This document shows, one piece after another, positions 1 through 64,000 of a DNA stretch of 64,000 bases; position 1 is the first letter of the stretch; each line of letters begins with the position of its first letter. A model generated the notes under the pieces. The model worked only from the letters and a program-made list of their open reading frames with translations, was not told where the DNA came from and made no database searches. The stretch is from the NCBI GenBank assembly GCA_963666215.2, contig CAXWPL010000002.1, positions 448,001 through 512,000 of the forward strand, given 5' to 3'. A program made the position numbers and the translations under genes. The DNA is from Acidobacteriota bacterium. GTDB lineage: Bacteria > Acidobacteriota > UBA890 > WLXD01.

Positions 1-621
1 GAGGAGAGCGTTGCCGCAGGTACCCGCAGAATCGAAGCGGTCACTGGCCGCGCCGCCTTGCAGGCCACCCAGCGCTACCGCGACCTCGTGCGGCGAGCCG
101 CGAGCGGGGTGAAGGCCTCGGAGGACCAGCTACCCGACCACGTCGAACGCCTTGTGCAGCGTGCCCAGCAGGCCGAGCGAGCCGCCGAACAGCTGCGTTT
201 GGAGCTCGCCGCCGAGCGTGCGCAGGCGTCTCTGCGCGCTGCCGAGGGCGGATTCGGTGGCACAGAGGCTGCCGGGGAGGGGAGCGTGCAGGTTGACGGC
301 GTCCATTTGTTGCGGCAGCGCGTCGACGGCCTCGATCCAGCCGGTATGCGTAACCTGGCCGACGAGCTCAAGGAATCGCTCGGCAGTGGCGTTGTTGTGC
401 TCGCCTCCAGGCAGGGCGCCAAAGCGGGCTTCGTGGTTGGAGTCACCGCCGACCTGACGGCGCGGGTGGGGGCCGGTGACCTGGTCCGGCGGCTCGCGGC
501 CATCGTTGGCGGCGGTGGTGGCGGCAAGCCCGGGTTGGCTCAGGCCGGTGGTCCGGACGGAGAGCGCCTCGAGGAGGCGCTTGAAAAGGCTCCGGAGATC
601 CTGGCGGAGCTGCTACCGTAG
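1..621 (+). CDS. alaS: alanine--tRNA ligase, C-terminal part (partial, starts before window)
   Basis: Frame 1 open from base 1: EESVAAGTRRIEAVTG, then DHHA1 domain with GGGGGGKPGLAQAGG. Confidence 0.95.
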   Translation, partial: EESVAAGTRRIEAVTGRAALQATQRYRDLVRRAASGVKASEDQLPDHVERLVQRAQQAERAAEQLRLELAAERAQASLRAAEGGFGGTEAAGEGSVQVDGVHLLRQRVDGLDPAGMRNLADELKESLGSGVVVLASRQGAKAGFVVGVTADLTARVGAGDLVRRLAAIVGGGGGGKPGLAQAGGPDGERLEEALEKAPEILAELLP

Positions 622-720
622 AACGAGCGGCTGGCCCCAGTCAGTCGCTGCTGCGCAGAAATCCTCCCCGGTCTTGCGAGTCCCGAATACGGTGCAGGGG
701 CTCGATCAACAGGACCAGCC

Positions 721-1386
721 ATGCTTGCCTTTGGTTTACCGGGGGGCGGCGCCCGACTGCTGATGTCGGCTGCGGCCGCCGTGCTTGTTTCCGTGCTGCC
801 GGCGCTCGCCGGTGTTGCCGAGGCGCAGATCTACGTGGTCAAGCAGCCCGACGGGAGCCAGCGATTCACCACGCGTCCCGAGCCAGGGGCGGAGGTGTAC
901 ATCCGCACTCGGCACACCACCGTCACCGATGCGGCTGCCGCCGCGGACGCTCGGTTCGCTCGCCCTGTGCGTGTGACCGGACGGTTCAGCGACGAAATCA
1001 TCGCCGCCGCGATCGATCATCGGGTCGATCCCGAGTTGATCACCGCCGTGATCTCTGTGGAGTCCGCGTTCGACCCGCTCGCACGCTCTCATGTCGGGGC
1101 CCAGGGTCTGATGCAGCTGATGCCGGCGACGGCGCGCGAGCTTGGCGTTGCCGACGTTTGGGACCCTGAACAGAACATCGACGGCGGCACCCGTTACCTC
1201 GCCCGGTTGCTGAGGAAGTACGACGACACCGAGCTGGCGTTGGCGGCCTACAACGCCGGAGAGACTGCCGTGGAGCGCTACCGCGGGATTCCGCCCTACC
1301 AGGAGACTCAAAGCTACGTACGAAAAGTAGTCGAGACATACCGCCGCTATCGAGGTCTCGGTGGAGTGAGCGTATCCCGTAGGTGA
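721..1386 (+). CDS. lytic transglycosylase (SLT domain), exported
   Basis: Signal-like N-terminus; VISVESAF (catalytic E), GAQGLMQLMP, ALAAYNAG, IPPYQETQSYV motifs; true start may be ATG at 763. Confidence 0.9.
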   Translation: MLAFGLPGGGARLLMSAAAAVLVSVLPALAGVAEAQIYVVKQPDGSQRFTTRPEPGAEVYIRTRHTTVTDAAAAADARFARPVRVTGRFSDEIIAAAIDHRVDPELITAVISVESAFDPLARSHVGAQGLMQLMPATARELGVADVWDPEQNIDGGTRYLARLLRKYDDTELALAAYNAGETAVERYRGIPPYQETQSYVRKVVETYRRYRGLGGVSVSRR

Positions 1387-1453
1387 ACGCGTCTCTGCCC
1401 ATCTCCAGCCAGACGCTCACTGACGTGGCCGCGATCAATCTGCGGAGGCGGGA

Positions 1454-1483
1454 TTGCGGCGCTGTCGCGCCTCCGCATATACT
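1454..1483 (+). promoter_or_regulatory. possible sigma70-type promoter for amidase gene
   Basis: TTGCGG-N18-TATACT, overlapping a 10-bp inverted repeat (TGCGGAGGCG/CGCCTCCGCA, 1441-1477). Confidence 0.3.
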
Positions 1484-1564
1484 CAGCACGCTCTCATGAG
1501 CAGATGAGTTTCAGGGCGAAAGCGTAGCCAGCAGGTTGGGAGGCCTGGCAGGAGATGCACTGCC

Positions 1565-3403
1565 TTGCCCACCTCTCTGAGCACTCGCAGTCACGACGGC
1601 GCGGTTGATAGCAGGCCGCGCCGCGCCGGGGTCCTGCTCCTCGCAGTCGCGGGGATGCTTTTGGCAGGTCCCAATCCTGTTTTTGCCGGGATTGGCAACA
1701 ACAGCGCCGAGAGTTCGTTCGTGCGCGCCGAGACGCTGTATCGGCAGCTCGATGCGGTCGATCCGTTGGCCTATGAGACCGAGGCTTGGACAGCGCTCGC
1801 CGATGCCTACCTCGACATCTCGAACAGCTTTCCGGGTAGCCCGTTGGCGGCGCTGGCGCTCTGGCGCGTGGGTGACATCCACGAGCGCCGGCAGCTTGGC
1901 GGGGTAGACGACGCCTGGGTGCAGGCAGCCGCAAGCTACAGATCGCTGGTCGATCGGTATCCCGCCGCGGAACAGGCTCCCGCGGCCCTTTTGCGCCTCG
2001 GCCGTCTCGTTCAGGATGGACCGCAGGGGCAATCCGAGGCGGCAGCGCACTACTACACGTTGCTCGAGCGCTACCCGGATGTTCCCAAAACCGCAGAGGC
2101 GCGTCGGCGGCTCCTGGTGATCAACGACAACCAGGCGCTGCTGGCAAGTGCCGAGCCCGCGGCTTCCACTCCGCAGCCACGGCGCGCGAGCGATCGCCCC
2201 CTGGCTCCGGAAGTCTCAATGGATGACGGTGGCACGGGAAGCCGCGCCAACGCCGAGAGTCGTGAGAGCGAGATCGAGCTTCCCGCGATCCGCGACGGCG
2301 GCGGCATCGATCGGCGGGACAACGCGGTGCTGAGCCTGCGCCACTACTCCGACGACATTCACTCACGCGTCGTCATCGATCTGGAGCGTCCGCTGCGTCA
2401 TGAGGTGGGCGAAGTGAAAGACCCGGCGCGGCTATTCATTGACCTGCACGGGGCGGATCTGCCGGCGGATCTGCCGCGGGCCATGACCGTGGGCGGCGTG
2501 GCCTTGTCGCAGGTCCGCGTGGGCGTGAACCGCCCGGGCGTGGTTCGTGTGGTCCTCGACCTGGCTGCTGAGGCGCGGTACTCGGTGTTCACGCTCGCCG
2601 GCCCGGATCGGCTGGTCATTGACGTCGCGAGCCCCGAGATGTCGGCTCGCCTGGCAAGCGCGCGCCGGCCGTCGGCCGAAGTCGAAGATGTTGAAGCGCG
2701 TCCGCTGCAGCTCGATGTTCGGCGGATCGTCATCGATCCCGGCCACGGAGGTACGGCACCTGGCGCGATTGGGCACACCGGAGTAACCGAGAAGGAGCTG
2801 GCGCTCGATATTGCCAACCGTGTTGCCGAGAACCTCCGCAACGGCGGCTCGTACCAGGTGGAATTGACCCGCGACGACGATTCCAGCGTCGAGCTCGAAG
2901 ATCGCCCGTTACTGGCCAATCAGGTCGAGGCCGACCTCTTCGTGTCGATTCACATCAACGCTTCCGATAACCGCAAGCTCTCGGGCTTCGAAACGTACTA
3001 TCTGGATGGCACTGCCGGTGACACCACCGCAGCCGAGACCGCGGCGCGTGAAAACCAGACGGCAAGCGGTCGGACCAGCAGTCTCATGGCCATGGTCGAC
3101 AGTATCGTCAGGAACGCCCTGCGTCACGACTCGCGGGCGCTGGCCCATTCGATCCAAGACAGCCTGGTGATGCAGATGAGTCGCCACTACGGTGATGTGC
3201 GCGATCTGGGAGTGAAGCACGCGCCGTTCGTCGTGCTGGTGGGGGCCCGCATGCCGAGCGTCCTGATTGAGGCGTCGTTCATCAGCAACGAACAGGAAGA
3301 GCAGCGCCTGCGCACGGACGCGTATCGACAGCGCGTCGCAGACGCGATTTACGTTGGCATCGAGAGCTTCGTCGAGCAGCGCCGACTGACCGCGGCGTTC
3401 TAG
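1565..3403 (+). CDS. N-acetylmuramoyl-L-alanine amidase (TPR-like + AMIN + Amidase_3)
   Basis: IVIDPGHGG, EKELAL, FVSIHINAS, PSVLIEASFISN zinc-amidase motifs; AMIN-type RVVIDL/PDRLVIDV; helical N-terminal repeats. Confidence 0.9.
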   Translation: MPTSLSTRSHDGAVDSRPRRAGVLLLAVAGMLLAGPNPVFAGIGNNSAESSFVRAETLYRQLDAVDPLAYETEAWTALADAYLDISNSFPGSPLAALALWRVGDIHERRQLGGVDDAWVQAAASYRSLVDRYPAAEQAPAALLRLGRLVQDGPQGQSEAAAHYYTLLERYPDVPKTAEARRRLLVINDNQALLASAEPAASTPQPRRASDRPLAPEVSMDDGGTGSRANAESRESEIELPAIRDGGGIDRRDNAVLSLRHYSDDIHSRVVIDLERPLRHEVGEVKDPARLFIDLHGADLPADLPRAMTVGGVALSQVRVGVNRPGVVRVVLDLAAEARYSVFTLAGPDRLVIDVASPEMSARLASARRPSAEVEDVEARPLQLDVRRIVIDPGHGGTAPGAIGHTGVTEKELALDIANRVAENLRNGGSYQVELTRDDDSSVELEDRPLLANQVEADLFVSIHINASDNRKLSGFETYYLDGTAGDTTAAETAARENQTASGRTSSLMAMVDSIVRNALRHDSRALAHSIQDSLVMQMSRHYGDVRDLGVKHAPFVVLVGARMPSVLIEASFISNEQEEQRLRTDAYRQRVADAIYVGIESFVEQRRLTAAF

Positions 3404-3531
3404 AGAGCGCGGAGAGCGAGGGCAGCGTAGGGTACGGCGCCACACGAGGGTGCTGTTCTTCGAGATCGCGATTTCAGGGCCCGCCCGCCCCCGCGATCGC
3501 CCTCGCCCCTCTGCCCTGGATTCCCTTCGAC

Positions 3532-3981
3532 CTACACGACTGTTTGCTGCGCGCCAACCAGGGGGCGGTAGCTGGCACTGAAGCCCGCCGCCTCGCCGAT
3601 CGTGATCTGGCTGACCTCGAGCTCTTCAGGCAGGTGTTGCCCGAGCTCGCGAGCAAGCTCGACGGCTACCTCCTCGGCGGTCGGGTTGATGCGATCGAAG
3701 GGCGGCACATCGTTGAGGCTGCGCCCGCGATAGCGCGCCACCCAGCCGGCGAGCAGGTCGTGTGCGGTCGCTACCACGGGTTCGGGCGGGCCATGATCGC
3801 CCTGCCAGTCGAGGTGGGCGCAGGCGCGCCAGTGATGCACATGAACCGGCTCCAGAGTACCGCGCGCGCGCGCGTCGATCCGGATGCGATGTGCGGCCGG
3901 GAATCCGATTTCGATTCGCACGCGCAAAGTCGGTCTCCAGGTTTGAGGGCTCCGCGACCCCGATGGCAGCGAAGCGCCCAT
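3532..3981 (-). CDS. 6-pyruvoyl-tetrahydropterin synthase / QueD-family protein
   Basis: FPAAH, EPVHVH, LNDVPPF, NPTAEE and C-terminal E...SASY match the PTPS/QueD fold. Confidence 0.75.
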   Translation of the reverse strand: MGASLPSGSRSPQTWRPTLRVRIEIGFPAAHRIRIDARARGTLEPVHVHHWRACAHLDWQGDHGPPEPVVATAHDLLAGWVARYRGRSLNDVPPFDRINPTAEEVAVELARELGQHLPEELEVSQITIGEAAGFSASYRPLVGAQQTVV

Positions 3982-4200
3982 TGTGTCGGCTGCTCACGAC
4001 GTGGCCGCCAAGAGGAATACACTCTATTCGACCTCGGGCTCGCGCTTGATCGGGCTCGGTAGCGCGACAGCGCTGTGCCGGGGCGCGCGAATGGGCGGTT
4101 TGGTCGGGGTCGCTCGGTGGGTAGAATCAACCAGTGGTAGCGAAGAACGCCGTAGGTTCACGTCGGCCAGTCGAGATCCCTGAATGACGAGCGGCGAGCA

Positions 4201-4815
4201 GTGAACAGGCAAGCCAAGCCCACAATCACGGTCGCTGGTGCCGCGTCGGAGGAGGCAGCCGGCGCTTCGGGCATGGGAACGCTGATAACGCTGCCGAACG
4301 CGCTGACTGCGCTCCGCATCTTCCTCGTTCCGGTGCTCGTGGTCGTGGTGCTCACGCGCTACGAACGCACGGGGTTCGCGATCTTCGTCGCCGCGTCGGC
4401 TACCGACTGGCTCGACGGCCACCTTGCACGCAAGCGGCAGCAGGTGACCACACTCGGCAAGCTGCTCGATCCGCTGGCCGACAAGTTGCTGATCTGTGCC
4501 GCCTTCATCTCGTTGGTGGAGCTCGGCCTCGCGCCGGCCTGGATGGTGGTGGTCGTCGTCGGCCGCGAGCTCGCGGTGACAGGCCTGCGGGCGGTAGCCG
4601 CAGATCAAGGAGTGACGATTCCAGCCTCGCCCATTGGCAAGTACAAGATGGCGGCCCAGGTGGTCGCGGTGGGCATCCTGATTCTGGGATCGCAGATGGG
4701 CAGATTCATCGTCCTCGGCGAGATGGCGCTCTGGGTGGTCGTCGTGCTGGCGATCGTCTCGATGGGAATGTACTTCGCCCGCTTCTGGCAGCGCCTGGGC
4801 CTGGGAAGCTCCTAA
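4201..4815 (+). CDS. pgsA: CDP-diacylglycerol--glycerol-3-phosphate 3-phosphatidyltransferase
   Basis: LPNALTALRI and TDWLDGHLARK...LGKLLDPLADK CDP-alcohol phosphotransferase motif; start may be ATG at 4273. Confidence 0.92.
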   Translation: MNRQAKPTITVAGAASEEAAGASGMGTLITLPNALTALRIFLVPVLVVVVLTRYERTGFAIFVAASATDWLDGHLARKRQQVTTLGKLLDPLADKLLICAAFISLVELGLAPAWMVVVVVGRELAVTGLRAVAADQGVTIPASPIGKYKMAAQVVAVGILILGSQMGRFIVLGEMALWVVVVLAIVSMGMYFARFWQRLGLGSS

Positions 4816-4913
4816 CCGTCTTTCGAGATCCCGGGATAGCCTCTCCAGGCGTGGGCGGCGCCGTCGGATTGCGCACTCCTGAGTATCGGGCGCATGGTCG
4901 GATCCAACGCCTA

Positions 4914-5091
4914 CTGGGCGTGGGCGGCACGGACGGACACACCCCCTCCTAGGCGATTGGCTGCGAGTAGTGGCCGCGGGCCGGGCCGGCGGCTCGAGTC
5001 AAGTGACGATCTTTGCCCGCGGCGATTTGTCGTTGCGCAGGGCATCGCTACGGAGAGGGTGTATCCGTCCGAGCTCTCCTCCCAAGCCCAG
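4914..5091. repeat. long imperfect inverted repeat (rod-like hairpin element / possible MITE or ncRNA)
   Basis: Nested complementary arms: 4914-4924/5081-5091, 4930-4949/5052-5071 (18 of 20), GCGAT/ATCGC, CTGCG/CGCAG, 4973-4981/5015-5023 (9 of 9). Confidence 0.75.
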
Positions 5092-5164
5092 CACCCACGA
5101 CCCGCCACCTTTGGCTACTGTCCGGCCACGACAGGATGCCCTGAGGACCTGCCGCAGTGAGATC

Positions 5165-6703
5165 TCAGCTCGAAGACTTCAGCCAGTCCACCAGCAGCCG
5201 CACCCCGAAGCCCGTGCCGCCGCGCGTGCGGTAGCCGCTCCCCTTGTCCAAATAGGCCGGCCCGGCGATGTCGAGGTGTGCCCAAGGTGTGTCACCAACG
5301 AAGTTCTGGAGGAACTTGCCCGCGGTGAGGGCTCCTGCGTAGCGGCCTCCGGTGTTCTTGATGTCGGCGACCTTGCTGTCGATCAGATCCTGGTAGACGT
5401 CGAATAGAGGCAGACGCCAGATGGTGTCGCCGGTGCGATGCGAAGCTGCCAATAGGTCGGTGGCGAGGTGGTCGTGATCGCTCATCAGGCCCGCGACGGT
5501 CTCTCCAAGCGCCACGACACAGGCTCCCGTGAGCGTTGCGAGGTCGACCATGGCACGCGGCTGGAAGCGTTCGACGGTGTAGGCCAGGGCGTCGGCGAGG
5601 ACGAGCCGTCCCTCGGCGTCGGTGTTGAGCACCTCGATGGTCTTGCCGTTGAGCGCTCGAATGATGTCGCCAGGACGATAAGCGTCGGCCGACGGCATGT
5701 TCTCGGCCATCGGCACGACTCCCACGACGGTGGTCGGCAGATCGAGTTGGGCTACCGCGCGCATGGTCGCCAGCACCGCGGCCGCTCCCGACATGTCGGC
5801 CTTCATCTCGTCCATCTTGGCGGGTGGCTTCAAGGAGATCCCGCCGGTGTCGAAGGTGATTCCCTTGCCGACGAGGGCGGTCGGCTGCCCGTCTGCGTTC
5901 CTGCCGCGATGCTGCAGCACGACCAGTCGGGGCTCGACCGAGGACCCGCGACCGACTGCGAGCAACGCGTTCATGCCCAGAGCTTCGATCGCGGGCTCGT
6001 CGAGGATCTCGCATTCCAGGCCGCATTCTGCAGCCATTTTGGCGGCGGCATTGGCGAGCTGTGGCGGGCGTTTGTCGTTGGGCGGAGTGTTGATGAGCTC
6101 ACGTGCCCAGCAGGTAGCGTCGGCGATGATCCGGGCCTGGTCGACTGCTTCGGTCAGGCTGGCCAGGCTTGCAGGATCGGAAGAAGCGTCACCGACGGTG
6201 GCCACGGTGATCGCTTCGAGCTCTGTCGCATCTTTGATCGGCTTGTACGCCGTGTAGCGGTACGTGGTCAGTCGCGCAGCCTCTGTAGCTGCTGCGGCGA
6301 GCTCTTCGAGGTTCGCCACGGCGCTGGCGGTGCCCGCCCCGATTACCAGGCTGTGGGCGCCACGCGCGCGGCTGGTCCGCGTGGCCGAGGCGATCGAGCG
6401 CCGCCAGGTCTCCAGGTCGATGTCGCCGGCCGGGCCGAGTCCGACGAGCACCAGATCGGTGAAACGGGCCTTTCCGGTGTCGTGGCCGTCGGTTGGTACC
6501 GCCACGCAGCGGTTCGCTTTCCCGGTGAAAGCCCGGCTGGCCAGCGTTCGAGTGATGAGACCACCGCACGCCTCGTCGAGCGCTTCCCAGGGCGTCGGAC
6601 CGGTCTGTGGAGACTCCGGCCGCGACGCTTCCTCGCTGAAGGCCAACACGAGGGCGTCGGCCTCGAGCTCTTCTATCGGTGCTTCCGCGACCCTTGCCTG
6701 CAT
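5165..6703 (-). CDS. pepA: leucyl aminopeptidase (M17)
   Basis: VGKGITFDTGG, MKADMSGAA, NTDAEGRL, DLATLTGA, WAHLDIAG; start placed at ATG 6703 just after the dcd stop. Confidence 0.95.
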   Translation of the reverse strand: MQARVAEAPIEELEADALVLAFSEEASRPESPQTGPTPWEALDEACGGLITRTLASRAFTGKANRCVAVPTDGHDTGKARFTDLVLVGLGPAGDIDLETWRRSIASATRTSRARGAHSLVIGAGTASAVANLEELAAAATEAARLTTYRYTAYKPIKDATELEAITVATVGDASSDPASLASLTEAVDQARIIADATCWARELINTPPNDKRPPQLANAAAKMAAECGLECEILDEPAIEALGMNALLAVGRGSSVEPRLVVLQHRGRNADGQPTALVGKGITFDTGGISLKPPAKMDEMKADMSGAAAVLATMRAVAQLDLPTTVVGVVPMAENMPSADAYRPGDIIRALNGKTIEVLNTDAEGRLVLADALAYTVERFQPRAMVDLATLTGACVVALGETVAGLMSDHDHLATDLLAASHRTGDTIWRLPLFDVYQDLIDSKVADIKNTGGRYAGALTAGKFLQNFVGDTPWAHLDIAGPAYLDKGSGYRTRGGTGFGVRLLVDWLKSSS

Positions 6704-6719
6704 CGGTTGAGACTCCGGT

Positions 6720-7277
6720 TCAAATGCGCGGTGCGGTGATGCCGGTTTGCGCCTGGTACTTGCCCTTGCGGTCGGCGTAGGAGATTGCACACGGCTCGTC
6801 GCCGCTGAAAAAGAGAAGCTGGGCGATACCTTCGTGCGCGTAAATCTTGGCAGGGAGTGGCGTCGTGTTGGAGATCTCGAGCGTAATGTGGCCCTCCCAC
6901 TCGGGCTCGAGCGGTGTCACGTTGGTGATGATGCCGCAGCGCGCGTAAGTTGACTTGCCGACGCATACCACGAGCGTCTCGCGCGGAATGCGGAAGTACT
7001 CCAGCGAGCGCGCCAACGCGAAGGAGTTCGGCGGGATGATGCAGGTATCGCCGCGGTGGTCGACGACCATCGAGTCGACATCGAAGTTCTTCGGGTCGAC
7101 GATCGTGTTGCTGATGTTGGTGAAGATCTTGAACTCGTCGGCGATGCGCAGATCGTATCCGTACGAAGAGACCCCGTAGGAGATGATGTTCTCGGATACT
7201 TGGCCGTCCTCGAACGGTTCGATCATCCGTTGCTCGGTCGCCATCTTCCGGATCCAATGGTCCGGCTTGATGCCCAT
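6720..7277 (-). CDS. dcd: dCTP deaminase
   Basis: [38 protein letters not shown]. Confidence 0.96.
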
Positions 7278-7535
7278 TCGTGGTTACCCTCTCGATCGGC
7301 TCGGCTGAGCGTTGTGGCCGTCGCCAGGTTTCGCGACGTGTCGCGAAGTGTCGCCAGGCCGACGGCGCTGTGTGGCGGTTCCAGCTGACGTTCAGGGCGC
7401 GCCCGGCAGCCGGACGCGGTCGTGGACGTGGCGTCTATAATTGCGCACGACGGCAGCCTGCGTGACCCGTAGCCGCCCCCGCGACATGCACCGCGCCCGC
7501 GTCGCGTCCCGTTCCCTTTACGAATCGATCGAGCA

Positions 7536-8684
7536 GTGGACTTCAAACCGAGCCAAGAGCAGGCGCTCATCGCGTCGACCGTGCGCGAGTTTGCCGAGAC
7601 CGCGATCGGGCCGCATGTTCGCGACTGGGATGAGCAGCAGGCGTTTCCAGACTCGATCCTGGCGCAAATGGGTGAGCTCGGGTTGCTGGGGGTCATGGTG
7701 CCCGAGGAGCTCGGCGGAGCCGCATTAGGGCCTCTCGAGTTGGCCACTGTTATCGAGGAGCTGGCGCGAGTCGATCCATCGGTCGCGCTCGCGGCCGCCG
7801 CGCACAACGGACTGTGCATTGGCCATCTGCTGGTTGCCGCGGACGAGGAGCAACGACAGCGCTACTTGCCGAAGCTCGCCACGGGTGAGTGGATCGGCTG
7901 TTGGGGGCTGACCGAGCCGCAGGCCGGCTCCGATGCCGCCGGGACGCAGACTCGAGCCCACTGGAGCGACTCGGCCGGCACCTGGCAGATCAACGGTTCC
8001 AAGACCTTCAACACCAACGGATCGCGCTCCCAGGTGGCCGTCATTCACGCGGTGACCGATCCCGACAAGGGCAACAAGGGGATCTCGGCTTTCGTCGTCG
8101 AGCGCGGCACAGCGGGCTTCAGCGTTGGCCGCAAAGAAGACAAGCTAGGAATGCGTGCCAGCGACACCGTTGAGCTGCTGCTCGAGGACTGTGAAGTGCC
8201 GGCGGAGAACCTGGTGGGGAGGCGCGACCTGGGCTTCGTCGACGCTCTCAAGGTTCTCGACGGCGGTCGCATCAGCATCGGTGCGCTGGCGGTGGGTATC
8301 GCCCAAGGGGCCATGGAAGCCGCGGTGAGCTATGTGCACGAACGCACCCAGTTCGGGCGCCCGATCGGCCGCTTCGGGGCGATTCGGGACAAGCTGGCAC
8401 GCATGGCCGCCGAGGTGCGAGCGGCGCGTGGGCTGGTGTGGCGAGCCGCCCAGCTGCGTCATCACGAACGCCCCTTCAAGCTGGCGGCGTCGATCGCCAA
8501 GCTGTACTCCAGTGAGGTCGCGATGCGCGCCTCCGAGGAGGCGGTGCAGATTCTTGGCGGCTATGGATACGTCAAGGATTATCCGGTGGAGAAGTACTTC
8601 CGCGACGCCAAGCTGTGCACCATTGGTGAGGGGACCTCGGAGGTCCAGCGCATGGTCATCGCACGACAGTTGCTGGCGAGCTAG
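7536..8684 (+). CDS. acyl-CoA dehydrogenase
   Basis: GLTEPQAGSDA, INGSK, KLGMRASDT, GGYGYVKDYPVEKYFRDAK, IGEGTSEVQR. Confidence 0.95.
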   Translation: MDFKPSQEQALIASTVREFAETAIGPHVRDWDEQQAFPDSILAQMGELGLLGVMVPEELGGAALGPLELATVIEELARVDPSVALAAAAHNGLCIGHLLVAADEEQRQRYLPKLATGEWIGCWGLTEPQAGSDAAGTQTRAHWSDSAGTWQINGSKTFNTNGSRSQVAVIHAVTDPDKGNKGISAFVVERGTAGFSVGRKEDKLGMRASDTVELLLEDCEVPAENLVGRRDLGFVDALKVLDGGRISIGALAVGIAQGAMEAAVSYVHERTQFGRPIGRFGAIRDKLARMAAEVRAARGLVWRAAQLRHHERPFKLAASIAKLYSSEVAMRASEEAVQILGGYGYVKDYPVEKYFRDAKLCTIGEGTSEVQRMVIARQLLAS

Positions 8685-8694
8685 AGCGTAGCCA

Positions 8695-10113
8695 GTGGGT
8701 GCCGTCTCCCTCGAGAGCGCCCTGCGGGGTAATCGGCTGGCGCTGAGCCGCGCGATCTCGTGTGTCGAGGACGGCACCGACGCCGCGCCCGGGCTCATCA
8801 AGGCCGCCTATCCGCACGCCTCGGGCGCCTGGGTGGTAGGGATTACCGGCGGGACGGGGTGCGGCAAGAGCACGCTGGTCGACGCGCTGGTGTCGCACTA
8901 TCGGTCGGCCGGCGATCGCGTAGGCGTGGTGGCGGTTGATCCCACGAGTCCCTTCAGCGGCGGTGCACTGCTCGGAGACCGTGTGCGCATGACTCGCCAC
9001 GGCACCGACCGCGATGTGTTCGTCCGTTCGATGGCCACTCGTGGCGCGTCGGGCGGCCTGGCTGCGACGACGTTCGATGTGGTGACGCTGCTGGCCGCGG
9101 CGGGAATGCAGCGGTTGATCGTCGAGACGGTGGGTGTTGGGCAAGAAGAGATCGACGTCGCCGGCGTGGCGCACACCACGTGTGTCGTGGTGACTCCGGC
9201 GGGGGGTGACGAGGTGCAGGCGATCAAGGCGGGCATCATGGAGATCGCCGACATCGTCGTGCTCAACAAGGCCGACTTGCCAGGTGCCGACCGCGCCCTG
9301 GCGCAGCTGCGCGGCGTGATCTCGCATGCACCCGACAGCAACTGGGTTCCGCCCATCGTGCGTACCCAGGCGGTCGACGGCGAGGGCATCAAAGAGCTCG
9401 CCGACGCCCTCGAGCGCCACCGCGAGTGGTGCGGTGAGGCAGGGCTGCTCGTCCAGAAAAGGCGCACCGTGGCGTCGCTGCGCCTGCGTGCGGTCTTGGC
9501 CGAACGCATCTGGGAGCGAGCCAGAGCGGCACTGGCCGACGACGGTGCAGCCGTAGGCGTGGGCGAGCGCCTCGACAGCGGTGAGATCGATCCGTATTCC
9601 GCGGCCGACGAGCTCTTGGACTCGATCGGACTCGACCGATCGTCACCCGCACCCGTGTCCATGGAGCCTGGCGGCGCTCTCTCAGGCGTTCTGCAGGCCC
9701 GTGAGCTCGACCACGTTGCGATGGCCGTACTCGACGCCGACGCCGCAGTGGCGCGCTACGGCAGGCTGCTAGGCGCCACTGTGGAACATCGCGAGACGGT
9801 CGACGATCAGGGGGTCGAGGTGATCTTCCTGCGAATGCCGGACGCGACGCGGCTCGAGCTCTTGTGCCCGCTGGGAGACGGGACGCCGGTCGGACGCTTC
9901 CTGGCCAAGCGCGGCGAGGGGTTGCATCACATTTGTTTCCGGGTCGACGACCTGCAAGCAGCGCTGACCGGAGCGGAAGCGGCGGGTGTTGCTCTGATCG
10001 ACCACAAGCCTCGCCGTGGTGCCGGCGGCTCGCTGATTGCCTTCGTGCGCCCAAGCGAGCTGGGTGGTGTCCTCGTGGAGCTCAAACAGAAGGCGGCCGC
10101 CCGGCCACGCTGA
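8695..10113 (+). CDS. meaB: MeaB-family GTPase fused to methylmalonyl-CoA epimerase
   Basis: N-part: GxxGxGKSTL, VDPTSPFSGGALLGDRVRM, ETVGVGQ, NKAD; C-part: LDHVAMAV, RLELL, GEGLHHICF, GGVLVEL (VOC epimerase); single uninterrupted ORF. Confidence 0.85.
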   Translation: MGAVSLESALRGNRLALSRAISCVEDGTDAAPGLIKAAYPHASGAWVVGITGGTGCGKSTLVDALVSHYRSAGDRVGVVAVDPTSPFSGGALLGDRVRMTRHGTDRDVFVRSMATRGASGGLAATTFDVVTLLAAAGMQRLIVETVGVGQEEIDVAGVAHTTCVVVTPAGGDEVQAIKAGIMEIADIVVLNKADLPGADRALAQLRGVISHAPDSNWVPPIVRTQAVDGEGIKELADALERHREWCGEAGLLVQKRRTVASLRLRAVLAERIWERARAALADDGAAVGVGERLDSGEIDPYSAADELLDSIGLDRSSPAPVSMEPGGALSGVLQARELDHVAMAVLDADAAVARYGRLLGATVEHRETVDDQGVEVIFLRMPDATRLELLCPLGDGTPVGRFLAKRGEGLHHICFRVDDLQAALTGAEAAGVALIDHKPRRGAGGSLIAFVRPSELGGVLVELKQKAAARPR

Positions 10114-10169
10114 TCGGCAGCGGGCCTGCGCAACGCCGGTGAAAGTTGGCGCCGAACGACCCGTCTAGG

Positions 10170-11212
10170 TGTGTTTTCTAAGTAGGTTGTTCACATCGGG
10201 GCTCACTTCTGAGATCAATGGGGTTGTTCAAAAGACTCCACGACCTCAGAAGGAGCGCCCGATGCAGCTGCATGGTAACGCCCGCACGACGCCGTATATA
10301 CGCCGAGAGATGGTCCGCCGAGTCCGGGAGCGGGCGGAGCCCGTGACGGAAACGGCGGCGGCGCTCGGCGTGTCGGCTCGAACGGTTTACAAGTGGCTGG
10401 ATAGATACGAGCGAGAAGGTGAGGCCGGGCTGCTCGATCGATCAAGCCGGCCGACGTGCTGTCCGCACGCAACAAGCGCTGGAGTTGTGAGGCAGATCGA
10501 CAAGCTACGTCGGCGGCGACTGACGGCCTGGCAGATCAGCCGAAGGTTGGCTGTGCCGCGCTCGACCGTCTCGGCGTGGCTGAAGCGGCTCGGACTCGCC
10601 AAGCTTGATGCGCTCGAGCCCAAGCCCGAGATCGTTCGCTACGAGTACGAGCACCCCGGTGACCTACTGCACCTGGATACGAAGAAACTGGCCCGTATCC
10701 GGCGACCTGGACACCGCATCCACGGCGACCGCTCCAAGCGGGCCTACGGCGTCGGCTGGGAGAACGCCCACGTCGCTATCGACGATCACTCTCGGGTGGC
10801 GTACGTCGAAGTGCTGCCCGCCGAAGACCAACACACCTGCACAGCGTTCCTGCAGCGAGCCGTCGAGCACTTCGCTTCGATGGGAGTAGCGGTGCGCCGA
10901 GTGATGACAGACAACGGGCCTGGCTACGTCTCGAAGCGCTTCAATCGCCTATGCCATCAACTCGAGATCCGGCACATTTACACCCGGCCCTACACCCCCA
11001 GAACCAACGGCAAAGCCGAACGCTTCATCCGCACACTCAAGGAGCAGTGGGCCTACGGCACCTGCTACCAGACCTCAGCTCGACGTACTCGAGCTCTACG
11101 GCCCTGGCTCAACCACTACAATCGTCACCGTCCCCACGCCGGCATCGGCATGACACCGCCGATCGCTCGGCTCTCAGGGGTGAGTTCGTGAACAACCTAC
11201 CTAGAACTCACA
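10170..11212 (+). mobile_element. IS481-family insertion sequence, copy 1 (1043 bp)
   Basis: TGT...ACA ends, 25-bp imperfect TIRs, flanked by an identical 6-bp TCTAGG duplication (10164-10169, 11213-11218), typical NCTAGN target. Confidence 0.95.
10262..11191 (+). CDS. IS481-family transposase (intact)
   Basis: MQLHGNARTTP start after GAAGGAG; LHLDTKKL, IDDHSR, MTDNG, RPYTPRTNGKAERFIRTL (DDE/rve). Confidence 0.95.
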   Translation: MQLHGNARTTPYIRREMVRRVRERAEPVTETAAALGVSARTVYKWLDRYEREGEAGLLDRSSRPTCCPHATSAGVVRQIDKLRRRRLTAWQISRRLAVPRSTVSAWLKRLGLAKLDALEPKPEIVRYEYEHPGDLLHLDTKKLARIRRPGHRIHGDRSKRAYGVGWENAHVAIDDHSRVAYVEVLPAEDQHTCTAFLQRAVEHFASMGVAVRRVMTDNGPGYVSKRFNRLCHQLEIRHIYTRPYTPRTNGKAERFIRTLKEQWAYGTCYQTSARRTRALRPWLNHYNRHRPHAGIGMTPPIARLSGVSS

Positions 11213-12540
11213 TCTAGGGCGACCTGAACGGTTGCCGGCTCTAGCGATTCTCTGCAGAACCGATCGCCTGCTCGGGGGGGGCGTTCGGCGGCCCTGAGCA
11301 ACTGCAGCGATCCGCTGCTATCGGCGACGATCACACCTTCGGGACTCAACCCCGGCCGCAGCTCGAGGCGTCCGTCGGCGCTGATGGTGAAACTGGTGGG
11401 GCTGCCGGGATCGGATGGACTCCGGGCGGCCAGAGGCGCGCGAACAAAGGTCCAATCGCCGTCGACCGGGCTGGCGATGACCCACGGGCCCCAGCTGACG
11501 AGATCTATGTACGAACGCGACTCGATCTTGGCGCGGAACAACTGACTGCCACCCCTGGTGCTGAAGCCGCGGACGATGGCGTCGAGCGCGGAGACCCACA
11601 CCACGTCGCCGATCACTGTCGGCGCCGTAGCCAGCTCGATGCCGAGCCCGTTACTGCTCCAGACGCGGGCCCCATCGATGAGACGTACGGCGTGCAGCCT
11701 CTGGTCGGTGCCGGAGTAGTAAACGCGCTCTCCGTCGATGGCGACGCGCAGCGGCTGCACGTTGGCCGGTCCCTGATCCTGATCCGCGTCGACAGTCCAG
11801 AGCGACCCGCCGTCGAGCGTTCTCAGCGCGTGCAGCCGGCCCGAGGAGGTGGTGACGATGGCGATCGCTCCGTCGGGGCTGATCGAGAGGGCGCTCGCCA
11901 GCGGAATCGCATGTTCCCAGATCGGAGGGCTTGGGTGTGCGGGTTGCGCTGGAGGAGGGGCCACCGCGTCGGCAGCCGCCTGCTCCAGGGCGGCCTCGTC
12001 GGCAGCAACGACCTCCAGCCCGGGCTGGTAAAGCGTCACGCCGAACGTGTTGATCTGCAGCAGGCGCGTGGCGCCGACGATCAGGGCATCGATGGGCGGC
12101 TCGGTGAGCCGAATCAGCGAGTCGACGCGGCCGTCGAAACCGAGAATCTCCCAGCGGTTAGCGACGGCGATTGCCACACCTGACGCCAGTGGGAGGGGCG
12201 GCAGCAGCGGTGGACTCGAGAAGTCAGCGGTCCAGCGCGGGGTTCCGTCGCTCAATCGATAGGTTCGGAGCACCGTCCCATACACGGCGTAGACGTGGTG
12301 TCCGTCAATCCCCGGCGCCAGCGACAGCGGGTCGGGCTCTTCCGGCGACAGCGTCCATTCGGCTCGCAGCACCGCCGGCTCGATCTCATCCGGATCGACG
12401 GCGGTCGGCACAGGGGCGAGGGGATCGTCGAACGCCAGGTTGCCTCCGCAGCCCGACATCGCGCTGGTCAGGAGCGCTGTGCAGCCGATCATGATGGCGC
12501 CGAGCGAGCTCAGTTGTCCCCGGAAAGCTCGCAGCATCAT
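11197..12540 (-). CDS. PQQ-like beta-propeller lipoprotein (BamB-like)
   Basis: Lipobox-like AMSGC; repeated L.A...DG...W blades; ATG 12540 overlaps nadK stop (ATGA); stop codon lies inside the IS481 right end. Confidence 0.7.
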   Translation of the reverse strand: MMLRAFRGQLSSLGAIMIGCTALLTSAMSGCGGNLAFDDPLAPVPTAVDPDEIEPAVLRAEWTLSPEEPDPLSLAPGIDGHHVYAVYGTVLRTYRLSDGTPRWTADFSSPPLLPPLPLASGVAIAVANRWEILGFDGRVDSLIRLTEPPIDALIVGATRLLQINTFGVTLYQPGLEVVAADEAALEQAAADAVAPPPAQPAHPSPPIWEHAIPLASALSISPDGAIAIVTTSSGRLHALRTLDGGSLWTVDADQDQGPANVQPLRVAIDGERVYYSGTDQRLHAVRLIDGARVWSSNGLGIELATAPTVIGDVVWVSALDAIVRGFSTRGGSQLFRAKIESRSYIDLVSWGPWVIASPVDGDWTFVRAPLAARSPSDPGSPTSFTISADGRLELRPGLSPEGVIVADSSGSLQLLRAAERPPRAGDRFCRESLEPATVQVALDVSSR

Positions 12541-13430
12541 GAGTCGCCCCATCGCAACTTCGTGCGCAACATGTCGAAATAGGATCGAGGCACCGGCTGC
12601 AGTAGGTCGAGGTGGTGTGGGCTGCGACGAACGTTGACGTTGTGGCGCGGGCCAATCGGCAGTCCTTCCTGTCCGTCGAGAGTCAGGATCAGATCCTGGT
12701 CGGACGAGGCGAGGGCCAGGTCGATTGAAGCCGAGCCCGGTACGACGAGCGGCCGATTGGTCAGCGTGTGTGGACAGATCGGCGTAACGAGAATCGCGTC
12801 GACGTCGGGCATGACGATCGGGCCGCCGGCCGCCAGCGAGTAGGCGGTTGAACCGGTGGCGCTCGAGACAATCAGGCCGTCGGCGCGGAAGTTCGAGACG
12901 TACTGATTGTCGATATGCGCGCGTAGCTCCACGATGCGCGCCAGATCGGTCTTGTTGATGACCGCGTCGTTGAGCACGTCGCGTACGGTTCGCTGGCCGT
13001 CGGGGGCACGGACCTCGGCGCGAAGCATCAACCGTCGACTGACGGCGTAGTCGCCAGCGAGAATCGACTCCAGAGCACTGCGCAGCTCTTCCTTGGGCGT
13101 CGCGGTAAGAAAGCCCATGCTGCCGAAGTTGACGCCGAAGATCGGCACCTCGGCTACCGCGGCCTCGCGGGCCACCGACAGCAGGGTCCCATCGCCACCG
13201 AGCACGATGACCAGATCGACGGCGGCAGGCAGGTCGGCACGCGTGGTGGTCACGATCCTGTTGTGTCGGTCGTGATGCTCGCCCAGGAGCTCCGCGGCCT
13301 CGGTGCCGCACACGACGTCGTGTCCGGTCTCCTCGAGGTACTCGACCAGATCACCGAGGTCCGCGGCGAGATCGGGGTGCTTGGGCTTGGCAACCAGGCC
13401 GACGGTCTGGAACTTCGGTCGATCGCTCAA
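12537..13430 (-). CDS. nadK: NAD kinase
   Basis: LGGDGTLL, GVNFGSMGFL, LNDAVI, ADGLIVSSATGSTAYSLAAGGP; TTG 13430 overlaps tlyA stop. Confidence 0.95.
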   Translation of the reverse strand: MSDRPKFQTVGLVAKPKHPDLAADLGDLVEYLEETGHDVVCGTEAAELLGEHHDRHNRIVTTTRADLPAAVDLVIVLGGDGTLLSVAREAAVAEVPIFGVNFGSMGFLTATPKEELRSALESILAGDYAVSRRLMLRAEVRAPDGQRTVRDVLNDAVINKTDLARIVELRAHIDNQYVSNFRADGLIVSSATGSTAYSLAAGGPIVMPDVDAILVTPICPHTLTNRPLVVPGSASIDLALASSDQDLILTLDGQEGLPIGPRHNVNVRRSPHHLDLLQPVPRSYFDMLRTKLRWGDS

Positions 13431-14350
13431 GCGGATCCCCTCCGGCTCGACGCTGGCGCCGCCGCTTGTCCGTCTGACACAGCGAGCGGCGCCGGTGGCT
13501 TGGAGGCTGCGAGCGCGCCGCCGATCTCGATCTTGGCCTGGTGATCGTCGGGGATCGCGAGTTCGTCGATGATCTCGTCGGCAGATGCGGATTCCGTCGC
13601 TTCTGAGCGCCGCAGGTGTAGGAAGCACTCCCAGTTGCCGGCCGGTCCACGCAGCGGGCTCGGGGCTGCGGCCACGAGGCTCCATCCCGACTCGGCGGCG
13701 CTCTCGGCGACCCGCTGTAGAACGCTCCGGCGCACGCTTTCTCTCCGTACGACCCCGCCCTTGCCGACCTGCCCCGCACCGGCTTCGAACTGCGGCTTCA
13801 CCAGCAGCAGCATCTCGGCGTCGCTCGCGCCCACCGCGGTAAGTGCGGGCAGCAACTTGGTGGCGCTGATGAACGCCACGTCGACAACGATGAGACTGGG
13901 TCGTTCGGGCGTCGGGAGCATGTCTATCGTCAGGTGGCGCGCGTTGGTGCGCTCGACCACGGCGACACGCTCGTCGTTGCGCAACCGCCAGTCGAGCTGC
14001 CCGTAGCCGACGTCAACGGCAACAACATGTCGAGCACCCGCCTGCAGCAGGCAATCGGTGAAGCCGCCGGTGGAGGCGCCAGCGTCGAGGCACATCCGAC
14101 CACTGGGGTCGACACCGGTGGTCTCGATCGCCCCTGCGAGCTTGTCGCCGCCGCGGCTCACGAATCGTGGCCCTTCGGTAACCGCCGTGGAGTCCTTGGA
14201 TCGAATCAGCATTCCCGCCTTGCTGGCCGGCTCGCCGTTGACGCGAACACGACCGGCGAGAATCAGGCGCCGCGCGAGGCTGCGGCTCGCCACCTGCTCG
14301 CGCTCCAGCAGCGCCTGGTCGAGTCGGCAGCTGACCTTTGCGTCGCTCAC
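13427..14350 (-). CDS. tlyA: TlyA-family rRNA methyltransferase
   Basis: S4 domain RLD..., FVSRGGDKL, LDAGASTGGFTDCLLQ, LVKPQFE, PLRGPAGN. Confidence 0.93.
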   Translation of the reverse strand: MSDAKVSCRLDQALLEREQVASRSLARRLILAGRVRVNGEPASKAGMLIRSKDSTAVTEGPRFVSRGGDKLAGAIETTGVDPSGRMCLDAGASTGGFTDCLLQAGARHVVAVDVGYGQLDWRLRNDERVAVVERTNARHLTIDMLPTPERPSLIVVDVAFISATKLLPALTAVGASDAEMLLLVKPQFEAGAGQVGKGGVVRRESVRRSVLQRVAESAAESGWSLVAAAPSPLRGPAGNWECFLHLRRSEATESASADEIIDELAIPDDHQAKIEIGGALAASKPPAPLAVSDGQAAAPASSRRGSA

Positions 14351-15291
14351 GCGCGGCGCTCGACGATCAGGTTGGCCAGCGCATGTAGGTGTTGTGCGGC
14401 GCCCCCGAACGGCGCGAGAAGCTCCAGGGCCTGGTCGCGCAGGTCTTCCGCCTCGCGTCGCGCCCCGTCGAGGCCCAGGTGGGTTACGAATGTTGGTTGG
14501 TCGCGCCCGCTGTCGCTTCCCGGCGGTTTGCCGAGCTCTTCGAGCGTGCCCTCGACGTCGAGAAGGTCGTCCACCACCTGGAACGCGAGACCGACGGTAC
14601 GGCCGAAGCCGGCCAGGCGAGCCGTGGCGTCCGCATCGGCGCCGGCCAGCAGGGCGCCGGCCTCGGTCGAAGCGGCGAGCAGGGCGCCCGTCTTGGCGGC
14701 GTGCACCGACCGCAAATCTTCAAACTCGAGTGCCCGGCCGCTGGCCTCGATATCGAGACACTGGCCGCCGCACATGCCGATGCTGCCCGCCGCCCGCGCG
14801 ATCGCGGCGCTTGCCGCGAGCCAACGCCGCGGGTGTTCGAGCGCCGCGGCCGCGCACGTGAGTTGCTCGAATGCCAGTGTCTGCAGTGCATCGCCGGCGA
14901 GGATCGCGACGGCGTCGCCGAAGAGCTTGTGGCAGGTGGGTCGGCCGCGGCGCAGATCGTCGTCGTCGAACGCCGGCAGGTCGTCGTGGATCAGCGAGTA
15001 CGTGTGGATGAGCTCGAGCGCCGCTGCCGCCGGCAACAGCGGTTCCAGATCGTCCTCGAATATCTCGGCGGTTGCCAGCAGTAGCAGGGGGCGAATGCGC
15101 TTACCGCCGGCGAAAACGGAGTGACGCATGGCGCTATGGAGCGTCGCCGGCTCCGAGGCCGCTGGCGGCAGGGCGCGATCGAGCCAGCCGTCGACAGCTT
15201 CGCGAGCGTGCTGCGCGAATTCGTCGAGAGAAGCTCGATCGGCCGACAGTGTCGTCACCGCCCCGCGGGTGTCGCGATCGACTTCGTCCAT
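14347..15291 (-). CDS. ispA: polyprenyl (farnesyl) diphosphate synthase
   Basis: GGKRIRP, HTYSLIHDDLPAFDDDDLRRG, FQVVDDLLD. Confidence 0.93.
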   Translation of the reverse strand: MDEVDRDTRGAVTTLSADRASLDEFAQHAREAVDGWLDRALPPAASEPATLHSAMRHSVFAGGKRIRPLLLLATAEIFEDDLEPLLPAAAALELIHTYSLIHDDLPAFDDDDLRRGRPTCHKLFGDAVAILAGDALQTLAFEQLTCAAAALEHPRRWLAASAAIARAAGSIGMCGGQCLDIEASGRALEFEDLRSVHAAKTGALLAASTEAGALLAGADADATARLAGFGRTVGLAFQVVDDLLDVEGTLEELGKPPGSDSGRDQPTFVTHLGLDGARREAEDLRDQALELLAPFGGAAQHLHALANLIVERRA

Positions 15292-15311
15292 GGCCTGCCA
15301 GCCGCTAGCCG

Positions 15312-15608
15312 CTAACCATCGCTAGCGACGAGATCGGGCTCCGGCAGAGGCTCGACGATCGGTGTGCCGTCGAGGTCGCGGGTGAGATGCTCGAGCCGCT
15401 GCTCGACATCAGAGAGTCGGCCGCGGCAATGCGTGAACAGACCCACAGCGCGCTCGTAGAGCTCGAGGGCCCGTTCGAGTGGCAGATCGCCTTCCTCGAG
15501 TCGCTCGGCGAGTCCTTCGAGCTGCAGCAGCGCCTCGTCGAAGGCCAGCTCATCGGGCTCGTCGGCGTCGCTGGTCTCTTTCAGCAGATCGGGTTGGCGG
15601 TCGGGCAC
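15312..15608 (-). CDS. xseB: exodeoxyribonuclease VII small subunit
   Basis: FDEALLQLE...LEEGDLPLERALELYE motif; position between xseA and ispA. Confidence 0.9.
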   Translation of the reverse strand: MPDRQPDLLKETSDADEPDELAFDEALLQLEGLAERLEEGDLPLERALELYERAVGLFTHCRGRLSDVEQRLEHLTRDLDGTPIVEPLPEPDLVASDG

Positions 15609-15713
15609 AGCGGCTAGCTCCGTGGACGGGTGTGGATGGGAAGGGGATGCTACAACGGGCCGCTGAGAGCAACAATTTGCCTGTCGCTCTCGTGGCCGTA
15701 CAAGTGCGGCTGG

Positions 15714-17183
15714 CTACGTATTCGAGCCCGGTAGCGAAGTGGTGGCTTCAGCGACCGGCTCATGATCGATCACCCTGCAGGGCAACGTCCCTCGGTACAG
15801 TCGCACGTCTACGCGCTCGCCGGCGCTGACGGTGGCCGAATCACGTAGGATTCGCCCGGTGGAGCGGCTGCGACAGATGGAATAGCCGCGTCCGAGCACG
15901 GCCAGTGGGCTCAGCGCGTTGACCCGCGCGGCGAGCCCGGCGAGACTCTCCCGCGCCCGGTGCTGGTTGGCTCGGACGGCACGCTCAACCCGCACGACGT
16001 CGGCCTCCAGTCGCCGGGCGTAACGTCGCGCCAGCGCGGCGGGGGCGTGCTGGCGAGCGATGGCCGCGACATCTGTTAGCCGTCGTTGGCGATCGCCGAC
16101 CAAGCGGGCGACGGCGGCGTCGACCCGTGCGGCGGCCGCTTCGGTGCGCGTTCGCAGCCGTGCCCAGCGGCGGTCGGGCGGCTGCACAGCGGCGATCACC
16201 GACGGTGCGCGAAGCCGCACCCTGGCGGCATCGATGCGTCGCCGCCCGCTGGCACGCACCCGGCGGCCGAGGGCTTCGAGCCGGTTCGCCAACTCGATGC
16301 CGCTCGGCGCGACAATCTCGGCGGCCGCCGTGGGGGTTGCCGCGCGGCGATCGGCGACGAGATCGGCGATCGTGATGTCGGTTTCGTGGCCGACCGCACT
16401 GATCACCGGCACGCCGCAGGCGGCGATGGCACGAGCGACGACCTCCTCGTTGAACGCCCAGAGCTCCTCGCGTGATCCGCCGCCGCGCGCCAGCACGATC
16501 AGCTCGACGCCTGCGGTCGACTCGAGCAGCTCGAGCGCCGTGACGATCTGCGCCCCAGCATGCTCTCCCTGCACGGCGGCCGGGCTGAGCACCACCGACA
16601 ACCCGACACGGCGTCGGCGCCAGGTACGCACCATGTCGCGCCAAGCGGCCCCGGACGGGGAGGTGACAACGCCGATCCGACGCGGCAGCTTCGGCAGGTC
16701 ACGCTTGCGCTCGGGCGCGAACAGGCCATCCGCCTCGAGTCGTGCCTTGAGTTGCTCGAAGGCCAGCTGCAACGAGCCGGCTCCAACGGGTTCGATTAGC
16801 TCGGCGATCAGCTGGAACTTGCCGCGTGGCTCATACAACGTGAGGCGGCCGCAGACGATGATCTCGAGTCCGTTCTCGGGCTCGAACGGCACCGCACGGT
16901 TCGCCGAGCGGAACATCGCCGCCGGCAGCACGCCATCATCATCCTTGAGACTGAAGTACCAGTGGCCGCTGCGGTGTTGCTTGAGATCGGAGATCTCGCC
17001 CTGCACCCACAGCAGCGGATACGCCAGCTCGAGGCCTTGGCGAACGTCGGAGAGCAGCTCGCCTACGGGCCAGATCCTACGGGCGGGGCGGCGAGGTCTG
17101 TCGCGCGAAGGCACCGCGGGCCCCGAGGTTCCCGAGATTCCCGCGAGCCGCAAGCTCGGGTCTATGCCGCCATCGCGAGGCAC
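15714..17183 (-). CDS. xseA: exodeoxyribonuclease VII large subunit
   Basis: WVQGEISD, SGHWYFSLKD, IGVVTSPSGAA, RGGGSREEL, SAVGHETD, TPTAAAE; start (GTG 17183) uncertain. Confidence 0.93.
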   Translation of the reverse strand: MPRDGGIDPSLRLAGISGTSGPAVPSRDRPRRPARRIWPVGELLSDVRQGLELAYPLLWVQGEISDLKQHRSGHWYFSLKDDDGVLPAAMFRSANRAVPFEPENGLEIIVCGRLTLYEPRGKFQLIAELIEPVGAGSLQLAFEQLKARLEADGLFAPERKRDLPKLPRRIGVVTSPSGAAWRDMVRTWRRRRVGLSVVLSPAAVQGEHAGAQIVTALELLESTAGVELIVLARGGGSREELWAFNEEVVARAIAACGVPVISAVGHETDITIADLVADRRAATPTAAAEIVAPSGIELANRLEALGRRVRASGRRRIDAARVRLRAPSVIAAVQPPDRRWARLRTRTEAAAARVDAAVARLVGDRQRRLTDVAAIARQHAPAALARRYARRLEADVVRVERAVRANQHRARESLAGLAARVNALSPLAVLGRGYSICRSRSTGRILRDSATVSAGERVDVRLYRGTLPCRVIDHEPVAEATTSLPGSNT

Positions 17184-17187
17184 GTGA

Positions 17188-18087
17188 CTACAACTCCGGT
17201 GCGTGCAGTGGGCCTGGGGGATCGAGAATTGACTCGATGCCGGTGGCGCGACCCGTTTCAGGGTCGATCTCGACAAGCGCGCCGGCGAGCCGCACGTTGC
17301 CGCCACCCACCTGGAATCGCACCGGCCGCGCGGTGAGCATGCGCTCGAGCGCCAGGTCGGGCCGTGTGCCGATGATCGAGTCGTAGGGACCGCTCATGCC
17401 GACGTCGGTGCAGTACGCCGTGCCGCCGGGCAGTAGGCGGGCGTCGGCAGTGGGGACGTGGGTGTGGGTGCCGAGCACCGCCGAGACTCTACCGTCGGCG
17501 TGCCAACCCATGGCCAACTTTTCCGACGTGGCTTCGGCGTGCATGTCGACGAGGATGACCTGAGCGCGGTCGCCGATCTCCTCCAGCGCCCGTTCGAGAC
17601 CGGTGAATGGGCAGTCGATCGGCTGCATGAACACGCGCCCCTGGAGATTGATCACCGCCACAGGAACGCCACGGCGACTGCGGCCGATGAAGACACCGGA
17701 TCCTGGTGGTCCGAAGGCGCCGCTGTTTGCTGGCGGGGTAGGGAAGTTGTCGGGCCGGAGCAGCCGCGGCTCCTTGTGGAGGTAGTCGACGATTGCTTGC
17801 TTGGCCCATACGTGATTACCCGTGGTGAGCACATCCACACCGCAGGCGAACAGCTGGTCGGCGATTTCCGGGGTGACTCCGCGGCCGCCGGCGGCGTTCT
17901 CGCAGTTGACCACGGTGAAATCGGCCCGCGTGCGTCGCTGCAGTCCGGCAAGGCGCTCGACCATGTGCCGCTGGCCTGCTTTGCCGACGATGTCTCCCAG
18001 AAAGAGAAGGCGCAGAGTTGAGGGCGCTCTCTCTTCCGCTGGGCTCGCGCCTGAGGAACCGGCTTCACCCTCTTCGTGTTCAGTCAA
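17188..18087 (-). CDS. ymdB: YmdB/TIGR00282-type metallophosphoesterase
   Basis: [44 protein letters not shown]; follows rny. Confidence 0.92.
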
Positions 18088-19652
18088 TGCGCGATCCCCA
18101 CCGCTCGGGTCTCGCGGATGACGGTAACTTTGATCTCTCCGGGATACTGGACTTCACGCTGAATACGGTGCGCGATGTCGCGCGACAGCCACACCGACTC
18201 GTCGTCACTCACCTTGGCCGACTCCACGATGATGCGCAGCTCGCGGCCTGCCTGAATGGCGTATGCCTTGGCGACGCCGCGGAAGGAGTCGGCGATCTCC
18301 TCGAGCTTGTGCAGTCGTTTGACGTACGTCTCGAGCATGTCGCGTCGAGCACCCGGGCGCGCCGCCGAAAGTCCGTCCGCCGCCTGCACCAGCACGGCCT
18401 CGACGGTTGCCGGCTCAACGTCGAAGTGATGCGCCTCCATCGCTTGGATGACTTCCTTGCACTCACCGTGCTTGCGCAGCAGATTGATGCCGATCGTCAG
18501 GTGGGTGCCTTCGACCTCCTGGTCGATTGCCTTTCCGATGTCGTGCAGCAACCCGCCGCGTCGCGCCACATGCTCGTCGAGGCCGAGCTCGGCCGCCATG
18601 ATGCCGGCGATGGTCGCCACTTCAACGGAGTGACGGAGGACGTTCTGACCGTACGAGGTGCGGAACTTCAGCCTGCCGAGTAGCCGGGTGAGCTCTGGCG
18701 CAAGGTCGTGGATGGCGCACTCGGCGGCCGCGGCCACGCCTTCGGCGAGGATCTGTTCCTCCATCTCCTCGCGGACCCTATCGATCACCTCCTCGATGCG
18801 TGCCGGATGAATCCGGCCGTCGGCGACCAGTCGTTCGAGGCCGAGCTTGGCGACCTCACGGCGATAGGGGTCGAAGCTCGAGATCAGAACGGCCTCGGGA
18901 GTGTCGTCGACGATCAGGTTGACGCCGGTCATCATCTCGAAGGCGCGGATGTTGCGTCCCTCGCGGCCGATGACGCGCCCCTTCATGTCGTCGGAGGGGA
19001 GCTGGGCGACGCTGACCGTGGTTTCGGCCACGTAGTTGCTGGCGCACCGCTGAATGGCCATCGAGATGATCCGCTGCGCCTCGCGGTTTGCTTTCTGCCG
19101 CGCGCGCTCCTCGATCTCGTGCGCGAGCCGTACGGCCTCCTCTTTGGCGTCCCGGGTCATCTCGCGCACCAGATCTGCCTTGGCATCGTCGCGGTTCAGT
19201 CGCGCGGCACGCTCCATTCGACCGATCGCCTCGTCACGGTGCAGAGCCGCCTCTTGCTTGAGCAGGTTCGCGTCGCGCTCGATCTCCGAGATGCGATCGG
19301 TATGCCGTTTGAGCTTGCGCTCACGCTCCTCGAGCTTGTTGGCGCGTGCCTCGAGCCTTTCCTGGCGCTCGTGGATGCGGCGCTCGGCCTCGGCCATCTC
19401 GCGCCGCCGCTCCCGGCTTTCCTGTTCGAACTCCTGCTGCTGTGCAACCAGCTCCTCACGTCCCTCGACGCGTGCCTCTTTGAGGACTGTTTCGGCTCCG
19501 CGGCGGGCCTCTTCCAGCACCTGATCGGCGTCGCGCCGCGCGCTTTCGACGAGTGTCGCGCCGACGCGGTTGCGTGTAAGTAGCCAGGCGATGAAAAAGA
19601 GGAAACCGACGGCGGCCGCCGCTCCGGCGCTGAGCCAGACGGTGCTGGGCAT
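18084..19652 (-). CDS. rny: ribonuclease Y
   Basis: N-terminal TM, coiled coil, KH ([14 protein letters not shown]), HD (LLHDIGK), SAARPGAR; GAGGGGG SD upstream of ATG 19652. Confidence 0.96.
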
Positions 19653-19744
19653 GTCCATCCCCCTCGAGAGCTGCGCAGGGAGGGAGAGCGCGGGCATGGA
19701 GCGATGACGCGCACGAAAGGTCGTGCGAGTCGGATGATCAGAAC

Positions 19745-19905
19745 GCGAATGGACGAGTGGACGCGCTGGACGCTGGGAAGGGTATCGAGGCTCTAGAGAC
19801 GTACTGGCGCTGTTAGACCCCGATCGAGGTGTGCGCACGAGCTCGGCCACCCAACGCTATGTGCGTCGATCTTGGTGGGGAGTCGGACGGGTCCGTGAAT
19901 GCTGT
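19745..19905. ncRNA. candidate 6S RNA / structured RNA between zapA and rny
   Basis: Position where ssrS commonly lies; rod-like pairing 19760-19777/19850-19867 and 19784-19796/19813-19824 around an internal bubble; ends and strand not resolved. Confidence 0.4.
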
Positions 19906-19917
19906 CGCTTCGATTCG

Positions 19918-20220
19918 TCATTCGAGTGCTTGATCTGTTTCGCTCACCGACTCGATTGCCTCGCCTAACCGCCGGCTCAGCGCTCGAGTCTGCTCCGCCA
20001 ACTCTTCCTCCCGCAGCGCTAGAGCTCTACGGGCTTTGTAGTAGTCGTCAGCGATATTCAACGCCGCGATGACAGCAACGTTCAAGGCATCGCCGGGCCC
20101 AGCCTGCTCGCTGACGGCGCCCATTCGGGCGTCGACATAGCGGGCCAAAGCCCGGATTGTCTTTTCGGATTGTTGACCGCCAATGTTATAGCGGCGACCG
20201 AAAATATCAACGGAGGTCAT
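19918..20220 (-). CDS. zapA: cell division protein ZapA
   Basis: MTSVDIFGRRYNI...LARYVDARM...AVIAALNIADD; downstream of pheT. Confidence 0.88.
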   Translation of the reverse strand: MTSVDIFGRRYNIGGQQSEKTIRALARYVDARMGAVSEQAGPGDALNVAVIAALNIADDYYKARRALALREEELAEQTRALSRRLGEAIESVSETDQALE

Positions 20221-20599
20221 CGGCGTCTCCAGGCTGCGGGGCCTCAGGGCCGTGCGGCGGTGCGGCCGCGGCTTGTGAATCGAGCGTATCCAGCGCCGTC
20301 GCCAGATGACCCAGGCGCTCGCGTACGGCTGTGCGTTCGCGCTCGAGGCTCTGGAGGCGATCGAGCAGCCGCTGATCCGAGGGGGCTGGATGATGTTGCA
20401 GTGAGCCGGCTCGTGACTCGGCGAGCTCATCTGCCAGTCTCGCCACACGCGCTCTCAGCTCCTCGCGCTGGCGGTGAAGCCGGTGGATCGTCTCGGCCGC
20501 CCTGTCGATGGACCACTGCAGCTCTTCTATCCCTGTGCGGAGCGAGCTTGGTCCGTCGGGCGCCGATGCCGACGTCTCCGATGTCTTCGAATCGGGCAT
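20207..20599 (-). CDS. coiled-coil protein (ZapB-like)
   Basis: Heptad-rich short ORF between pheT and zapA, a position where ZapB-like genes are common. Confidence 0.6.
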   Translation of the reverse strand: MPDSKTSETSASAPDGPSSLRTGIEELQWSIDRAAETIHRLHRQREELRARVARLADELAESRAGSLQHHPAPSDQRLLDRLQSLERERTAVRERLGHLATALDTLDSQAAAAPPHGPEAPQPGDADDLR

Positions 20600-20617
20600 G
20601 GGCCGTGATGCTACCGG

Positions 20618-22891
20618 CTAGCGCCGCTTGACGCCCAGTTGGGTCTCCAGCCGACGCCAAACCGCGTCGTGTGCCGCTTCGACCTCCTCGGAGGTCAGCG
20701 TGCGGTCGTCGGCTCGGTAGACCAACCGCAGCGTCAAGCTCCGGTGGCCGGCCGGCAAATCATCTCCGTGGTACACATCGAGCAGCGTCACCTCGGCGAG
20801 GGGGATTCCCTCGACGGCGGCGATCTGCGCTTTCACTGCTGCGAAATCGACGTCGGAGGGCACCTGTATCGACAGGTCGCGGTCGGCGGCGGGGAACCGC
20901 GGCAGGCGGCGGTAGCTCAGATCGGGCTCATCACGGGCCAGCAGCTCCTCGACGTCGACCTCGGCCACCCACACCTGCTGGTCACGGTTGCTGGCTCCGG
21001 CTCCCGTCTCCAAGCCGAAGGCGTGCGCGGCCTTGGCATGCAGCTGTCCGACGTAGCCGAACGTCTTCTCGACCCCGTCCGGCGACTCCGGCCCTTGCAG
21101 AGAAGACCGCCGCAGCGCCGCGCTCGTCCCCGGCTGCAGACCAATGAAATCCTTCTGTTGCCACGTCCACGCCGGCCAGCGCATGCGCTCGGTCAACGCA
21201 TCGAGCGCGCCGCGCAGCTCGACGTGCGCCGCCGGGCGCTCGTCGCGGCTCCAGTGACGGGGCTCCGCCGGGCCCGCTACAACCAGCGCCAGGTGGCGTC
21301 GTTCGACGATGCTCGGCCGCGGCGATACGGGGTCGTCAGCAGCGCCGGCATTCGCATCTCTGGCCCCGGGTATCTGGCTCTGACGAGTCCCGGGGCTCTT
21401 GCCGGTATCGCCCGATTCGTGACTCCCCGGCGCCTCCGCGCTGTCCGTTGACCGATTCTCGAAGCAGTGCCCGATCTCGAACAGCCGTACGCGCGAGGTG
21501 CCATGGTTACGATTGCGGGCCAGCGCCGTGAGCAGGCCTGGGAGCGCATGGACGCGCATCACCGACATGGCGTCGGAAAGCGGATTGCCGAGCGCGACGA
21601 TCGCCGACTCCGGGGCCATCAGCATCTGTTCGGCCGCCGAGGTGAAGGAAAAGGTCATCGCCTCCCAGAAGCCCAAGGCACCGCAGATCGACCGCACATG
21701 GCGCTCGGCACGAAGCGCGCGGGTGCTCCGCTGTTCGGGCAGCGCGCGGATAGTCGGCAGTGTGCTCGGCAAGCGATCGTAGCCGTGGAAGCGGGCGATC
21801 TCCTCGATCAGGTCGACCTCTAGAGTCACGTCGGCGCGGTCGAATGGCACCTCTACGTCGAAGCTCGCGCCGGTATCGGTCGGCCCCACTCCGTCGGCCT
21901 CCTCTGGTGTTCCAATCGCAAAGCCGAGTCGCGACAAGGTGTTGCGCACAGCGTCGCCGTCGACCGAAACGCCCAGCAGCCCACGCAACCGACTGCGGCG
22001 CAAGGTGATATGCCGCGCCGGTGGAGTTTCGCCAACCGCGTCGATGTTTCCGCAGGCAATAAGGCCGCCGCCAAGCTCGGCGATCAGCGCCGCGGCGCGG
22101 TCGATTGCCGGCACCATGCCGGTATGTGACAGACCACGCTCGAAACGATGGCTCGCGTCGGTGTGTAATCCATGGCGCTTCGACATCCGCCTCACGACGA
22201 CGCGATCGAAGCTCGCCCCCTCCAGGAGCACGCGTGTGGCCCCCTCGCGCACACCCGTTCCCAGGCCGCCCATGACGCCCGCGAGCCCGACGGGCTTGGT
22301 TGCGTCGGCGATGACAAGGTCTTCTATGGTGAGGCTGCGGTCGACCTCGTCGAGAGTGACCAGCCGCTCACCGGTGTTCGCCCGCCGCACGACGAGCTTG
22401 CTGCCCACGAGCTTGTCGTAGTCGTAGGCGTGCAGCGGTCGACCCATTTCCCAGAGGACGAAGTTGGTGATGTCGACAACGTTGTTGATCGGGCGCATGC
22501 CCAGCCCCTCGAGGCGCCGGGCGAGCCAATCGGGGGAGGGTCCAACCTCGACGCCGGTGATCAGGCGCGCGACGAAGCGGTTGCATGCATGAGGGTCGGC
22601 AATCTCGATCCGGCAAGAGTCGGTGACGGAGGGTCCCGTTTCTTTCTCGTCGATGCTCGCTCCGGGCTGACGCCACTCGGCATCGAGTGCCACCGCCAGC
22701 TCGCGAGCCACCCCCGCGTGACTCATCACGTCGGGACGATTGCTCGCAATGTCCAGGTCGAGAATCAGATCGTCGCCTTGCACGCGTCGGTCGTCGACCA
22801 CCAGTCCGAGCATCGACAACTTGTCGACAAGACGGCTCTGGCTGGCGGGCAGATCGACGTATTCGGCAATCCAGTTACGTGAGAAGCGCAT
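20618..22891 (-). CDS. pheT: phenylalanine--tRNA ligase beta subunit
   Basis: NRPD, INNVVDITN, GLAGVMGG, RFERG, DLIEEIAR, RLFEIG, FDX-ACB (RDLS, LLDVY, RTLT). Confidence 0.96.
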   Translation of the reverse strand: MRFSRNWIAEYVDLPASQSRLVDKLSMLGLVVDDRRVQGDDLILDLDIASNRPDVMSHAGVARELAVALDAEWRQPGASIDEKETGPSVTDSCRIEIADPHACNRFVARLITGVEVGPSPDWLARRLEGLGMRPINNVVDITNFVLWEMGRPLHAYDYDKLVGSKLVVRRANTGERLVTLDEVDRSLTIEDLVIADATKPVGLAGVMGGLGTGVREGATRVLLEGASFDRVVVRRMSKRHGLHTDASHRFERGLSHTGMVPAIDRAAALIAELGGGLIACGNIDAVGETPPARHITLRRSRLRGLLGVSVDGDAVRNTLSRLGFAIGTPEEADGVGPTDTGASFDVEVPFDRADVTLEVDLIEEIARFHGYDRLPSTLPTIRALPEQRSTRALRAERHVRSICGALGFWEAMTFSFTSAAEQMLMAPESAIVALGNPLSDAMSVMRVHALPGLLTALARNRNHGTSRVRLFEIGHCFENRSTDSAEAPGSHESGDTGKSPGTRQSQIPGARDANAGAADDPVSPRPSIVERRHLALVVAGPAEPRHWSRDERPAAHVELRGALDALTERMRWPAWTWQQKDFIGLQPGTSAALRRSSLQGPESPDGVEKTFGYVGQLHAKAAHAFGLETGAGASNRDQQVWVAEVDVEELLARDEPDLSYRRLPRFPAADRDLSIQVPSDVDFAAVKAQIAAVEGIPLAEVTLLDVYHGDDLPAGHRSLTLRLVYRADDRTLTSEEVEAAHDAVWRRLETQLGVKRR

Positions 22892-22958
22892 GGTTGATGT
22901 GCGTGCAGTTGGCGGCGAGCCCCTCAGTAGGGGCAGGGATCAAAGGGGTCGGCAGGGA

Positions 22959-24008
22959 TCAGGTGGCGAACTGCTTCAGGAAGCGCAAGTCGTTGTCGTA
23001 CAGCAGGCGGATGTCGTCGATGCCGTGGCGCACGGCGGCAATGCGGTCGATACCCATGCCGAAAGCGAATCCTTGCCATCGATCGGGGTCGTAGCCCACG
23101 TTTTCGAACAGCGCCGGGTGCACCATGCCGCAGCCGAGAAGCTCCACCCAACCCGAGCCTCGACAAACGCGGCAACCCTCGCCTTTGCACGCAGGGCAGG
23201 TGGCGTCGACCTCTGCGGAAGGCTCGGTGAAGGGGAAATAGCCTGGCCGGAAGCGGGTGTCGGTGGCGGGGCCGAAGAGGCGCTTGGCGAAGTGGTCGAG
23301 GGTGCCTTTGAGGTCGGCGAGCGTGATGTCGACATCGACCACGAGGCCCTCACACTGAACGAACATCGGGCTGTGTGTAGCGTCTGGCGTATCACGTCGG
23401 AACACCCTGCCCGGTACCAGGATCGCCAGCGGCGGCTCACGCTGTTCCATCGTGCGGATCTGCACCGGCGAGGTGTGGGTTCGCAGCAGCAGGTCGCCAT
23501 ACGAGCGGTGGAGCCTCAAGGTGTCCTGGTCGTCGCGAGCCGGGTGATCAGCGGGGAAGTTCAGCGCTTCGAAGTTGTACCAATCGGTTTCCACCTCGGG
23601 GCCGTCGACGATCTCGTAGCCGAGCGCAACAAAAACGTCTTCGATCTCCGCCAGTGTTTGACTGATCGGGTGCTGACCGCCCAGTGGATCGGGGAGTCCC
23701 GGAAGCGTGACGTCGATGCCCTCGACACGCGAGTCCGACGAGGCTTGCGTAAGCGACTCCCGCAGCTCGTCGATTCGCGCGCCGAGCCGCTGCCGGGCCA
23801 GGTTCGCGGCGTTGCCGACGGCCTTGCGTGCCTCCGGCTCGAGCTCACGAAGCCCCTGGAAGATCGCCGTGAGCTCGCCGCGCTTGCGTCCGAGGTAGCG
23901 CGCGTGTAGCTCGTCGATCGCGGCCGCATTGGATATCGCGGCCGCGTCGGACTCGAAGCGTTCGAGCAGCTGCTCGATAGCGGATGTGGGCGAGGAGGGC
24001 GGTTGCAA
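22959..24008 (-). CDS. pheS: phenylalanine--tRNA ligase alpha subunit
   Basis: HPARDDQDT, LRTHTSPVQIR, FPFTEPSAE, GFAFGMGIDR. Confidence 0.97.
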   Translation of the reverse strand: MQPPSSPTSAIEQLLERFESDAAAISNAAAIDELHARYLGRKRGELTAIFQGLRELEPEARKAVGNAANLARQRLGARIDELRESLTQASSDSRVEGIDVTLPGLPDPLGGQHPISQTLAEIEDVFVALGYEIVDGPEVETDWYNFEALNFPADHPARDDQDTLRLHRSYGDLLLRTHTSPVQIRTMEQREPPLAILVPGRVFRRDTPDATHSPMFVQCEGLVVDVDITLADLKGTLDHFAKRLFGPATDTRFRPGYFPFTEPSAEVDATCPACKGEGCRVCRGSGWVELLGCGMVHPALFENVGYDPDRWQGFAFGMGIDRIAAVRHGIDDIRLLYDNDLRFLKQFAT

Positions 24009-24051
24009 AGGTGCGACCCGTCGAGTTGGTCGAGTTGGGGCCGTACGACTA

Positions 24052-24408
24052 CTAGGCCAGAGCGCTCTTTGCTGCTGCAGCCAGCTGCTCGAAGGCGCGT
24101 GGATCTTCGATCGCCAGCTCCGCGAGCACCTTGCGGTCGAGTCCCACGCCGGCGCGGGTCAAGCCATGGATGAACTGGCTGTAAGAGATCCCGTTGGTTC
24201 GGCAAGCAGCATTGATGCGCGTGATCCACAGGCGGCGGAAGTCGCGCTTCTTGCGCTTGCGACCGTGAAACGCGTGCTGCAAGGCTCGGTCGACGGCTTC
24301 GCGTGCCTCGCCGTAAAGGCGGCTCTTGGCGCCGTAGTAGCCCTTTGCCTGCTTGAGGATGTTGCGGCGGCGCTTGGTATGTACGTTGCCTCGCTTGACG
24401 CGGGCCAT
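24052..24408 (-). CDS. rplT: 50S ribosomal protein L20
   Basis: MARVKRG...KRDFRRLWITRINAA. Confidence 0.98.
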   Translation of the reverse strand: MARVKRGNVHTKRRRNILKQAKGYYGAKSRLYGEAREAVDRALQHAFHGRKRKKRDFRRLWITRINAACRTNGISYSQFIHGLTRAGVGLDRKVLAELAIEDPRAFEQLAAAAKSALA

Positions 24409-24450
24409 GGCGAAACCTCCGGGAGCCGCCTGAGGGCGTCTCCGTTTTCT

Positions 24451-24648
24451 CTATTTATACGGCAGCAGGGCTTCGATCCGCTTGGTGTCTGCAGCCGAGA
24501 GCAGCGTCCCCTGGCGCAGGTGGCGCTTTCTCTTCGTGCTCTTGTGCGACATGAGGTGGCCAGCGTACGCCTTGCGTCGCGCGAGCTTGCCAGTGCCTGT
24601 GCGCTTGAAACGCTTGGCGGCGCCGCGGTGGGTTTTCATTTTCGGCAT
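24451..24648 (-). CDS. rpmI: 50S ribosomal protein L35
   Basis: [18 protein letters not shown]...LLPY. Confidence 0.98.
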
Positions 24649-24707
24649 GTCGTTCTCCGACTGCACTTCGGCTGGTCGTCCCAGCCCTCAGTGAGTGGCT
24701 GTCTTCA

Positions 24708-25214
24708 TCAATCGCGTTTGGGCGTCAAGACCATGTACATCTGGCGCCCTTCCATCGACGGCCGTTTGTCCATCCGGAAGTCCTCGCCCAGGTCGCTGAG
24801 GACGCGATCCAGGATGGCGCGCCCGAGCTCGGGATGAACCACCTCGCGGCCACGGAACATGATCGTTGCCTTGACCATGTGACCCTCGCCCAGAAATCGG
24901 CGGATGTGGTTCAGCTTGAAGCTGTAGTCGTGCTCGTCGATCTTGGGCCGAAACTTTACTTCCTTGAGCTGCGGTTGGTGTGCCTTCTGTTTCTTGTCCT
25001 TCGCTTGGCGATACACGTGTTTGCCGTAGTCCATCAAACGGCAAACTGGCGGCTCCGCCATGGGCGCAACTTCCACCAGGTCGAGCCCGGCGGTGTGCGC
25101 CATTGCGATCGCGGCCTCAGTGTCTACTACCCCTGCCTGTTCACCCTCTGCGTCGATAAGCCGCACCTGCGGGACTCGAATGCCTTCGTTGGTGCGGTGT
25201 CGTTTTTCGTGAAT
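24708..25214 (-). CDS. infC: translation initiation factor IF-3 (AUU start)
   Basis: RTNEGIRVPQVRLI, LDLVEVAP, PPVCRLMDYGK, FRGRE; ATT at 25214 preceded by AAGGAA with an in-frame TAA seven codons upstream. Confidence 0.95.
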   Translation of the reverse strand: MHEKRHRTNEGIRVPQVRLIDAEGEQAGVVDTEAAIAMAHTAGLDLVEVAPMAEPPVCRLMDYGKHVYRQAKDKKQKAHQPQLKEVKFRPKIDEHDYSFKLNHIRRFLGEGHMVKATIMFRGREVVHPELGRAILDRVLSDLGEDFRMDKRPSMEGRQMYMVLTPKRD

Positions 25215-25306
25215 GGTCGCGTTCCTTGCTCGTTACGTCGATACGGTGGGAGATCGCCGAGTCGCTGCCCACCAAGAGCGGCGACCCAGGCGAGAACATG
25301 AGGGAG

Positions 25307-25379
25307 TAGGCGCGGCCGGGCTCGAACCGACGACCTCTACCGTGTCAGGGTAGCGCTCTACCAGCTGAGCTACGCGCCT
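25307..25379 (-). tRNA. tRNA-Val(GAC)
   Basis: Full cloverleaf: AGGCGCG/CGCGCCT acceptor, CTACC-CTGACAC-GGTAG anticodon arm, TTCGA T-loop; CCA not encoded. Confidence 0.95.
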
Positions 25380-25464
25380 CCGTTCTATACAGCCGCACGC
25401 GGGAGCAGCGCAGCGCTTGGTGGACCCCGAACTATAGCAGTGGCGCGAAAAACCGGTCAACGCG

Positions 25465-26225
25465 TCATTCCCCACGCTTCACCCGTCGGGGCAGCACGAC
25501 GAAGCCCACGACGACCATCATCAGAAGGTCGCCCGGCAGCTGCGCAAGGTAGCCGTGGAAGAGCAGGTCGGCGGGCACTCGAGCGACGGCGGTCACGTCG
25601 CTGGCGCCGCCCATCGCCGGCGCCAGCGCCAGCAAGCCGAGCCCGGCCACGTAGCGGGGCAAGAGACAGGCCGAATAGGTCAGCACAACGCCTGGTGCCC
25701 GGAGCAGACGCAGCGAGTAGTAGAAGGCGATAGCCACCGCCATCGCGCCTGCGGCTCCGTAGTAGAGCTTCAGCTACGGGTTCCACGCCGGTCCGGCCCA
25801 GCCTCGATAGGCGATCACGGCGGTGGCCGCCAACGCCAGCAGGATCACGGTGCGGACACGCCAGCGCTGTCGAACGGCCGGGCCGCCGCCGTTGCGCCCA
25901 GAATCGAGAGAGGTCACCAGCGTACCGTCGGGCCAGCGTCCGAGCGCTCCCGCCAGCGCGGCCACGCCGACGCCACCCCACGCGTAACCCTGCTCGAACA
26001 CCGTACCCACCACATCACATCGGCCAGAGGCCGCCAGGTCGCCGCGGCGGTGAGGAGGAGAGCCGCACATGCGATTGAGCGTGCGCCGCGGACGCTGCCC
26101 AAGGTGAGTCCCGCGAGCACAGCGATTCCCGCAGCTGCCGAGAAGCTACCGAGCACGTAGTCGACTCGCAGCCCCGCTCCGAGGACAGCGATCGCGACCC
26201 AGAACCACTCCGGGAGGCGCAGCAA
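25465..26225 (-). pseudogene. disrupted hypothetical multi-pass membrane protein
   Basis: Three consecutive hydrophobic ORF pieces; a GATGT tandem duplication near 26015 shifts frame, and an in-frame TAG at 25774-25776 separates the last two pieces. Confidence 0.55.
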
Positions 26226-26309
26226 CTCGGCGCGGAGAGGGGCTCGCTGCCCAGGTGTGTGGGCGGCGCGATCGGCGACAGTCGATAGAGACTCGTCGGG
26301 CAGCGAACG

Positions 26310-27170
26310 CTACCCGAGCGCCGGCGCCACGCGCGGCCTGTAGTCGCGCGAGCCGGCGATCGCGATGTTGCCGCCGGCAACACGTGCCGCGTCTGTTCGT
26401 CGATGGGCGCCGAAGTAGCCAATCCGCACGTCAGCGCGCGCCAGCACCTCGGCGGCAAGGCTGCGGAATTCCATCGCGCTGCGATTGTTCGTGGGCAGCT
26501 CGATCACCGGCGCCCCGGAATCGACCGACTCCGAAACACTGACGCTCTCGTGGATAACCGTGCCCATGACCAGAGGCCCGTAGGTTTGACGGAGCTCGGT
26601 GAGCACCCGCTGCGAGATTCGGGTGCGAGCGTCGAAGTGGTTGACGATGATTCCGGTGAGGTCGAGAGCCGGGTTGCCGCGTTCGCGAAGGTCGGCGATG
26701 TGCGAGAGCAAGCGGGTGATCGAGGTGGATGCGAGCCCCTTCGCCTGCACCGGCGCGAGAATCTCGTCGGCCGCCGTGAGCGCGTTGAGCAGCACAACGC
26801 CGATGCCGGCCGGACAATCGAGCAACGTGTAGTCGCAGGTCTCGGGTAGCCGGGCCAGGAGCACACGCTCCCCGGCAAGATTCCGCCGATTGATCTCGTC
26901 GAGCATCGGCGACGACGGCACAATCCAGATTCCGTCGCGCGATGTGCGCACCGCGGCGGTGTCAACGGTGGCTTGGCCGCGCAGAACGTCGCTCAGACTG
27001 GCGCGTCCGGGGGTGTTTTCGACGCCGAAGCAGCGCGTCAAGTTGCCCTGCGGATCGCAGTCGATCAACAGGACGCTCTTGCCGCGCTCCGCGAGGCTCG
27101 CGGCGAGGTTGAACGTGGTGGTCGTCTTACCGACGCCACCCTTCAAATTGCAAATAGCTATGGTTCGCAT
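26310..27170 (-). CDS. ParA/Soj-family ATPase (orphan)
   Basis: NLKGGVGKTTT deviant Walker A, IDCDPQGNLT, LLDCP. Confidence 0.9.
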   Translation of the reverse strand: MRTIAICNLKGGVGKTTTTFNLAASLAERGKSVLLIDCDPQGNLTRCFGVENTPGRASLSDVLRGQATVDTAAVRTSRDGIWIVPSSPMLDEINRRNLAGERVLLARLPETCDYTLLDCPAGIGVVLLNALTAADEILAPVQAKGLASTSITRLLSHIADLRERGNPALDLTGIIVNHFDARTRISQRVLTELRQTYGPLVMGTVIHESVSVSESVDSGAPVIELPTNNRSAMEFRSLAAEVLARADVRIGYFGAHRRTDAARVAGGNIAIAGSRDYRPRVAPALG

Positions 27171-27270
27171 CGATCCCCAGAGGAGGGCGTGCCGGTGAAC
27201 GATGAACGCCGCATGCTATTGCGGGCCGTGCGACCACGTCAAGGGGGCAAGAGAAGGCCGGACTCGCCCG

Positions 27271-29983
27271 CTACTCCGCCCGCAGGGCTTCGGTGGGCGA
27301 TACGCGCGCCGCTCTCAGGGCCGGGACCAGGGACGCTGCCAGCGCGACGAACGTGAGCAGTGCCGCTCCAGCAACGAACGTCTTCGCGTCGCGGGGCGCG
27401 ATGCCGAAGAGCAGGCTGTCGAGCAGGTCGACACCGAACAGCGCCAGGAGACTGCCGATGGCGATGCCCAGCGCCGCCTGGCGCAGGCTCTGGCCCAGCG
27501 CCAGCCGCATGACGCTGCCCGCATCGGCTCCCATGGCCATGCGGATTCCAAGCTCGCGGGTACGGGCCGCCACGGTGTGGGCCATGACGCCGTAGACGCC
27601 GATCGCGCTGAGTGCCACGGCGATGGCGGCGAACAGGCTCAGCTGCAGCAGCAGGAAGCGGGGCTGCGATACCGACGCTGAGACGATCTCATCGACGCTG
27701 GCGATAGCCTCGAGCGGCTGGTCCGGATCCACCCGCAGGACGGCGTTCTGCACCTCGCGGGCCAGCTGTGCGGGTGCGCCGGTCGTCCGCAGCACCAGCA
27801 CCATCTCCTGCATGGCGAACTGCGAGTAGGGGATGAAGATGTGGGGACGAGGGTCGCGATCGAGACTCGCTGCCCGCACATCGCCGACGAGACCGACCAC
27901 CTCGTAGGTGCGGCCGGGATTGTCCGGCGTGCCACCGAAAATCGTGCGGCCGATCGGAACCGTCGGATCCGTGTCGCCCCACAGTTGCGACGCCAGCGCC
28001 TGGTTGATCACCGCGACCGCGGGACCCTCGTCGTCGGCCTCATTGAAGGTGCGGCCGGTCAGCACCGGAAGTCCGATGGTTGCGAAGTAGTCGGGCATCG
28101 CGACCCGGGAACCGGACCCCTGGAACGAGCCCTTGGGTCTCGGTGGCGCCTCGGCGATGCAGCGAGGTCGAGCCGCCCGGGTTGCCGATGAGGGGAAACA
28201 CATTCACCGCGGTCGCCGCCTGCACACCCGCGATCCGTTCGAGCTCCGGGAGGAGCTGCGCGTAGAAGCTCCTGCGCATCGCGGCCTCCTGGTAGCGCGC
28301 CGCGGGCAGGGCGACCTCGGCCGTCAGGATCCTCTCCGTCTGGAAACCCGGATCGACACGCATCAAGTTGCCGAGGCTCTGCAGCAGCAACGTCGAACCC
28401 ACCACGAGAACCAGCGCCAGAGCCAGTTCCACGACCACCAGGCCGCTGCGGAGCGCCCGTCCGCGACGACCGTGCGTGGCCCCCCGGTGGCCAGTCACCA
28501 GGGAGCTGGCGTCGGTCGTACCGAAGCTGACGAGCGCCAGGGGCACCCCGCTACCGAGCGCGGTGAGCGTGGCGAGGCCCAGGGCGAAGAGCAAGGCTCC
28601 GGTGTCGAAAGACACCGAGGACAGGCGAGGAATGGTCGCCGGGCCGGTGGCGGCGAGAATCGTAACGCCGGCGCGCGCCGCGATGACGCCGATGGCCGTA
28701 CCCGCCGTCGCCAGCACCGCGTTCTCGACGGCCAGCACACGCGCCACCTGGATGCGGGTTGCACCGTGGGCCCGCCGCAGCGTGAGCTCGGGCATGCGGT
28801 CCAGGAGCCGCGCGACGCCCAGGTTGGCAAGGTTCGCCGCCGCGATCAGCCAGAACAACGCTACCGCCGCGGTGAGCGCGTACGCGGCGGGCCATAGACC
28901 GCCGATCAGCTGATCGTGCAGCGGGACCGCCCGCATGCCGCCCTCGGCATTGGCGTCCGGAAACTCCGCGGCGAACACTGCACCGAGGTCGGCCAGCTCA
29001 CGATCGACGGCACCGAGGTCGATGCCAGGGCTGGCCCTTCCGACAACGCGTAGGAGATGGTTGCCGCGGTTGTCCTTCCAGGCGTCGAAATAGGGAAGCG
29101 GGCGCCATAGTCGTGCGCCGCTACCAACCGGAAAGTCGAAGCCGGGAGGCATGACGCCCACGACGACGTGGTCCCGACCGCTGAGCGGAAGCGATTGCCC
29201 CAGGATGTCGGGGTTGGCGGCGAAGCGGTTCGCCCAGAGATCGTGGCTGAGAATCACCACGCCGCCGACGTCGGGCTCGGCCTCCTCGGGAGCAAACGCG
29301 CGTCCGCGGGCAGGCTCGACCCCTAGCAGCCCGACCAGCCCGAACATGCCGGGAGTCACGTACGCCCCGGCGATGCGCTCCGGACGATCGCCGCCAGTCA
29401 GGGTGACACTCGGGAAGTCGCCGAACATGTAGGCGGCGACTGCATCGAGGCTGTCGGCGCCCGCCCGAACGCTCTCGAAGTTGGGGATCGAGAAATTGCG
29501 CTCGAGGTCGCCCCGATTCGTCTCCCACAGATGCACCAGTCGAGGCGCGTGCGGGAAGGGGAGAGGTTCGAGCATCACATGGCGCAGCACACTGAACACA
29601 CTGGTGGCGCCGCCGATGGCCATGACGAACGTGAGGAGGGTCACAGCCGCGTACCCCGGCCGCCCCCTGAGCGCACGCAGCGACTGCCGGGTCTCGTTCA
29701 AGAGTGCGCGCAACGTGGCCTCCGTCGGGGGGGATTCCTGTTGGGCGAACACGGTTCGAAGCCGGGCCTGCACGCCGGTGACGACCACGCCCAGGAGCAC
29801 ACCGAGAGCGAATCGCAGCATCGCCGAACGCCCCCGCTCGGCGCGCACGCGCCGCAGGTCGTCGGCGAACATCCCGGTCATCTCGGGTGCGAGCAGCGCG
29901 CGGAAGTCGGCCGGATGAAGCCGCACGAGCCATGCGACGGCACGGAGAAGCACGCGCTCGGTGATCCCCGTGCGCAGGGTCAC
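27271..29983 (-). pseudogene. ADOP/MacB-type duplicated ABC permease, frameshifted near 28105
   Basis: MacB-PCD/FtsX repeats (VVILSHDLW, ANLANL, RTRELGIRMAMGA, SPTEALRAE); removing one base in TTCCCGGG joins the two ORFs (VRF-RVAMPDYF). Confidence 0.85.
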
Positions 29984-30294
29984 TTGCTCTCCTCCGCCTC
30001 CGGATGGAGTACGAGAGATGCGAGCATCTGCAAGCGGTTCGCCTGCTCACGCACCACGTCGCGGCCCGCTGGCGTGAGCCGATACACGTGCTGCGGGCGC
30101 CCGCGCCCGCCATCCGAGATCGTGCACACGATCTCGAGATTCCCCTCGTCGAGCTCCTGCTTGAGCAGGCGATAGAACGACGGAATCGACGGCACGTCCG
30201 TGCCGCCGTCGGCGCGCAACGCCTCCATCACCTCAACGGCGCACAACGGCTTGGCCTCGATGACGGCCAGAATGCGATAGATACGAAGGTCCAT
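29980..30294 (-). CDS. PadR-family transcriptional regulator
   Basis: wHTH with SFYRLL and RPQHVYRLTPAGR; stop overlaps permease start. Confidence 0.8.
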   Translation of the reverse strand: MDLRIYRILAVIEAKPLCAVEVMEALRADGGTDVPSIPSFYRLLKQELDEGNLEIVCTISDGGRGRPQHVYRLTPAGRDVVREQANRLQMLASLVLHPEAEESK

Positions 30295-30321
30295 AGCGAA
30301 GTTGAGGGAGAGCGGTCGAGA

Positions 30322-30346
30322 TTATTTATCAAAACTAATAATAAAA
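30322..30346 (-). promoter_or_regulatory. AT-rich imperfect palindrome upstream of padR (possible promoter/operator)
   Basis: ATTATTTATCAAAACTAATAATAAA, a sharp AT island in a GC-rich background. Confidence 0.35.
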
Positions 30347-30430
30347 CCCGAGATGACTCGTATCAAGCCGAGCTTGATCGTGGGAACCGTCGCCCACGAC
30401 CCGGCTTCCTGCCTCTGTCGGAAGATTCGC

Positions 30431-31795
<1,365 letters not shown>

Positions 31796-31906
31796 CCGGA
31801 AGGGATCCTTGTGGAGAACCGAGCCCGGCTCCATCTCGTACTCATGCCAGCCCCGTGTCCACCGTGATCTGCGGCAGTGCCGCTCCAACGGATCGGGCGT
31901 AGGGCT

Positions 31907-32154
31907 TCAGAAGTTAAGTTGACCGTGCCGTCTCACGCCAGCGGCCGGCTCGAGCCCGCCCAAGATCACCGATCTGCGCACCGTGCCCGCATCGGCACCG
32001 AGCGACATGCGGATGCCCATTTCACGCGTCCTTCCCCGCGACCGAGTAGTTGACGACTCCGTACAGTCCGATGGCGGCGAGCACGAGGGCCAGCCCGCCC
32101 GACAAGCCGAGAACTGGGGCCGCCACGCGGGGCCCGAAGAGCATGGTGCCTAGG
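31907..32154 (-). pseudogene. C-terminal remnant of an ADOP-type ABC permease cut by IS481
   Basis: LALVLAAIGLYGVVNYSVA/(frameshift)/RTREMGIRMSLGADAGTV; 5' part absent beyond the IS. Confidence 0.75.
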
Positions 32155-33198
32155 TGTGTTTTCTAAATAGGTTGTTCACATCGGGGCTCACTTCTGAGAT
32201 CAATGGGGTTGTTCCACGACTCCACGAACTCAGAAGGAGCGCCCGATGCAGCTGCATGGTAATGCCCGCACGACGCCGTATATACGCCGCGAGATGGTCC
32301 GCCGGGTCCGGGAGCAGGCGGAGCCTGTGACGGAGACGGCGGCGGCTCTGGGCGTGTCGACTCGAACGGTCTACAAGTGGCTGGGTAGATACGAGCAAGA
32401 AGGTGAAGCCGGGCTCTTGGATCGATCCAGCCGGCCGCAGGGCTGTCCGCACCGCACCGCCACCGGAGTTGTGCGGCAGATCGACAAGCTGCGGCGTCGA
32501 CGACTGACCGCTTGGCAGATCAGCCAGAGGCTGTCAGTGCCACGCTCCACCGTCTCGGCGTGGTTGAGCCGGCTGGGGCTCGGGAAGCTCGATGTTCTGG
32601 AGCCCAAGCCGGCGATCGTGCGCTATGAGTTCAGCCGTCCAGGTGACTTGCTGCACTTGGATACCGAGAAACTGGCCCGTATCCGGCGTCCTGGCCGCCG
32701 CATCCACGGCGATCGCTCCAAGCGGGCCTACGGCGTCGGCTGGGAGAACGCCCACGTCGCTATCGACGATCACTCAAGGGTGGCGTACGTCGAGGTGCTG
32801 TCCGCCGAGGATCAACACACCTGCACTGCGTTCCTGCAGCGAGCCGTCGAGCACTTTGCTTCGATGGGAGTAGCGGTGCGCCGGGTCATGACAGACAACG
32901 GACCCGGCTACGTCTCGAAACGCTTCAATCGCCTATGCCAGCAACTCGAGATCCGGCACATCTACACTCGGCCGTATACGCCCAGAACCAATGGCAAAGC
33001 CGAACGCTTCATCCGCACGCTGCAAGGAGCAGTGGGCCTACGGCACCTGCTACCAGACCTCAGCTCGTCGTACTCGAGTCTCTTCGGCCCTGGCTCAACC
33101 ATTACGATCGCCACCGTCCCCACGCCGGTATCGGCATGACACCGCCGATCGATCGACTCTCAGGGGTGAGTTCATGAACAACCTATTTAGAAAACACA
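32155..33198 (+). mobile_element. IS481-family insertion sequence, copy 2 (1044 bp)
   Basis: Perfect 24-bp TIR TGTGTTTTCTAAATAGGTTGTTCA; flanks CCTAGG / GCTAGG; close homologue of copy 1. Confidence 0.93.
32246..33177 (+). pseudogene. IS481 transposase with two +1 frameshifts near the 3' end
   Basis: Aligns to copy 1; extra bases near 33022 (ACGCTGCAAGG vs ACACTCAAGG) and near 33080. Confidence 0.8.
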
Positions 33199-33290
33199 GC
33201 TAGGCGGTCCACTCCTAGCGCCTGAAGGCGCGTGAGCGGCAGAGGCAACTGCCGCCCACGCGAACCGTCCGGCTGCGCACCCGTGCCTTC

Positions 33291-33863
33291 TCAGCAGGTC
33301 GTCAGCTTGAACTCCACCGGCACCGCCCGCGAGACGATGTCGTAGACCGGAGAGTGCAGCGCCAGTTCGGTGAGATCCTCTGCCGAGGCCTCGCTCTTGA
33401 CGCGCATGTTGACCGTGACCTTGTTGAAGCCCTTGCGCACGTCGTCGGACATGCCGAACAGGCCGCGGACATCCATGTCGCCGGTGTACGACGATTCGAC
33501 TGCTTCGATCCGGATGCCGCCCACGGCTGCGTGGGAAACGAGCGTCCCGGTCAGACAGCTGGCCAGCGCGTGCAACACATACTCCATCGAGTTTGGCGCA
33601 CTGTCCTGACCCGCGGCGATCGACGGCTCATCAGCATCGAGAGTGAAGGCATCTTCGCGCGTGGTGTCTTCCGTGTTACCGGCGAAGAAGTCCTTGATCC
33701 GGCTGCGGCTCAGGCCGCCGTTGATCCACTGGTTGGTGGCGCGGAACTGGAAGCTGGCGTAGCCCGAGTCCGCCTCGATCGAGCCGATCACGTCCATGAG
33801 CTGGCCGACGTCAACTCCGTTCGTCAGCTGAGCCTTTTCTTGGGGTGCAACGCTGGTCGTCAT
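33291..33863 (-). CDS. OsmC-family protein
   Basis: NGVDV, FQFRATNQW, ADEP...G.D.APN.MEYVLHALASCL, SPVYD. Confidence 0.85.
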   Translation of the reverse strand: MTTSVAPQEKAQLTNGVDVGQLMDVIGSIEADSGYASFQFRATNQWINGGLSRSRIKDFFAGNTEDTTREDAFTLDADEPSIAAGQDSAPNSMEYVLHALASCLTGTLVSHAAVGGIRIEAVESSYTGDMDVRGLFGMSDDVRKGFNKVTVNMRVKSEASAEDLTELALHSPVYDIVSRAVPVEFKLTTC

Positions 33864-33954
33864 TTCATCTCTCCTGCAATCGTTGCCGGCGCGGGATTGC
33901 GACCGTCGGAGAGCATGTTACGAAGCTGGACGCCAGGCTCGACAGTGTAGGATC

Positions 33955-33971
33955 TGTAGCACTGAACTACA
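33955..33971. promoter_or_regulatory. inverted repeat between divergent osmC and hxlR (putative operator)
   Basis: TGTAG-N7-CTACA. Confidence 0.4.
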
Positions 33972-34010
33972 TATTCTGGAGTTAGAAATAGCAGGCGGAG
34001 AGGCACACCC

Positions 34011-34718
34011 ATGGCGGGTTACGGGCAGTTCTGCCCGGTGGCGAAGGCGACCGAGATCATCGATGGAAAGTGGACAGTGTTGGTCCTGCGTGAGCTCTTC
34101 TTAGGCACCACGCGATTCAACGATTTCCAGCGTGCGATCTCGCGCATGTCGCCGACCCTGCTCACGAAACGGCTCCGACACCTCGAGGAATGCGGCATCG
34201 TCATTCGCAAGAAGCTTTCGGGCCAGAGGGGCTACGAATACCGCTTGACCGGGGCCGGCAAGGAGCTCGGCCCGCTGATCGAGATCCTCGCGGTCTGGGG
34301 CATGCGCTGGGCGCGCGGTCAGCTGACGGATGACGAGCTCGACGTCGAATTCCTGATGCGGGACCTGCAGCGGCGGCTACAGACCGAGCATCTGCCCGAC
34401 GGCGAGACCGTCATCTGCTTGAAGTTCGACGAGCTCACGAAGCACAAGACCTGGTGGCTGCTCGCAGACGGCGACGTGGTCGACCTGTGCACCGAGAACC
34501 CGGGCAAGGAAATCGATCTCTACATCAAGTCGACCGTGCGCACGATCGTCGAGGTCTGGGAGGGCGACCTCGACATGCGCGCGGCGCTGCGCAACAAGTC
34601 GATCGTGGCGCTCGGTCCGCGCCATCTTGTTCGCACCATGCCAGACTGGTTCGGCGTCTGTCTGTACAAGGACGTCCGGCGAGGGGACCCCCAACTCATG
34701 CGGCAAGCCGCTGAGTAG
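34011..34718 (+). CDS. HxlR-family transcriptional regulator with C-terminal domain
   Basis: YGQFCPVAKATEI..KWT..VLREL..G..RFND, EYRLT..G; GGAGAGG SD. Confidence 0.9.
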   Translation: MAGYGQFCPVAKATEIIDGKWTVLVLRELFLGTTRFNDFQRAISRMSPTLLTKRLRHLEECGIVIRKKLSGQRGYEYRLTGAGKELGPLIEILAVWGMRWARGQLTDDELDVEFLMRDLQRRLQTEHLPDGETVICLKFDELTKHKTWWLLADGDVVDLCTENPGKEIDLYIKSTVRTIVEVWEGDLDMRAALRNKSIVALGPRHLVRTMPDWFGVCLYKDVRRGDPQLMRQAAE

Positions 34719-34763
34719 GTTTCGCGGCACCATCACCGGTCGCCAAGGCGCGAGAATCAGCTG

Positions 34764-34845
34764 GGCTCGCTACACGGCGAGCCCCAACTTGTTGATTACA
34801 AAGAGCCGACGCGCGGATTTGAGCCGCGGACCTGCTGATTACGAA
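34764..34845 (-). repeat. att-like copy of tRNA-Thr 3' half plus downstream sequence
   Basis: ~82-bp direct repeat of 43782-43863, ending exactly at the anticodon loop (TTCGTAA). Confidence 0.9.
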
Positions 34846-34866
34846 GACGATCCGAGCCAAACGTGA

Positions 34867-34887
34867 TTGCCAGCCGATTGCTGGCAA
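34867..34887 (-). terminator. hairpin directly after RND pump stop
   Basis: TTGCCAGC-N5-GCTGGCAA 8-bp stem; no clear U tract. Confidence 0.45.
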
Positions 34888-34888
34888 C

Positions 34889-37800
34889 CTAATCACGGCC
34901 GAAGAGTTCGTAGGCGGCGGGAAGGATGAACAGGGTCAGCACGGTCGACGTCAGCAGGCCCCCGAGGACGACCTGGGCGAGCGGCGCCTGAATCTCGTTG
35001 CCGGCCTCGCCGCCGCCCATCGCCAGGGGGATAAGCGCCAGGCCTGTGGTCAAGGCGGTCATCAGAATCGGTGCGAGCCGGTCGATGGAGCCCTGGAGGA
35101 CGGCTTCATCCCGGGGCACCCCCTCGCGTGCCAGGTCGTGGTAGCGGGTGACCAGCAGGATGCCGTTGCGGGTGGCGATTCCGAACAGGGTGATGAACCC
35201 GACGATGGAGGCGATGCTCAGCACCCCGCCGGTCGTGAAGACCGTGGCGATGCCGCCGATCAACGCCAGCGGCAGGGAAAGCATCACGATCGCCGCGGAT
35301 CTCCAGTCGCCGAAGGCGGTGAACAGCAACAGCGCGATAGCCGCCAGCGACAGCAGGCTGGTCAGCGAGATCAGCCGGGTCGCCCGGCGCTGGCTCTCGA
35401 ACTGACCTCCGTACTGAATGAAGTACTCCGACGGCAACGCCACCTGCGCCTCCACCCGCGAGCGGACGTCGTCCACGACCGAGCCGACGTCGCGATCGAC
35501 GACGTTGGCCGACACCACAATCTTGCGCTGGCCGTTCTCCCGGCTGATCAGGTTGGGGCCGCGGTCCTCACGCACACTGGCGAGTTGGCCTAGCGGCACG
35601 AGTCCGCGATCGGTGCGTACCGGCAGCTGCTCGATCGACTCGGGCCGGTCCCTGCCCTCCGGGCGCAGCCGCACCACCAAGTCGAACGCCCGGTCGCCCT
35701 CCCGTACCTGTCCCACCACGCGGCCGCCCACCGCCGCCTCGACTTGATGAATGACGTCTCGCGCTCGCGCGCCGTGTCGCGCGAGCGCGGCGCGATCCAG
35801 GTCGATCTGAAGCTGGGGCACGAAGGCCTGCTGCTCGACCTGGAGGTCCACGAGCCCCTGCACACCGACGCTGGCATCGCGGATCTTGGCGGCGAGGCTC
35901 CGCAGCGTACCGAGATCCGGACCGAACAGCTTGATCGCGATCGCGGCCTGCGTGCCCGAGATCATGTGGTCGATGCGGTGGCCGACCGGCTGACCGATGG
36001 ACACGTTGGTGCCGGGCACGAGCAGCAGGTCGGTGCGGAAGGCGTCGAGGAACTCGTCGCGTCCTCGCTGGCCGACGGCGTAGACGATGTCGATCTCCGA
36101 CTCGTTGGAGCCTTGGGCGTGCTCGGACATCTCGGCGCGCCCGGTACGCCGCGAGGTGGCAGTGACCTCCGGGTGCGAGAGGGCGATCCCCTCGATCATG
36201 CGACCGATCGTGTCGGCCTCCTCGAGGCTCGTGCCCGGCAGCGTCACGGCGTTGACCACCAGCGTCCCCTCGTTGAACTCCGGCAGGAAGGTGCGGCCGA
36301 GCATGGGGGCGGCCGCGATCGCCGCGGCGAGGGCCACGACCCCGACCGCCACGACCACGCCGGATCGGCGCATCGCGAGCCCCAGCAGCGGGCGGTAAGC
36401 CGCCTGCGCCCAAGCCACCAGCGGCGGCTCGTGGGCGCGTGTCCGCGCCGCGCTCGGCAGCAGCAGCACGCAGAGCGCCGGCGTCACCGTCAGCGATACC
36501 ACCAGCGAGGCGAGGATCGCGACGCCGTAGGCGAAGCCAAGAGGCTGCAGCAAACGTCCCTCGACCCCCGACAGGAAGAAGAGCGGCACGAACACCACGA
36601 TCACCACGAACGTGGCGTAGACGATAGGGACGACGACCTCGCGGGCGGCGCCTATGACCGTGGCCTCCGCCTCCGTGGCCTCGAGAGGCCCGTGAGCGGC
36701 CCGCTGCCGGAGACGCTTGTAGATGTTCTCGACGCCGATCACGGCGTCGTCGACGAGGGCGCCGATGGCGATCGCCATTCCACCCAGGGTCATTGTGTTG
36801 ATCGAGATTCCGGCCGCCCACAGGGCCACCACCGTGGCCATCAGCGACAGAGGAATGGCGAGCGCCGAGATCAGGGTCGTGCGCCACGACATCAGGAACA
36901 CGGCGAGCACCAGCACCGCGAGCAGGCCGCCGTCGCGCAGCGCCGCCTCGACGTTATCGATGGCCACCGAGATGAAGTCGGCCTGGCGGAAGATTTGGCG
37001 CTCGAACTGAACGCGGCCGGCAAGACCCGCCTCCAGCAGATCGAGCTCGGCGTCGATGGCCTGCGTGAGCTGGAGGGTGTCGGCGCCAGGTTGCTTCTGC
37101 ACCGACAGCACGACCGCCGGCTGAGCGTTCACCGAACCGGCCCCGATCTGTGGCGCCGGGCCGATCAGGGCTTGCCCCACGTCACGCAGCAGGACCGTTC
37201 CACCCTCACGACGGAGCAGCACGCTGTCGGCCAGCTCCTGGGTGGAATGAATGCGCCCGAGGACTCGCACCGGCAGCTCCTGGCTGCGGCGCACGAGGAA
37301 CGAGCCGCTGCCGGCGTCGTTGGCGTCCGCAACCGCCTCGGCTACGACCTCGAGGTCGAGGCCGTAGGCGCGCAGGCGGGCCGGATCGACCTGAACCTGG
37401 TACTGGCGCACCGCACCCCCGAGGGGCACGACCTGCGAGACACCGGGGACCGCCATCAGGCGGCGGCGGACGGTCCAGTCGGCCACGGCGCGCAGCTCCA
37501 TGTCGTCGAGCGTCTCGCTGCGCATGCCCACCAGCAGCACCTCGCCCATGATCGAGGTAATCGGTCCCATGGCGGGCGGATCGGCGTCCTGAGGTAAGTT
37601 GGCCGTCGCCAGCTGGAGCTTTTCGTTGACGACTTGGCGGGCTCGATAGATGTCGGTGCCCCAGTCGAACTCGACCCAGATGATCGAGATCCCCATCGCC
37701 GACGATGAGCGAACCCGGCGCACCGAGGTGGCGCCGGTCACCGCGCTCTCGAGCGGGAACGTGACGAGCTGCTCCACCTCCTCGGCGGCGAGCCCGTGGG

Positions 37801-37957
37801 CCTCGGTGAGCACGGTCACGGTCGGGGCCGTGAGGTCGGGGAACACGTCCACCGGCAGGGTGAGCGTCGCGTAGCCGCCGGCCGCGAGGAGCAGCACCGC
37901 GGCGGCCAGCACCACGACCCGGCTGCGAACCGACCAGTCGATCCATGACGCGAGCAT
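34889..37957 (-). CDS. CusA/CzcA-family heavy-metal efflux RND permease
   Basis: PVDVFPDL, EEVEQLVTFPLE, TM4 GALVDDAVIGVEN, FLPEFNEG, PILMTAL; His motifs EHAQG and HRIDH. Confidence 0.93.
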   Translation of the reverse strand: MLASWIDWSVRSRVVVLAAAVLLLAAGGYATLTLPVDVFPDLTAPTVTVLTEAHGLAAEEVEQLVTFPLESAVTGATSVRRVRSSSAMGISIIWVEFDWGTDIYRARQVVNEKLQLATANLPQDADPPAMGPITSIMGEVLLVGMRSETLDDMELRAVADWTVRRRLMAVPGVSQVVPLGGAVRQYQVQVDPARLRAYGLDLEVVAEAVADANDAGSGSFLVRRSQELPVRVLGRIHSTQELADSVLLRREGGTVLLRDVGQALIGPAPQIGAGSVNAQPAVVLSVQKQPGADTLQLTQAIDAELDLLEAGLAGRVQFERQIFRQADFISVAIDNVEAALRDGGLLAVLVLAVFLMSWRTTLISALAIPLSLMATVVALWAAGISINTMTLGGMAIAIGALVDDAVIGVENIYKRLRQRAAHGPLEATEAEATVIGAAREVVVPIVYATFVVIVVFVPLFFLSGVEGRLLQPLGFAYGVAILASLVVSLTVTPALCVLLLPSAARTRAHEPPLVAWAQAAYRPLLGLAMRRSGVVVAVGVVALAAAIAAAPMLGRTFLPEFNEGTLVVNAVTLPGTSLEEADTIGRMIEGIALSHPEVTATSRRTGRAEMSEHAQGSNESEIDIVYAVGQRGRDEFLDAFRTDLLLVPGTNVSIGQPVGHRIDHMISGTQAAIAIKLFGPDLGTLRSLAAKIRDASVGVQGLVDLQVEQQAFVPQLQIDLDRAALARHGARARDVIHQVEAAVGGRVVGQVREGDRAFDLVVRLRPEGRDRPESIEQLPVRTDRGLVPLGQLASVREDRGPNLISRENGQRKIVVSANVVDRDVGSVVDDVRSRVEAQVALPSEYFIQYGGQFESQRRATRLISLTSLLSLAAIALLLFTAFGDWRSAAIVMLSLPLALIGGIATVFTTGGVLSIASIVGFITLFGIATRNGILLVTRYHDLAREGVPRDEAVLQGSIDRLAPILMTALTTGLALIPLAMGGGEAGNEIQAPLAQVVLGGLLTSTVLTLFILPAAYELFGRD

Positions 37958-37969
37958 CGGTCTCTCCGG

Positions 37970-39547
37970 TTAGTGGGAGTGGGCGGGCGCTGCGTCCGGC
38001 GACAGCGCCGCGAGCCGGACCTGGTAGGCGCCGGTGGTGACGACGCGATCGCCTGGGCTCAGACCCGAGACCACCTCCACCAGGTCGCCCTGGCGGATGC
38101 CGGTGGCGATTGCCCGCTCCTCGAACGTCTCGCCGCCCAGCTGGAGGTACACCACCTGCACCCCGGCGAGGTCGATGATCGCCGCGGACGGGATCGCGAC
38201 GACGGTTCGCGCCCCGCCCACGTGCAGGCGAGCTACGGCGCTCATCCCGGGGCGGAGGGTGGCGCTGGCGCCTCGCAGCTCGTAGCGCACCGGGGCGGTC
38301 CGGGTCGTCGCGTCGAGCTCGACACCGAGCTCTAGTAGTCGGCCACCGACGATCCATTCGTTCTGCCCGGCAGTCGAGCGCACGGCCGTAGCCGGCCGCA
38401 GGGCGAGGGACAGCACCTCGCCGCTGCGTCGCGCCTTCAGCAGCTCCTGGAACTCCGGCTCTGGCACCTCGACCCGCGCCACGAGAAGGTCGAGGTCGAC
38501 GATCCGGAACAGGGTGCGGGCCGGATCGACCGGCTCGCCGCGTGTGACGTGGACCTCGGCCATGATCCCCCCCATCGGCGCCAGGATACCGAGACCGTCC
38601 TCGACCGACCCGGCCGCCGACACAGCCGAGGCGCGGTTCTGCAGGGCGGCCAGCCCCGCACGGGCGTTCTCGAGGGCGATCTCCGCCTCGTGCAGGCGAC
38701 GCGCGGGGACCGCGCCGGCATCGACCAGCCGGCTCGCGCGAGCATGCTCACGCTCCGATTCCGCTACGCGGTTGTGAGCCTCCACGAGCTCCGCGGGCAA
38801 CGTGTGCCATCCCGCGATCGACTCCGGAAGCGGCGTCAATCGACCGAGCAGCTGACCGCGACGGACGGCGGCACCGGGAGACAGCAGGCCGGAGTCGGGC
38901 GCTTCGAAGAATCCGGCAGCCGGCGAGGCCACCAGTGCCGTACCGCTGGGATGAGCCTCGATCGTCGCGGGCAACTCCAACGACTCTTGAAGTGGCGCCG
39001 CGGCAGCGGCCACGGTGGCGAACGGAATGCGCCACTGCTGCTCCTTGAGAAATCCGATACCAGCGGGCTCGGAGGGCGGCGCGTCGAGCTCTCCGACCGA
39101 GGAGGCCACTCTGACGTCCCACGCCACTTCGTCGATCGCGCCAGTCGGGGAGGTGTACACGAACCTCAGCCGGGCGTTCCCCGCCGTCTCCGGTCGGATC
39201 GCCGGCAGGAAGATCCCGGAGCGGGCGACCGAATCGACGCCGACCTGCTGTCGCGCGGCTCCCGAGGAGTCCAGCAGGCTTACGTCGAGCCGACCCGCCT
39301 CGACGGCTCGAAAGTCGCCCAGCTCAGTCAGATGAGCGGCGATCTCCGCCTCCTCTCCGACGACGAACAACGGGTGCTCTACGAACCACTCATGGGTATC
39401 GGTCCACCGTGTTTCGACCCGGGAGGGCCGTTCCTCCTCGGCCTCCTGTGACTCGGAAGCAGAGTCGGGACGGCCACAGGCGACTAGCGCAAACAGGAGG
39501 AGAAGGGCAGTCACCACCGATCGCGTCGACAGGAGATTCCGAGTCAT
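37970..39547 (-). CDS. RND efflux periplasmic adaptor (lipoprotein)
   Basis: Lipobox LVAC, ILAPMGG, LRPGM, GLSPGDRVVTTGAY, C-terminal HSH; ATG overlaps tolC stop. Confidence 0.9.
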   Translation of the reverse strand: MTRNLLSTRSVVTALLLLFALVACGRPDSASESQEAEEERPSRVETRWTDTHEWFVEHPLFVVGEEAEIAAHLTELGDFRAVEAGRLDVSLLDSSGAARQQVGVDSVARSGIFLPAIRPETAGNARLRFVYTSPTGAIDEVAWDVRVASSVGELDAPPSEPAGIGFLKEQQWRIPFATVAAAAAPLQESLELPATIEAHPSGTALVASPAAGFFEAPDSGLLSPGAAVRRGQLLGRLTPLPESIAGWHTLPAELVEAHNRVAESEREHARASRLVDAGAVPARRLHEAEIALENARAGLAALQNRASAVSAAGSVEDGLGILAPMGGIMAEVHVTRGEPVDPARTLFRIVDLDLLVARVEVPEPEFQELLKARRSGEVLSLALRPATAVRSTAGQNEWIVGGRLLELGVELDATTRTAPVRYELRGASATLRPGMSAVARLHVGGARTVVAIPSAAIIDLAGVQVVYLQLGGETFEERAIATGIRQGDLVEVVSGLSPGDRVVTTGAYQVRLAALSPDAAPAHSH

Positions 39548-40827
39548 CGTGTGACCGCCTCTCCGGCCGTCTGTCCCGACGCCCACTTCCAGGTGAACCA
39601 GGAGGAGGCTCGACGCCGCTCGAGCTCGATTCGTCGCGAAGCCGCTTCGAGCGACGCACGCACCGTGTCGAGCAGCGCCACCACCTGCATCTCACCTTCC
39701 GCGTAGGAGACCCGCGCCATCTCGATCAAGCTCGGTCCCGGGACTTCGCCCGCGTCACGAAGGGCAGCGGTCGCGAGCTCGTATTCGCCCAGAGCTACCC
39801 GACTCCGCGCCACGAGCTCGCGGTCGAACATCTCGACCCGCTGTCGCCTTCGACGCTCCTCTACTGCGGCCGCGGCTGCCGCGTCCCGGTTGCGGTCGAA
39901 CAGCGGCACCACCGCGCCGATGCTCAACACGAAGCCCCCGTAGCCCGGGTCGACGCGGCTGTAGCCGGCATTCACGATCAGGTCCGGAAATGCCTGTCGT
40001 CGCGCGAGCTTCTGCTCGAGATTCGCCTGATGCGCGCGCTCCATCTCGGCGAGGATCTCCGGACGGGAGTCGCGAGCCTCCTCCAGACTTCGAGTCGTCT
40101 CTGTCTCCTCGGTCGCGGCCCCGGCGGGCTCGTCGAGAGGTGGCGGCCCCCCGGGCTCCGCGTCAGGAGCGCGCGTTTCCCAGCCTGCTGCCGGAGGCAC
40201 CAGTCCGGTCAGGGCCTCGAGCCGTATCGAGCCTGAACGCCGCGCTTGATTCGCCTCCGCCGCTTGCACCTCGAGCGCTTGCACCTCGAGGAACATCCGG
40301 CCGACGTCGAAGTCACTCACGTCACCCTCGGCGTTGCGCAGCTCGAGGTCACGCAGCAGGGAGCGACCGACGTCGAGCGCGGCCCGGATCGCCTCGTGTC
40401 GGCGCTGTGCGGCGTACAGCTCTACGTATTCCTGTTGCACCCGCAGCGTCAGCACGGCGCGGACCGCTGCCGCGTCCCTCTGCGACGCACGCTGCTTCGC
40501 CTCGGCCACGTCGACGGCGATTCCGGTGCGGCCCCCGATGGGCAGACTTTGCGACACGCTCACGATCAGCTGGTCGGCGCCGGGAACGGCGTTCGGGAAC
40601 CGCTCCTGATACACGGTTACCAGCGGGTTCGGCCAGCGACCGGCTTGATCAGCGCGGTGACCGGCGACCTCAGCGGCGAGGAGCGCCGCGGCCAGCTCCG
40701 GGTTGTGCTCCTCGACGGCGGCCACGGCGCTGGCCAGCATCAGGGTCGAAGAACTCTGGGAATTACCGGTGGAAGGCGCCAGCAGGAGCAGCACGAGAGC
40801 TCCGACGACACCGCGCGAGATCGACAT
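39544..40827 (-). CDS. TolC/CzcC-family outer membrane efflux protein
   Basis: Signal peptide, HNPELAAA, WPNP, SRPEI, PLFDRN, SYAEGE; first gene of the tripartite operon. Confidence 0.88.
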   Translation of the reverse strand: MSISRGVVGALVLLLLAPSTGNSQSSSTLMLASAVAAVEEHNPELAAALLAAEVAGHRADQAGRWPNPLVTVYQERFPNAVPGADQLIVSVSQSLPIGGRTGIAVDVAEAKQRASQRDAAAVRAVLTLRVQQEYVELYAAQRRHEAIRAALDVGRSLLRDLELRNAEGDVSDFDVGRMFLEVQALEVQAAEANQARRSGSIRLEALTGLVPPAAGWETRAPDAEPGGPPPLDEPAGAATEETETTRSLEEARDSRPEILAEMERAHQANLEQKLARRQAFPDLIVNAGYSRVDPGYGGFVLSIGAVVPLFDRNRDAAAAAAVEERRRRQRVEMFDRELVARSRVALGEYELATAALRDAGEVPGPSLIEMARVSYAEGEMQVVALLDTVRASLEAASRRIELERRRASSWFTWKWASGQTAGEAVTR

Positions 40828-40831
40828 GCGT

Positions 40832-40907
40832 GCCCTCCGCGGGCTGAGCGTGGTTCAACGGGCGAGGCGGTGTGTCCGGCGTGACCGGACGGGCTCAGAC
40901 GGAGGGC
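40832..40907 (-). promoter_or_regulatory. SD-sequestering mRNA structure between leader ORF and tolC
   Basis: mRNA GCCCUCCG (40907-40900) pairs with CGGAGGGC (40839-40832, contains SD); CUGAGC/GCUCAG second helix; inner 6-bp hairpin 40874-40890. Confidence 0.65.
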
Positions 40908-41335
40908 GCCGGTGGTCCGCGATCAGGAGTCGATCGTCGAAGTCGCGCGCGCGGCACGCAGACGTCGACATCGCCGACCGATGAGCCTGAAGGCGCATCC
41001 TGGCCAACGATGGAAGGCTGCACTGCTCGCCGAGGTTCGCTCGGCCGCTCGCGGAGTGGAGTCACTGTGCTCGTCGACCGCACGACGCCGTCCCGATCAT
41101 GAAGCAGCGTCATCGGAACGATGCGGACCGGCGCCAGCTCGATTCGGCCGGCGGCCACCGCGGCTTCCTCGTCGGTCGGGCGCTCGCCGTGGTGGTGCGG
41201 TAGGCCGCTACCGTGCGCGTGAACCCGATGACCCGCGCCGGGCGGCTCGCCCGTGTGTACGTGCGCGCGTCCGGTCACTGGAACGCACACAACCGCGAAA
41301 GCCAGGAAACCTACAGCGACGAATCGGATCCGCAT
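40895..41335 (-). CDS. His-rich exported leader protein with C-terminal RGPP motif (DUF2946/CruR-like architecture)
   Basis: MRIRFVAVGFLAFAVVCVPVTGRA signal; HVH..HRVHAH..HHH; ends DRGPPAPSV*. Confidence 0.65.
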   Translation of the reverse strand: MRIRFVAVGFLAFAVVCVPVTGRAHVHTGEPPGAGHRVHAHGSGLPHHHGERPTDEEAAVAAGRIELAPVRIVPMTLLHDRDGVVRSTSTVTPLRERPSEPRRAVQPSIVGQDAPSGSSVGDVDVCVPRARLRRSTPDRGPPAPSV

Positions 41336-41799
41336 GCGCGCAAGGTACCACGCGCTCGAAACCACCGCGCTTGGTCAAGTCGCGACGCTATACGTGCCCT
41401 GTCTCGGTCCGCGGGAGCGGTCGATCGCGTTTCCGGTCCCGGCTCCGGGCACCTGTGCGACGGGCCGCTTTCGCATCGAGACCTCGCGAAAACTGATGGC
41501 TATCTGATTGCCGCTTCGAGGCGCGCGAGCTCGGGGTCGGCGATACACGGTTGCGTGAAGTGTTCGAGGCCCGCGTGGCTCGGCGCTGAAAGGGCCGCTT
41601 CCGCGCCCCTCCTGCTGGCAGTAGACGGACCGCACGGCGGATCGCCAGCATGCAGCGACGGTCGCGGTCGCTTCCGTCTCCTGCATGTCGGCACTAAGCC
41701 GCGTCAGAACATCGGTTATCGAATCGAAATACTCAGTGGTCATCCCGCAACTCCTCGGCATAATCGGCCATTTCGAGATCCCCGGGCCACTCGGAGCCG

Positions 41800-41962
41800 G
41801 CGCGGAAGTTGGGGCGCGGACGATTCGCTCGTCTTCGGATCGGCCAACACCGAGCTCATGCGGATACCCGCCGGCGGAGGAAACTGGGAAGAGCTGACGA
41901 CGCCGGCCGCGGGAGAGTCACACAGCTGGCCTTGGTACCCTGCTGGACTTGTACGTTTATAA
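41800..41962 (+). pseudogene. fragment resembling the beta-propeller region of Ser/Thr kinase/TolB-like proteins
   Basis: GSWGADDSLVFGS...LMRIPAGGG...LTT...GESHSWP; no start or remainder. Confidence 0.45.
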
Positions 41963-41977
41963 TCTAGATTCTAGAAT
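41949..41977 (+). promoter_or_regulatory. sigma70-like promoter with overlapping palindromes (putative PadR operator)
   Basis: TTGTAC-N17-TAGAAT; overlapping perfect palindromes AATCTAGATT (41961-41970) and ATTCTAGAAT (41968-41977). Confidence 0.55.
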
Positions 41978-42016
41978 ACAGAATCACGACAGAAGAGCCC
42001 TATCCGAGACACCGAG

Positions 42017-42361
42017 GTGATCGCGACGATGACAAGAACGCGGGTCGGCGAATTCGAAGAGCTCATCATGCTGGCGATCCGAGCCCTGGACGATGCCGCC
42101 TCTTGCCGAGCGGTGCAGACCATGCTCGAGGAGCGCGCCGAACGCGCCGCTTCGCTCGGCTCGATCTACGCGACAATCGACCGCCTCGAGCGCAAGGGGT
42201 ATGTCGAATCGTGGGTGGACACACCCGCCGAAGGAATTGCTCGGCGGGGACGATTCCACCGGGTGACGACCGACGGGGTGGACGCTCTCGACGGCATGGA
42301 CCGCATTCGCGACTCGCTGCGTGAGGGCGCATTTTCGACGGGGGCACCCCGCGGTGAATAG
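42017..42361 (+). CDS. PadR-family transcriptional regulator
   Basis: VGEFEELIMLAI, SLGSIYATIDRLERKGYVES; start may be ATG 42029. Confidence 0.88.
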   Translation: MIATMTRTRVGEFEELIMLAIRALDDAASCRAVQTMLEERAERAASLGSIYATIDRLERKGYVESWVDTPAEGIARRGRFHRVTTDGVDALDGMDRIRDSLREGAFSTGAPRGE

Positions 42362-43715
42362 GACGGCTCCGCGCACCCTTGTCGGCCTGGCCAGGATTGC
42401 GCTGGGCGTCACGCGCCATCACCGGCGTGACGAGGCTCTCGACGATCTGCAAGAGCTGTATGGCGACATCGCGTCGACACGAGAGGTCGCGGCTTCACGC
42501 AGGCGGTTCCTGGACGAGCTCACTCGACTTTGTTTCTGGGCGCTCGTCCGGCACCTGCCGAGCGGCGCCCGACCGGCTACTCCCCCACGTTCCGCCAGTC
42601 TCGGGCCCGCTCCCCGGAGGAACCCGACAATGCATGTGCTCACTGATCTGCGGTTTGCCTTCCGGTCCCTGCTACGCAATCCCAGGTTCACGATTACGGC
42701 CACGCTCACCGCGGGAATGGCAATCGGTGCCAGTACCGTCGTCTTCAGCGCGGTCAACGGCATCCTGCTCAAACCTCTCGATCTGCCTGAGCCTGAGCGG
42801 GCGGTCTACGTGTCAACGCACGAGTCGGCCGGCGTGACCTCCAAGCCCATCTTCATCGACTGGAATCGGCAGGTGACCGCATTCGAGCTGCTCGCGGGCT
42901 TCGGGCCGGACTCGCTCGTGATCGCAAACGATGAACAGGCCGAGCAGATCAGTGCTGTTCGCGTTAGCCCCGACGTCGTGGAACTGCTGGACGCACAGTT
43001 CATTCTGGGGGGGCCTTTCGCTGCCGACGATCACGAGACCGGCGCGGAGCCGGTCGTGATCCTGTCGTACTCGTACTGGATTCGGGCAATGGCCGCGGCG
43101 ACCGACGTAATTGACAAGGCGATCTTCGCGGCCAATGATGAAGGCGGCCGGCAGCCCTACCGCATAGCGGGTGTGCTGGCCGAGGATGTCACCCTGCCGG
43201 CTGCGACGAATCTGGGCGAACGAGACATCTGGCTCCCCCTTCATGTCGACGAGACTGCCCGCGCCGGCAATCGCGGCAGCTCTACGACTCGTGTGATCGG
43301 TCGAGTTGCTGAGGGGCGCTCGATCGCTGAAGCGCGCATCGAAGTCGAGCGGGTGACTGAGGCGATCTCATCCGAGCATGGTCGCGAAGACAGCGCCCAC
43401 GTAGTTCGATTACTCGATAGGACGGTCGGAGGCAGCCGCGCGGCCTTGTGGATGCTGCTTGCGGCCTCCGGCTTTCTCCTGCTCGTCGCGCAGGCCAACG
43501 TCGCGAACCTGCTGCTCGCTCAGGCCACGACGCGCGGGGCCGAGTTCGCAGTTCGCTCTGCCCTCGGCGCCGGACAAGGGCGGGTCCTGGGCCAGGTTCT
43601 AACCGAGAGCGTGGTCTTGGGCTCTGTCTCCGGCGTGCTGGGCGGATCGATCGCCTACGGCGGAGCGTGGCTGGAAGAGCGCCGACGGGCATCAACGAGC
43701 GATCAAGGAAGTTGA
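42354..43715 (+). pseudogene. ADOP/MacB-type ABC permease, 3'-truncated
   Basis: DLRFAFRSL.RNP.F, VFSAVNGILL.PL, NVANLLLA...EFAVRSALGA...QVLTES; ends after first FtsX block, about half of full length. Confidence 0.8.
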
Positions 43716-43776
43716 CAGACGATCGCAATCGCCCGTGCTGAATTGTCGAATTCTGCTTGCTATCTGACTGCTACGG

Positions 43777-43801
43777 AAAAAGGCTCGCCATCCGGCGAGC
43801 C
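43777..43801 (-). terminator. rho-independent terminator after tRNA-Thr
   Basis: GGCTCGCC-GGAT-GGCGAGCC followed by TTTTT on minus strand. Confidence 0.8.
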
Positions 43802-43802
43802 C

Positions 43803-43815
43803 TAACTTGTTGATT
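43803..43815 (-). promoter_or_regulatory. IHF-consensus site next to att core
   Basis: AATCAACAAGTTA matches WATCAANNNNTTR; second copy AATCAACAAGTTG at 34785-34797. Confidence 0.55.
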
Positions 43816-43821
43816 CAAGAG

Positions 43822-43893
43822 AGCCGACGCGCGGATTTGAACCGCGGACCTGCTGATTACGAATCAGCTGCTCTGCCACTGAGCTACGCCGGC
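43822..43893 (-). tRNA. tRNA-Thr(CGT)
   Basis: Cloverleaf: GCCGGCG/CGTCGGC acceptor, GCTGA-TTCGTAA-TCAGC, CGCGG-TTCAAAT-CCGCG; CCA not encoded. Confidence 0.96.
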
Positions 43894-44318
43894 CTTCGGT
43901 GCTGCTGAGATGCGGAGTCTAGCGGCCGTGCAGGGTGCTCGCAATCGCGATCTGATGCGGCCGCGACGTGAATTTCGGCTGCCGGGCGAGGCGCCTCGCG
44001 TGGATCCCAGATAGGGTGCCGTCAGCGCGCTCGGCCTACGACGGCTTGTGGTTCTGCCCGTATTTTGCGCCCCGGTACGCGTGCTAGACTCGCGCCCGCA
44101 TCGCGGTGGTGGGTGACTGGATCTCGCTACGTGTGGCGACACACCTGGGGGGCGCGGGTTCAGCGGGCATCTGCCGGGCGGTGCTCTTCAGCGGAATGGG
44201 CTTCTGCTGACCTATAGGGAGTCGGAGTGAACAGGTGGGCAGCAAGGTCCTGCCGCTCTGGCGATCGCCGCGCGTCGCGGCCGCTGGCCGCGTGGCGCTG
44301 ACAAAGGTGGGTACTGGG

Positions 44319-47300
44319 GTGTGGCGTCTCTCGAAACTTGATATCCGCGGCTTCAAATCGTTCGCGGAGCACTCGAGGCTCGAGTTTCCCGCGGGCATCA
44401 CCGCGGTCGTCGGGCCGAACGGCTGCGGCAAGAGCAATATCTCGGACGCCATCATTTGGGCGCTGGGCGAGCAGAGCACGGCGGCTTTGCGGGCCCAGCG
44501 CATGAAAGACGTCATCTTCCAGGGCAGCGCCGGCCGCAAGCCGACGGGTCTCGCCGAGGTGACCCTGTCGCTGACTCGGACGCGGCCCGCCGGGCTTGCC
44601 GGAGCGGTCGTGCCGCCGGTGGTCGAGGCGGCGTTGGACCACTCCGAGCACGCCGAGCAGGCCGAGCACATCGGTGACATCGAGCGCCTAGACCACGGCG
44701 AGCAAGCTCCCGAGCTCGCCGCTGAGAGCAGCAACGGCGATGGCGACGGCAACCCGTCGGGATCATCGAGCGCCTCGACCGACGTACATCGTGAAGATGA
44801 AGTGGACTCCGAAGACCAGGACGAGGAGCTCACGATCACGCGGCGCTTGTTCCGCTCTGGCGACAGCGAATACCTCCTCAACGGCAAGCGCTGCCTGCTG
44901 CGCGATGTTCGTGAGCATCTGCTGGGTACCGGGCTGGGGTCGCGCACGTGCTTCACCATCGAGCAGGGTCGGATCGACCAGCTGCTTTCCGCGAGCCCGA
45001 CGGAGCGGCGCGGCCCGATCGAGGAGGCGGCCGGGATCTCCCTGTATCGCCGCCGCCGCCACTCGACCAACCTGAAGCTCGCGGCCACCGAGCAGGACCT
45101 GGCCCGCGTCCAGGACATTTGCGACGAAGTGGCGCGGCAGATGCGCAGCCTCAAGCGGCAGGCCGGGCGCGCCCGACGCTACCGCTCTTTGCGCCAGCAG
45201 CAGCGCGTGCTCGAGCTCGAATGGTACGGCCGCCGTATCGTGCAGTCGCGTCGTGATTTGGAGATCAGCGCGGGTGCGCTGGTGGCGGCGCGCGAAGGCG
45301 CCGCCCACGCCCGCGACGAGCTCGAAGCCGTGACGCGACTGCACGAGACGGCGCGCAGCGCCCGGAGAACACGCCGGCAGCAGGAGGCCGGGATGCGGCA
45401 GACGCTGTACAAGCATCAGGTCGACCACGAACGCGCCCGGGCCGAGGCGTCGCGCCACCGCGACCGACTCGCTTTCGCCGAGCAGCGGCAGGCTGACGTG
45501 GCGCGCAAGCTCGAGACGTTCGTCGAGCGCGATGCCGAGGCCGCTGGTGTTGTCAGCGCTCGCGAGGAGGCAGCTCAGCAGGCTCACTCGATGGTGGAAG
45601 CGGCGCGCGAGGTGCTGCGCGACGCGAACGATCGAGTCGACCCGGTTGAGCATCTTGATGTGGCCGTGGAGGGCGCGGATCCAGCGAATTCAACGGATTC
45701 ACCGTACGGGGGCGATCGAACGATCAAGCTGCCGTCGTTGGCCTCGCAGATTCGTGTCGATGAGGAGTACCGCGCCGCCGCGGCGCTGGCGCTCGGGAGC
45801 CTGCTGCGACAGCCGTTATTGGCGGAGGCCGACATCGAGCCGTGGTTGGCCGCGGTGGCCGAGCAGCGTGGCCTGTCGCGAGGCTTGCGGCAGCCTCAGC
45901 GCCTGGCGGAAGCCATCGCTCCCGATGCGGCGGTGCTGTGCGCGCTGGCGCAGAAGGTTCAAGGGAGTGGCGAGGCGGTCGAGATGATCGTCGAGGATCT
46001 GCTCACCGGCACGTGGGTGGTGGAGAGCTCCGACGACGTCATGCGATTGGTGGCCGAGCACCCGCAAGCGGCGTTCGTGGATCGGCGCGGCACGGTGTGG
46101 GCTAGCGGTGCGCGCGTGCGTGCTCGCAACGACGGGCGTGGCCAGCAGTACCTGACCGAGAGCGCGTCGGCCGAGCAGTCGCTGCGCGTCCGTACCGAGC
46201 CGGCTGCGGACGGAGATGACGACGCGGACGTGGCTGCCCCCGACCTGGTTCTGGACGTCGAGCGCCAGGCGGCGCGGCTGGCGCTCGATCGCGCCGAGGC
46301 TGGCCATCGCTCGGCGGTCGCGCAAGCGGCGGCGGCCGATCGCGAGCTCCGCGCCGCACGTGCCTCGGCGTCGCACGTGCGCGCCGACGCCGAGCGTTTT
46401 CGTAAGGACGCCGTGGCCCTCGAGCGCACGCTGCGTGAGGCGAGCGAAGGAGCCCAGCGCGCCGACGCCAGCGCCGCTGCTGCGACGGTGGTGGCCGAGA
46501 AGCTCGAGCGTAAGCTCGAGCAGGTAACCGTCGTCGACACGGCCGAAGAGGCGGAGCTCGCCGGCCTGCAGGCGGCGGCCGCCGCCGCACGCGGCAAGCA
46601 CGACAGCACTCAGCAGGCGCTCTCAGGCTACGAGGTTCGCGCCGCCGAGGTCCGTTTGGGGCACCAGCATCTCGAAAATGAGATGCGCGAGCACCTCGGC
46701 GAGGCGGCCGCGACGCTTCTACGGCCGACGAAACCTTCGATCGAGCCTGCGGAAGTGGAGGCCCGGGCACCGGAGGAAGCCTCCGAGATCAACCTGGAGA
46801 CGAGCCCGGAGCAGGAGAAGCAGGTGGCGCTGGAGCGCGAGATTGCGGCGCTCGGCGACTCCGAGATTGGCGAGCGTATTGCCGATGTCCGGCGTCGCAT
46901 CGATAGCCTCGGGCCGGTGAACCTGATCGCCTACGACGATTACCAGGAGCAGGAGGTACGCTTCACGGACCTCGACGGGCAACGTCGCGATCTGGTGAAC
47001 GCGTCGGGAAATCTGCGGGCCGCGATCAGCAAGATCGACGATCAGTGCGAAGAGCGTTTCGACGAGGCGTTCCAGGCGATCGACGGGTACTTCAACCGCA
47101 CGATGCGGGAGCTGTTCGGCGGTGGCCGTGCCGGAATGCGCCTCGACAACCCGAGCGAGCCACTGGACTGTGGCATCGAGATCTACGCCCAGCCGCCTGG
47201 CAAACGACTGCAGAACATCCGGCTGTTATCCGGCGGCGAGCGCTCGATGATCGCGCTGGCCTTGATGTTCGCGATCTTCGAGTACCACCCGGCGCCGTTC

Positions 47301-47501
47301 TGCATCCTCGACGAGGCCGATGCGGCACTCGACGAGCGCAACATCGGCCGTTTTGCGGTGGCGCTTCGACGATTTCAGGAACGCGCGCAGTTCATCATGA
47401 TCACGCACAACAAGCAGTCGATGGAGCTCGCCGATCTGCTGTACGGCGTGACGATGGAAGAGAGCGGCGTCTCGAAGCTGGTGTCGGTGCAGCTCAGCTA
47501 A
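44319..47501 (+). CDS. smc: chromosome segregation protein SMC
   Basis: GFKSF, GPNGCGKSN, IEQG, EEAAG, LGPVN, LSGGE, ILDEADAALD, ITHNK, GVTMEESGVS. Confidence 0.93.
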   Translation: MWRLSKLDIRGFKSFAEHSRLEFPAGITAVVGPNGCGKSNISDAIIWALGEQSTAALRAQRMKDVIFQGSAGRKPTGLAEVTLSLTRTRPAGLAGAVVPPVVEAALDHSEHAEQAEHIGDIERLDHGEQAPELAAESSNGDGDGNPSGSSSASTDVHREDEVDSEDQDEELTITRRLFRSGDSEYLLNGKRCLLRDVREHLLGTGLGSRTCFTIEQGRIDQLLSASPTERRGPIEEAAGISLYRRRRHSTNLKLAATEQDLARVQDICDEVARQMRSLKRQAGRARRYRSLRQQQRVLELEWYGRRIVQSRRDLEISAGALVAAREGAAHARDELEAVTRLHETARSARRTRRQQEAGMRQTLYKHQVDHERARAEASRHRDRLAFAEQRQADVARKLETFVERDAEAAGVVSAREEAAQQAHSMVEAAREVLRDANDRVDPVEHLDVAVEGADPANSTDSPYGGDRTIKLPSLASQIRVDEEYRAAAALALGSLLRQPLLAEADIEPWLAAVAEQRGLSRGLRQPQRLAEAIAPDAAVLCALAQKVQGSGEAVEMIVEDLLTGTWVVESSDDVMRLVAEHPQAAFVDRRGTVWASGARVRARNDGRGQQYLTESASAEQSLRVRTEPAADGDDDADVAAPDLVLDVERQAARLALDRAEAGHRSAVAQAAAADRELRAARASASHVRADAERFRKDAVALERTLREASEGAQRADASAAAATVVAEKLERKLEQVTVVDTAEEAELAGLQAAAAAARGKHDSTQQALSGYEVRAAEVRLGHQHLENEMREHLGEAAATLLRPTKPSIEPAEVEARAPEEASEINLETSPEQEKQVALEREIAALGDSEIGERIADVRRRIDSLGPVNLIAYDDYQEQEVRFTDLDGQRRDLVNASGNLRAAISKIDDQCEERFDEAFQAIDGYFNRTMRELFGGGRAGMRLDNPSEPLDCGIEIYAQPPGKRLQNIRLLSGGERSMIALALMFAIFEYHPAPFCILDEADAALDERNIGRFAVALRRFQERAQFIMITHNKQSMELADLLYGVTMEESGVSKLVSVQLS

Positions 47502-47530
47502 CGTCAACCGCGGTGGGCCGGCCGCGACCG

Positions 47531-48523
47531 CTATTGCCGCCGGATCGGCAACGTCGGACCCGCCGGACCCGCCGAGTCCGTCAGCGCGGCTACCAGCGCC
47601 CGCGAGACGCGATCGAGCGACGCCATCGCCTCGCGCCACTGGCTACGCGCCGCAAGCAAAGAGGCGAGCTCCGAGCGCAAGCTTGGCGAATTCGCGATCG
47701 CCTGGCCGCCCGCGTACCGACGCTTGCGCACCAGAGCCCCGACCCAGCGTCCCCAGCGGATACGACCGTCGGGACGAATGAGCTCGTGACGCATCGCTGG
47801 AAGCCGCTGATCGGCGGCGTCCGAAACAATCCGGATAGCGGCACAGCGTGGCGCTTGGCCGCCAGCGGTTTGTCCGGGCGGGGAGGCGGCCAGGGCGGCC
47901 GACGCGCCACCCTGTTGAGTCGCTATGGGCGTTCGCGGAACGTGATCGATTTGGATCCTGTTGTGACCAGCGCCGTGACCGGCGTCGTGATCGGCTTCGA
48001 GCGCCCGCGCCCAGTGGGCGCCTTCCATCTCCACGATCCGTGCGCCGCTAGACCTGTGCAGCTGCCTGGCCGCAACGGCGTCGTGTAGCGCGGCGTCGAC
48101 GGTAACCGCATCGGCGACCACGGCATGGATATCCGACCCGGAAAGCCGAGCGAGCAGCGCCTCGGTCAGCGCCGCATTGGTCGCGACGACGGGCGAGTGT
48201 GGCGCGAGTGGGTCGAGCCAGCGTTCGATGACGACAACGCTGCCCGCCGGCAATGCCTCGTCGAGCCCGCCAGCCACACCCAGCTGAATGACCGCGGCTA
48301 CAGGGCGCGCCGCGATCCTGCTCTGTATCGCATTGACGGGGTCGGTCGCGGTGCGGCCGACGCCGGCCACAAAAACGTCGATTCGCGGGTTGCTGCTGCT
48401 TGCGGAAACGCCCGCCAGATGGCGGTTCAGGGCGCTCGTTTCCGCCGCCACGGCCGCGATAACGAGGACTCTGTCGCCCGCACAGAGCTCGTCCTGGAGG
48501 CGCGCATTCGCTGGGGTCGTCAT
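47531..48523 (-). CDS. nucleoside phosphorylase/MTA-SAH nucleosidase-like protein (HpnG-like)
   Basis: GVG, GVAGGL, VEMEGA, IRIVSD motifs of the PNP_UDP fold. Confidence 0.7.
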   Translation of the reverse strand: MTTPANARLQDELCAGDRVLVIAAVAAETSALNRHLAGVSASSSNPRIDVFVAGVGRTATDPVNAIQSRIAARPVAAVIQLGVAGGLDEALPAGSVVVIERWLDPLAPHSPVVATNAALTEALLARLSGSDIHAVVADAVTVDAALHDAVAARQLHRSSGARIVEMEGAHWARALEADHDAGHGAGHNRIQIDHVPRTPIATQQGGASAALAASPPGQTAGGQAPRCAAIRIVSDAADQRLPAMRHELIRPDGRIRWGRWVGALVRKRRYAGGQAIANSPSLRSELASLLAARSQWREAMASLDRVSRALVAALTDSAGPAGPTLPIRRQ

Positions 48524-48603
48524 ACTGATTCGCTGATTCCCACGATCGCTCGAGGTCGTCGCCGGCTGTGGGCGCGTGGATGGATCTCTCTCGGTGGTTC
48601 CCG

Positions 48604-51036
48604 ATGACAGAGTTGCATGAACAGGCCGAAACGCTCGACTGTAGCCATGGCGCCGACCTCGACGACAATGCCAGCGACCGGTCGTCGAGTCGGCGACACG
48701 GCTCGAGTGTGACATCACGCGGCTCCGGTGTGGCCCACGGCCCACGGCTGAGCGACCCGGTGCAGCGGATCACCGGCGTTGGCCCGCGGCGCGCATACGA
48801 GCTGGCAGCGGCGGGGATCGAAACCGTTGACGATCTTCTGCTGCAGCTGCCTCGACGCTACGAGGACCGCACCCGGCGCGTCGAGGTCGCTGAGCTGGCC
48901 GAGCTCGTCGGTCGAGTCGCCGTCACGGTGGTCGTGCAGGTTCGATCGAGTCGGTCGGTGAGCCAGGGATGGTCGGGGCGTCGTCGTCGCGGTCGCACCG
49001 AGGCTCGGGTTGGCGACAGCAGCGGAGAGATCGAGGTGATCTGGTTCAACCAGCCGTATCTCTCTCGCCAGCTTGTCGCTGGCTGCTGGATCACCCTCTT
49101 TGGGCGGGTGAGCTTGCACGAGGGAAAGCCGCAGATGACGAATCCCGCGCTCGAGCGGCTTGCCCGGCCGTCCCTCGAGGTTGGCCGTGTGGTTCCAGTG
49201 CATCGGTCACTGGGGTCTATCGGCGCGACGACGGTCCGGCGACTGGTGGCGACGGCGTTGAAGGATCTGGCGGAGGAGGCGGAGACTCTGCCGAGCGCTG
49301 TGGTGCGCGGCGAGCGACTCTTGAGCCGCGTCGAGGCGTTTCGACGCCTCCACGAGCCAGTTTGTGGGAAGGAGCCAAGAGAACAACCAAGAGAGCAGCG
49401 AGCGCCGAAGGAACGGAAAGAGCAGAGGGAGCCGAGGGAGCCGAGACTGCGGCCGATGACGTGTGCGACGCCGGTCGAGAATCTGGCGGCATGGCGATCG
49501 GAGGCGCACCGACGGTTGGTGTTCGACGAGCTCATCGAATTTCACGCCCTGCTGGCGTTGCAGCAGCGTGCCCGATCGGGCGCACGCGGTCGGCAGCGCC
49601 GGCTGATGGATCGCGATCTCGCCACGGTGTGCGAGCCGTTGCCGTTCGATCTCACTGCAGGGCAGCGGCAGGCGATCGACGAGATTCTTGTCGATCTACG
49701 GTCGCCGCGACCGATGCATCGACTGCTGCACGGTGACGTTGGCTGCGGCAAAACGGCGGTGGCAGGCTGCGTGATGCTGATGGTGGCGGCGGCGAGGGGT
49801 GGCGAACAGGCTGCGATGTTGGTGCCCACGACCATCCTGGCCGAGCAGCAGGCAGCGGTGCTCGGCTCGTGGGCCGAATCGCTGGGGCTGCGAGTTGCCT
49901 GCCTGACCTCGCGGTTGACCGCCGACGAGCGAAACCGCACCCTCGCGGACCTCGCCAGCGGCGCGATCGACGTGGTTGTTGGCACCCACGCGTTGCTGCA
50001 AGCGAGAGTCGAGTTTCATGATCTGGGCCTGGTGGTTGTCGACGAGCAGCATCGGTTCGGGGTACGCCAGCGGTTGGCGCTGCTCGGCCCGAAGAGAGGC
50101 GAGTCGGAGGCTGGCGCCAGAGCGGACCTGCTCGTCATGACTGCCACGCCGATTCCGCGCAGCTTGGCGCTGACGCTGTACGGCGACCTCGACGTCAGCG
50201 CCATCCCGGACCGGCCACGCGGCCGTCGACCGGTGAGCACGGAGAGGTGCGCGCCGGCAGAGTGGCCTCGGGTGGTGCACAAGCTGCGAGACGTGGTGGC
50301 GCGCGGCGAACAGGCCTACGTTGTGACGCCGCGGATTCGCGATCTGGATAAGCCTGCCGAGATGAGTGAAAACGCTGAGTCGAGCACCTCGTTGTCGGCC
50401 GAAGCCGCCGCCGATCGTCTGCGCCGCGCGCTGCCCGACCTGCGGATCGGGCTGGTGCACGGCGCTCAGGATGCGGAGACGCGCGCCGAGTCGATGCGTG
50501 CCTTCGCCTCGGGCGTCCTCGATGTGCTCGTGGCGACAACGGTCATCGAGGTCGGCCTCGACGTCTCGTCGGCGACGTTGATGGTCGTCGATCACGCTCA
50601 GCGGTTCGGACTCGCGCAACTGCACCAGTTGCGCGGCAGGGTAGGGCGTGGGTCGCAGCCGTCGGAGTGCGTACTGGTGGCCCACGAGCCGCTGACACCT
50701 GTTGCCGAGTCGCGCCTGCAGATGCTGTGCAGCAGCGAGGACGGTTTTGCGATTGCTGAGGAAGATCTCCGCCTGCGCGGCCCCGGCGAGCTGCTCGGCA
50801 CCGCCCAGGCGGGTTGGCGTGGCTTCAGCGTCGCGGACCCGACGCAGCACGCCGAGTGGCTCGAGCGCTCACACGACATCGCTCGCGAGATCGTTGAGCG
50901 AGCCCGTGTCGCTCGTGGTTCGGCGAGTGGGAGCACCACCGCCGATTCCGAACACGGCGCCGACGGCGACGAGGCCTGCGCCTTTTGCGATCGACTCCTG
51001 CCAGGCTGGCACGAGCAGGGGGAGCCGTGCGCATAA
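48604..51036 (+). CDS. recG: ATP-dependent DNA helicase RecG
   Basis: GVGP, PRRYEDR, WFNQPY, GDVGCGKT, DEQHRFG, MTATPIPR, LHQLRGRVGRG, DGFAIAEEDLRLRGPG; start uncertain. Confidence 0.95.
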   Translation: MTELHEQAETLDCSHGADLDDNASDRSSSRRHGSSVTSRGSGVAHGPRLSDPVQRITGVGPRRAYELAAAGIETVDDLLLQLPRRYEDRTRRVEVAELAELVGRVAVTVVVQVRSSRSVSQGWSGRRRRGRTEARVGDSSGEIEVIWFNQPYLSRQLVAGCWITLFGRVSLHEGKPQMTNPALERLARPSLEVGRVVPVHRSLGSIGATTVRRLVATALKDLAEEAETLPSAVVRGERLLSRVEAFRRLHEPVCGKEPREQPREQRAPKERKEQREPREPRLRPMTCATPVENLAAWRSEAHRRLVFDELIEFHALLALQQRARSGARGRQRRLMDRDLATVCEPLPFDLTAGQRQAIDEILVDLRSPRPMHRLLHGDVGCGKTAVAGCVMLMVAAARGGEQAAMLVPTTILAEQQAAVLGSWAESLGLRVACLTSRLTADERNRTLADLASGAIDVVVGTHALLQARVEFHDLGLVVVDEQHRFGVRQRLALLGPKRGESEAGARADLLVMTATPIPRSLALTLYGDLDVSAIPDRPRGRRPVSTERCAPAEWPRVVHKLRDVVARGEQAYVVTPRIRDLDKPAEMSENAESSTSLSAEAAADRLRRALPDLRIGLVHGAQDAETRAESMRAFASGVLDVLVATTVIEVGLDVSSATLMVVDHAQRFGLAQLHQLRGRVGRGSQPSECVLVAHEPLTPVAESRLQMLCSSEDGFAIAEEDLRLRGPGELLGTAQAGWRGFSVADPTQHAEWLERSHDIAREIVERARVARGSASGSTTADSEHGADGDEACAFCDRLLPGWHEQGEPCA

Positions 51037-51677
51037 GCGGTGGATCTGCGAGAGGTCGACGGCTACGAGTGCCGGAAGGTGCCGGGCAGGCGGTCCGACC
51101 GACGAGCGAGCGCGTGCGTCAGACGTTGTTCGACGTTCTGCGTACCGACGCCACGCTCGGCGACCTCGCGGTCGGGCTGAGGCCGCTGGCGGTGCTCGAT
51201 CTGTTCGCCGGCTCCGGCGCCCTGGGGCTGGAGGCCCTGAGCCGAGGAGCCGCCAGCGTGGTCTTTGTGGAGCACAGCCGTGCCGCGTGCCAGGTGATCC
51301 GCCAGAATGTGACGACCTGCGGCTTCGACGATCGCGCCACGGTGCGGCGCGCCGATTGGCTGGAGATCTTGAAAGAGCGGGGCGTGTCGGCGGCGGCGAA
51401 ACGTGAGCTTGAAGCGGCGGTAGCGGCGCCCGCGGACAGCGACGTTTCCTGCCCCACTGGACGTTTCGACCTCATCCTTTGCGACCCGCCGTACGACAGC
51501 GTCACACCCCAGATCTGCGCCGATGCCATCGCCGCGGCGCGCGTTCTCAGCCGGCACGGACTGCTCGTCATCGAGAGTCGCGCCGGTGGTGCCATCGACG
51601 CACCCGTGGGGCTGTGTGTGCGGCGCCGATTGCGCGCCGGAGATACCGAGCTGACCTTGATGTGCCCCACGACATGA
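51027..51677 (+). CDS. rsmD: 16S rRNA m2G966 methyltransferase
   Basis: RISGGSARGRRL, RPTSERVR, LDLFAGSGALGLEALSRGA, DPPY. Confidence 0.93.
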   Translation: MRISGGSARGRRLRVPEGAGQAVRPTSERVRQTLFDVLRTDATLGDLAVGLRPLAVLDLFAGSGALGLEALSRGAASVVFVEHSRAACQVIRQNVTTCGFDDRATVRRADWLEILKERGVSAAAKRELEAAVAAPADSDVSCPTGRFDLILCDPPYDSVTPQICADAIAAARVLSRHGLLVIESRAGGAIDAPVGLCVRRRLRAGDTELTLMCPTT

Positions 51678-51796
51678 ACATGTCTTCGACGGTTGCGTCG
51701 CCGACCGCCGACCCCTGCTAAAGTCGTCGTGATCTGGACTTCCGCAGGCCCGCCGCCGCCATTTCGTGGCGGCCATCGTGTGCTGGAGAGTGGCTC

Positions 51797-52294
51797 TTGA
51801 GAGCGATTTACCCGGGCTCGTTCGATCCTGTTACCAACGGTCACCTCGACCTCATTCAGCGCGCCCGAGCCCTGTTCGACGAGGTGATCGTGGTGATTCT
51901 GAACAATCCGCGTAAGGTGGCCTCGTTTCCGCTCGACGAGCGCTTGGCGATGCTCGAGGAGCTGCTCGGCGACGGAGACGACATCCGCGTCATGGCTTTC
52001 GACGGGTTGCTGGTGCAATTCGCACGAGACCAAGGGGCGCAGGTGATCGTGCGCGGGCTCCGTGCGGTGAGCGACTTTGAGCTCGAGTTCCAGATGGCGC
52101 TGATGAATCGCCAGCTCGCCGAGGAGATCGAGACGTTGTTCATGGTGCCGCGCGAGGACTACACGTACGTCTCTTCCAGCCTCATCAAAGAAATCTCCTC
52201 GCACGGCGGCTCGGTGGAGGGACTGGTGCCGCCGCTCGTCGAAGACCACCTGCGCGGATTGTCAGGAAAATCCGATGACCCCGAATCTCGCTAG
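51797..52294 (+). CDS. coaD: pantetheine-phosphate adenylyltransferase
   Basis: AIYPGSFDPVTNGHLD, RGLRAVSDFELE, SSSLIKE. Confidence 0.97.
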   Translation: MRAIYPGSFDPVTNGHLDLIQRARALFDEVIVVILNNPRKVASFPLDERLAMLEELLGDGDDIRVMAFDGLLVQFARDQGAQVIVRGLRAVSDFELEFQMALMNRQLAEEIETLFMVPREDYTYVSSSLIKEISSHGGSVEGLVPPLVEDHLRGLSGKSDDPESR

Positions 52295-53513
52295 TCCAGA
52301 CAATCCAGATCGTCCGGACAGGCCCGATCCTCTGCGACTCAGCCAGCGCAGCCAGAGCATCGGGGTCTCCGCGACGTGGGCGGCCGGAGCCAAAGCCGCC
52401 CAGCTGCGCCGCGATGGGGTGGAGGTTTTCGATCTGGGGCCCGGCGAGCCCGACTTTCCGACGCCCGCGCATGTGTGCGAGGCGGCGCAGCGCGCCATCA
52501 TCGACGGCAAGACGCGCTACACCCCTGCCGCCGGCGTGCCCGAGCTGCGCGAAGCGGTGGCGGCGATGTACACCGAGCGCGAGGGCGTCGAGTATTCCGG
52601 CCAGGAAACGATCGTCACCTGCGGCGGCAAGCAAGGGCTGTACAGCGCGGTAATGACGCTCGTTGATCCGGGTGACGAGGTCGTGATTCCGACGCCGTAC
52701 TGGGTGACCTTCCCGGAGCAGGTGCGGCTCGCCGGTGGCATCCCGGTTTTCGTCGACGCCGCCGAGGAGGACGGATTCGCCCTGCGCGCCGAGGTCGTGC
52801 TGGCAGCCTGCACTGACGCCACCCGACTGATCGTGCTCAACAGCCCCGGCAATCCCAGCGGCGCGGTGATGGCACGGCGCGAGCTCGAGCGCATCGCGGG
52901 CTTCGCGCTGGAGCGCAGCATCACGATCCTGTTCGACGAGTGCTACGCCGACTTTGTCTACGACGATGCCGAGCACGTCACGCCGCTCGCCCTGGGCCGC
53001 GATGCGAAGGCGGTGACGGTGATCTGCGGCTCCTGCTCGAAGACCCACGCGATGACGGGATGGCGCATTGGTTATGTCGCCGGGCCGCGGCACATTGTCG
53101 ACGCGATGCTGAAGCTGCAAACCCACATGACGTCGAACGCAACGTCGATCAGCCAGTGGGCCGCGCTTGCCGCGCTCACCGGCGACCCGGAGCCCAGCCG
53201 ACGCATGGTCACGACATTTGGCGAACGGCGTCATGCCATCCTGCCTCGCCTCCGTGCTCTTCCGGGCGTCAGCTGCACGGAGCCGAAGGGTGCCTTCTAC
53301 GTCTTCCCGAACGTCTCGAAGCTGCTCCGTGGAACGGTGCCCACATCGAGCGATTTGACGAACCTGTTGATCGACAAGGCTCAGGTCGTGACCGTCCCTG
53401 GAGCTGCCTTCGGTCGGGAGGGTTACCTGCGCCTGTCGTTTGCCACGTCGATGGAGACTCTCGAGACGGCGATCGACCGGATGGGGCAGGTGTTCGCAGA
53501 CCTGGTCGCGTAA
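52275..53513 (+). CDS. PLP-dependent aminotransferase class I/II (aspartate aminotransferase-like)
   Basis: GEPDF, NSPGNPSG, DECY, SKTHAMTGWRIG, GAFY, LRLSFA. Confidence 0.93.
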   Translation: MTPNLASPDNPDRPDRPDPLRLSQRSQSIGVSATWAAGAKAAQLRRDGVEVFDLGPGEPDFPTPAHVCEAAQRAIIDGKTRYTPAAGVPELREAVAAMYTEREGVEYSGQETIVTCGGKQGLYSAVMTLVDPGDEVVIPTPYWVTFPEQVRLAGGIPVFVDAAEEDGFALRAEVVLAACTDATRLIVLNSPGNPSGAVMARRELERIAGFALERSITILFDECYADFVYDDAEHVTPLALGRDAKAVTVICGSCSKTHAMTGWRIGYVAGPRHIVDAMLKLQTHMTSNATSISQWAALAALTGDPEPSRRMVTTFGERRHAILPRLRALPGVSCTEPKGAFYVFPNVSKLLRGTVPTSSDLTNLLIDKAQVVTVPGAAFGREGYLRLSFATSMETLETAIDRMGQVFADLVA

Positions 53514-53564
53514 TCTGGGCACTCTCGAAAGAGCTGGCGCGACCTCGAACGGTTTCGTGTGAAA

Positions 53565-54488
53565 ATGGCCTTCGAGCCAGGGGCCGGGGCAGGAGAGGAT
53601 CTCGTGGGCGAGACCACACATATCAGCGCGCTGGGGCACAAGCGCTCCCTGACCCCGATCCGCATCGACGCCGAAGCGAAAGCCACGTACGAGCGCTTCT
53701 TTGGCGAGCTCGCCGAGCGCTTCGACGATCCTGAGCTGGACGACAACGACACCGTGCGCGACGTCCTCGCGGCGATCTACGGGCTTGATCTCGACCTCGA
53801 GAGCGGGCCACCGTCGGATTCCGATGCGTCAGGCGGCGATAGCTGTGTTGACGCGGCGACGGCGGCGTTCCGGGCCGGGTTTGATCCGCGGAACGTGACT
53901 CTGGAGCCGGAGTACTACTCCGACTGCGACCGCGAGAAGTACCTCGCCCGCAAACCGCTGATTTGGCTGTGGATCATGTTCGACCGCTCACCGCTGGGCC
54001 ACAACGTGTACCTCGGCACCCAGCTGCGGGCCCTGCTCGCCAAGCGCATCTTCAGGAGCTGCGGCGACAACGTCCGCATCTTCCGTGACGTCGAGTTCAC
54101 CTACGGCTACAACCTCTCGGTGGGTGACAACGTGATCATCCATCACCACGTCTTCATTGACGATCGTGGAGAGGTGATCATCCACGACGGTAGCAGCCTG
54201 TCGGACTACGCCAACGTTTACTCGCACAGTCATTCGATTGAAGACATCCAGGACGTCTCGTTGGCACGCACGGAGATCGGTCCCCACGCTCGTGTGACCT
54301 ACCACTCGACGGTGCTGTCGGGAGTGCGGATTGGTGAGGACGCCATGTTGGGCTCTCACGGCCTGGCGACTCGCGACGTGCCGGACCACGCGGTGAGCGG
54401 CGGCGTGCCCGCCCGCGAGCTGGCCCGCAAGTCGGGGAAGGGGCCGCGGACGAAGTCGTACGTGCCGCGCTCAGGCGTCGACAAGTAA
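53565..54488 (+). CDS. hexapeptide-repeat acyltransferase with helical N-terminal domain
   Basis: [34 protein letters not shown] left-handed beta-helix pattern. Confidence 0.8.
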
Positions 54489-54498
54489 GGCGGCGCCG

Positions 54499-56682
54499 AT
54501 GGCACCTCAGACTCCGCATGCACCCGCGCACGGGGAGAGCGACGCAGAGGCTGGCGCGTCGCCCGAGATGGGCGTCAGCACGGCCTCCGCGACCTCCGAG
54601 CAAGCCGCCACGGTTCCCACTACAACCGCCGAGCCGGCCTCGCTGCCCGATCCGCCGCTGCTGGGGGAGGAGCTCGTCCTGCATGCTCCGTTCGAGCCGC
54701 AAGGGGATCAGCCAGCCGCGATCGCGCAGCTTTGCGACGGGCTCGACGCCGGACTGGCGCACCAGGTGCTGCTGGGTGTCACGGGCTCGGGCAAGACGTT
54801 CACGATGGCCAAGATCATCGAGACGTTGCAGCGACCGGCGCTGGTGATTGCGCACAACAAAACTCTCGCGGCCCAGCTCTTTCAAGAATTCCGCGAGTAC
54901 TTTCCGCGCAACGCGGTCGAGTACTTCGTCTCCTACTACGACTACTACCAGCCCGAGGCCTACGTTCCGTCCACCGACACGTACATCGCCAAGGAGACGC
55001 TGATCAACGAGGAGATCGACCGCATGCGGCACTCGGCCACACGGTCGCTGTGGAGTCGCCGTGATGTGGTCATTGTCGCCTCGGTGTCGTGCATCTACGG
55101 CCTCGGCGCGCCGGAGTCGTACTACGGCCTCATGTTCACGCTGACAGTCGGCGATGAGCTCGACCGGCAGGTGTTTCTTCGCCGCCTTGTCGACCTGCAC
55201 TACCGGCGCACCTCCAGCGAGCTCGAACGCGGTACCTTCCGAGTGCGCGGCGACGTGGTGGAGGTGCTGCCGAGCTTCGGTGAGGAGGCGGTGCGTGTCA
55301 CCTTCGACGACGACCGGATCGAAGCACTGGCCGATATCGATCCGCTTCTCGGCCATGTGCTCGAGCGCCGCAGCAGCCTCGGCGTTTTTCCGGCCTCTCA
55401 CTACGTGACCACCGCCGACCGACGGCTCGATGCGATCGAGACGATCAAGCAGGAGCTCGACGAACATCTCCAGGTCCTGCAGCACGAGGGCAAGATGCTC
55501 GAGGCTCAACGGCTGCACCAGCGCACGATGTACGACCTGGAGATGATGCAGACGGTCGGCTACTGCCACGGCATCGAGAACTACTCGCGCCACCTGACCG
55601 GGAGGGCGCCCGGCGAGCCACCGCCGAACCTGATCGAGTACCTGCCCGACGACCATCTGTTGCTGATCGACGAGAGCCACATGACCGTGCCGCAGCTGCG
55701 CGGCATGTATGTGGGGGACCGTTCGCGCAAGAGCACGCTCGTCGAGCACGGCTTCAGGTTGCCTTCAGCACTCGACAACCGGCCGCTGGCATTCGACGAG
55801 TTCGAAGCGGCGGTGGGTCAGACCATCTACGTATCCGCTACACCCGGGCCCTACGAGTACGACCGGCTCGCCCGCAGCGGCGTCAAGCCGGCCGAACAGA
55901 TCATCCGGCCGACCGGGCTGACCGATCCGGAGATCGAAGTGCGGCCAGCGAGCACCCAGGTCGACGATCTCCTCGCGGAGGTGAGAGATCGAGCCGCGCG
56001 TAACGAGCGTTGCATCATCACGACCCTCACCAAGCGCATGGCCGAGGAGCTGACGACCTACTACGTCGACCTCGGAGTCAAGGTGCGTTATCTGCACAGC
56101 GACGTCGACACGCTTGATCGCGTCAAGCTGCTGCGCGACTTCCGCCGCGGCGACTTTGATGTGGTGGTTGGCGTCAACCTGTTGCGTGAAGGCCTCGATC
56201 TTCCGGAGGTGACGCTGGTGGCTGTTCTCGACGCCGATAAGGAAGGGTTCCTGCGCTCGGCGACCGCGCTCATTCAGACCACCGGCCGAGCCGCTCGTAA
56301 CGTCGATGGCCGGGTGATCTTCTACGCCGAGCGCGTGACCGAGTCGATGCAGAGGGCGATGGACGAGACCGACCGTCGGCGTGCCCGCCAGAAGGTCCAC
56401 AACGAGGCGCACGGGATCGTTCCCGAAACGATCGTCAAGCGGATCTCGGACGAGTTCGGCAAGTTCTTCGCGCGCGATCACACATCTGACAAGCTGTTCG
56501 ACCAGCTGGAACGCGACGAAGCCTCCGCGGAAGGCTCACTCGACATCAAGGCGCTGCACGAGCGCATCAGCGCGCTCGAGAAAGAGATGTTCGAGGCCGC
56601 CGAGAACCTCGAGTTCGAGCGCGCCGCCGAGCTGCGTGATGACGTGCAACGTCTGCGTCAGCGAACCTTGAGATTCGCCTGA
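54499..56682 (+). CDS. uvrB: excinuclease ABC subunit B
   Basis: [36 protein letters not shown]-terminal UVR domain. Confidence 0.98.
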
Positions 56683-58634
56683 TGCCCGCCGAGGCCATTG
56701 CACGGATCGTCGACACGCTGCCCGGCAAACCGGGTGTCTACCTCTTCAAGGACGTCCGCGGGCGCACCATTTACGTTGGCAAGGCGCGGCGCATCCGAGA
56801 TCGGGTGCGCTCACATCTGCGTGGTGGCTGGGACGAACGCAAGCAGGCACGGATGCTCGAGGCAGCGGTCGACGTGGAGGTCATCGTCACCGACTCCGAG
56901 GTCGAAGCCCTGGCTCTCGAGAACAGCCTCATCAAGCAGAACCAGCCGCGCTTCAACATCCTGTTACGCGATGACAAGAACCACCCTCACCTGCGGCTTA
57001 CCGAGAGCGAGTCGTTCCCGCGATTGCAGCTTGTCCGTGGACGCGCTCGAGATCGCGATTCGTACTTCGGACCCTATATTCCGGCGTCGCGAGCGCGGCT
57101 GACGCAGATCCTGACCTACCGCAACTTCGGCGTGCGCCCCTGCAACATCGACATCGACGGCTCCTGGGATCGCCCCTGTCTCTACTACGACATCGGTGAG
57201 TGCGCTGGGCCGTGTGTCGAATCGCTCTGCGACCAGCCGCGCTACGCCGAGATCGTCCAGGAGGCCAAGCTTTTCCTGAACGGCCGCCGCGCCGATCTCG
57301 CCGTCGATCTCGAGAGCAAGATGCACCAGGCCGCTTCGGGTCAAGAGTACGAGCGCGCCGCTCACTACCGCGATCTGCTCGACACGGTTCGCGAGAGCGC
57401 CAACGAACAGAAGATAGCCGCCAAGGACCTTGGCGACCGCGATCTGTTCGCCTTTCACCGTGGCGGCGACCGTCGGGATGGCGCGCAGAGCCTCGAGTCG
57501 GTTCAGTCGCCGATGTCCGGGAAGGTGGCTCTGCAGATCTTTCTGGTGCGCCGCGGCCTGGTCGTCGAACGTAAGCAGTTCTTCTGGGACGATGTCGGCG
57601 AGATTGACGACACGGCGCTGCTGACCACGGCGGTGCAGCAGTACTACCACGGCGGCACGGCGATCCCCGCGGAGGTCTGCATTCCGATGCATCTTCCCGA
57701 CGCCGAGGTTCTCGCCAGCTGGCTGAGGGTCGAGCGTGGTGGTGCCGTGCGTCTATTGATTCCGCAGCGAGGCTCGAAGCGCCGGCTCCTCGAGCTCGTC
57801 CGACAGAACGCCGAGCTCGCCTTCAACAACCGCTACTTGGCGGGCGCGGCCCAGCGTGGCGCGGAGGCCTTGCGCGATCTGCTCGATCTCGATTCCCCGC
57901 CGGCGACGATTCGCTGCATCGACGCCTCCAACCTTCAGGGTAGCCAGATTGTCGCCAGTCTGGTCTCCTTCCGCGACGGTCGCGCAGAGAAGTCGGAGTA
58001 CAAGCGGTTCCGTATTCGTGACCTCACTGGGCAGGACGACTTTGCCTCCATCGCGCAGGTCGTACGGCGCTACTTCAAGCGCGTGCGTCAGGGCGAGATC
58101 GATGCCCCCGATCTGCTGTTAATCGACGGCGGCCGGGGTCAGCTTGGGGCGGCGGCGCGTGAGCTCGACGAGCTCGGCATGCAGCAACAACCGCTGGCGG
58201 CGATCGAGAAGGGGGAGGAGAAGCTCTACGTCATGGGTCGGCCTGCGCCGATTCAACTGGCTCCGTCGCCTGACGCGCTGCGCCTTGTCCAGCAGGTGCG
58301 CGACGAGGCACACCGCTTCGCCATCACTTATCATCGGGCTGTTCGCAGCAGGAACATGCTGCATAGCGAGCTCGACGGGATACCCGGGATCGGTGCGAAG
58401 CGACGTGCGGCGTTGCTGCGGCGGTTCGGGTCGGTGCGGGGTGTGCGTGAGGCCGGGATCGATCAGCTGAAGCCTGTGGTAGGTGCACGCCTGGCCGTGC
58501 GCCTTCACGACCTGTTCGGAGCGGACGAATCCGGTGGAACGGCCGCCGAGTTGATGACGATTCGGCCGACAACATCGCCGGAACCGGCTCTTTCATCGGA
58601 ATCGGCTCATTCAGAAGAACCGAGAGGCAAGTAG
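56682..58634 (+). CDS. uvrC: excinuclease ABC subunit C
   Basis: PGVYLF..IYVGKA (GIY-YIG), LIDGGRGQL, RDEAHRFA, HhH GIG. Confidence 0.97.
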   Translation: MPAEAIARIVDTLPGKPGVYLFKDVRGRTIYVGKARRIRDRVRSHLRGGWDERKQARMLEAAVDVEVIVTDSEVEALALENSLIKQNQPRFNILLRDDKNHPHLRLTESESFPRLQLVRGRARDRDSYFGPYIPASRARLTQILTYRNFGVRPCNIDIDGSWDRPCLYYDIGECAGPCVESLCDQPRYAEIVQEAKLFLNGRRADLAVDLESKMHQAASGQEYERAAHYRDLLDTVRESANEQKIAAKDLGDRDLFAFHRGGDRRDGAQSLESVQSPMSGKVALQIFLVRRGLVVERKQFFWDDVGEIDDTALLTTAVQQYYHGGTAIPAEVCIPMHLPDAEVLASWLRVERGGAVRLLIPQRGSKRRLLELVRQNAELAFNNRYLAGAAQRGAEALRDLLDLDSPPATIRCIDASNLQGSQIVASLVSFRDGRAEKSEYKRFRIRDLTGQDDFASIAQVVRRYFKRVRQGEIDAPDLLLIDGGRGQLGAAARELDELGMQQQPLAAIEKGEEKLYVMGRPAPIQLAPSPDALRLVQQVRDEAHRFAITYHRAVRSRNMLHSELDGIPGIGAKRRAALLRRFGSVRGVREAGIDQLKPVVGARLAVRLHDLFGADESGGTAAELMTIRPTTSPEPALSSESAHSEEPRGK

Positions 58635-58637
58635 CCC

Positions 58638-59279
58638 ATGGACGTCAGCGCGATCGTCAATCAGGTCATCGCGTTCCTCTTCGCGCTCTCGTTCCACGAG
58701 GCCGCGCATGCCTGGACTGCCGATCGTCTCGGCGACCCGACGGCGCGTGAGCTCGGGCGCGTGACCATGAACCCGCTGGCACACATCGATCCCTTCATGA
58801 CGGTGCTGTTCCCGGCGATGATGATCATGGCCGGTTTGCCGCCGTTCGGGGCGGCGAAGCCGGTGCCCGTCAACACGTCCTACTTGAAGCATCCGAAGCG
58901 GGACCACGCCTGGATTGCCGCCGCCGGGCCCATCAGCAACGTGATTCTCGCGATCGCGAGCTTGATCCTCGTGCGTGCGCTGATCTCGGATTCCTGGCCG
59001 ATGTCGATGGTGCCGGATTCACTCGCAACACCGCTCTTCGGCCTTCTACAGATGTCGCTCATCGTCAACGTCCTGTTGGCCACGTTCAACATGATCCCTA
59101 TACCACCGCTCGACGGCTCTTGGATTCTCACCGCGCTGCTGCCCGAGAAGGTCGAGCGGATCTACGGGGCAATCCGGCCCTACGGCTTCATGCTGCTGGT
59201 GCTGCTGATCTGGTCGGGGATGCTGGGGCAGATCATCCGCCCCGTAATCCGAGTCGCGTTCATGCTGACCGTGCTGTAA
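58638..59279 (+). CDS. site-2 protease (M50)
   Basis: HEAAH, GDPTA, AAGPISN, FNMIPIPPLDG. Confidence 0.93.
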   Translation: MDVSAIVNQVIAFLFALSFHEAAHAWTADRLGDPTARELGRVTMNPLAHIDPFMTVLFPAMMIMAGLPPFGAAKPVPVNTSYLKHPKRDHAWIAAAGPISNVILAIASLILVRALISDSWPMSMVPDSLATPLFGLLQMSLIVNVLLATFNMIPIPPLDGSWILTALLPEKVERIYGAIRPYGFMLLVLLIWSGMLGQIIRPVIRVAFMLTVL

Positions 59280-59281
59280 CG

Positions 59282-60166
59282 ATGACGCTTGCCTCCGAAG
59301 CCTCAGCGCAGTTCGTCGTCCATACCGAGCTCTTCGAGGGGCCGCTCGATCTGTTGCTGCATCACGTGCGCTCCCGTGAAGTCCCGATCGAAGAGCTGCC
59401 GCTTGCCGATATCACCGCCTCGTACCTGAAGACGCTCGAATTCCTGCAGAAGATCGACCTCGAGCCAGCGAGCGAGTTTCTGGATGTTGCGGCAACGCTG
59501 ACGCGGATGAAGGCGCGGTCACTGTTACCTCGTCCCGAGACCGGCGCCGACGCCGAGGCCGCGGCTCTGGAAGAGCAGGAGCTGCTGCAGCGCCTGGTTG
59601 AGCATCAGGTGGTCAGGCTTGCGGCCGAGCAGTTACGCAACCACGAAACGAAGGCCGCGTCGGTATGGTTCCGCGGCGACGCCGAGCCACTGAACGCGAG
59701 CGACGATGAGCCTCAAGTCCTCGAGGCCGACCTGTTCGCCCTCGTGGCCGCTTTCAGAGGGCTTCTCGAAGGGGCGCCAGAGCAACAGGTCATGGCATTC
59801 GCTCGCGAGGAATTTTCGGTGCAAGCGTGTGCCGAGGCGATCCGTGTGCGCTTGGCGTCGGGTGGGCCGGTTCCGTTCGAGGAGCTGTTTGCCCCCGGGG
59901 TGCCGCGCGGCAAGCTGATCGCGACCTTTCTCGCTCTGCTCGATCTCATCCGCGAGGCGGACGCTCGCGCCTTCCAGCAGGGAGCGTGCGGCGCCATCAT
60001 GATCTTCCCGGGTGCCGGGAGGCCGACGAGTGGCGCCTCTGAGACCGAGCCGGCCGAGGTTGCGGCTGTGGGCGAGGCCGGCGTGGTGGCGGCCGCCGAA
60101 GAGGCGATCGAGCTCGACGCTGCCCTCGATGCCGACGGGCCGTCTGTAGACGAGGTCGTGCACTGA
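59282..60166 (+). CDS. scpA: segregation and condensation protein A
   Basis: FEGPLDLLL, KARSLLP, TFLALLDL. Confidence 0.93.
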   Translation: MTLASEASAQFVVHTELFEGPLDLLLHHVRSREVPIEELPLADITASYLKTLEFLQKIDLEPASEFLDVAATLTRMKARSLLPRPETGADAEAAALEEQELLQRLVEHQVVRLAAEQLRNHETKAASVWFRGDAEPLNASDDEPQVLEADLFALVAAFRGLLEGAPEQQVMAFAREEFSVQACAEAIRVRLASGGPVPFEELFAPGVPRGKLIATFLALLDLIREADARAFQQGACGAIMIFPGAGRPTSGASETEPAEVAAVGEAGVVAAAEEAIELDAALDADGPSVDEVVH

Positions 60167-60167
60167 A

Positions 60168-60929
60168 TTGAGCTCAGACCTGCAAGCAGCGAAAACCGAG
60201 AGCGGCTCGGCGATCGAAATCGAAGCTGGCGACGCCATCGTGGCGGCGGACATCATCCCGACGGTCGAAGCTCTGCTCTATTCGGCCGACGCGCCACTGA
60301 GCGCGATGAACATCGCCGACGTGCTGTACGAGGTTCAGCGGCTGGATGAGGCCATCGCGTCGACTGCGGTGCGTGCAGCGTCACCAGAACCCGGCGGCGA
60401 TGGAGCTTCTTTGTCGGTCGCGCCGCCTGACGGCGAGGACCCCGAGGCGCTCGAGGGCTCCGCTGCATCGGCGACGCCGTGGCGTGAGGCTTGGATCGCC
60501 GTCGTTCACGACGCCTGCAGCCAGCTGGCGCGGCGCTACGAGCGCGAGGGCTCGGCGCTGCAGGTCGTTGAGGTTGCGAGCGGCTATCGCCTGGGCACAC
60601 GACCCTCGTTCGACCCATGGGTTCGCGTGGCGCGACGCGTCGACCGCCGCTCGCGGCTTTCGGTGCCCTTGCTCGAGACGCTGGCGGTGGTCGCCTACAG
60701 GCAGCCCGTCACCAGCGCCGAGATCGGTGCGATACGCGGGCGCGATCCGTCGTCGGTGTTGAGACGCCTGCGCGAGCTCGGCCTGCTGCGGATTGCGGGA
60801 CGCAAGCGCACGGTCGGACGTCCGTTCACATTCGGTACCACCGAGGCTTTTCTGGAGCTCTTCGGCCTGCGCGACCTGACGGAGCTACCGGCGCCCGAAG
60901 AGTTTCAGGAGCTCCTCGAAGCGGGTTGA
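60168..60929 (+). CDS. scpB: segregation and condensation protein B
   Basis: VEALLY, EVASGYRL, LETLAVVAYRQPVT..EI..IRG, GRP..FGTT..FL..FGL. Confidence 0.93.
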   Translation: MSSDLQAAKTESGSAIEIEAGDAIVAADIIPTVEALLYSADAPLSAMNIADVLYEVQRLDEAIASTAVRAASPEPGGDGASLSVAPPDGEDPEALEGSAASATPWREAWIAVVHDACSQLARRYEREGSALQVVEVASGYRLGTRPSFDPWVRVARRVDRRSRLSVPLLETLAVVAYRQPVTSAEIGAIRGRDPSSVLRRLRELGLLRIAGRKRTVGRPFTFGTTEAFLELFGLRDLTELPAPEEFQELLEAG

Positions 60930-61834
60930 GCGAGGCTGAGCTGCCCGGCTCGCCGGGCCCGCCGAGCCTGAAGACTTCGCAGGGGCCGGAAGGGCCGCGA
61001 CGGTTGCAACGTCTGATTGCCGGCGCTGGCGTTGCGTCGCGCCGCAAGGCCGAGGAACTTCTGGTTGCCGGCCGTGTAACCGTGAATGGTGTGGTGGTTC
61101 GTGAGCTTGGCACCCGGGCGGACCTTGCGGTCGACCGCGTTGAGGTCGACGGCCGGCGGTTGATGCCCGAAGAGATCGTGGTTCTAGCACTCCACAAGCC
61201 GCGCGGCGTGGTGACGTCAGTGAGCGATCCTCACGCCACGCGCACGGCGATCGATCTTGTCGCTGGTGACTTTGAGCAGCGTCTTTATCCCGCAGGTCGT
61301 CTCGACAAGGACAGCGAGGGATTGTTGATTGTCACCAACGACGGCGAGCTCACTCACGCGATCACGCGTCCGGGCGGCCTTCTCGACAAGGAGTACCAGG
61401 TGCAGGTCGACCGGGCGCTGAGCGCCGCGGAGATCCAGCAGCTCAGCGGCGGCATGCTGCTCGGCGGACAGCAATTGCTGCCGTGCTCGATCCGGCGTTG
61501 CTCGCGCGGCGGCCTGCAGCGGCCTCTCGCTCTGTGGACGGCCGTCAGCCCCGAGGCGATGTCGAAATCGAAGGCCGGAGCTGCCCGCAATCGAGAGCTT
61601 GTCGTGTACCGGATACTGCTGCACGAGGGCAAGAATCGGCAGATTCGTCGTATGTTCCGGGCTTGCCGCCGACGCGTGCAGCGGCTCGTGCGCGTGCGCA
61701 TCGGCCCGCTGCGGCTCGGCGATTTGCGCTCGGGGTGCCACCGCCGGATCTCGGGAAGCGAGTTGGCGACTCTCCGACGCAGCTGCGGTCTGCCGGTTCA
61801 TGCAGATGGCGGGCAGCGGAGGGTAGGCTCATGA
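60926..61834 (+). CDS. rluB: rRNA pseudouridine synthase (RluB/RsuA family)
   Basis: RLQRLIA..GVASRRKAE S4 domain, HKPRG, GRLDKDSEGL, EGKNRQIRRM; TTG overlaps scpB stop. Confidence 0.88.
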   Translation: MSEAELPGSPGPPSLKTSQGPEGPRRLQRLIAGAGVASRRKAEELLVAGRVTVNGVVVRELGTRADLAVDRVEVDGRRLMPEEIVVLALHKPRGVVTSVSDPHATRTAIDLVAGDFEQRLYPAGRLDKDSEGLLIVTNDGELTHAITRPGGLLDKEYQVQVDRALSAAEIQQLSGGMLLGGQQLLPCSIRRCSRGGLQRPLALWTAVSPEAMSKSKAGAARNRELVVYRILLHEGKNRQIRRMFRACRRRVQRLVRVRIGPLRLGDLRSGCHRRISGSELATLRRSCGLPVHADGGQRRVGS

Positions 61835-62544
61835 CCCCACGGCGAGAAGGCCCGGAGCGCAATCCGAGAATCGCCATCGATGGGCCGAGCGGTGCGGGCA
61901 AGTCGACACTGGCACGCGCACTCTCGCAGCGCTTGAAGGTGCCCTACGTTGATACGGGAGCGATGTACCGCGCCGTGGCCTGGGTGTGGCAGCAGCTCCA
62001 ACCTCGGCCCGATCTCGGCTCCGATGACGGGCCCAACGAGTTGGTCGACGCGGCACGCTCGCGTTTGAGCTTCCGCTGCGCGCCTGGATCGTTCGCCGTC
62101 ATCTGCGACGGCGACGATGTCACCGAGCAGTTGCGTTCACCGGAGGTGGGACTGCACGCCTCACAGGTCGCGGCGCTGCCACAGGTGAGGGCGTGGTTGG
62201 CACCTCGTCAACGCGAGTTGGCGGCGGCTGGCGGGGTGGTGGAGGGGCGCGACATCGGAACCGTGGTGATGGCCGACGCCGACGTCAAGTTCTTCGTTAC
62301 GGCGACCGAATCGGAGCGTCTGCGGCGGCGAGCGGCGCAGCTGGGCGTTACAGGCGTGCCTGAGAGCGCCGCCGCGGTGACAGCGGATGTTCGCGATCGC
62401 GATCATCGCGATCGGACGCGAGCCACGTCGCCACTGCAGCGCGCGCTCGACGCGGTGCCGGTGGACACGAGCGAAGAGGCTGTCGACGCGAGCGTACGGC
62501 GACTCCTCGCCGTGATCGACAAACGCCTCGCACAGCGCGGCTAG
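61831..62544 (+). CDS. cmk: cytidylate kinase
   Basis: IAIDGPSGAGKST, DTGAMYRA, EGRDIGTVV, RDHRD. Confidence 0.95.
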   Translation: MTPRREGPERNPRIAIDGPSGAGKSTLARALSQRLKVPYVDTGAMYRAVAWVWQQLQPRPDLGSDDGPNELVDAARSRLSFRCAPGSFAVICDGDDVTEQLRSPEVGLHASQVAALPQVRAWLAPRQRELAAAGGVVEGRDIGTVVMADADVKFFVTATESERLRRRAAQLGVTGVPESAAAVTADVRDRDHRDRTRATSPLQRALDAVPVDTSEEAVDASVRRLLAVIDKRLAQRG

Positions 62545-62915
62545 CGCCTTCGAGTGCCTGCGATCGGCCTTGGCAAGGAGTGGGTGGGCGTGGGTGTCCA
62601 TAGTGACTTTCCTTAGCGTCGCAGCAGGCGTTTCTCGCGTTGACACTCGACCTGGTCGCGCCTAACATTAGCAGCCTACTCGAAAGGCTCGTGGGGAACG
62701 TATGCTCCGGGGCCTTGGTGTGCCTACAGGTCGGTCACGAGCGGACGGCTTGTCGAGCACGCCCAGCTCACGTCGGACACGCCGAGCACGGCCGCGGAAT
62801 GCGCGTCTGCGATGGTGCCCGTGTCGCGAGGCCTCACACGAGGCTTTGAAGACTCCCAAGGAATCGCGCGCCTAACGCAGTGATCGCCAGTCGGTCAGGA
62901 GATCAACCTCAAACC

Positions 62916-64000
62916 ATGTCCGCCAACCCCAGCGAGATCCCCACCGAGAATCCCGAAGAAGGCAACGCTCCCGTCGAAGCCGTTGCCGCAGCAGTCGAAG
63001 CCGCTGCCGCCGAGTCGGCCGACGCCGCCGCCGCCGAGTCGGCCGACGCCGCCGCCGCCGAGCCGGCCCCAACAGCTTCCGACTCGCCCGATCTTCTGGC
63101 AATGCTCGAAGCGCAGGGAGACGACCACGTCGACGCCGAGCTGATGATGCAGCTCTACGACCAGAGCCTGCGGAACCTCAGCGAGGGCGGGGTCGTGATG
63201 GGCAACGTCATCGAGGTTCGCGAAAAAGAGGTGATCGTCGACATCGGGTTCAAGTCCGAGGGCATCATCAACATCGGCGAGTTCAGGGACGCCGAGGGCG
63301 TGCTGGCCATCGCGGCTGGCGACCAGGTCGAGGTTCTTCTCGTGCGCCGCGAGGACAATGACGGCAACGTCATCGTCTCGCGCGACAAGGCCGAGAAGAT
63401 GAAGGTGTGGGGGCGGATCGAGGACGCGTTCAACGCCGACGAGACGATCGAAGGGGTCGTCACCGACCGCGTCAAGGGTGGGCTTTCGGTTGACATCGGC
63501 GTGCGGGCGTTCCTCCCGGGCTCGCAGGTTGACTTGCGGCCAGTGCGCAACCTCGAAGCGTTCCGCGGCGAGACGATCGAGGTCCGCGTCATCAAGGTCA
63601 ACAAGCGACGCGCCAACGTCGTCGTCTCTCGCAAGGCGGTTCTCGAGGAGTCGCGTTCGGCCGAGAAGGAAATCACGCTCACCAAGTTGGTCGCCGCCAA
63701 CGTCCTGAAGGGCGTCGTGAAGAACATCACCGACTACGGCTGCTTCACGGATCTTGGTGGTATCGACGGGTTGCTGCACATCACCGACATGTCGTGGGGC
63801 CGTATCTCGCACCCGAGCGAGATGTTCAACATCGGCGACGAGATCGATGTCGTGATCCTCAGCTTCGATGCCGAGCGTGAGCGCGTCTCACTGGGTTACA
63901 AGCAGCTGACGCAGGATCCGTGGATCGGCGTGACCGAGAAGTACCCGGCGGGCGCCCGTACGGCAGGGCGTGTGGTCAGCCTCACCGACTACGGCGCTTT
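62916..64000 (+). CDS. rpsA: 30S ribosomal protein S1 (partial, runs off window)
   Basis: ATG 62916 after AGGAG; VDIGFKSEG, RVKGGLSVDIG, FLPGSQVD, DYGCFTDLGGIDGLLHITDMSWGR. Confidence 0.96.
   Translation, partial: MSANPSEIPTENPEEGNAPVEAVAAAVEAAAAESADAAAAESADAAAAEPAPTASDSPDLLAMLEAQGDDHVDAELMMQLYDQSLRNLSEGGVVMGNVIEVREKEVIVDIGFKSEGIINIGEFRDAEGVLAIAAGDQVEVLLVRREDNDGNVIVSRDKAEKMKVWGRIEDAFNADETIEGVVTDRVKGGLSVDIGVRAFLPGSQVDLRPVRNLEAFRGETIEVRVIKVNKRRANVVVSRKAVLEESRSAEKEITLTKLVAANVLKGVVKNITDYGCFTDLGGIDGLLHITDMSWGRISHPSEMFNIGDEIDVVILSFDAERERVSLGYKQLTQDPWIGVTEKYPAGARTAGRVVSLTDYGA
63001..63062 (+). repeat. 24-bp tandem repeat in rpsA N-terminal extension
   Basis: GCCGCCGAGTCGGCCGACGCCGCC repeated about 2.5 times (AAAAESAD). 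Confidence 0.8.

Follow-up and report, generated by a model that had tools for sequence, protein, structure and literature searches.

CutF of Rhodobacter capsulatus (cutFOG) is the closest described precedent for the locus reported here, and in that system copper prolongs ribosome stalling, unfolding a stem-loop over the Shine–Dalgarno (SD) sequence of cutO (PMC9973294). In that work, metal-prolonged stalling was shown experimentally to mean ON for a detoxifying gene. Across the 5,334 CutF-like proteins that it describes, the outer-membrane efflux protein (OEP) genes of RND systems were the commonest neighbours and the intergenic spacers were mostly <100 nt, while clusters carrying only histidines neighboured HupE/UreJ, rather than OEP, genes (PMC9973294). 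A preprint provides a further source on CutF (bioRxiv 10.1101/2025.02.05.636593). The same survey presents CzcI of Cupriavidus metallidurans as a CutF-like protein that is encoded upstream of czcCBA and has no proline motif, and it treats the pairs SecM/secA, MifM/yidC2 and VemP/secDF, in which a ribosome stalling late in an exported leader unfolds the helix that conceals the SD, the stall being released by export force (PMC9973294).

A second type of metal-responsive leader is CruR (Bp2923) of Bordetella pertussis, which carries RAPP three residues from its C-terminus and controls a TonB-dependent importer via Rho termination, with copper relieving the arrest (OFF); in DUF2946 proteins, a CXXC motif precedes RAPP by about 45 residues, at a conserved distance (PMC9426467). 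RAPP/RGPP arrest peptides include ApdA, ApdP and SLIV_16130 and SLIV_18480 of S. lividans (PMC12992588, PMC10987492). RGPP is reported to cause a robust, EF-P-refractory arrest and to be overrepresented close to the C-terminal ends of small secreted proteins encoded upstream of metal genes; where they do not serve arrest, both RAPP and RGPP are strongly avoided in proteomes (PMC12992588). RAPP peptides stall when the P site is occupied by the first Pro codon and the A site by the second, and E. coli ribosomes arrest poorly on actinomycete RGPP peptides (PMC12992588). The terms efflux, stem-loop and Shine–Dalgarno each have zero occurrences in the main text of that paper.

Leader gene and efflux operon

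The window analysed was a stretch of 64,000 nucleotides from an Acidobacteriota genome (contig CAXWPL010000002.1), and all positions refer to it. The protein-coding features of the locus were as follows.

40895–41335, minus strand: leader gene, 146 codons and a TGA stop, ATG at 41335
41264–41335, minus strand: predicted signal-peptide codons (about residues 1–24), with a basic n-region and then a hydrophobic core
41255–41263, minus strand: first histidine motif, H-x-H (H25, H27), directly past the predicted cleavage region
41189–41221, minus strand: second histidine motif, HAHGSGLPHHH (residues 39–49), with positions invariant in the family alignment
40910–40921, minus strand: RGPP codons CGC GGA CCA CCG (R139–P142), the presumed arrest motif
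39544–40827, minus strand: OEP gene, CzcC/CusC-like (Pfam OEP, E=3.3e-28)
37970–39586, minus strand: membrane-fusion (adaptor) protein gene (Pfam HlyD_D23; NCBIfam RND_mfp, 134 bits)
34889–37957, minus strand: heavy-metal efflux RND pump gene (Pfam ACR_tran, E=5.9e-260)

In the leader protein, a signal peptide precedes two histidine motifs, and a spacer of about 90 aa, predicted to be disordered, leads to the tail RGPPAPSV-stop. Its ATG at 41335 encodes the Met from which an ortholog in another genus and six metagenomic relatives align N-terminally; an in-frame GTG at 41365, which would give 156 aa, is a less likely start, and no obvious SD was seen before the leader's own start. GC content by codon position fitted the leader frame over 41020–41260 and was flat over 40900–41020, the last third of the ORF. 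The hydrophobic core comprises 15 residues, the maximum Kyte–Doolittle window being VAVGFLAFAVVCVPV, and the AlphaFold model contains a single confident helix (residues 2–17), with disorder predicted for the mature part (mean pLDDT 51.4). Histidines are the only putative metal motif, a CXXC motif being absent. No Pfam or NCBIfam family matched the leader protein. Furthermore, the DUF2946 HMM (PF11162) matched neither the leader nor its ortholog at E≤1, and 0/8 family members, whereas the positive control, a Zoogloea-type RGPP protein (L020), was recovered with E=1.1e-4.

The N-terminus of the OEP is conserved from the ATG at 40827 in three orthologs. The likely start of the adaptor gene is an ATG near 39547, read by eye, which forms an ATGA overlap with the OEP stop. 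The pump was assigned to NCBIfam TIGR00914 (CusA/CzcA family; 783 bits, cut-off 701). None of the three downstream products (OEP, adaptor and CusA/CzcA-family pump) is a protein-localization component, unlike the targets of the Sec/YidC monitors, and no two-component or MerR-type regulator adjoins the operon. A promoter and terminator scan of 40700–42100 detected neither a promoter-like site on the minus strand nor an intrinsic terminator, and Rfam returned no family match at E≤1 over 40500–42600.

The locus was also compared with the rule-based definition of CutF-like proteins (PMC9973294, section 10). The leader is shorter than 150 aa (146 aa from the ATG at 41335), has PP at 141–142, within the last 15 residues, and combines a predicted N-terminal signal peptide with putative histidine metal motifs in the mature part; the downstream gene lies on the same strand after a 67 nt spacer (rule, <1000 nt). 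The SD-shielding stem-loop of the CutF mechanism is present here in silico.

A predicted helix over the Shine–Dalgarno sequence

After the RGPP codons, the leader ends in GCG CCC TCC GTC TGA (A-P-S-V-stop). The following RNA elements are located between these codons and the efflux gene.

40899–40907, minus strand: anti-SD arm GCCCUCCGU, in the A-P-S-V codons; pair probabilities 0.94–1.00
40832–40840, minus strand: SD arm GCGGAGGGC, SD core GGAGG at 40838–40834
40893–40898, minus strand: helix 2, 5′ arm CUGAGC; pair probabilities 0.99–1.00 with 40849–40844
40895–40897, minus strand: leader stop UGA, within the 5′ arm of helix 2
40844–40849, minus strand: helix 2, 3′ arm GCUCAG, partner of 40898–40893
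40874–40890, minus strand: internal hairpin GUCCGG-loop-CCGGAC, between both arms

The pairings described in the first-pass annotation were all recovered. The codons after RGPP hold GCCCUCCG (40907–40900), the exact reverse complement of CGGAGGGC (40839–40832), as had been claimed for an 8-bp complement, and this helix is extended by a U–G pair between U40899 and G40840. CUGAGC (40898–40893), which spans the stop, does pair with GCUCAG (40849–40844), with a 3-nt bulge, and the 6-bp hairpin at 40874–40890 was confirmed as GUCCGG/CCGGAC. The helix was present in the minimum free energy and centroid structures of both the 116-nt and the 221-nt folds, with pair probabilities of 0.94–1.00 for the composite helix. 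The GGAGG ends 6 nt ahead of the efflux-gene ATG (40827–40825), and the leader-to-OEP spacer of 67 nt is C-rich (31 C, 20 G) and nearly all base-paired.

The possibility that such a match is equally frequent in shuffled sequence was assessed by searching the 76 nt upstream for an exact complement of at least 8 nt covering GGAGG, which occurred in 121/5000 dinucleotide shuffles (P=0.024). In the same genome, such a complement was found upstream of 2/442 GGAGG-led ORFs (≥200 aa), and the one besides this locus falls within a ferredoxin-like reading frame. Counting against the helix, the total folding energy was ordinary for the G+C content when compared to shuffled sequence (z −1.0 and −0.7).

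The mRNA span covered by a ribosome includes the 8–15 nt past the first P-site base. If the first and second Pro codons are assigned to the P and A sites, respectively, as taken from RAPP peptides (PMC12992588), the anti-SD falls 8–15 nt past the first P-site base. Masking the footprint of such a stalled ribosome removed the helix, at a cost of about 16–20 kcal/mol, and raised the mean P(unpaired) of GGAGG from 0.00 to 0.27–0.47 at this locus and from 0.00–0.05 to 0.12–0.33 in the second genus. The SD was freed only partly under the mask because weaker alternative pairings form. It had been proposed that a stalled ribosome would cover the anti-SD and free the SD; the covering is borne out by the geometry and by loss of the helix in the masked folds, and the freeing is only partial. 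The mask of a terminating ribosome also removed the helix, with mean P(unpaired) of 0.21–0.28 here and 0.16–0.32 in the second genus.

Contigs from four sequencing runs differed by 4 single bases over 801 nt, too few to inform, and the RGPP codons, helix arms and hairpin were free of differences. One sequencing run, guessed to be RNA, spans only 40852–41091 and was left out of the evidence.

Conservation in a second genus

Our study found the leader ORF, the RGPP motif and the helix to be conserved in a second genus. Genome G003 carries an orthologous operon, with an OEP that is 50% identical and an ORF in the equivalent place that encodes a signal peptide, the same histidine motif and the tail RGPPPLSV-stop (pairwise BLASTP against the leader, E=1e-6). 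Three of the four RGPP codons have changed, all synonymously. Nucleotide identity between the loci was 73–87% across 40925–40871, from RGPP to the hairpin, compared to 49% overall; RGPP, the anti-SD and the hairpin, and not the histidine motifs, are the best conserved at the nucleotide level. The spacer between the histidine motif and RGPP is 89 aa long here and 91 aa in G003, with unrelated sequences; the hairpin stem is identical, and its loop varies in both sequence and length.

The leader–OEP spacer of G003 is 73 nt long, and its SD pairs with the last leader codons in an identical register, giving a helix of 9 bp. One-sided changes affect three of these pairs, and pairing is kept in all three (G–C to G–U, C–G to U–G and U–G to U–A). 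The search for covariation that the first-pass annotation had suggested was therefore answered in part, in that pairing is kept through one-sided changes and two-sided compensatory changes are absent between these two DNA sequences; covariation is a weak test here because an SD/anti-SD pair can hardly covary. CGGAGG is present ahead of the orthologous genes in G003 and in a further genome, G004.

Protein family and wider searches

A small protein family that shares the leader layout exists. A profile search identified six further metagenomic relatives, unnamed and 144–167 aa long, a count that excludes a seventh profile match (P0012) of 1918 aa. All six contain a signal peptide, PHxH and HxHGxG-x-H. 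Throughout the eight family members, the signal-peptide feature is kept (8/8), H25 and H27 are invariant (8/8), as are H39, H41, G42, G44 and H47 (8/8), and the tail reads R[GA]PPxx[SN]V, that is, R[GA]PP and then exactly four residues ending in V (8/8).

Other searches were less productive. A single-protein search with the leader against a set of 5.8 billion proteins gave 0/288 scored candidates, and a single-sequence leader search of 61 genomes yielded no accepted homolog and also missed the true homolog in G003; five weak partial matches in those 61 genomes (E 2.4e-4 to 8.8e-3, some with stops) were treated as noise. No second copy of the leader was found in its own genome, and an OEP-alignment search of genome contigs for related loci confirmed 0/594 pattern stretches. 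Among the 401 genomes of the phylum sample, the element itself is carried only by the present genome (G000) and G003. The nucleotide pattern RGPP, 12 nt and TGAGCC occurred in 70/401 of these genomes and was rejected, as a reversed-pattern control gave similar counts; a few RGPP-polyproline tails were among the matches to it. Scans for the pattern RGPPxxSV-stop returned 13 genome loci and 11 metagenome loci, which are not close relatives and therefore yield no covariation data for this helix, and the anti-SD core in these matches is present by construction because the pattern fixes UCC-GUC-UGA-GC.

Discussion

Taken together, the leader is probably a CutF-like, cis-acting metal sensor whose gene opens a heavy-metal RND efflux operon. 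As long as the mRNA is free, pairing of the last leader codons and the stop region with the SD arm and the GCUCAG box would block initiation at 40827. A ribosome arrested at RGPP (Pro141 and Pro142 in the P and A sites, respectively) would sit on the anti-SD, and the released SD would permit translation of the efflux gene and the coupled downstream genes. Normally, the pulling force of Sec export of the nascent chain would end the arrest, and metal attached to the histidine motifs once these are exported, or captured ahead of targeting, would prolong it, so that metal would mean ON. We infer arrest at this RGPP, its release by export, the dependence on metal and the identity of the metal by analogy with CutF and the RAPP/RGPP peptides. 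The interpretation of the first-pass annotation, in which stalling was equated with ON and metal was predicted to promote stalling for an exporter, is supported, as the mechanism matches the published work on CutF, CruR and RAPP/RGPP peptides and the known OEP neighbours, and it is of a kind already known.

CutF and the present leader are both small, Sec-exported and cis-acting (the last two predicted here), lie directly upstream of a metal-detoxifying gene after a short intergenic spacer, and combine a metal-binding motif (putative here) with a C-terminal proline-containing stalling motif (presumed here) and an SD-shielding stem-loop (predicted here). Stalling is ON and metal the inducer for CutF, and the same is proposed here. 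As CutF is described (PMC9973294), it differs in its CxxxC about 45 aa from the tail and its membership of DUF2946, whereas the present leader has histidines only, at 89–91 aa, and matches no Pfam family; CutF precedes a multicopper oxidase gene, the present leader an OEP-adaptor-RND operon, and the tail of the present leader is RGPP plus four residues, with the anti-SD inside the last leader codons. A spacer of 89–91 aa versus 45 aa in DUF2946 means that the sensing geometry proposed for CutF is not simply transferable. The first-pass annotation had named SecM and MifM as the geometric precedent, and the SD-opening logic proposed here is indeed the same, although CutF is the closer one; SecM, MifM and VemP monitor the secretion machinery and regulate Sec/YidC genes, whereas this leader precedes a metal pump and, unlike them, carries putative metal-binding motifs.

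With CruR, as reported in PMC9426467, the leader shares an exported uORF protein that is predicted to be poorly structured, an R-x-P-P arrest motif (presumed here) 3–4 residues from the C-terminus and a conserved distance between metal motif and arrest motif; CruR has a 162-nt spacer, CxxC and DUF2946, whereas this leader has a 67-nt spacer and histidine motifs and falls outside DUF2946. Among the RAPP/RGPP peptides of PMC12992588, too, a small secreted protein carries RGPP close to its C-terminus and is followed by a gene on the same strand, which is often metal-related; their arrest was shown in vitro and in vivo, whereas that of the present leader is proposed. CzcI is also a small exported protein directly upstream of a czcCBA-type operon, and it is described as being without the C-terminal proline motif (PMC9973294), whereas this leader has RGPP.

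Plain translational coupling without sensing, by which any ribosome reaching the leader stop would melt the helix and allow the efflux gene to initiate, is unlikely, although the terminating-ribosome mask does remove the helix and partly free the SD, the stop codon lies within helix 2, and the OEP and adaptor genes appear by eye to be coupled to each other via their ATGA overlap. Under such coupling, RGPP would merely slow the ribosome and the histidine motifs would serve a mature periplasmic protein, which leaves unexplained the R[GA]PP plus exactly four codons in 8/8 family members, the conserved spacer length and the predicted lack of fold, and conflicts with the strong avoidance of RAPP/RGPP in proteomes outside arrest (PMC12992588). 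Regulation could instead resemble CruR, whose RAPP, three residues short of its C-terminus, works by attenuation (PMC9426467), with an RGPP-stalled ribosome blocking Rho loading on the spacer so that read-through is controlled and the helix is secondary. The logic of CruR (metal, OFF) fits uptake, not efflux, and the SD here is specifically sequestered, by codons adjoining the arrest site. The spacers are short (67 and 73 nt vs 162 nt for cruR), and the one at this locus, despite its richness in C (31 C, 20 G) and the lack of an intrinsic terminator in 40700–42100, is not G-poor and is almost wholly base-paired; we therefore regard attenuation as very unlikely.

Least probable of the three is an ordinary periplasmic metal-binding accessory protein with an RGPP tail and helix of no regulatory role. 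Nucleotide conservation that is strongest for RGPP, the anti-SD and the hairpin rather than for the histidine motifs argues against it, as do the rarity of the helix in the genome, the predicted disorder of the mature part and the invariance of the tail motif across the family. In favour of an accessory role, czc-type operons do contain histidine-rich secreted proteins, CzcI is CutF-like and upstream of czcCBA with no proline motif (PMC9973294), and the fold z-scores are ordinary.

On the reading as a CutF-like sensor, the locus would add a clean and conserved case in which a nascent exported protein senses metal at the level of translation before a heavy-metal RND pump, in a lineage and protein family that go unnamed in annotation pipelines. 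A specialist would be unsurprised, because the general mechanism and the link to efflux genes are already published. The locus shows how post-arrest codons can double as an anti-SD, and it lends itself as a compact model for asking how the binding of metal beyond the membrane is relayed to the peptidyl-transferase centre, and whether spacer length matters, in CutF-like leaders. We suggest that small unannotated ORFs before efflux operons merit systematic annotation.

More tentatively, and with doubt outweighing expectation, the leader may found an unannotated, histidine-only family of RGPP sensors and its tail may be a portable cassette. The putative family comprises 2/401 phylum-sample genomes and about a dozen metagenomic proteins, with no Pfam or NCBIfam model. 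If this were true, the spacer of about 90 aa would act as a ‘ruler’ that puts the sensor well outside the translocon at arrest, suggesting a mode of sensing unlike that of CutF and perhaps Zn, Co or Ni in place of Cu as the metal. In the tail, ‘RGPP + 4 codons ending UCC-GUC-UGA’, the post-arrest codons may be kept as RNA (anti-SD) and not for the peptide that they encode. Unrelated sensor domains of Actinomycetota and Alphaproteobacteria carry this tail too, and there the SD is paired in the same register.

Results

The window (G+C content 66.5 %) carries a three-gene efflux operon on the minus strand, preceded by a leader ORF, with a 67-nt spacer between its end and the start of the first operon gene.

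Leader ORF and efflux operon
41335-40895, minus strand: leader ORF, 146 aa from its likely ATG start (the open frame extends further, to a GTG, for 156 codons in all)
40827-39544, minus strand: operon gene 1 of 3, outer-membrane efflux protein (Pfam OEP, E=3.3e-28)
ending at 37970, minus strand: operon gene 2, membrane-fusion protein (HlyD_D23, RND_mfp)
37957-34889, minus strand: operon gene 3, RND pump, assigned to the CusA/CzcA heavy-metal family (score 783 bits, curated cut-off 701)

No gene was recognized in the ~950 nt 5' of the leader (41366-42320). A patch of lower G+C content at ~41860-41980 might locate the operon promoter, and a promoter scan of the minus strand upstream of the leader returned no sigma-70-like site. 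Downstream of the operon lie genes for an HxlR-type regulator (34011-34718, plus strand), an OsmC-like protein (33291-33863, minus strand), an IS481-type transposase (32246-33139, plus strand) and a chromate transporter (30431-31657, minus strand).

The leader protein has a basic N-terminus, a hydrophobic core, the histidine motifs H-x-H and HAHGSGLPHHH, a long low-complexity stretch and the tail RGPPAPSV. G+C content by codon position fits its frame at 41020-41260 and is uninformative at 40900-41020. It matched no Pfam or NCBIfam model, and single-sequence searches gave no convincing homologue. Orthologues of the outer-membrane gene were found in 5 of 61 genomes at E≤1e-20, including the window's own; among the 60 relatives these were G003 (50 % identity), G004 (45 %), G018 (40 %) and G024 (partial), with the contigs of G004 and G018 ending too near the gene to show the leader region. 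G003, of the same family but a different genus, has a syntenic ORF with a signal peptide, the same histidine motif and the tail RGPPPLSV-stop (pairwise BLASTP E=1e-6), and this shared placement shows the leader to be a genuine gene. The second histidine motif lies 89 aa from RGPP in the window and 91 aa in G003, across spacers of unrelated sequence. In a six-frame scan of the window's own genome, 20 ORFs (≥60 aa) have R[AG]PP no more than 10 residues from the stop, and among these the leader alone has a signal-like N-terminal segment, judged by eye.

A profile of the leader protein and its G003 orthologue, run against 1.84 billion cluster representatives, gave seven matches at E≤0.001, six of which are 144-167 aa long with the layout of the leader, the seventh being 1918 aa. 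These six relatives are all unnamed and come from metagenome assemblies only. In the 8-sequence alignment, the signal-peptide Arg, the histidines of H-x-H and HxHGxG-x-H, and the tail residues R, P, P and final V are invariant. Every member has exactly four residues past PP, and seven of the eight end in SV, the remaining one having RAPP with an NV ending. The only Pfam hit to the eight members was an unconvincing one to DUF6003 (E=0.025). In profile searches the family was found in two genomes, the window's own and G003, out of 26 for the class and out of 401 sampled for the phylum (the larger search scored only nine candidates per genome). These tallies take in the unpublished G047 and G166, on which no particular claim depends. 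AlphaFold2, run on the 8-sequence alignment, predicted structure solely in the signal-peptide helix (mean pLDDT 51.4).

Near-identical DNA to window positions 40700-41500 was present in runs from ~10 studies, including sponge and seawater metagenomes, and three strains vary at four positions.

Strain variants within 40700-41500
40861: variant
40985: synonymous variant
41106: spacer, Leu→Gln
41308: signal peptide, Phe→Leu

All bases quoted in the first-pass annotation were found in place when the sequence was re-read. The RGPP codons (40921-40910) are followed by Ala-Pro-Ser-Val and UGA (40897-40895), and within these last codons GCCCUCCG (40907-40900), the anti-Shine–Dalgarno (anti-SD), is perfectly complementary to CGGAGGGC (40839-40832), which includes a GGAGG 6 nt before the ATG of the outer-membrane gene. 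A further U-G pair extends this helix to 9 bp; after a 3-nt bulge, CUGAGC across the leader stop pairs with GCUCAG (40849-40844) as helix 2, and the hairpin GUCCGG/CCGGAC (40890-40874) lies between the arms. As the annotation had required, the composite helix is part of low-energy folds, appearing in the RNAfold minimum-free-energy and centroid structures of both 116 nt and 221 nt, with pair probabilities of 0.94-1.00 and the SD never unpaired in the ensemble. An exact complement of at least 8 nt covering the SD, sought in the 76 nt upstream, did not recur as readily in shuffled sequence (121 of 5000 dinucleotide shuffles), and of the 442 GGAGG-led ORFs (≥200 aa) across the genome, only two are preceded by such a complement, the second lying within a ferredoxin-like coding frame. 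Those 442, with GGAGG at 4-9 nt, are the only such ORFs in the whole genome, so a strong SD seems uncommon here and that at 40838-40834 stands out.

Three of the four RGPP codons differ between the window and G003, at synonymous positions only, which argues for selection on the peptide in the leader frame. Across the codons that follow RGPP, the stop codon and the stem of the hairpin, the nucleotides are nearly invariant, with 73-87 % identity in 30-nt windows across 40925-40871 against 49 % overall. In G003, a 9-bp helix in the same register joins the SD to the final codons of the leader; three pairs are altered on one side with pairing retained, none is broken, and helix 2 persists with GCUC as a shifted partner. 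The helix is thus kept in a homologue, but its changes are one-sided, and with two sequences and a constrained SD this conservation is consistency with the helix rather than proof by covariation.

Discussion

Taken together, our data point to a conserved and probably functional translational switch; they confirm the observation of the first-pass annotation and support its interpretation, that a ribosome stalled at RGPP would cover the anti-SD and turn expression of the exporter on. In the RAPP arrest, the first Pro codon occupies the P site and the second the A site (PMC12992588). With this register, the anti-SD of the leader would lie 8-15 nt 3' of the first base in the P site. Given the size of the mRNA stretch occupied by a ribosome, the anti-SD would, by analogy with RAPP, be covered. 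Constraining that stretch to be single-stranded cost ~16-20 kcal/mol and abolished the helix, as the annotation had predicted, but the SD was freed only in part: the mean unpaired probability of GGAGG rose from 0.00 to 0.27-0.47 here and from 0.00-0.05 to 0.12-0.33 in G003, depending on the amount of downstream sequence included. This partial opening is attributable to weaker alternative pairings in the G+C-rich RNA.

The switch is of a known kind. CutF of Rhodobacter capsulatus is a Sec-exported protein that carries CxxxC and has a C-terminus rich in Pro, and copper lengthens its stalling during export, unfolding a stem-loop masking the SD of cutO (PMC9973294). The same account describes 5334 CutF-like proteins, with the outer-membrane protein of an RND efflux system as the commonest downstream neighbour, spacers mostly <100 nt and some clusters with histidine-only motifs beside HupE/UreJ genes; a 2025 preprint extends the model (10.1101/2025.02.05.636593). 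RAPP and RGPP are described as robust, EF-P-refractory arrest motifs that proteomes avoid, yet over-represented close to the C-terminal ends of small proteins, secreted or membrane-bound, that are encoded upstream of metal-related and other genes; the main text of that source nowhere mentions efflux, stem-loops or Shine–Dalgarno sequences (PMC12992588). The leader fits the sequence definition of these arrest peptides and has every CutF-like character: a signal peptide, a length of <150 aa counted from the ATG, PP among the final 15 residues, a neighbour 67 nt away on the same strand and a putative metal motif. Since the arrangement matches this published class, the mechanism first proposed is essentially that of CutF, and we consider it fairly likely, by analogy, that the leader would act in a CutF-like way. 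The leader family is a new histidine-only family before a CusA/CzcA-type pump, and may already figure in the lists of PMC9973294.

The contrast drawn earlier with uptake leaders corresponds to that between CutF and CruR of Bordetella, which has RAPP three residues from its end at a conserved 45-aa distance from CXXC and follows the opposite logic, via Rho (PMC9426467). Membership of DUF2946 was ruled out by the lack of an HMM match and of CXXC and by a different motif-to-arrest spacing, and a role as a Sec/YidC monitor was rejected. Attenuation of the Rho type is a lesser rival to the CutF-like reading, as is an incidental helix; the total folding energy is ordinary for the base composition (z −1.0 and −0.7). 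Translational coupling without sensing, also a lesser rival, stays alive because masking by a terminating ribosome opens the helix as well.

Similar tails recur elsewhere. A scan of public genomes and metagenomes for RGPP, two codons and UCC-GUC-UGA-GC gave 13 genome loci. Read by eye, eight of these carry a 126-481 aa open frame with hydrophobic stretches and, 49-86 nt further downstream, an SD and the beginning of a gene for a secreted or membrane protein; six of the 11 metagenome loci look similar. The loci derive from Thermoleophilaceae, an alphaproteobacterium, Zoogloea/Accumulibacter, Kocuria and a planctomycete. In six of the nine loci that were folded (the leader described here, G003, three from Thermoleophilaceae and the alphaproteobacterium; L020, L024 and L025 are the exceptions), identical last-codon positions pair with the SD, a recurrence that is suggestive only, as the scan pattern fixes the anti-SD core. 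Residues past the arrest point lie outside the arrested chain and may owe their conservation to RNA pairing, or to a signal that targets the released protein for degradation.

Loci from the pattern scans with RGPPxxSV-stop tails
L013:6920-7504, L018:2171-2752, L019:3181-3765, L062, L066: Thermoleophilaceae-type multi-pass membrane proteins, ~194 aa
L020:460-828, L023:1392-1760, L059, L061: Zoogloea/Accumulibacter protein, 122 aa, with CxxC and RGPPLSSV-stop
L015:7433-7870, L024:1005-1382, L056, L060: ORFs from an alphaproteobacterial MAG, Kocuria marina and two metagenome contigs
L025:2506-3366 and 1764-2453: Planctomycetota MAG, long ORF ending in RGPPARSV-stop

At the Thermoleophilaceae-type loci, a small secreted-protein gene follows 49-50 nt 3', its SD pairing with the final codons of the gene before it; in L019 the secreted protein resembles cupredoxins (Pfam E=4.4e-6). 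The Zoogloea-type protein resembles DUF2946 (E=1.1e-4, narrowly below the Pfam cut-off), and an exported protein of unknown family begins 86 nt downstream. The N-terminal domains of the L015, L024, L056 and L060 ORFs are unrelated, that of L056 being from a Cys- and His-rich protein. The L025 ORF lies 52 nt upstream of a gene whose product has a prepilin-type methylation motif at its N-terminus, a non-metal context.

Follow-up and report, generated by a model that had tools for sequence, protein, structure and literature searches.

Metal homeostasis can be controlled without a transcription factor by nascent-chain sensors that stall the ribosome and act across the membrane, a mode of regulation recognised only recently. 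The prototype of the DUF2946 (PF11162) type, CruR (Bp2923) of Bordetella pertussis, is a protein of 145 amino acids with the sequence RAPP at residues 139-142 and an invariant CXXC motif 45 residues before it; a spacer of 162 nt follows its gene, control is Rho-dependent, and the signal is dispensable (Roy et al., mBio 2022; PMC9426467). Copper relieves the CruR arrest, and the target of CruR is an importer (PMC9426467); the arrest itself, together with a toeprint, is reported in a study of arrest peptides (PMC12992588). CutF of Rhodobacter capsulatus requires its signal, a CxxxC motif, a PPP motif and a stem-loop over cutO's ribosome-binding site (PMC9973294; bioRxiv 10.1101/2025.02.05.636593). 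The accompanying survey lists 5,334 CutF-like proteins, whose sites consist of Cys, of His or of both (Ozturk et al., mBio 2023; PMC9973294); the commonest downstream neighbour of these CutF-like/DUF2946 leaders is the outer-membrane component OEP/CusC/CzcC of RND systems, clusters 14 and 17, which are His-only, lie ahead of HupE/UreJ, and the small proteins CzcI, CusD and SilD of Cupriavidus metallidurans are placed among the CutF-like proteins (PMC9973294). Acidobacteriota are not among the three major phyla that this survey names, the remaining phyla being pooled as a minor category "other" (PMC9973294).

The arrest sequences have been characterised in their own right: RAPP and RGPP act as arrest cores that are robust and refractory to EF-P, with the most robust arrest seen for RGPP, and codons three and four of a RAPP-type core occupy the ribosomal P- and A-sites at arrest (Fujiwara et al., EMBO J 2025; PMC12992588). 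Small secreted proteins whose genes precede others of many kinds are enriched for such cores at their C-termini, and the metal-related genes found downstream include those for TonB receptors, YcnI, PCuAC and PepSY proteins (PMC12992588). The terms "efflux", "TolC" and "heavy metal" are absent from the main text of that article, and a literature search on RGPP/RAPP arrest peptides and efflux turned up no work on RND-pump leaders beyond those cited here.

The window considered here, a stretch of 64,000 nt from the genome of an Acidobacteriota bacterium analysed as a whole, encodes a short protein (hereafter the leader) directly upstream of a tolC-adaptor-czcA operon. Judged from its sequence and setting, the leader is probably a cis-acting exported peptide of the CutF/CruR design that senses metal and controls translation of the operon. 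Like CutF, it has fewer than 150 amino acids, a predicted Sec signal, a putative periplasmic metal site, a C-terminal proline motif, a short spacer with a stem-loop predicted to shield the ribosome-binding site, and a presumed action in cis; in terms of the operational filters for CutF-like proteins, it has 146 residues, a PP pair at residues 141-142 and a hydrophobic N-terminus, and tolC follows 67 nt downstream. Whereas CutF combines CxxxC with PPP and is sensitive to EF-P, the leader combines a His-only site with RGPP, a core of the EF-P-refractory type; and whereas HupE/UreJ genes come next after the published His-only clusters 14 and 17, the leader precedes an RND pump. With CruR it shares the position of the RAPP/RGPP core at residues 139-142, three residues (CruR) or four (leader) before the end, as well as an export signal and a place at the head of a metal-transport operon; unlike CruR, it lacks CXXC, has a spacing of 89 residues between metal site and core and a spacer of only 67 nt with predicted Shine-Dalgarno shielding, and its target is an exporter. 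It resembles ApdA, ApdP, SecM and the Streptomyces lividans set as a small secreted protein with R-[AG]-P-P near the C-terminus, encoded upstream of its presumed target gene, but the first-described RAPP/RGPP peptides monitor Sec/YidC. As a small reading frame directly upstream of an HME-RND operon it is similar to CzcI, CusD and SilD, yet CzcI and CzcI2 are without a C-terminal proline motif by the description in the CutF survey (PMC9973294). The leader is thus a His-only version of an already published regulator type, and the principle is not new.

The leader and its pump operon

The features of the region are collected in Table 1. The first-pass annotation had described a frame of 146 codons that ends 67 nt upstream of tolC-adaptor-cusA/czcA and encodes a signal peptide, a His-rich stretch and RGPP followed by four codons; all of its coordinates proved right, the minus strand having been left unsaid, and all of these parts are present in the sequence. 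An alternative in-frame GTG upstream, at 41365, would lengthen the leader to 156 amino acids. The N-terminus, MRIRFVAVGFLAFAVVCVPVTGRA, is hydrophobic (mean Kyte-Doolittle value over 12 residues of at least 2.0), and an AlphaFold2 model based on a 10-row alignment turns residues 2-17 into a helix with block pLDDT values of 94 and 87, the sole confident part of the model; no fold is predicted for the mature leader, since its block pLDDT values, from the same shallow alignment, are 46-61. The His cluster that follows the signal is presumed to be a periplasmic metal-binding site, and 89 residues separate its HHH from R139. The protein ends in ...TPDRGPPAPSV, so that A-P-S-V and then TGA follow the core. 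Its only cysteines are C17, within the signal peptide, and C126; there is no CXXC, in agreement with the earlier proposal that His takes the place of CxxC.

Table 1. Features of the leader, the spacer and the pump operon, in the direction of transcription; positions refer to the window.
Feature	Position	Strand	Remarks
Leader ORF	40895..41335	minus	146 aa; ATG 41335, stop TGA 40895-40897
Predicted Sec-type signal peptide	41267..41335	minus	Residues 1-23: MRIR, hydrophobic core, TGRA; putative cleavage site
His cluster	41189..41263	minus	HVH..E..H..HAH..HHH at residues 25-49; the longer stretch HVHTGEPPGAGHRVHAHGSGLPHHHGE spans residues 25-51
RGPP, candidate arrest core	40910..40921	minus	Residues 139-142; codons CGC GGA CCA CCG
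5' arm of predicted shielding helix, GCCCUCCGUCUGAGC	40893..40907	minus	Codons A-P-S-V, stop and 2 nt; in MFE and consensus folds
Anti-Shine-Dalgarno GCCCUCCGU	40899-40907	minus	In the leader's last codons
Inner hairpin GUCCGG-UCAC-GCCGGAC	40874..40890	minus	Enclosed by shielding helix; no U-run after it; stem also in G003
3' arm of predicted shielding helix, GCUCAG...GCGGAGGGC	40832..40849	minus	Contains tolC Shine-Dalgarno sequence
Outer-membrane factor (OEP; TolC/CzcC-like)	39544..40827	minus	427 aa; PF02321, E 3.3e-28
RND adaptor (CzcB-like)	37970..39547	minus	TIGR01730, 134 bits
HME-RND pump (CusA/CzcA family)	34889..37957	minus	1022 aa; TIGR00914, 783 bits (cut-off 701)

The heavy-metal RND operon expected downstream was borne out by profile matches for all three genes. 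The adaptor probably starts at the ATG at 39547, which overlaps the tolC stop codon (ATGA) and lies ahead of a lipobox-like LVAC; its longest possible frame begins at a GTG at 39586; the pump gene starts 12 nt past the adaptor stop. This pump is the sole protein above the TIGR00914 cut-off in the genome, which is 92% complete. Its best solved relative is ZneA (501 bits, vs. 437 bits for CusA), and N, E and H are the residues aligned to the methionine triad of CusA, which we take to be M573/M623/M672; the fourth transmembrane helix reads AIGALVDDAVIGVEN. These features suggest, if weakly, that the pump substrate is a divalent cation and not Cu(I)/Ag(I). Since the pump is ZneA-like and without the CusA methionine triad, the metal sensed by the leader would probably also be divalent (Zn/Cd/Co/Ni).

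The earlier statement that no regulator is adjacent holds for two-component systems and MerR/ArsR-type genes, none of which was found adjoining the operon; it does not hold for regulators of other kinds, as a PadR-like gene lies with an FtsX-type permease gene 681 nt upstream on the opposite strand, and an HxlR-like gene just beyond the pump, on whose far side there are also genes for OsmC, a transposase of the IS481 type and a chromate transporter. That the leader is the main regulator of the operon is a guess. An Rfam search of positions 40600-42100 gave no match at E <= 1, and a promoter scan found no minus-strand site with a consensus that may not suit the phylum. The spacer between leader and tolC is C-rich, and the same scan found no terminator-like site.

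The leader shows weak codon statistics. Its GC3 is 0.69, compared with 0.79-0.89 in the pump genes; its codon log-odds of -0.20 per codon equal those of one stop-containing frame and are poorest at residues 90-146; and an open frame of 194 codons overlaps it on the other strand. The reality of the leader therefore rests on conservation and not on composition. Among 48,997 stop-to-stop frames of 50-260 codons in the genome, 101 (0.2%) have R[AG]PP in their last 10 residues, and only the leader adds to this a hydrophobic N-terminus and a same-strand frame of at least 250 amino acids starting 20-160 nt downstream; this combination of features is unlikely to arise by chance. As a whole sequence, the leader is an orphan. 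It matched no family in Pfam at E <= 0.1 and none in NCBIfam; a word-indexed protein search with the single sequence gave no match, phmmer against 1.84 billion representatives gave 0 matches at E <= 0.001, and a tblastn-type search of 40 relatives produced chance-level matches only. Homologues were therefore sought through the pump operon.

Near-identical DNA is present in public sequencing runs from 10 studies, and none of these runs is listed as RNA; one that was guessed to be RNA has a contig of 311 nt over 40852-41091 whose loose end is unrelated. Three metagenome runs have contigs that span the whole 801 nt, with four base differences in total: one synonymous, one each causing L77Q and F10L, and one in a spacer loop. 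The His cluster, RGPP, anti-Shine-Dalgarno and Shine-Dalgarno sequences are free of differences in these three runs; a selection test on the leader variants is not feasible with only four base differences.

Counterparts in a relative and at other TolC-like loci

Among 401 sampled genomes of the phylum, three others contain TolC-like orthologues at E <= 1e-40, with identities of 50, 45 and 40%. The genome G003, of the same family as the window genome, carries the orthologue with 50% identity and an adaptor with the same N-terminal extension; G004 and G018 are uninformative on the leader because the contig breaks off 66 nt upstream of tolC in one and within tolC in the other, and conservation in close relatives accordingly rests on one genome. 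Upstream of tolC in G003, a frame at L010:915-1427 encodes a signal-like segment, HAHGIGLDHHH and the end ...HRGPPPLSV; common to both leaders are the signal, HAHGxGLxHHH and RGPPxxSV followed by the stop, that is, RGPP plus four codons plus stop. The distances are similar, with 73 nt from leader stop to tolC (67 nt in the window) and 91 residues from HHH to the RGPP arginine (89 in the window). Otherwise the two proteins are barely alignable (33% identity over 94 residues, pairwise E 2e-05). The RGPP codons, CGC GGT CCG CCA in G003, differ from those of the window by three third-base changes; all are synonymous, and it is therefore the peptide motif that is kept. The 35 nt after RGPP are nearly identical in the two genomes, through the stop codon and the first hairpin. 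Since the genes upstream of the leader differ between G003 and the window, the conserved block starts with the leader. A profile built from 10 leaders (alignment A3) retrieved from the 401 genomes only the window and G003 leaders, both of them profile members, and one marginal match (E 8e-4) with an internal stop; the window leader scores E 1.2e-28 against the leader profile, which includes its own sequence.

A search for related loci with the single TolC protein of the window found no relative; an alignment of four TolC orthologues was the query that retrieved loci. From metagenomes and species genomes it yielded 96 TolC-like loci, of which 64 were kept after removal of 10 with less than 400 nt upstream and 22 duplicates; they come from Gemmatimonadota, Thioalkalivibrio, Verrucomicrobiota and others, several phyla in all, and are not independent, as they fall by eye into about ten leader groups. 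A leader was scored where a same-strand frame of at least 45 codons ended just upstream of tolC. R[AG]PP occurs in the last 10 residues of the leader at 28 of the 64 loci and another PP in the last 8 residues at 24, mostly as ...GLYRPPR[AV] with a CxxC site or as ...PPR[IL]S after HEHSP; the other 12 loci have neither. All other frames in the same loci provide the background, with R[AG]PP in 3 of 4245 and PP in 227 of 4245, which makes the R[AG]PP tail about 600-fold enriched upstream of tolC. In several of the R[AG]PP groups, as in the window, the signal is directly followed by HxH, an acidic residue, (V/L)HAH and HxH. H25, H27, R139, P141 and P142 are invariant both in A3 and in a second alignment of 12 sequences (A6); H41 and H49 are nearly invariant in A3, and H39 and H41 invariant in A6. 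The upstream frames of homologous tolC-czcBA operons thus keep a signal, His residues and R(A/G)PP, at short distances from the stop codon and from the following start, in line with the conservation check put forward with the first-pass annotation; the outcome named there as refuting, loss of RGPP in homologues, did not occur.

A profile of the His-type leaders found 44 proteins in a collection of 5.8 billion; none has a Pfam domain, and the members named by their sources are called "hypothetical protein". Tails of 21 of them were fetched, and 20 have R[AG]PP followed by 1-7 residues, the remaining one RSPP. The relationship of such leaders to DUF2946 was examined at several levels. The window leader scores below the gathering threshold of the DUF2946 model, 23.7 bits, to which the marine CxxC leaders upstream of TolC come close with 20.4-23.3 bits; neither the CXXC of CruR nor the CxxxC of CutF is present, a His cluster standing in their place; the distance from metal site to core is not the approximately 45 residues of DUF2946; and in an hhalign comparison, the His-type alignment A6 and a Cys-type, DUF2946-scoring alignment (A5) gave a probability of 1.3%. 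A C-terminal RAPP-type tail like that of DUF2946 proteins is present in the leader, as are the signal and the operon position. Lying outside DUF2946 by model score, cysteine motif, spacing and profile comparison while keeping these other traits, the leader is therefore CutF-like in design and not a detectable DUF2946 member.

A further-reaching reading, which we regard as conceivable but rather doubtful, is that the His-type leaders (HxH...E...HxH...HxH with R[AG]PP) may constitute a family that is invisible to Pfam, has no sequence relationship with DUF2946 and arrived independently at the design of export, metal site, RGPP and anti-Shine-Dalgarno sequence; its members would sense Zn/Cd/Co/Ni and not copper, and, in Acidobacteriota, Gemmatimonadota, Thioalkalivibrio and uncultured bacteria from marine and soil habitats, would be the sole dedicated regulators of ZneA-like pumps.

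A predicted shielding helix, a proposed mechanism and its alternatives

In the predicted fold, the leader's last codons pair with the start region of tolC, whose Shine-Dalgarno sequence GGAGG (40834-40838) lies 6 nt before the ATG. The consensus fold of the window and G003 contains a shared helix and 25 pairs; both sides have changed in 3 pairs and one side in 5, of which the shielding helix accounts for one and 4, respectively. The anti-Shine-Dalgarno sequence occupies positions +8..+16 counted from the first nucleotide of the first proline codon, the codon expected in the P-site. The footprint of a stalled ribosome covers this stretch. That only four codons follow RGPP may be explained by this geometry, because the anti-Shine-Dalgarno sequence then falls inside the footprint.

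The same pairing was examined in 30 leader/tolC pairs, hand-picked to represent the 52 loci whose leader is of the PP type. In 24 of the 30, the leader tail pairs with at least 5 of the 13 nucleotides of the Shine-Dalgarno zone; when the leader tails were shuffled (60 shuffles), the average was 14.2 of 30 pairs and no shuffle exceeded 19. Taken alone, the window has 9 paired nucleotides, where shuffles average 5.1 and 16 of the 60 attain 9, so that its helix does not surpass composition-matched controls; nor does the fold of its whole region stand out in stability (z = -0.59). Once 60 nt of 5' context are included, the partner of the Shine-Dalgarno sequence stays inside the stalled-ribosome footprint in 17 of the 30 pairs only. 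C-rich proline codons pair with G-rich Shine-Dalgarno sequences by composition alone.

The proposed mechanism follows from these positions and from the described systems. The nascent leader would be targeted to SecYEG, and on reaching RGPP the ribosome would have the first proline codon in its P-site and the second in its A-site, the arrangement shown for RAPP peptides; by then the His cluster, 90-115 residues back in the chain, would already be periplasmic. Without metal, the pull of translocation would free the arrest, termination would occur four codons on, the helix would re-form, and tolC initiation would be low. Metal bound to the His cluster would lead to a longer arrest, and the stalled ribosome, by covering +8..+16 and with it the anti-Shine-Dalgarno sequence, would leave the tolC ribosome-binding site free; adaptor and pump would then be translated by coupling, through the ATGA overlap and the 12-nt gap. 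The stalled ribosome could in addition shield the transcript from Rho. We infer the direction of control by analogy with CutF, from which it is carried over; CruR works in the opposite sense (PMC9426467).

Some alternatives retain the arrest peptide but change what it acts on or responds to. The leader could act mainly on transcription, as does CruR, the best-studied RAPP metal leader, which uses the Rho mode (PMC9426467): the stalled ribosome would block Rho loading in the spacer between leader and tolC, release would let Rho terminate, and the helix would be secondary. The C-rich spacer, in which no intrinsic terminator was found, suits this reading, yet it measures only 67 nt as against 162 in CruR, the anti-Shine-Dalgarno sequence, whose nucleotides are conserved in G003, coincides exactly with a stretch covered by a stalled ribosome, and the polarity of CruR, where metal relieves the arrest and switches off the target, would be counter-productive for an efflux pump; as the principal mode of action it is unlikely, although the Rho mode and the Shine-Dalgarno-shielding mode are compatible and do not exclude each other. 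Still less probable is a metal-blind monitor of secretion or envelope stress, of the SecM/ApdA type, that would tune pump synthesis to Sec capacity and to which the His residues would be irrelevant. RAPP/RGPP peptides indeed require no ligand to arrest, and translocation force releases them (PMC12992588; see also PMC10987492), but the His pattern is the only feature conserved in these leaders apart from R[AG]PP, and the target is a metal pump and not Sec or YidC.

The remaining alternatives assign no role to arrest. Metal pumps are accompanied by His-rich periplasmic proteins. CzcI, encoded upstream of czcCBA, has no C-terminal proline motif (PMC9973294). The leader could likewise be a stable His-rich metal-binding protein that acts in trans, buffering metal or serving as a chaperone in the way proposed for CzcI or CusF-type proteins, with RGPP incidental. 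It is nevertheless quite unlikely here: conservation is limited to motifs, the mature part having diverged almost wholly between orthologous operons and being without a predicted fold, the R[AG]PP tail is strongly enriched at just this position upstream of tolC, and the distance from RGPP to the stop fits ribosome geometry. That there is no gene at all, only a chance open frame in DNA of 65% G+C, might be argued from the weak codon statistics, the overlapping frame of 194 codons and the lack of matches for the single leader sequence in two large protein collections; against it stand the G003 counterpart with its synonymous RGPP changes, the profile membership (with the window sequence included in the profile) and the fact that this is the sole frame of its kind in the genome, and we consider it highly improbable. 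A cis-acting metal-sensing leader of the CutF/CruR design, set against these alternatives, remains the probable reading.

Implications

The comparisons made here support the first-pass annotation in its interpretation of the frame as a leader, and the motif on which it was built, RGPP, has been proven to form a robust core for arrest (PMC12992588); since CutF-like leaders and RGPP arrest have both been published, the leader idea as such is not new. The leader is a candidate regulator for the genome's only pump above the HME-RND cut-off, in a neighbourhood without a dedicated metal regulator. The nascent-chain metal sensors that have been tested are, to our knowledge, exclusively copper-sensing and cysteine-based (CruR and CutF). 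If the proposed reading is true, a His-only leader before a pump for divalent cations would widen the principle to include other metals and would represent a compact, portable metal-responsive translational switch; genome annotation would then be missing a whole set of such leaders, as the 44 relatives without a Pfam domain indicate. The leader is a good candidate for the first non-copper example of these sensors.

Arrest-type motifs and leader classes upstream of TolC

Two R[AG]PP-type motifs occur in many of the leaders (RAPP or RGPP arrest cores), the first lying 4 to approximately 30 residues ahead of the last; examples are ARAPPR...LRGPPA, RSRAPPQLRPRAPPLST, DRGPPRF...GRAPPLHA and PRAPPYLIGPSLRGPPPA. 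Such pairs could represent tandem arrest sites. Unlike these leaders, that of the window has a single R[AG]PP-type motif.

TolC operons from marine metagenomes carry CxxC leaders (HHxHxCGxCHxH) with the tail GLYRPPR[AV], which is in many cases preceded, at a distance of 10 residues, by an additional PRAGP; their DUF2946 scores of 20-23 bits fall slightly below the gathering threshold (23.7 bits). A distinct TolC-upstream type, H[ED]HSPA[VI][LM][QE] ... I[DE]xPPR[IL][SA]-stop, occurs in Verrucomicrobiota-labelled loci, and R[AG]PP is absent from these leaders.

Features and their positions (L-numbers, TolC-like loci from metagenomes and species genomes; coordinates within the locus)
Feature	Position or locus	Remarks
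Two-motif leaders	L089:2376-2747; L078:2419-2754; L030:1267-2166; P0016; others	
Adaptor N-terminal extension	window 39100-39547 (-); L010:2748-3300	L010: G003, a relative with orthologous operon and a counterpart of the leader
CxxC / GLYRPPR[AV] leaders	L017, L019, L038, L016, L023, L027, L036, L055	
H[ED]HSPA[VI][LM][QE]-type leaders	L093, L095, L096, L100-L103, L105, L107	
Leader-to-PadR-like gap	window 41336-42016	681 nt; PadR-like gene divergent
HxlR-like regulator, divergent OsmC gene, IS481-type transposase, chromate transporter	window 30431-34718	beyond pump

Adaptor extension and surroundings of the operon

The RND adaptor bears an N-terminal extension of approximately 150-190 residues (sequence ERPSRVETRWTDTHEWFVEHPLF...), which contains several His residues, has no Pfam match and is conserved in the G003 adaptor. 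In the gap between the leader and the PadR-like gene, none of the ORFs is recognised by Pfam, Rfam gives no match, and the strand of the leader lacks a consensus promoter.

Near-identical DNA to window 40700-41500 was found in public sequencing runs from 10 studies; the two labels given in words were sponge metagenome and seawater metagenome, and each of these covered at most about one third of the words sampled from this segment. The region beyond the pump may constitute a stress or metal island.
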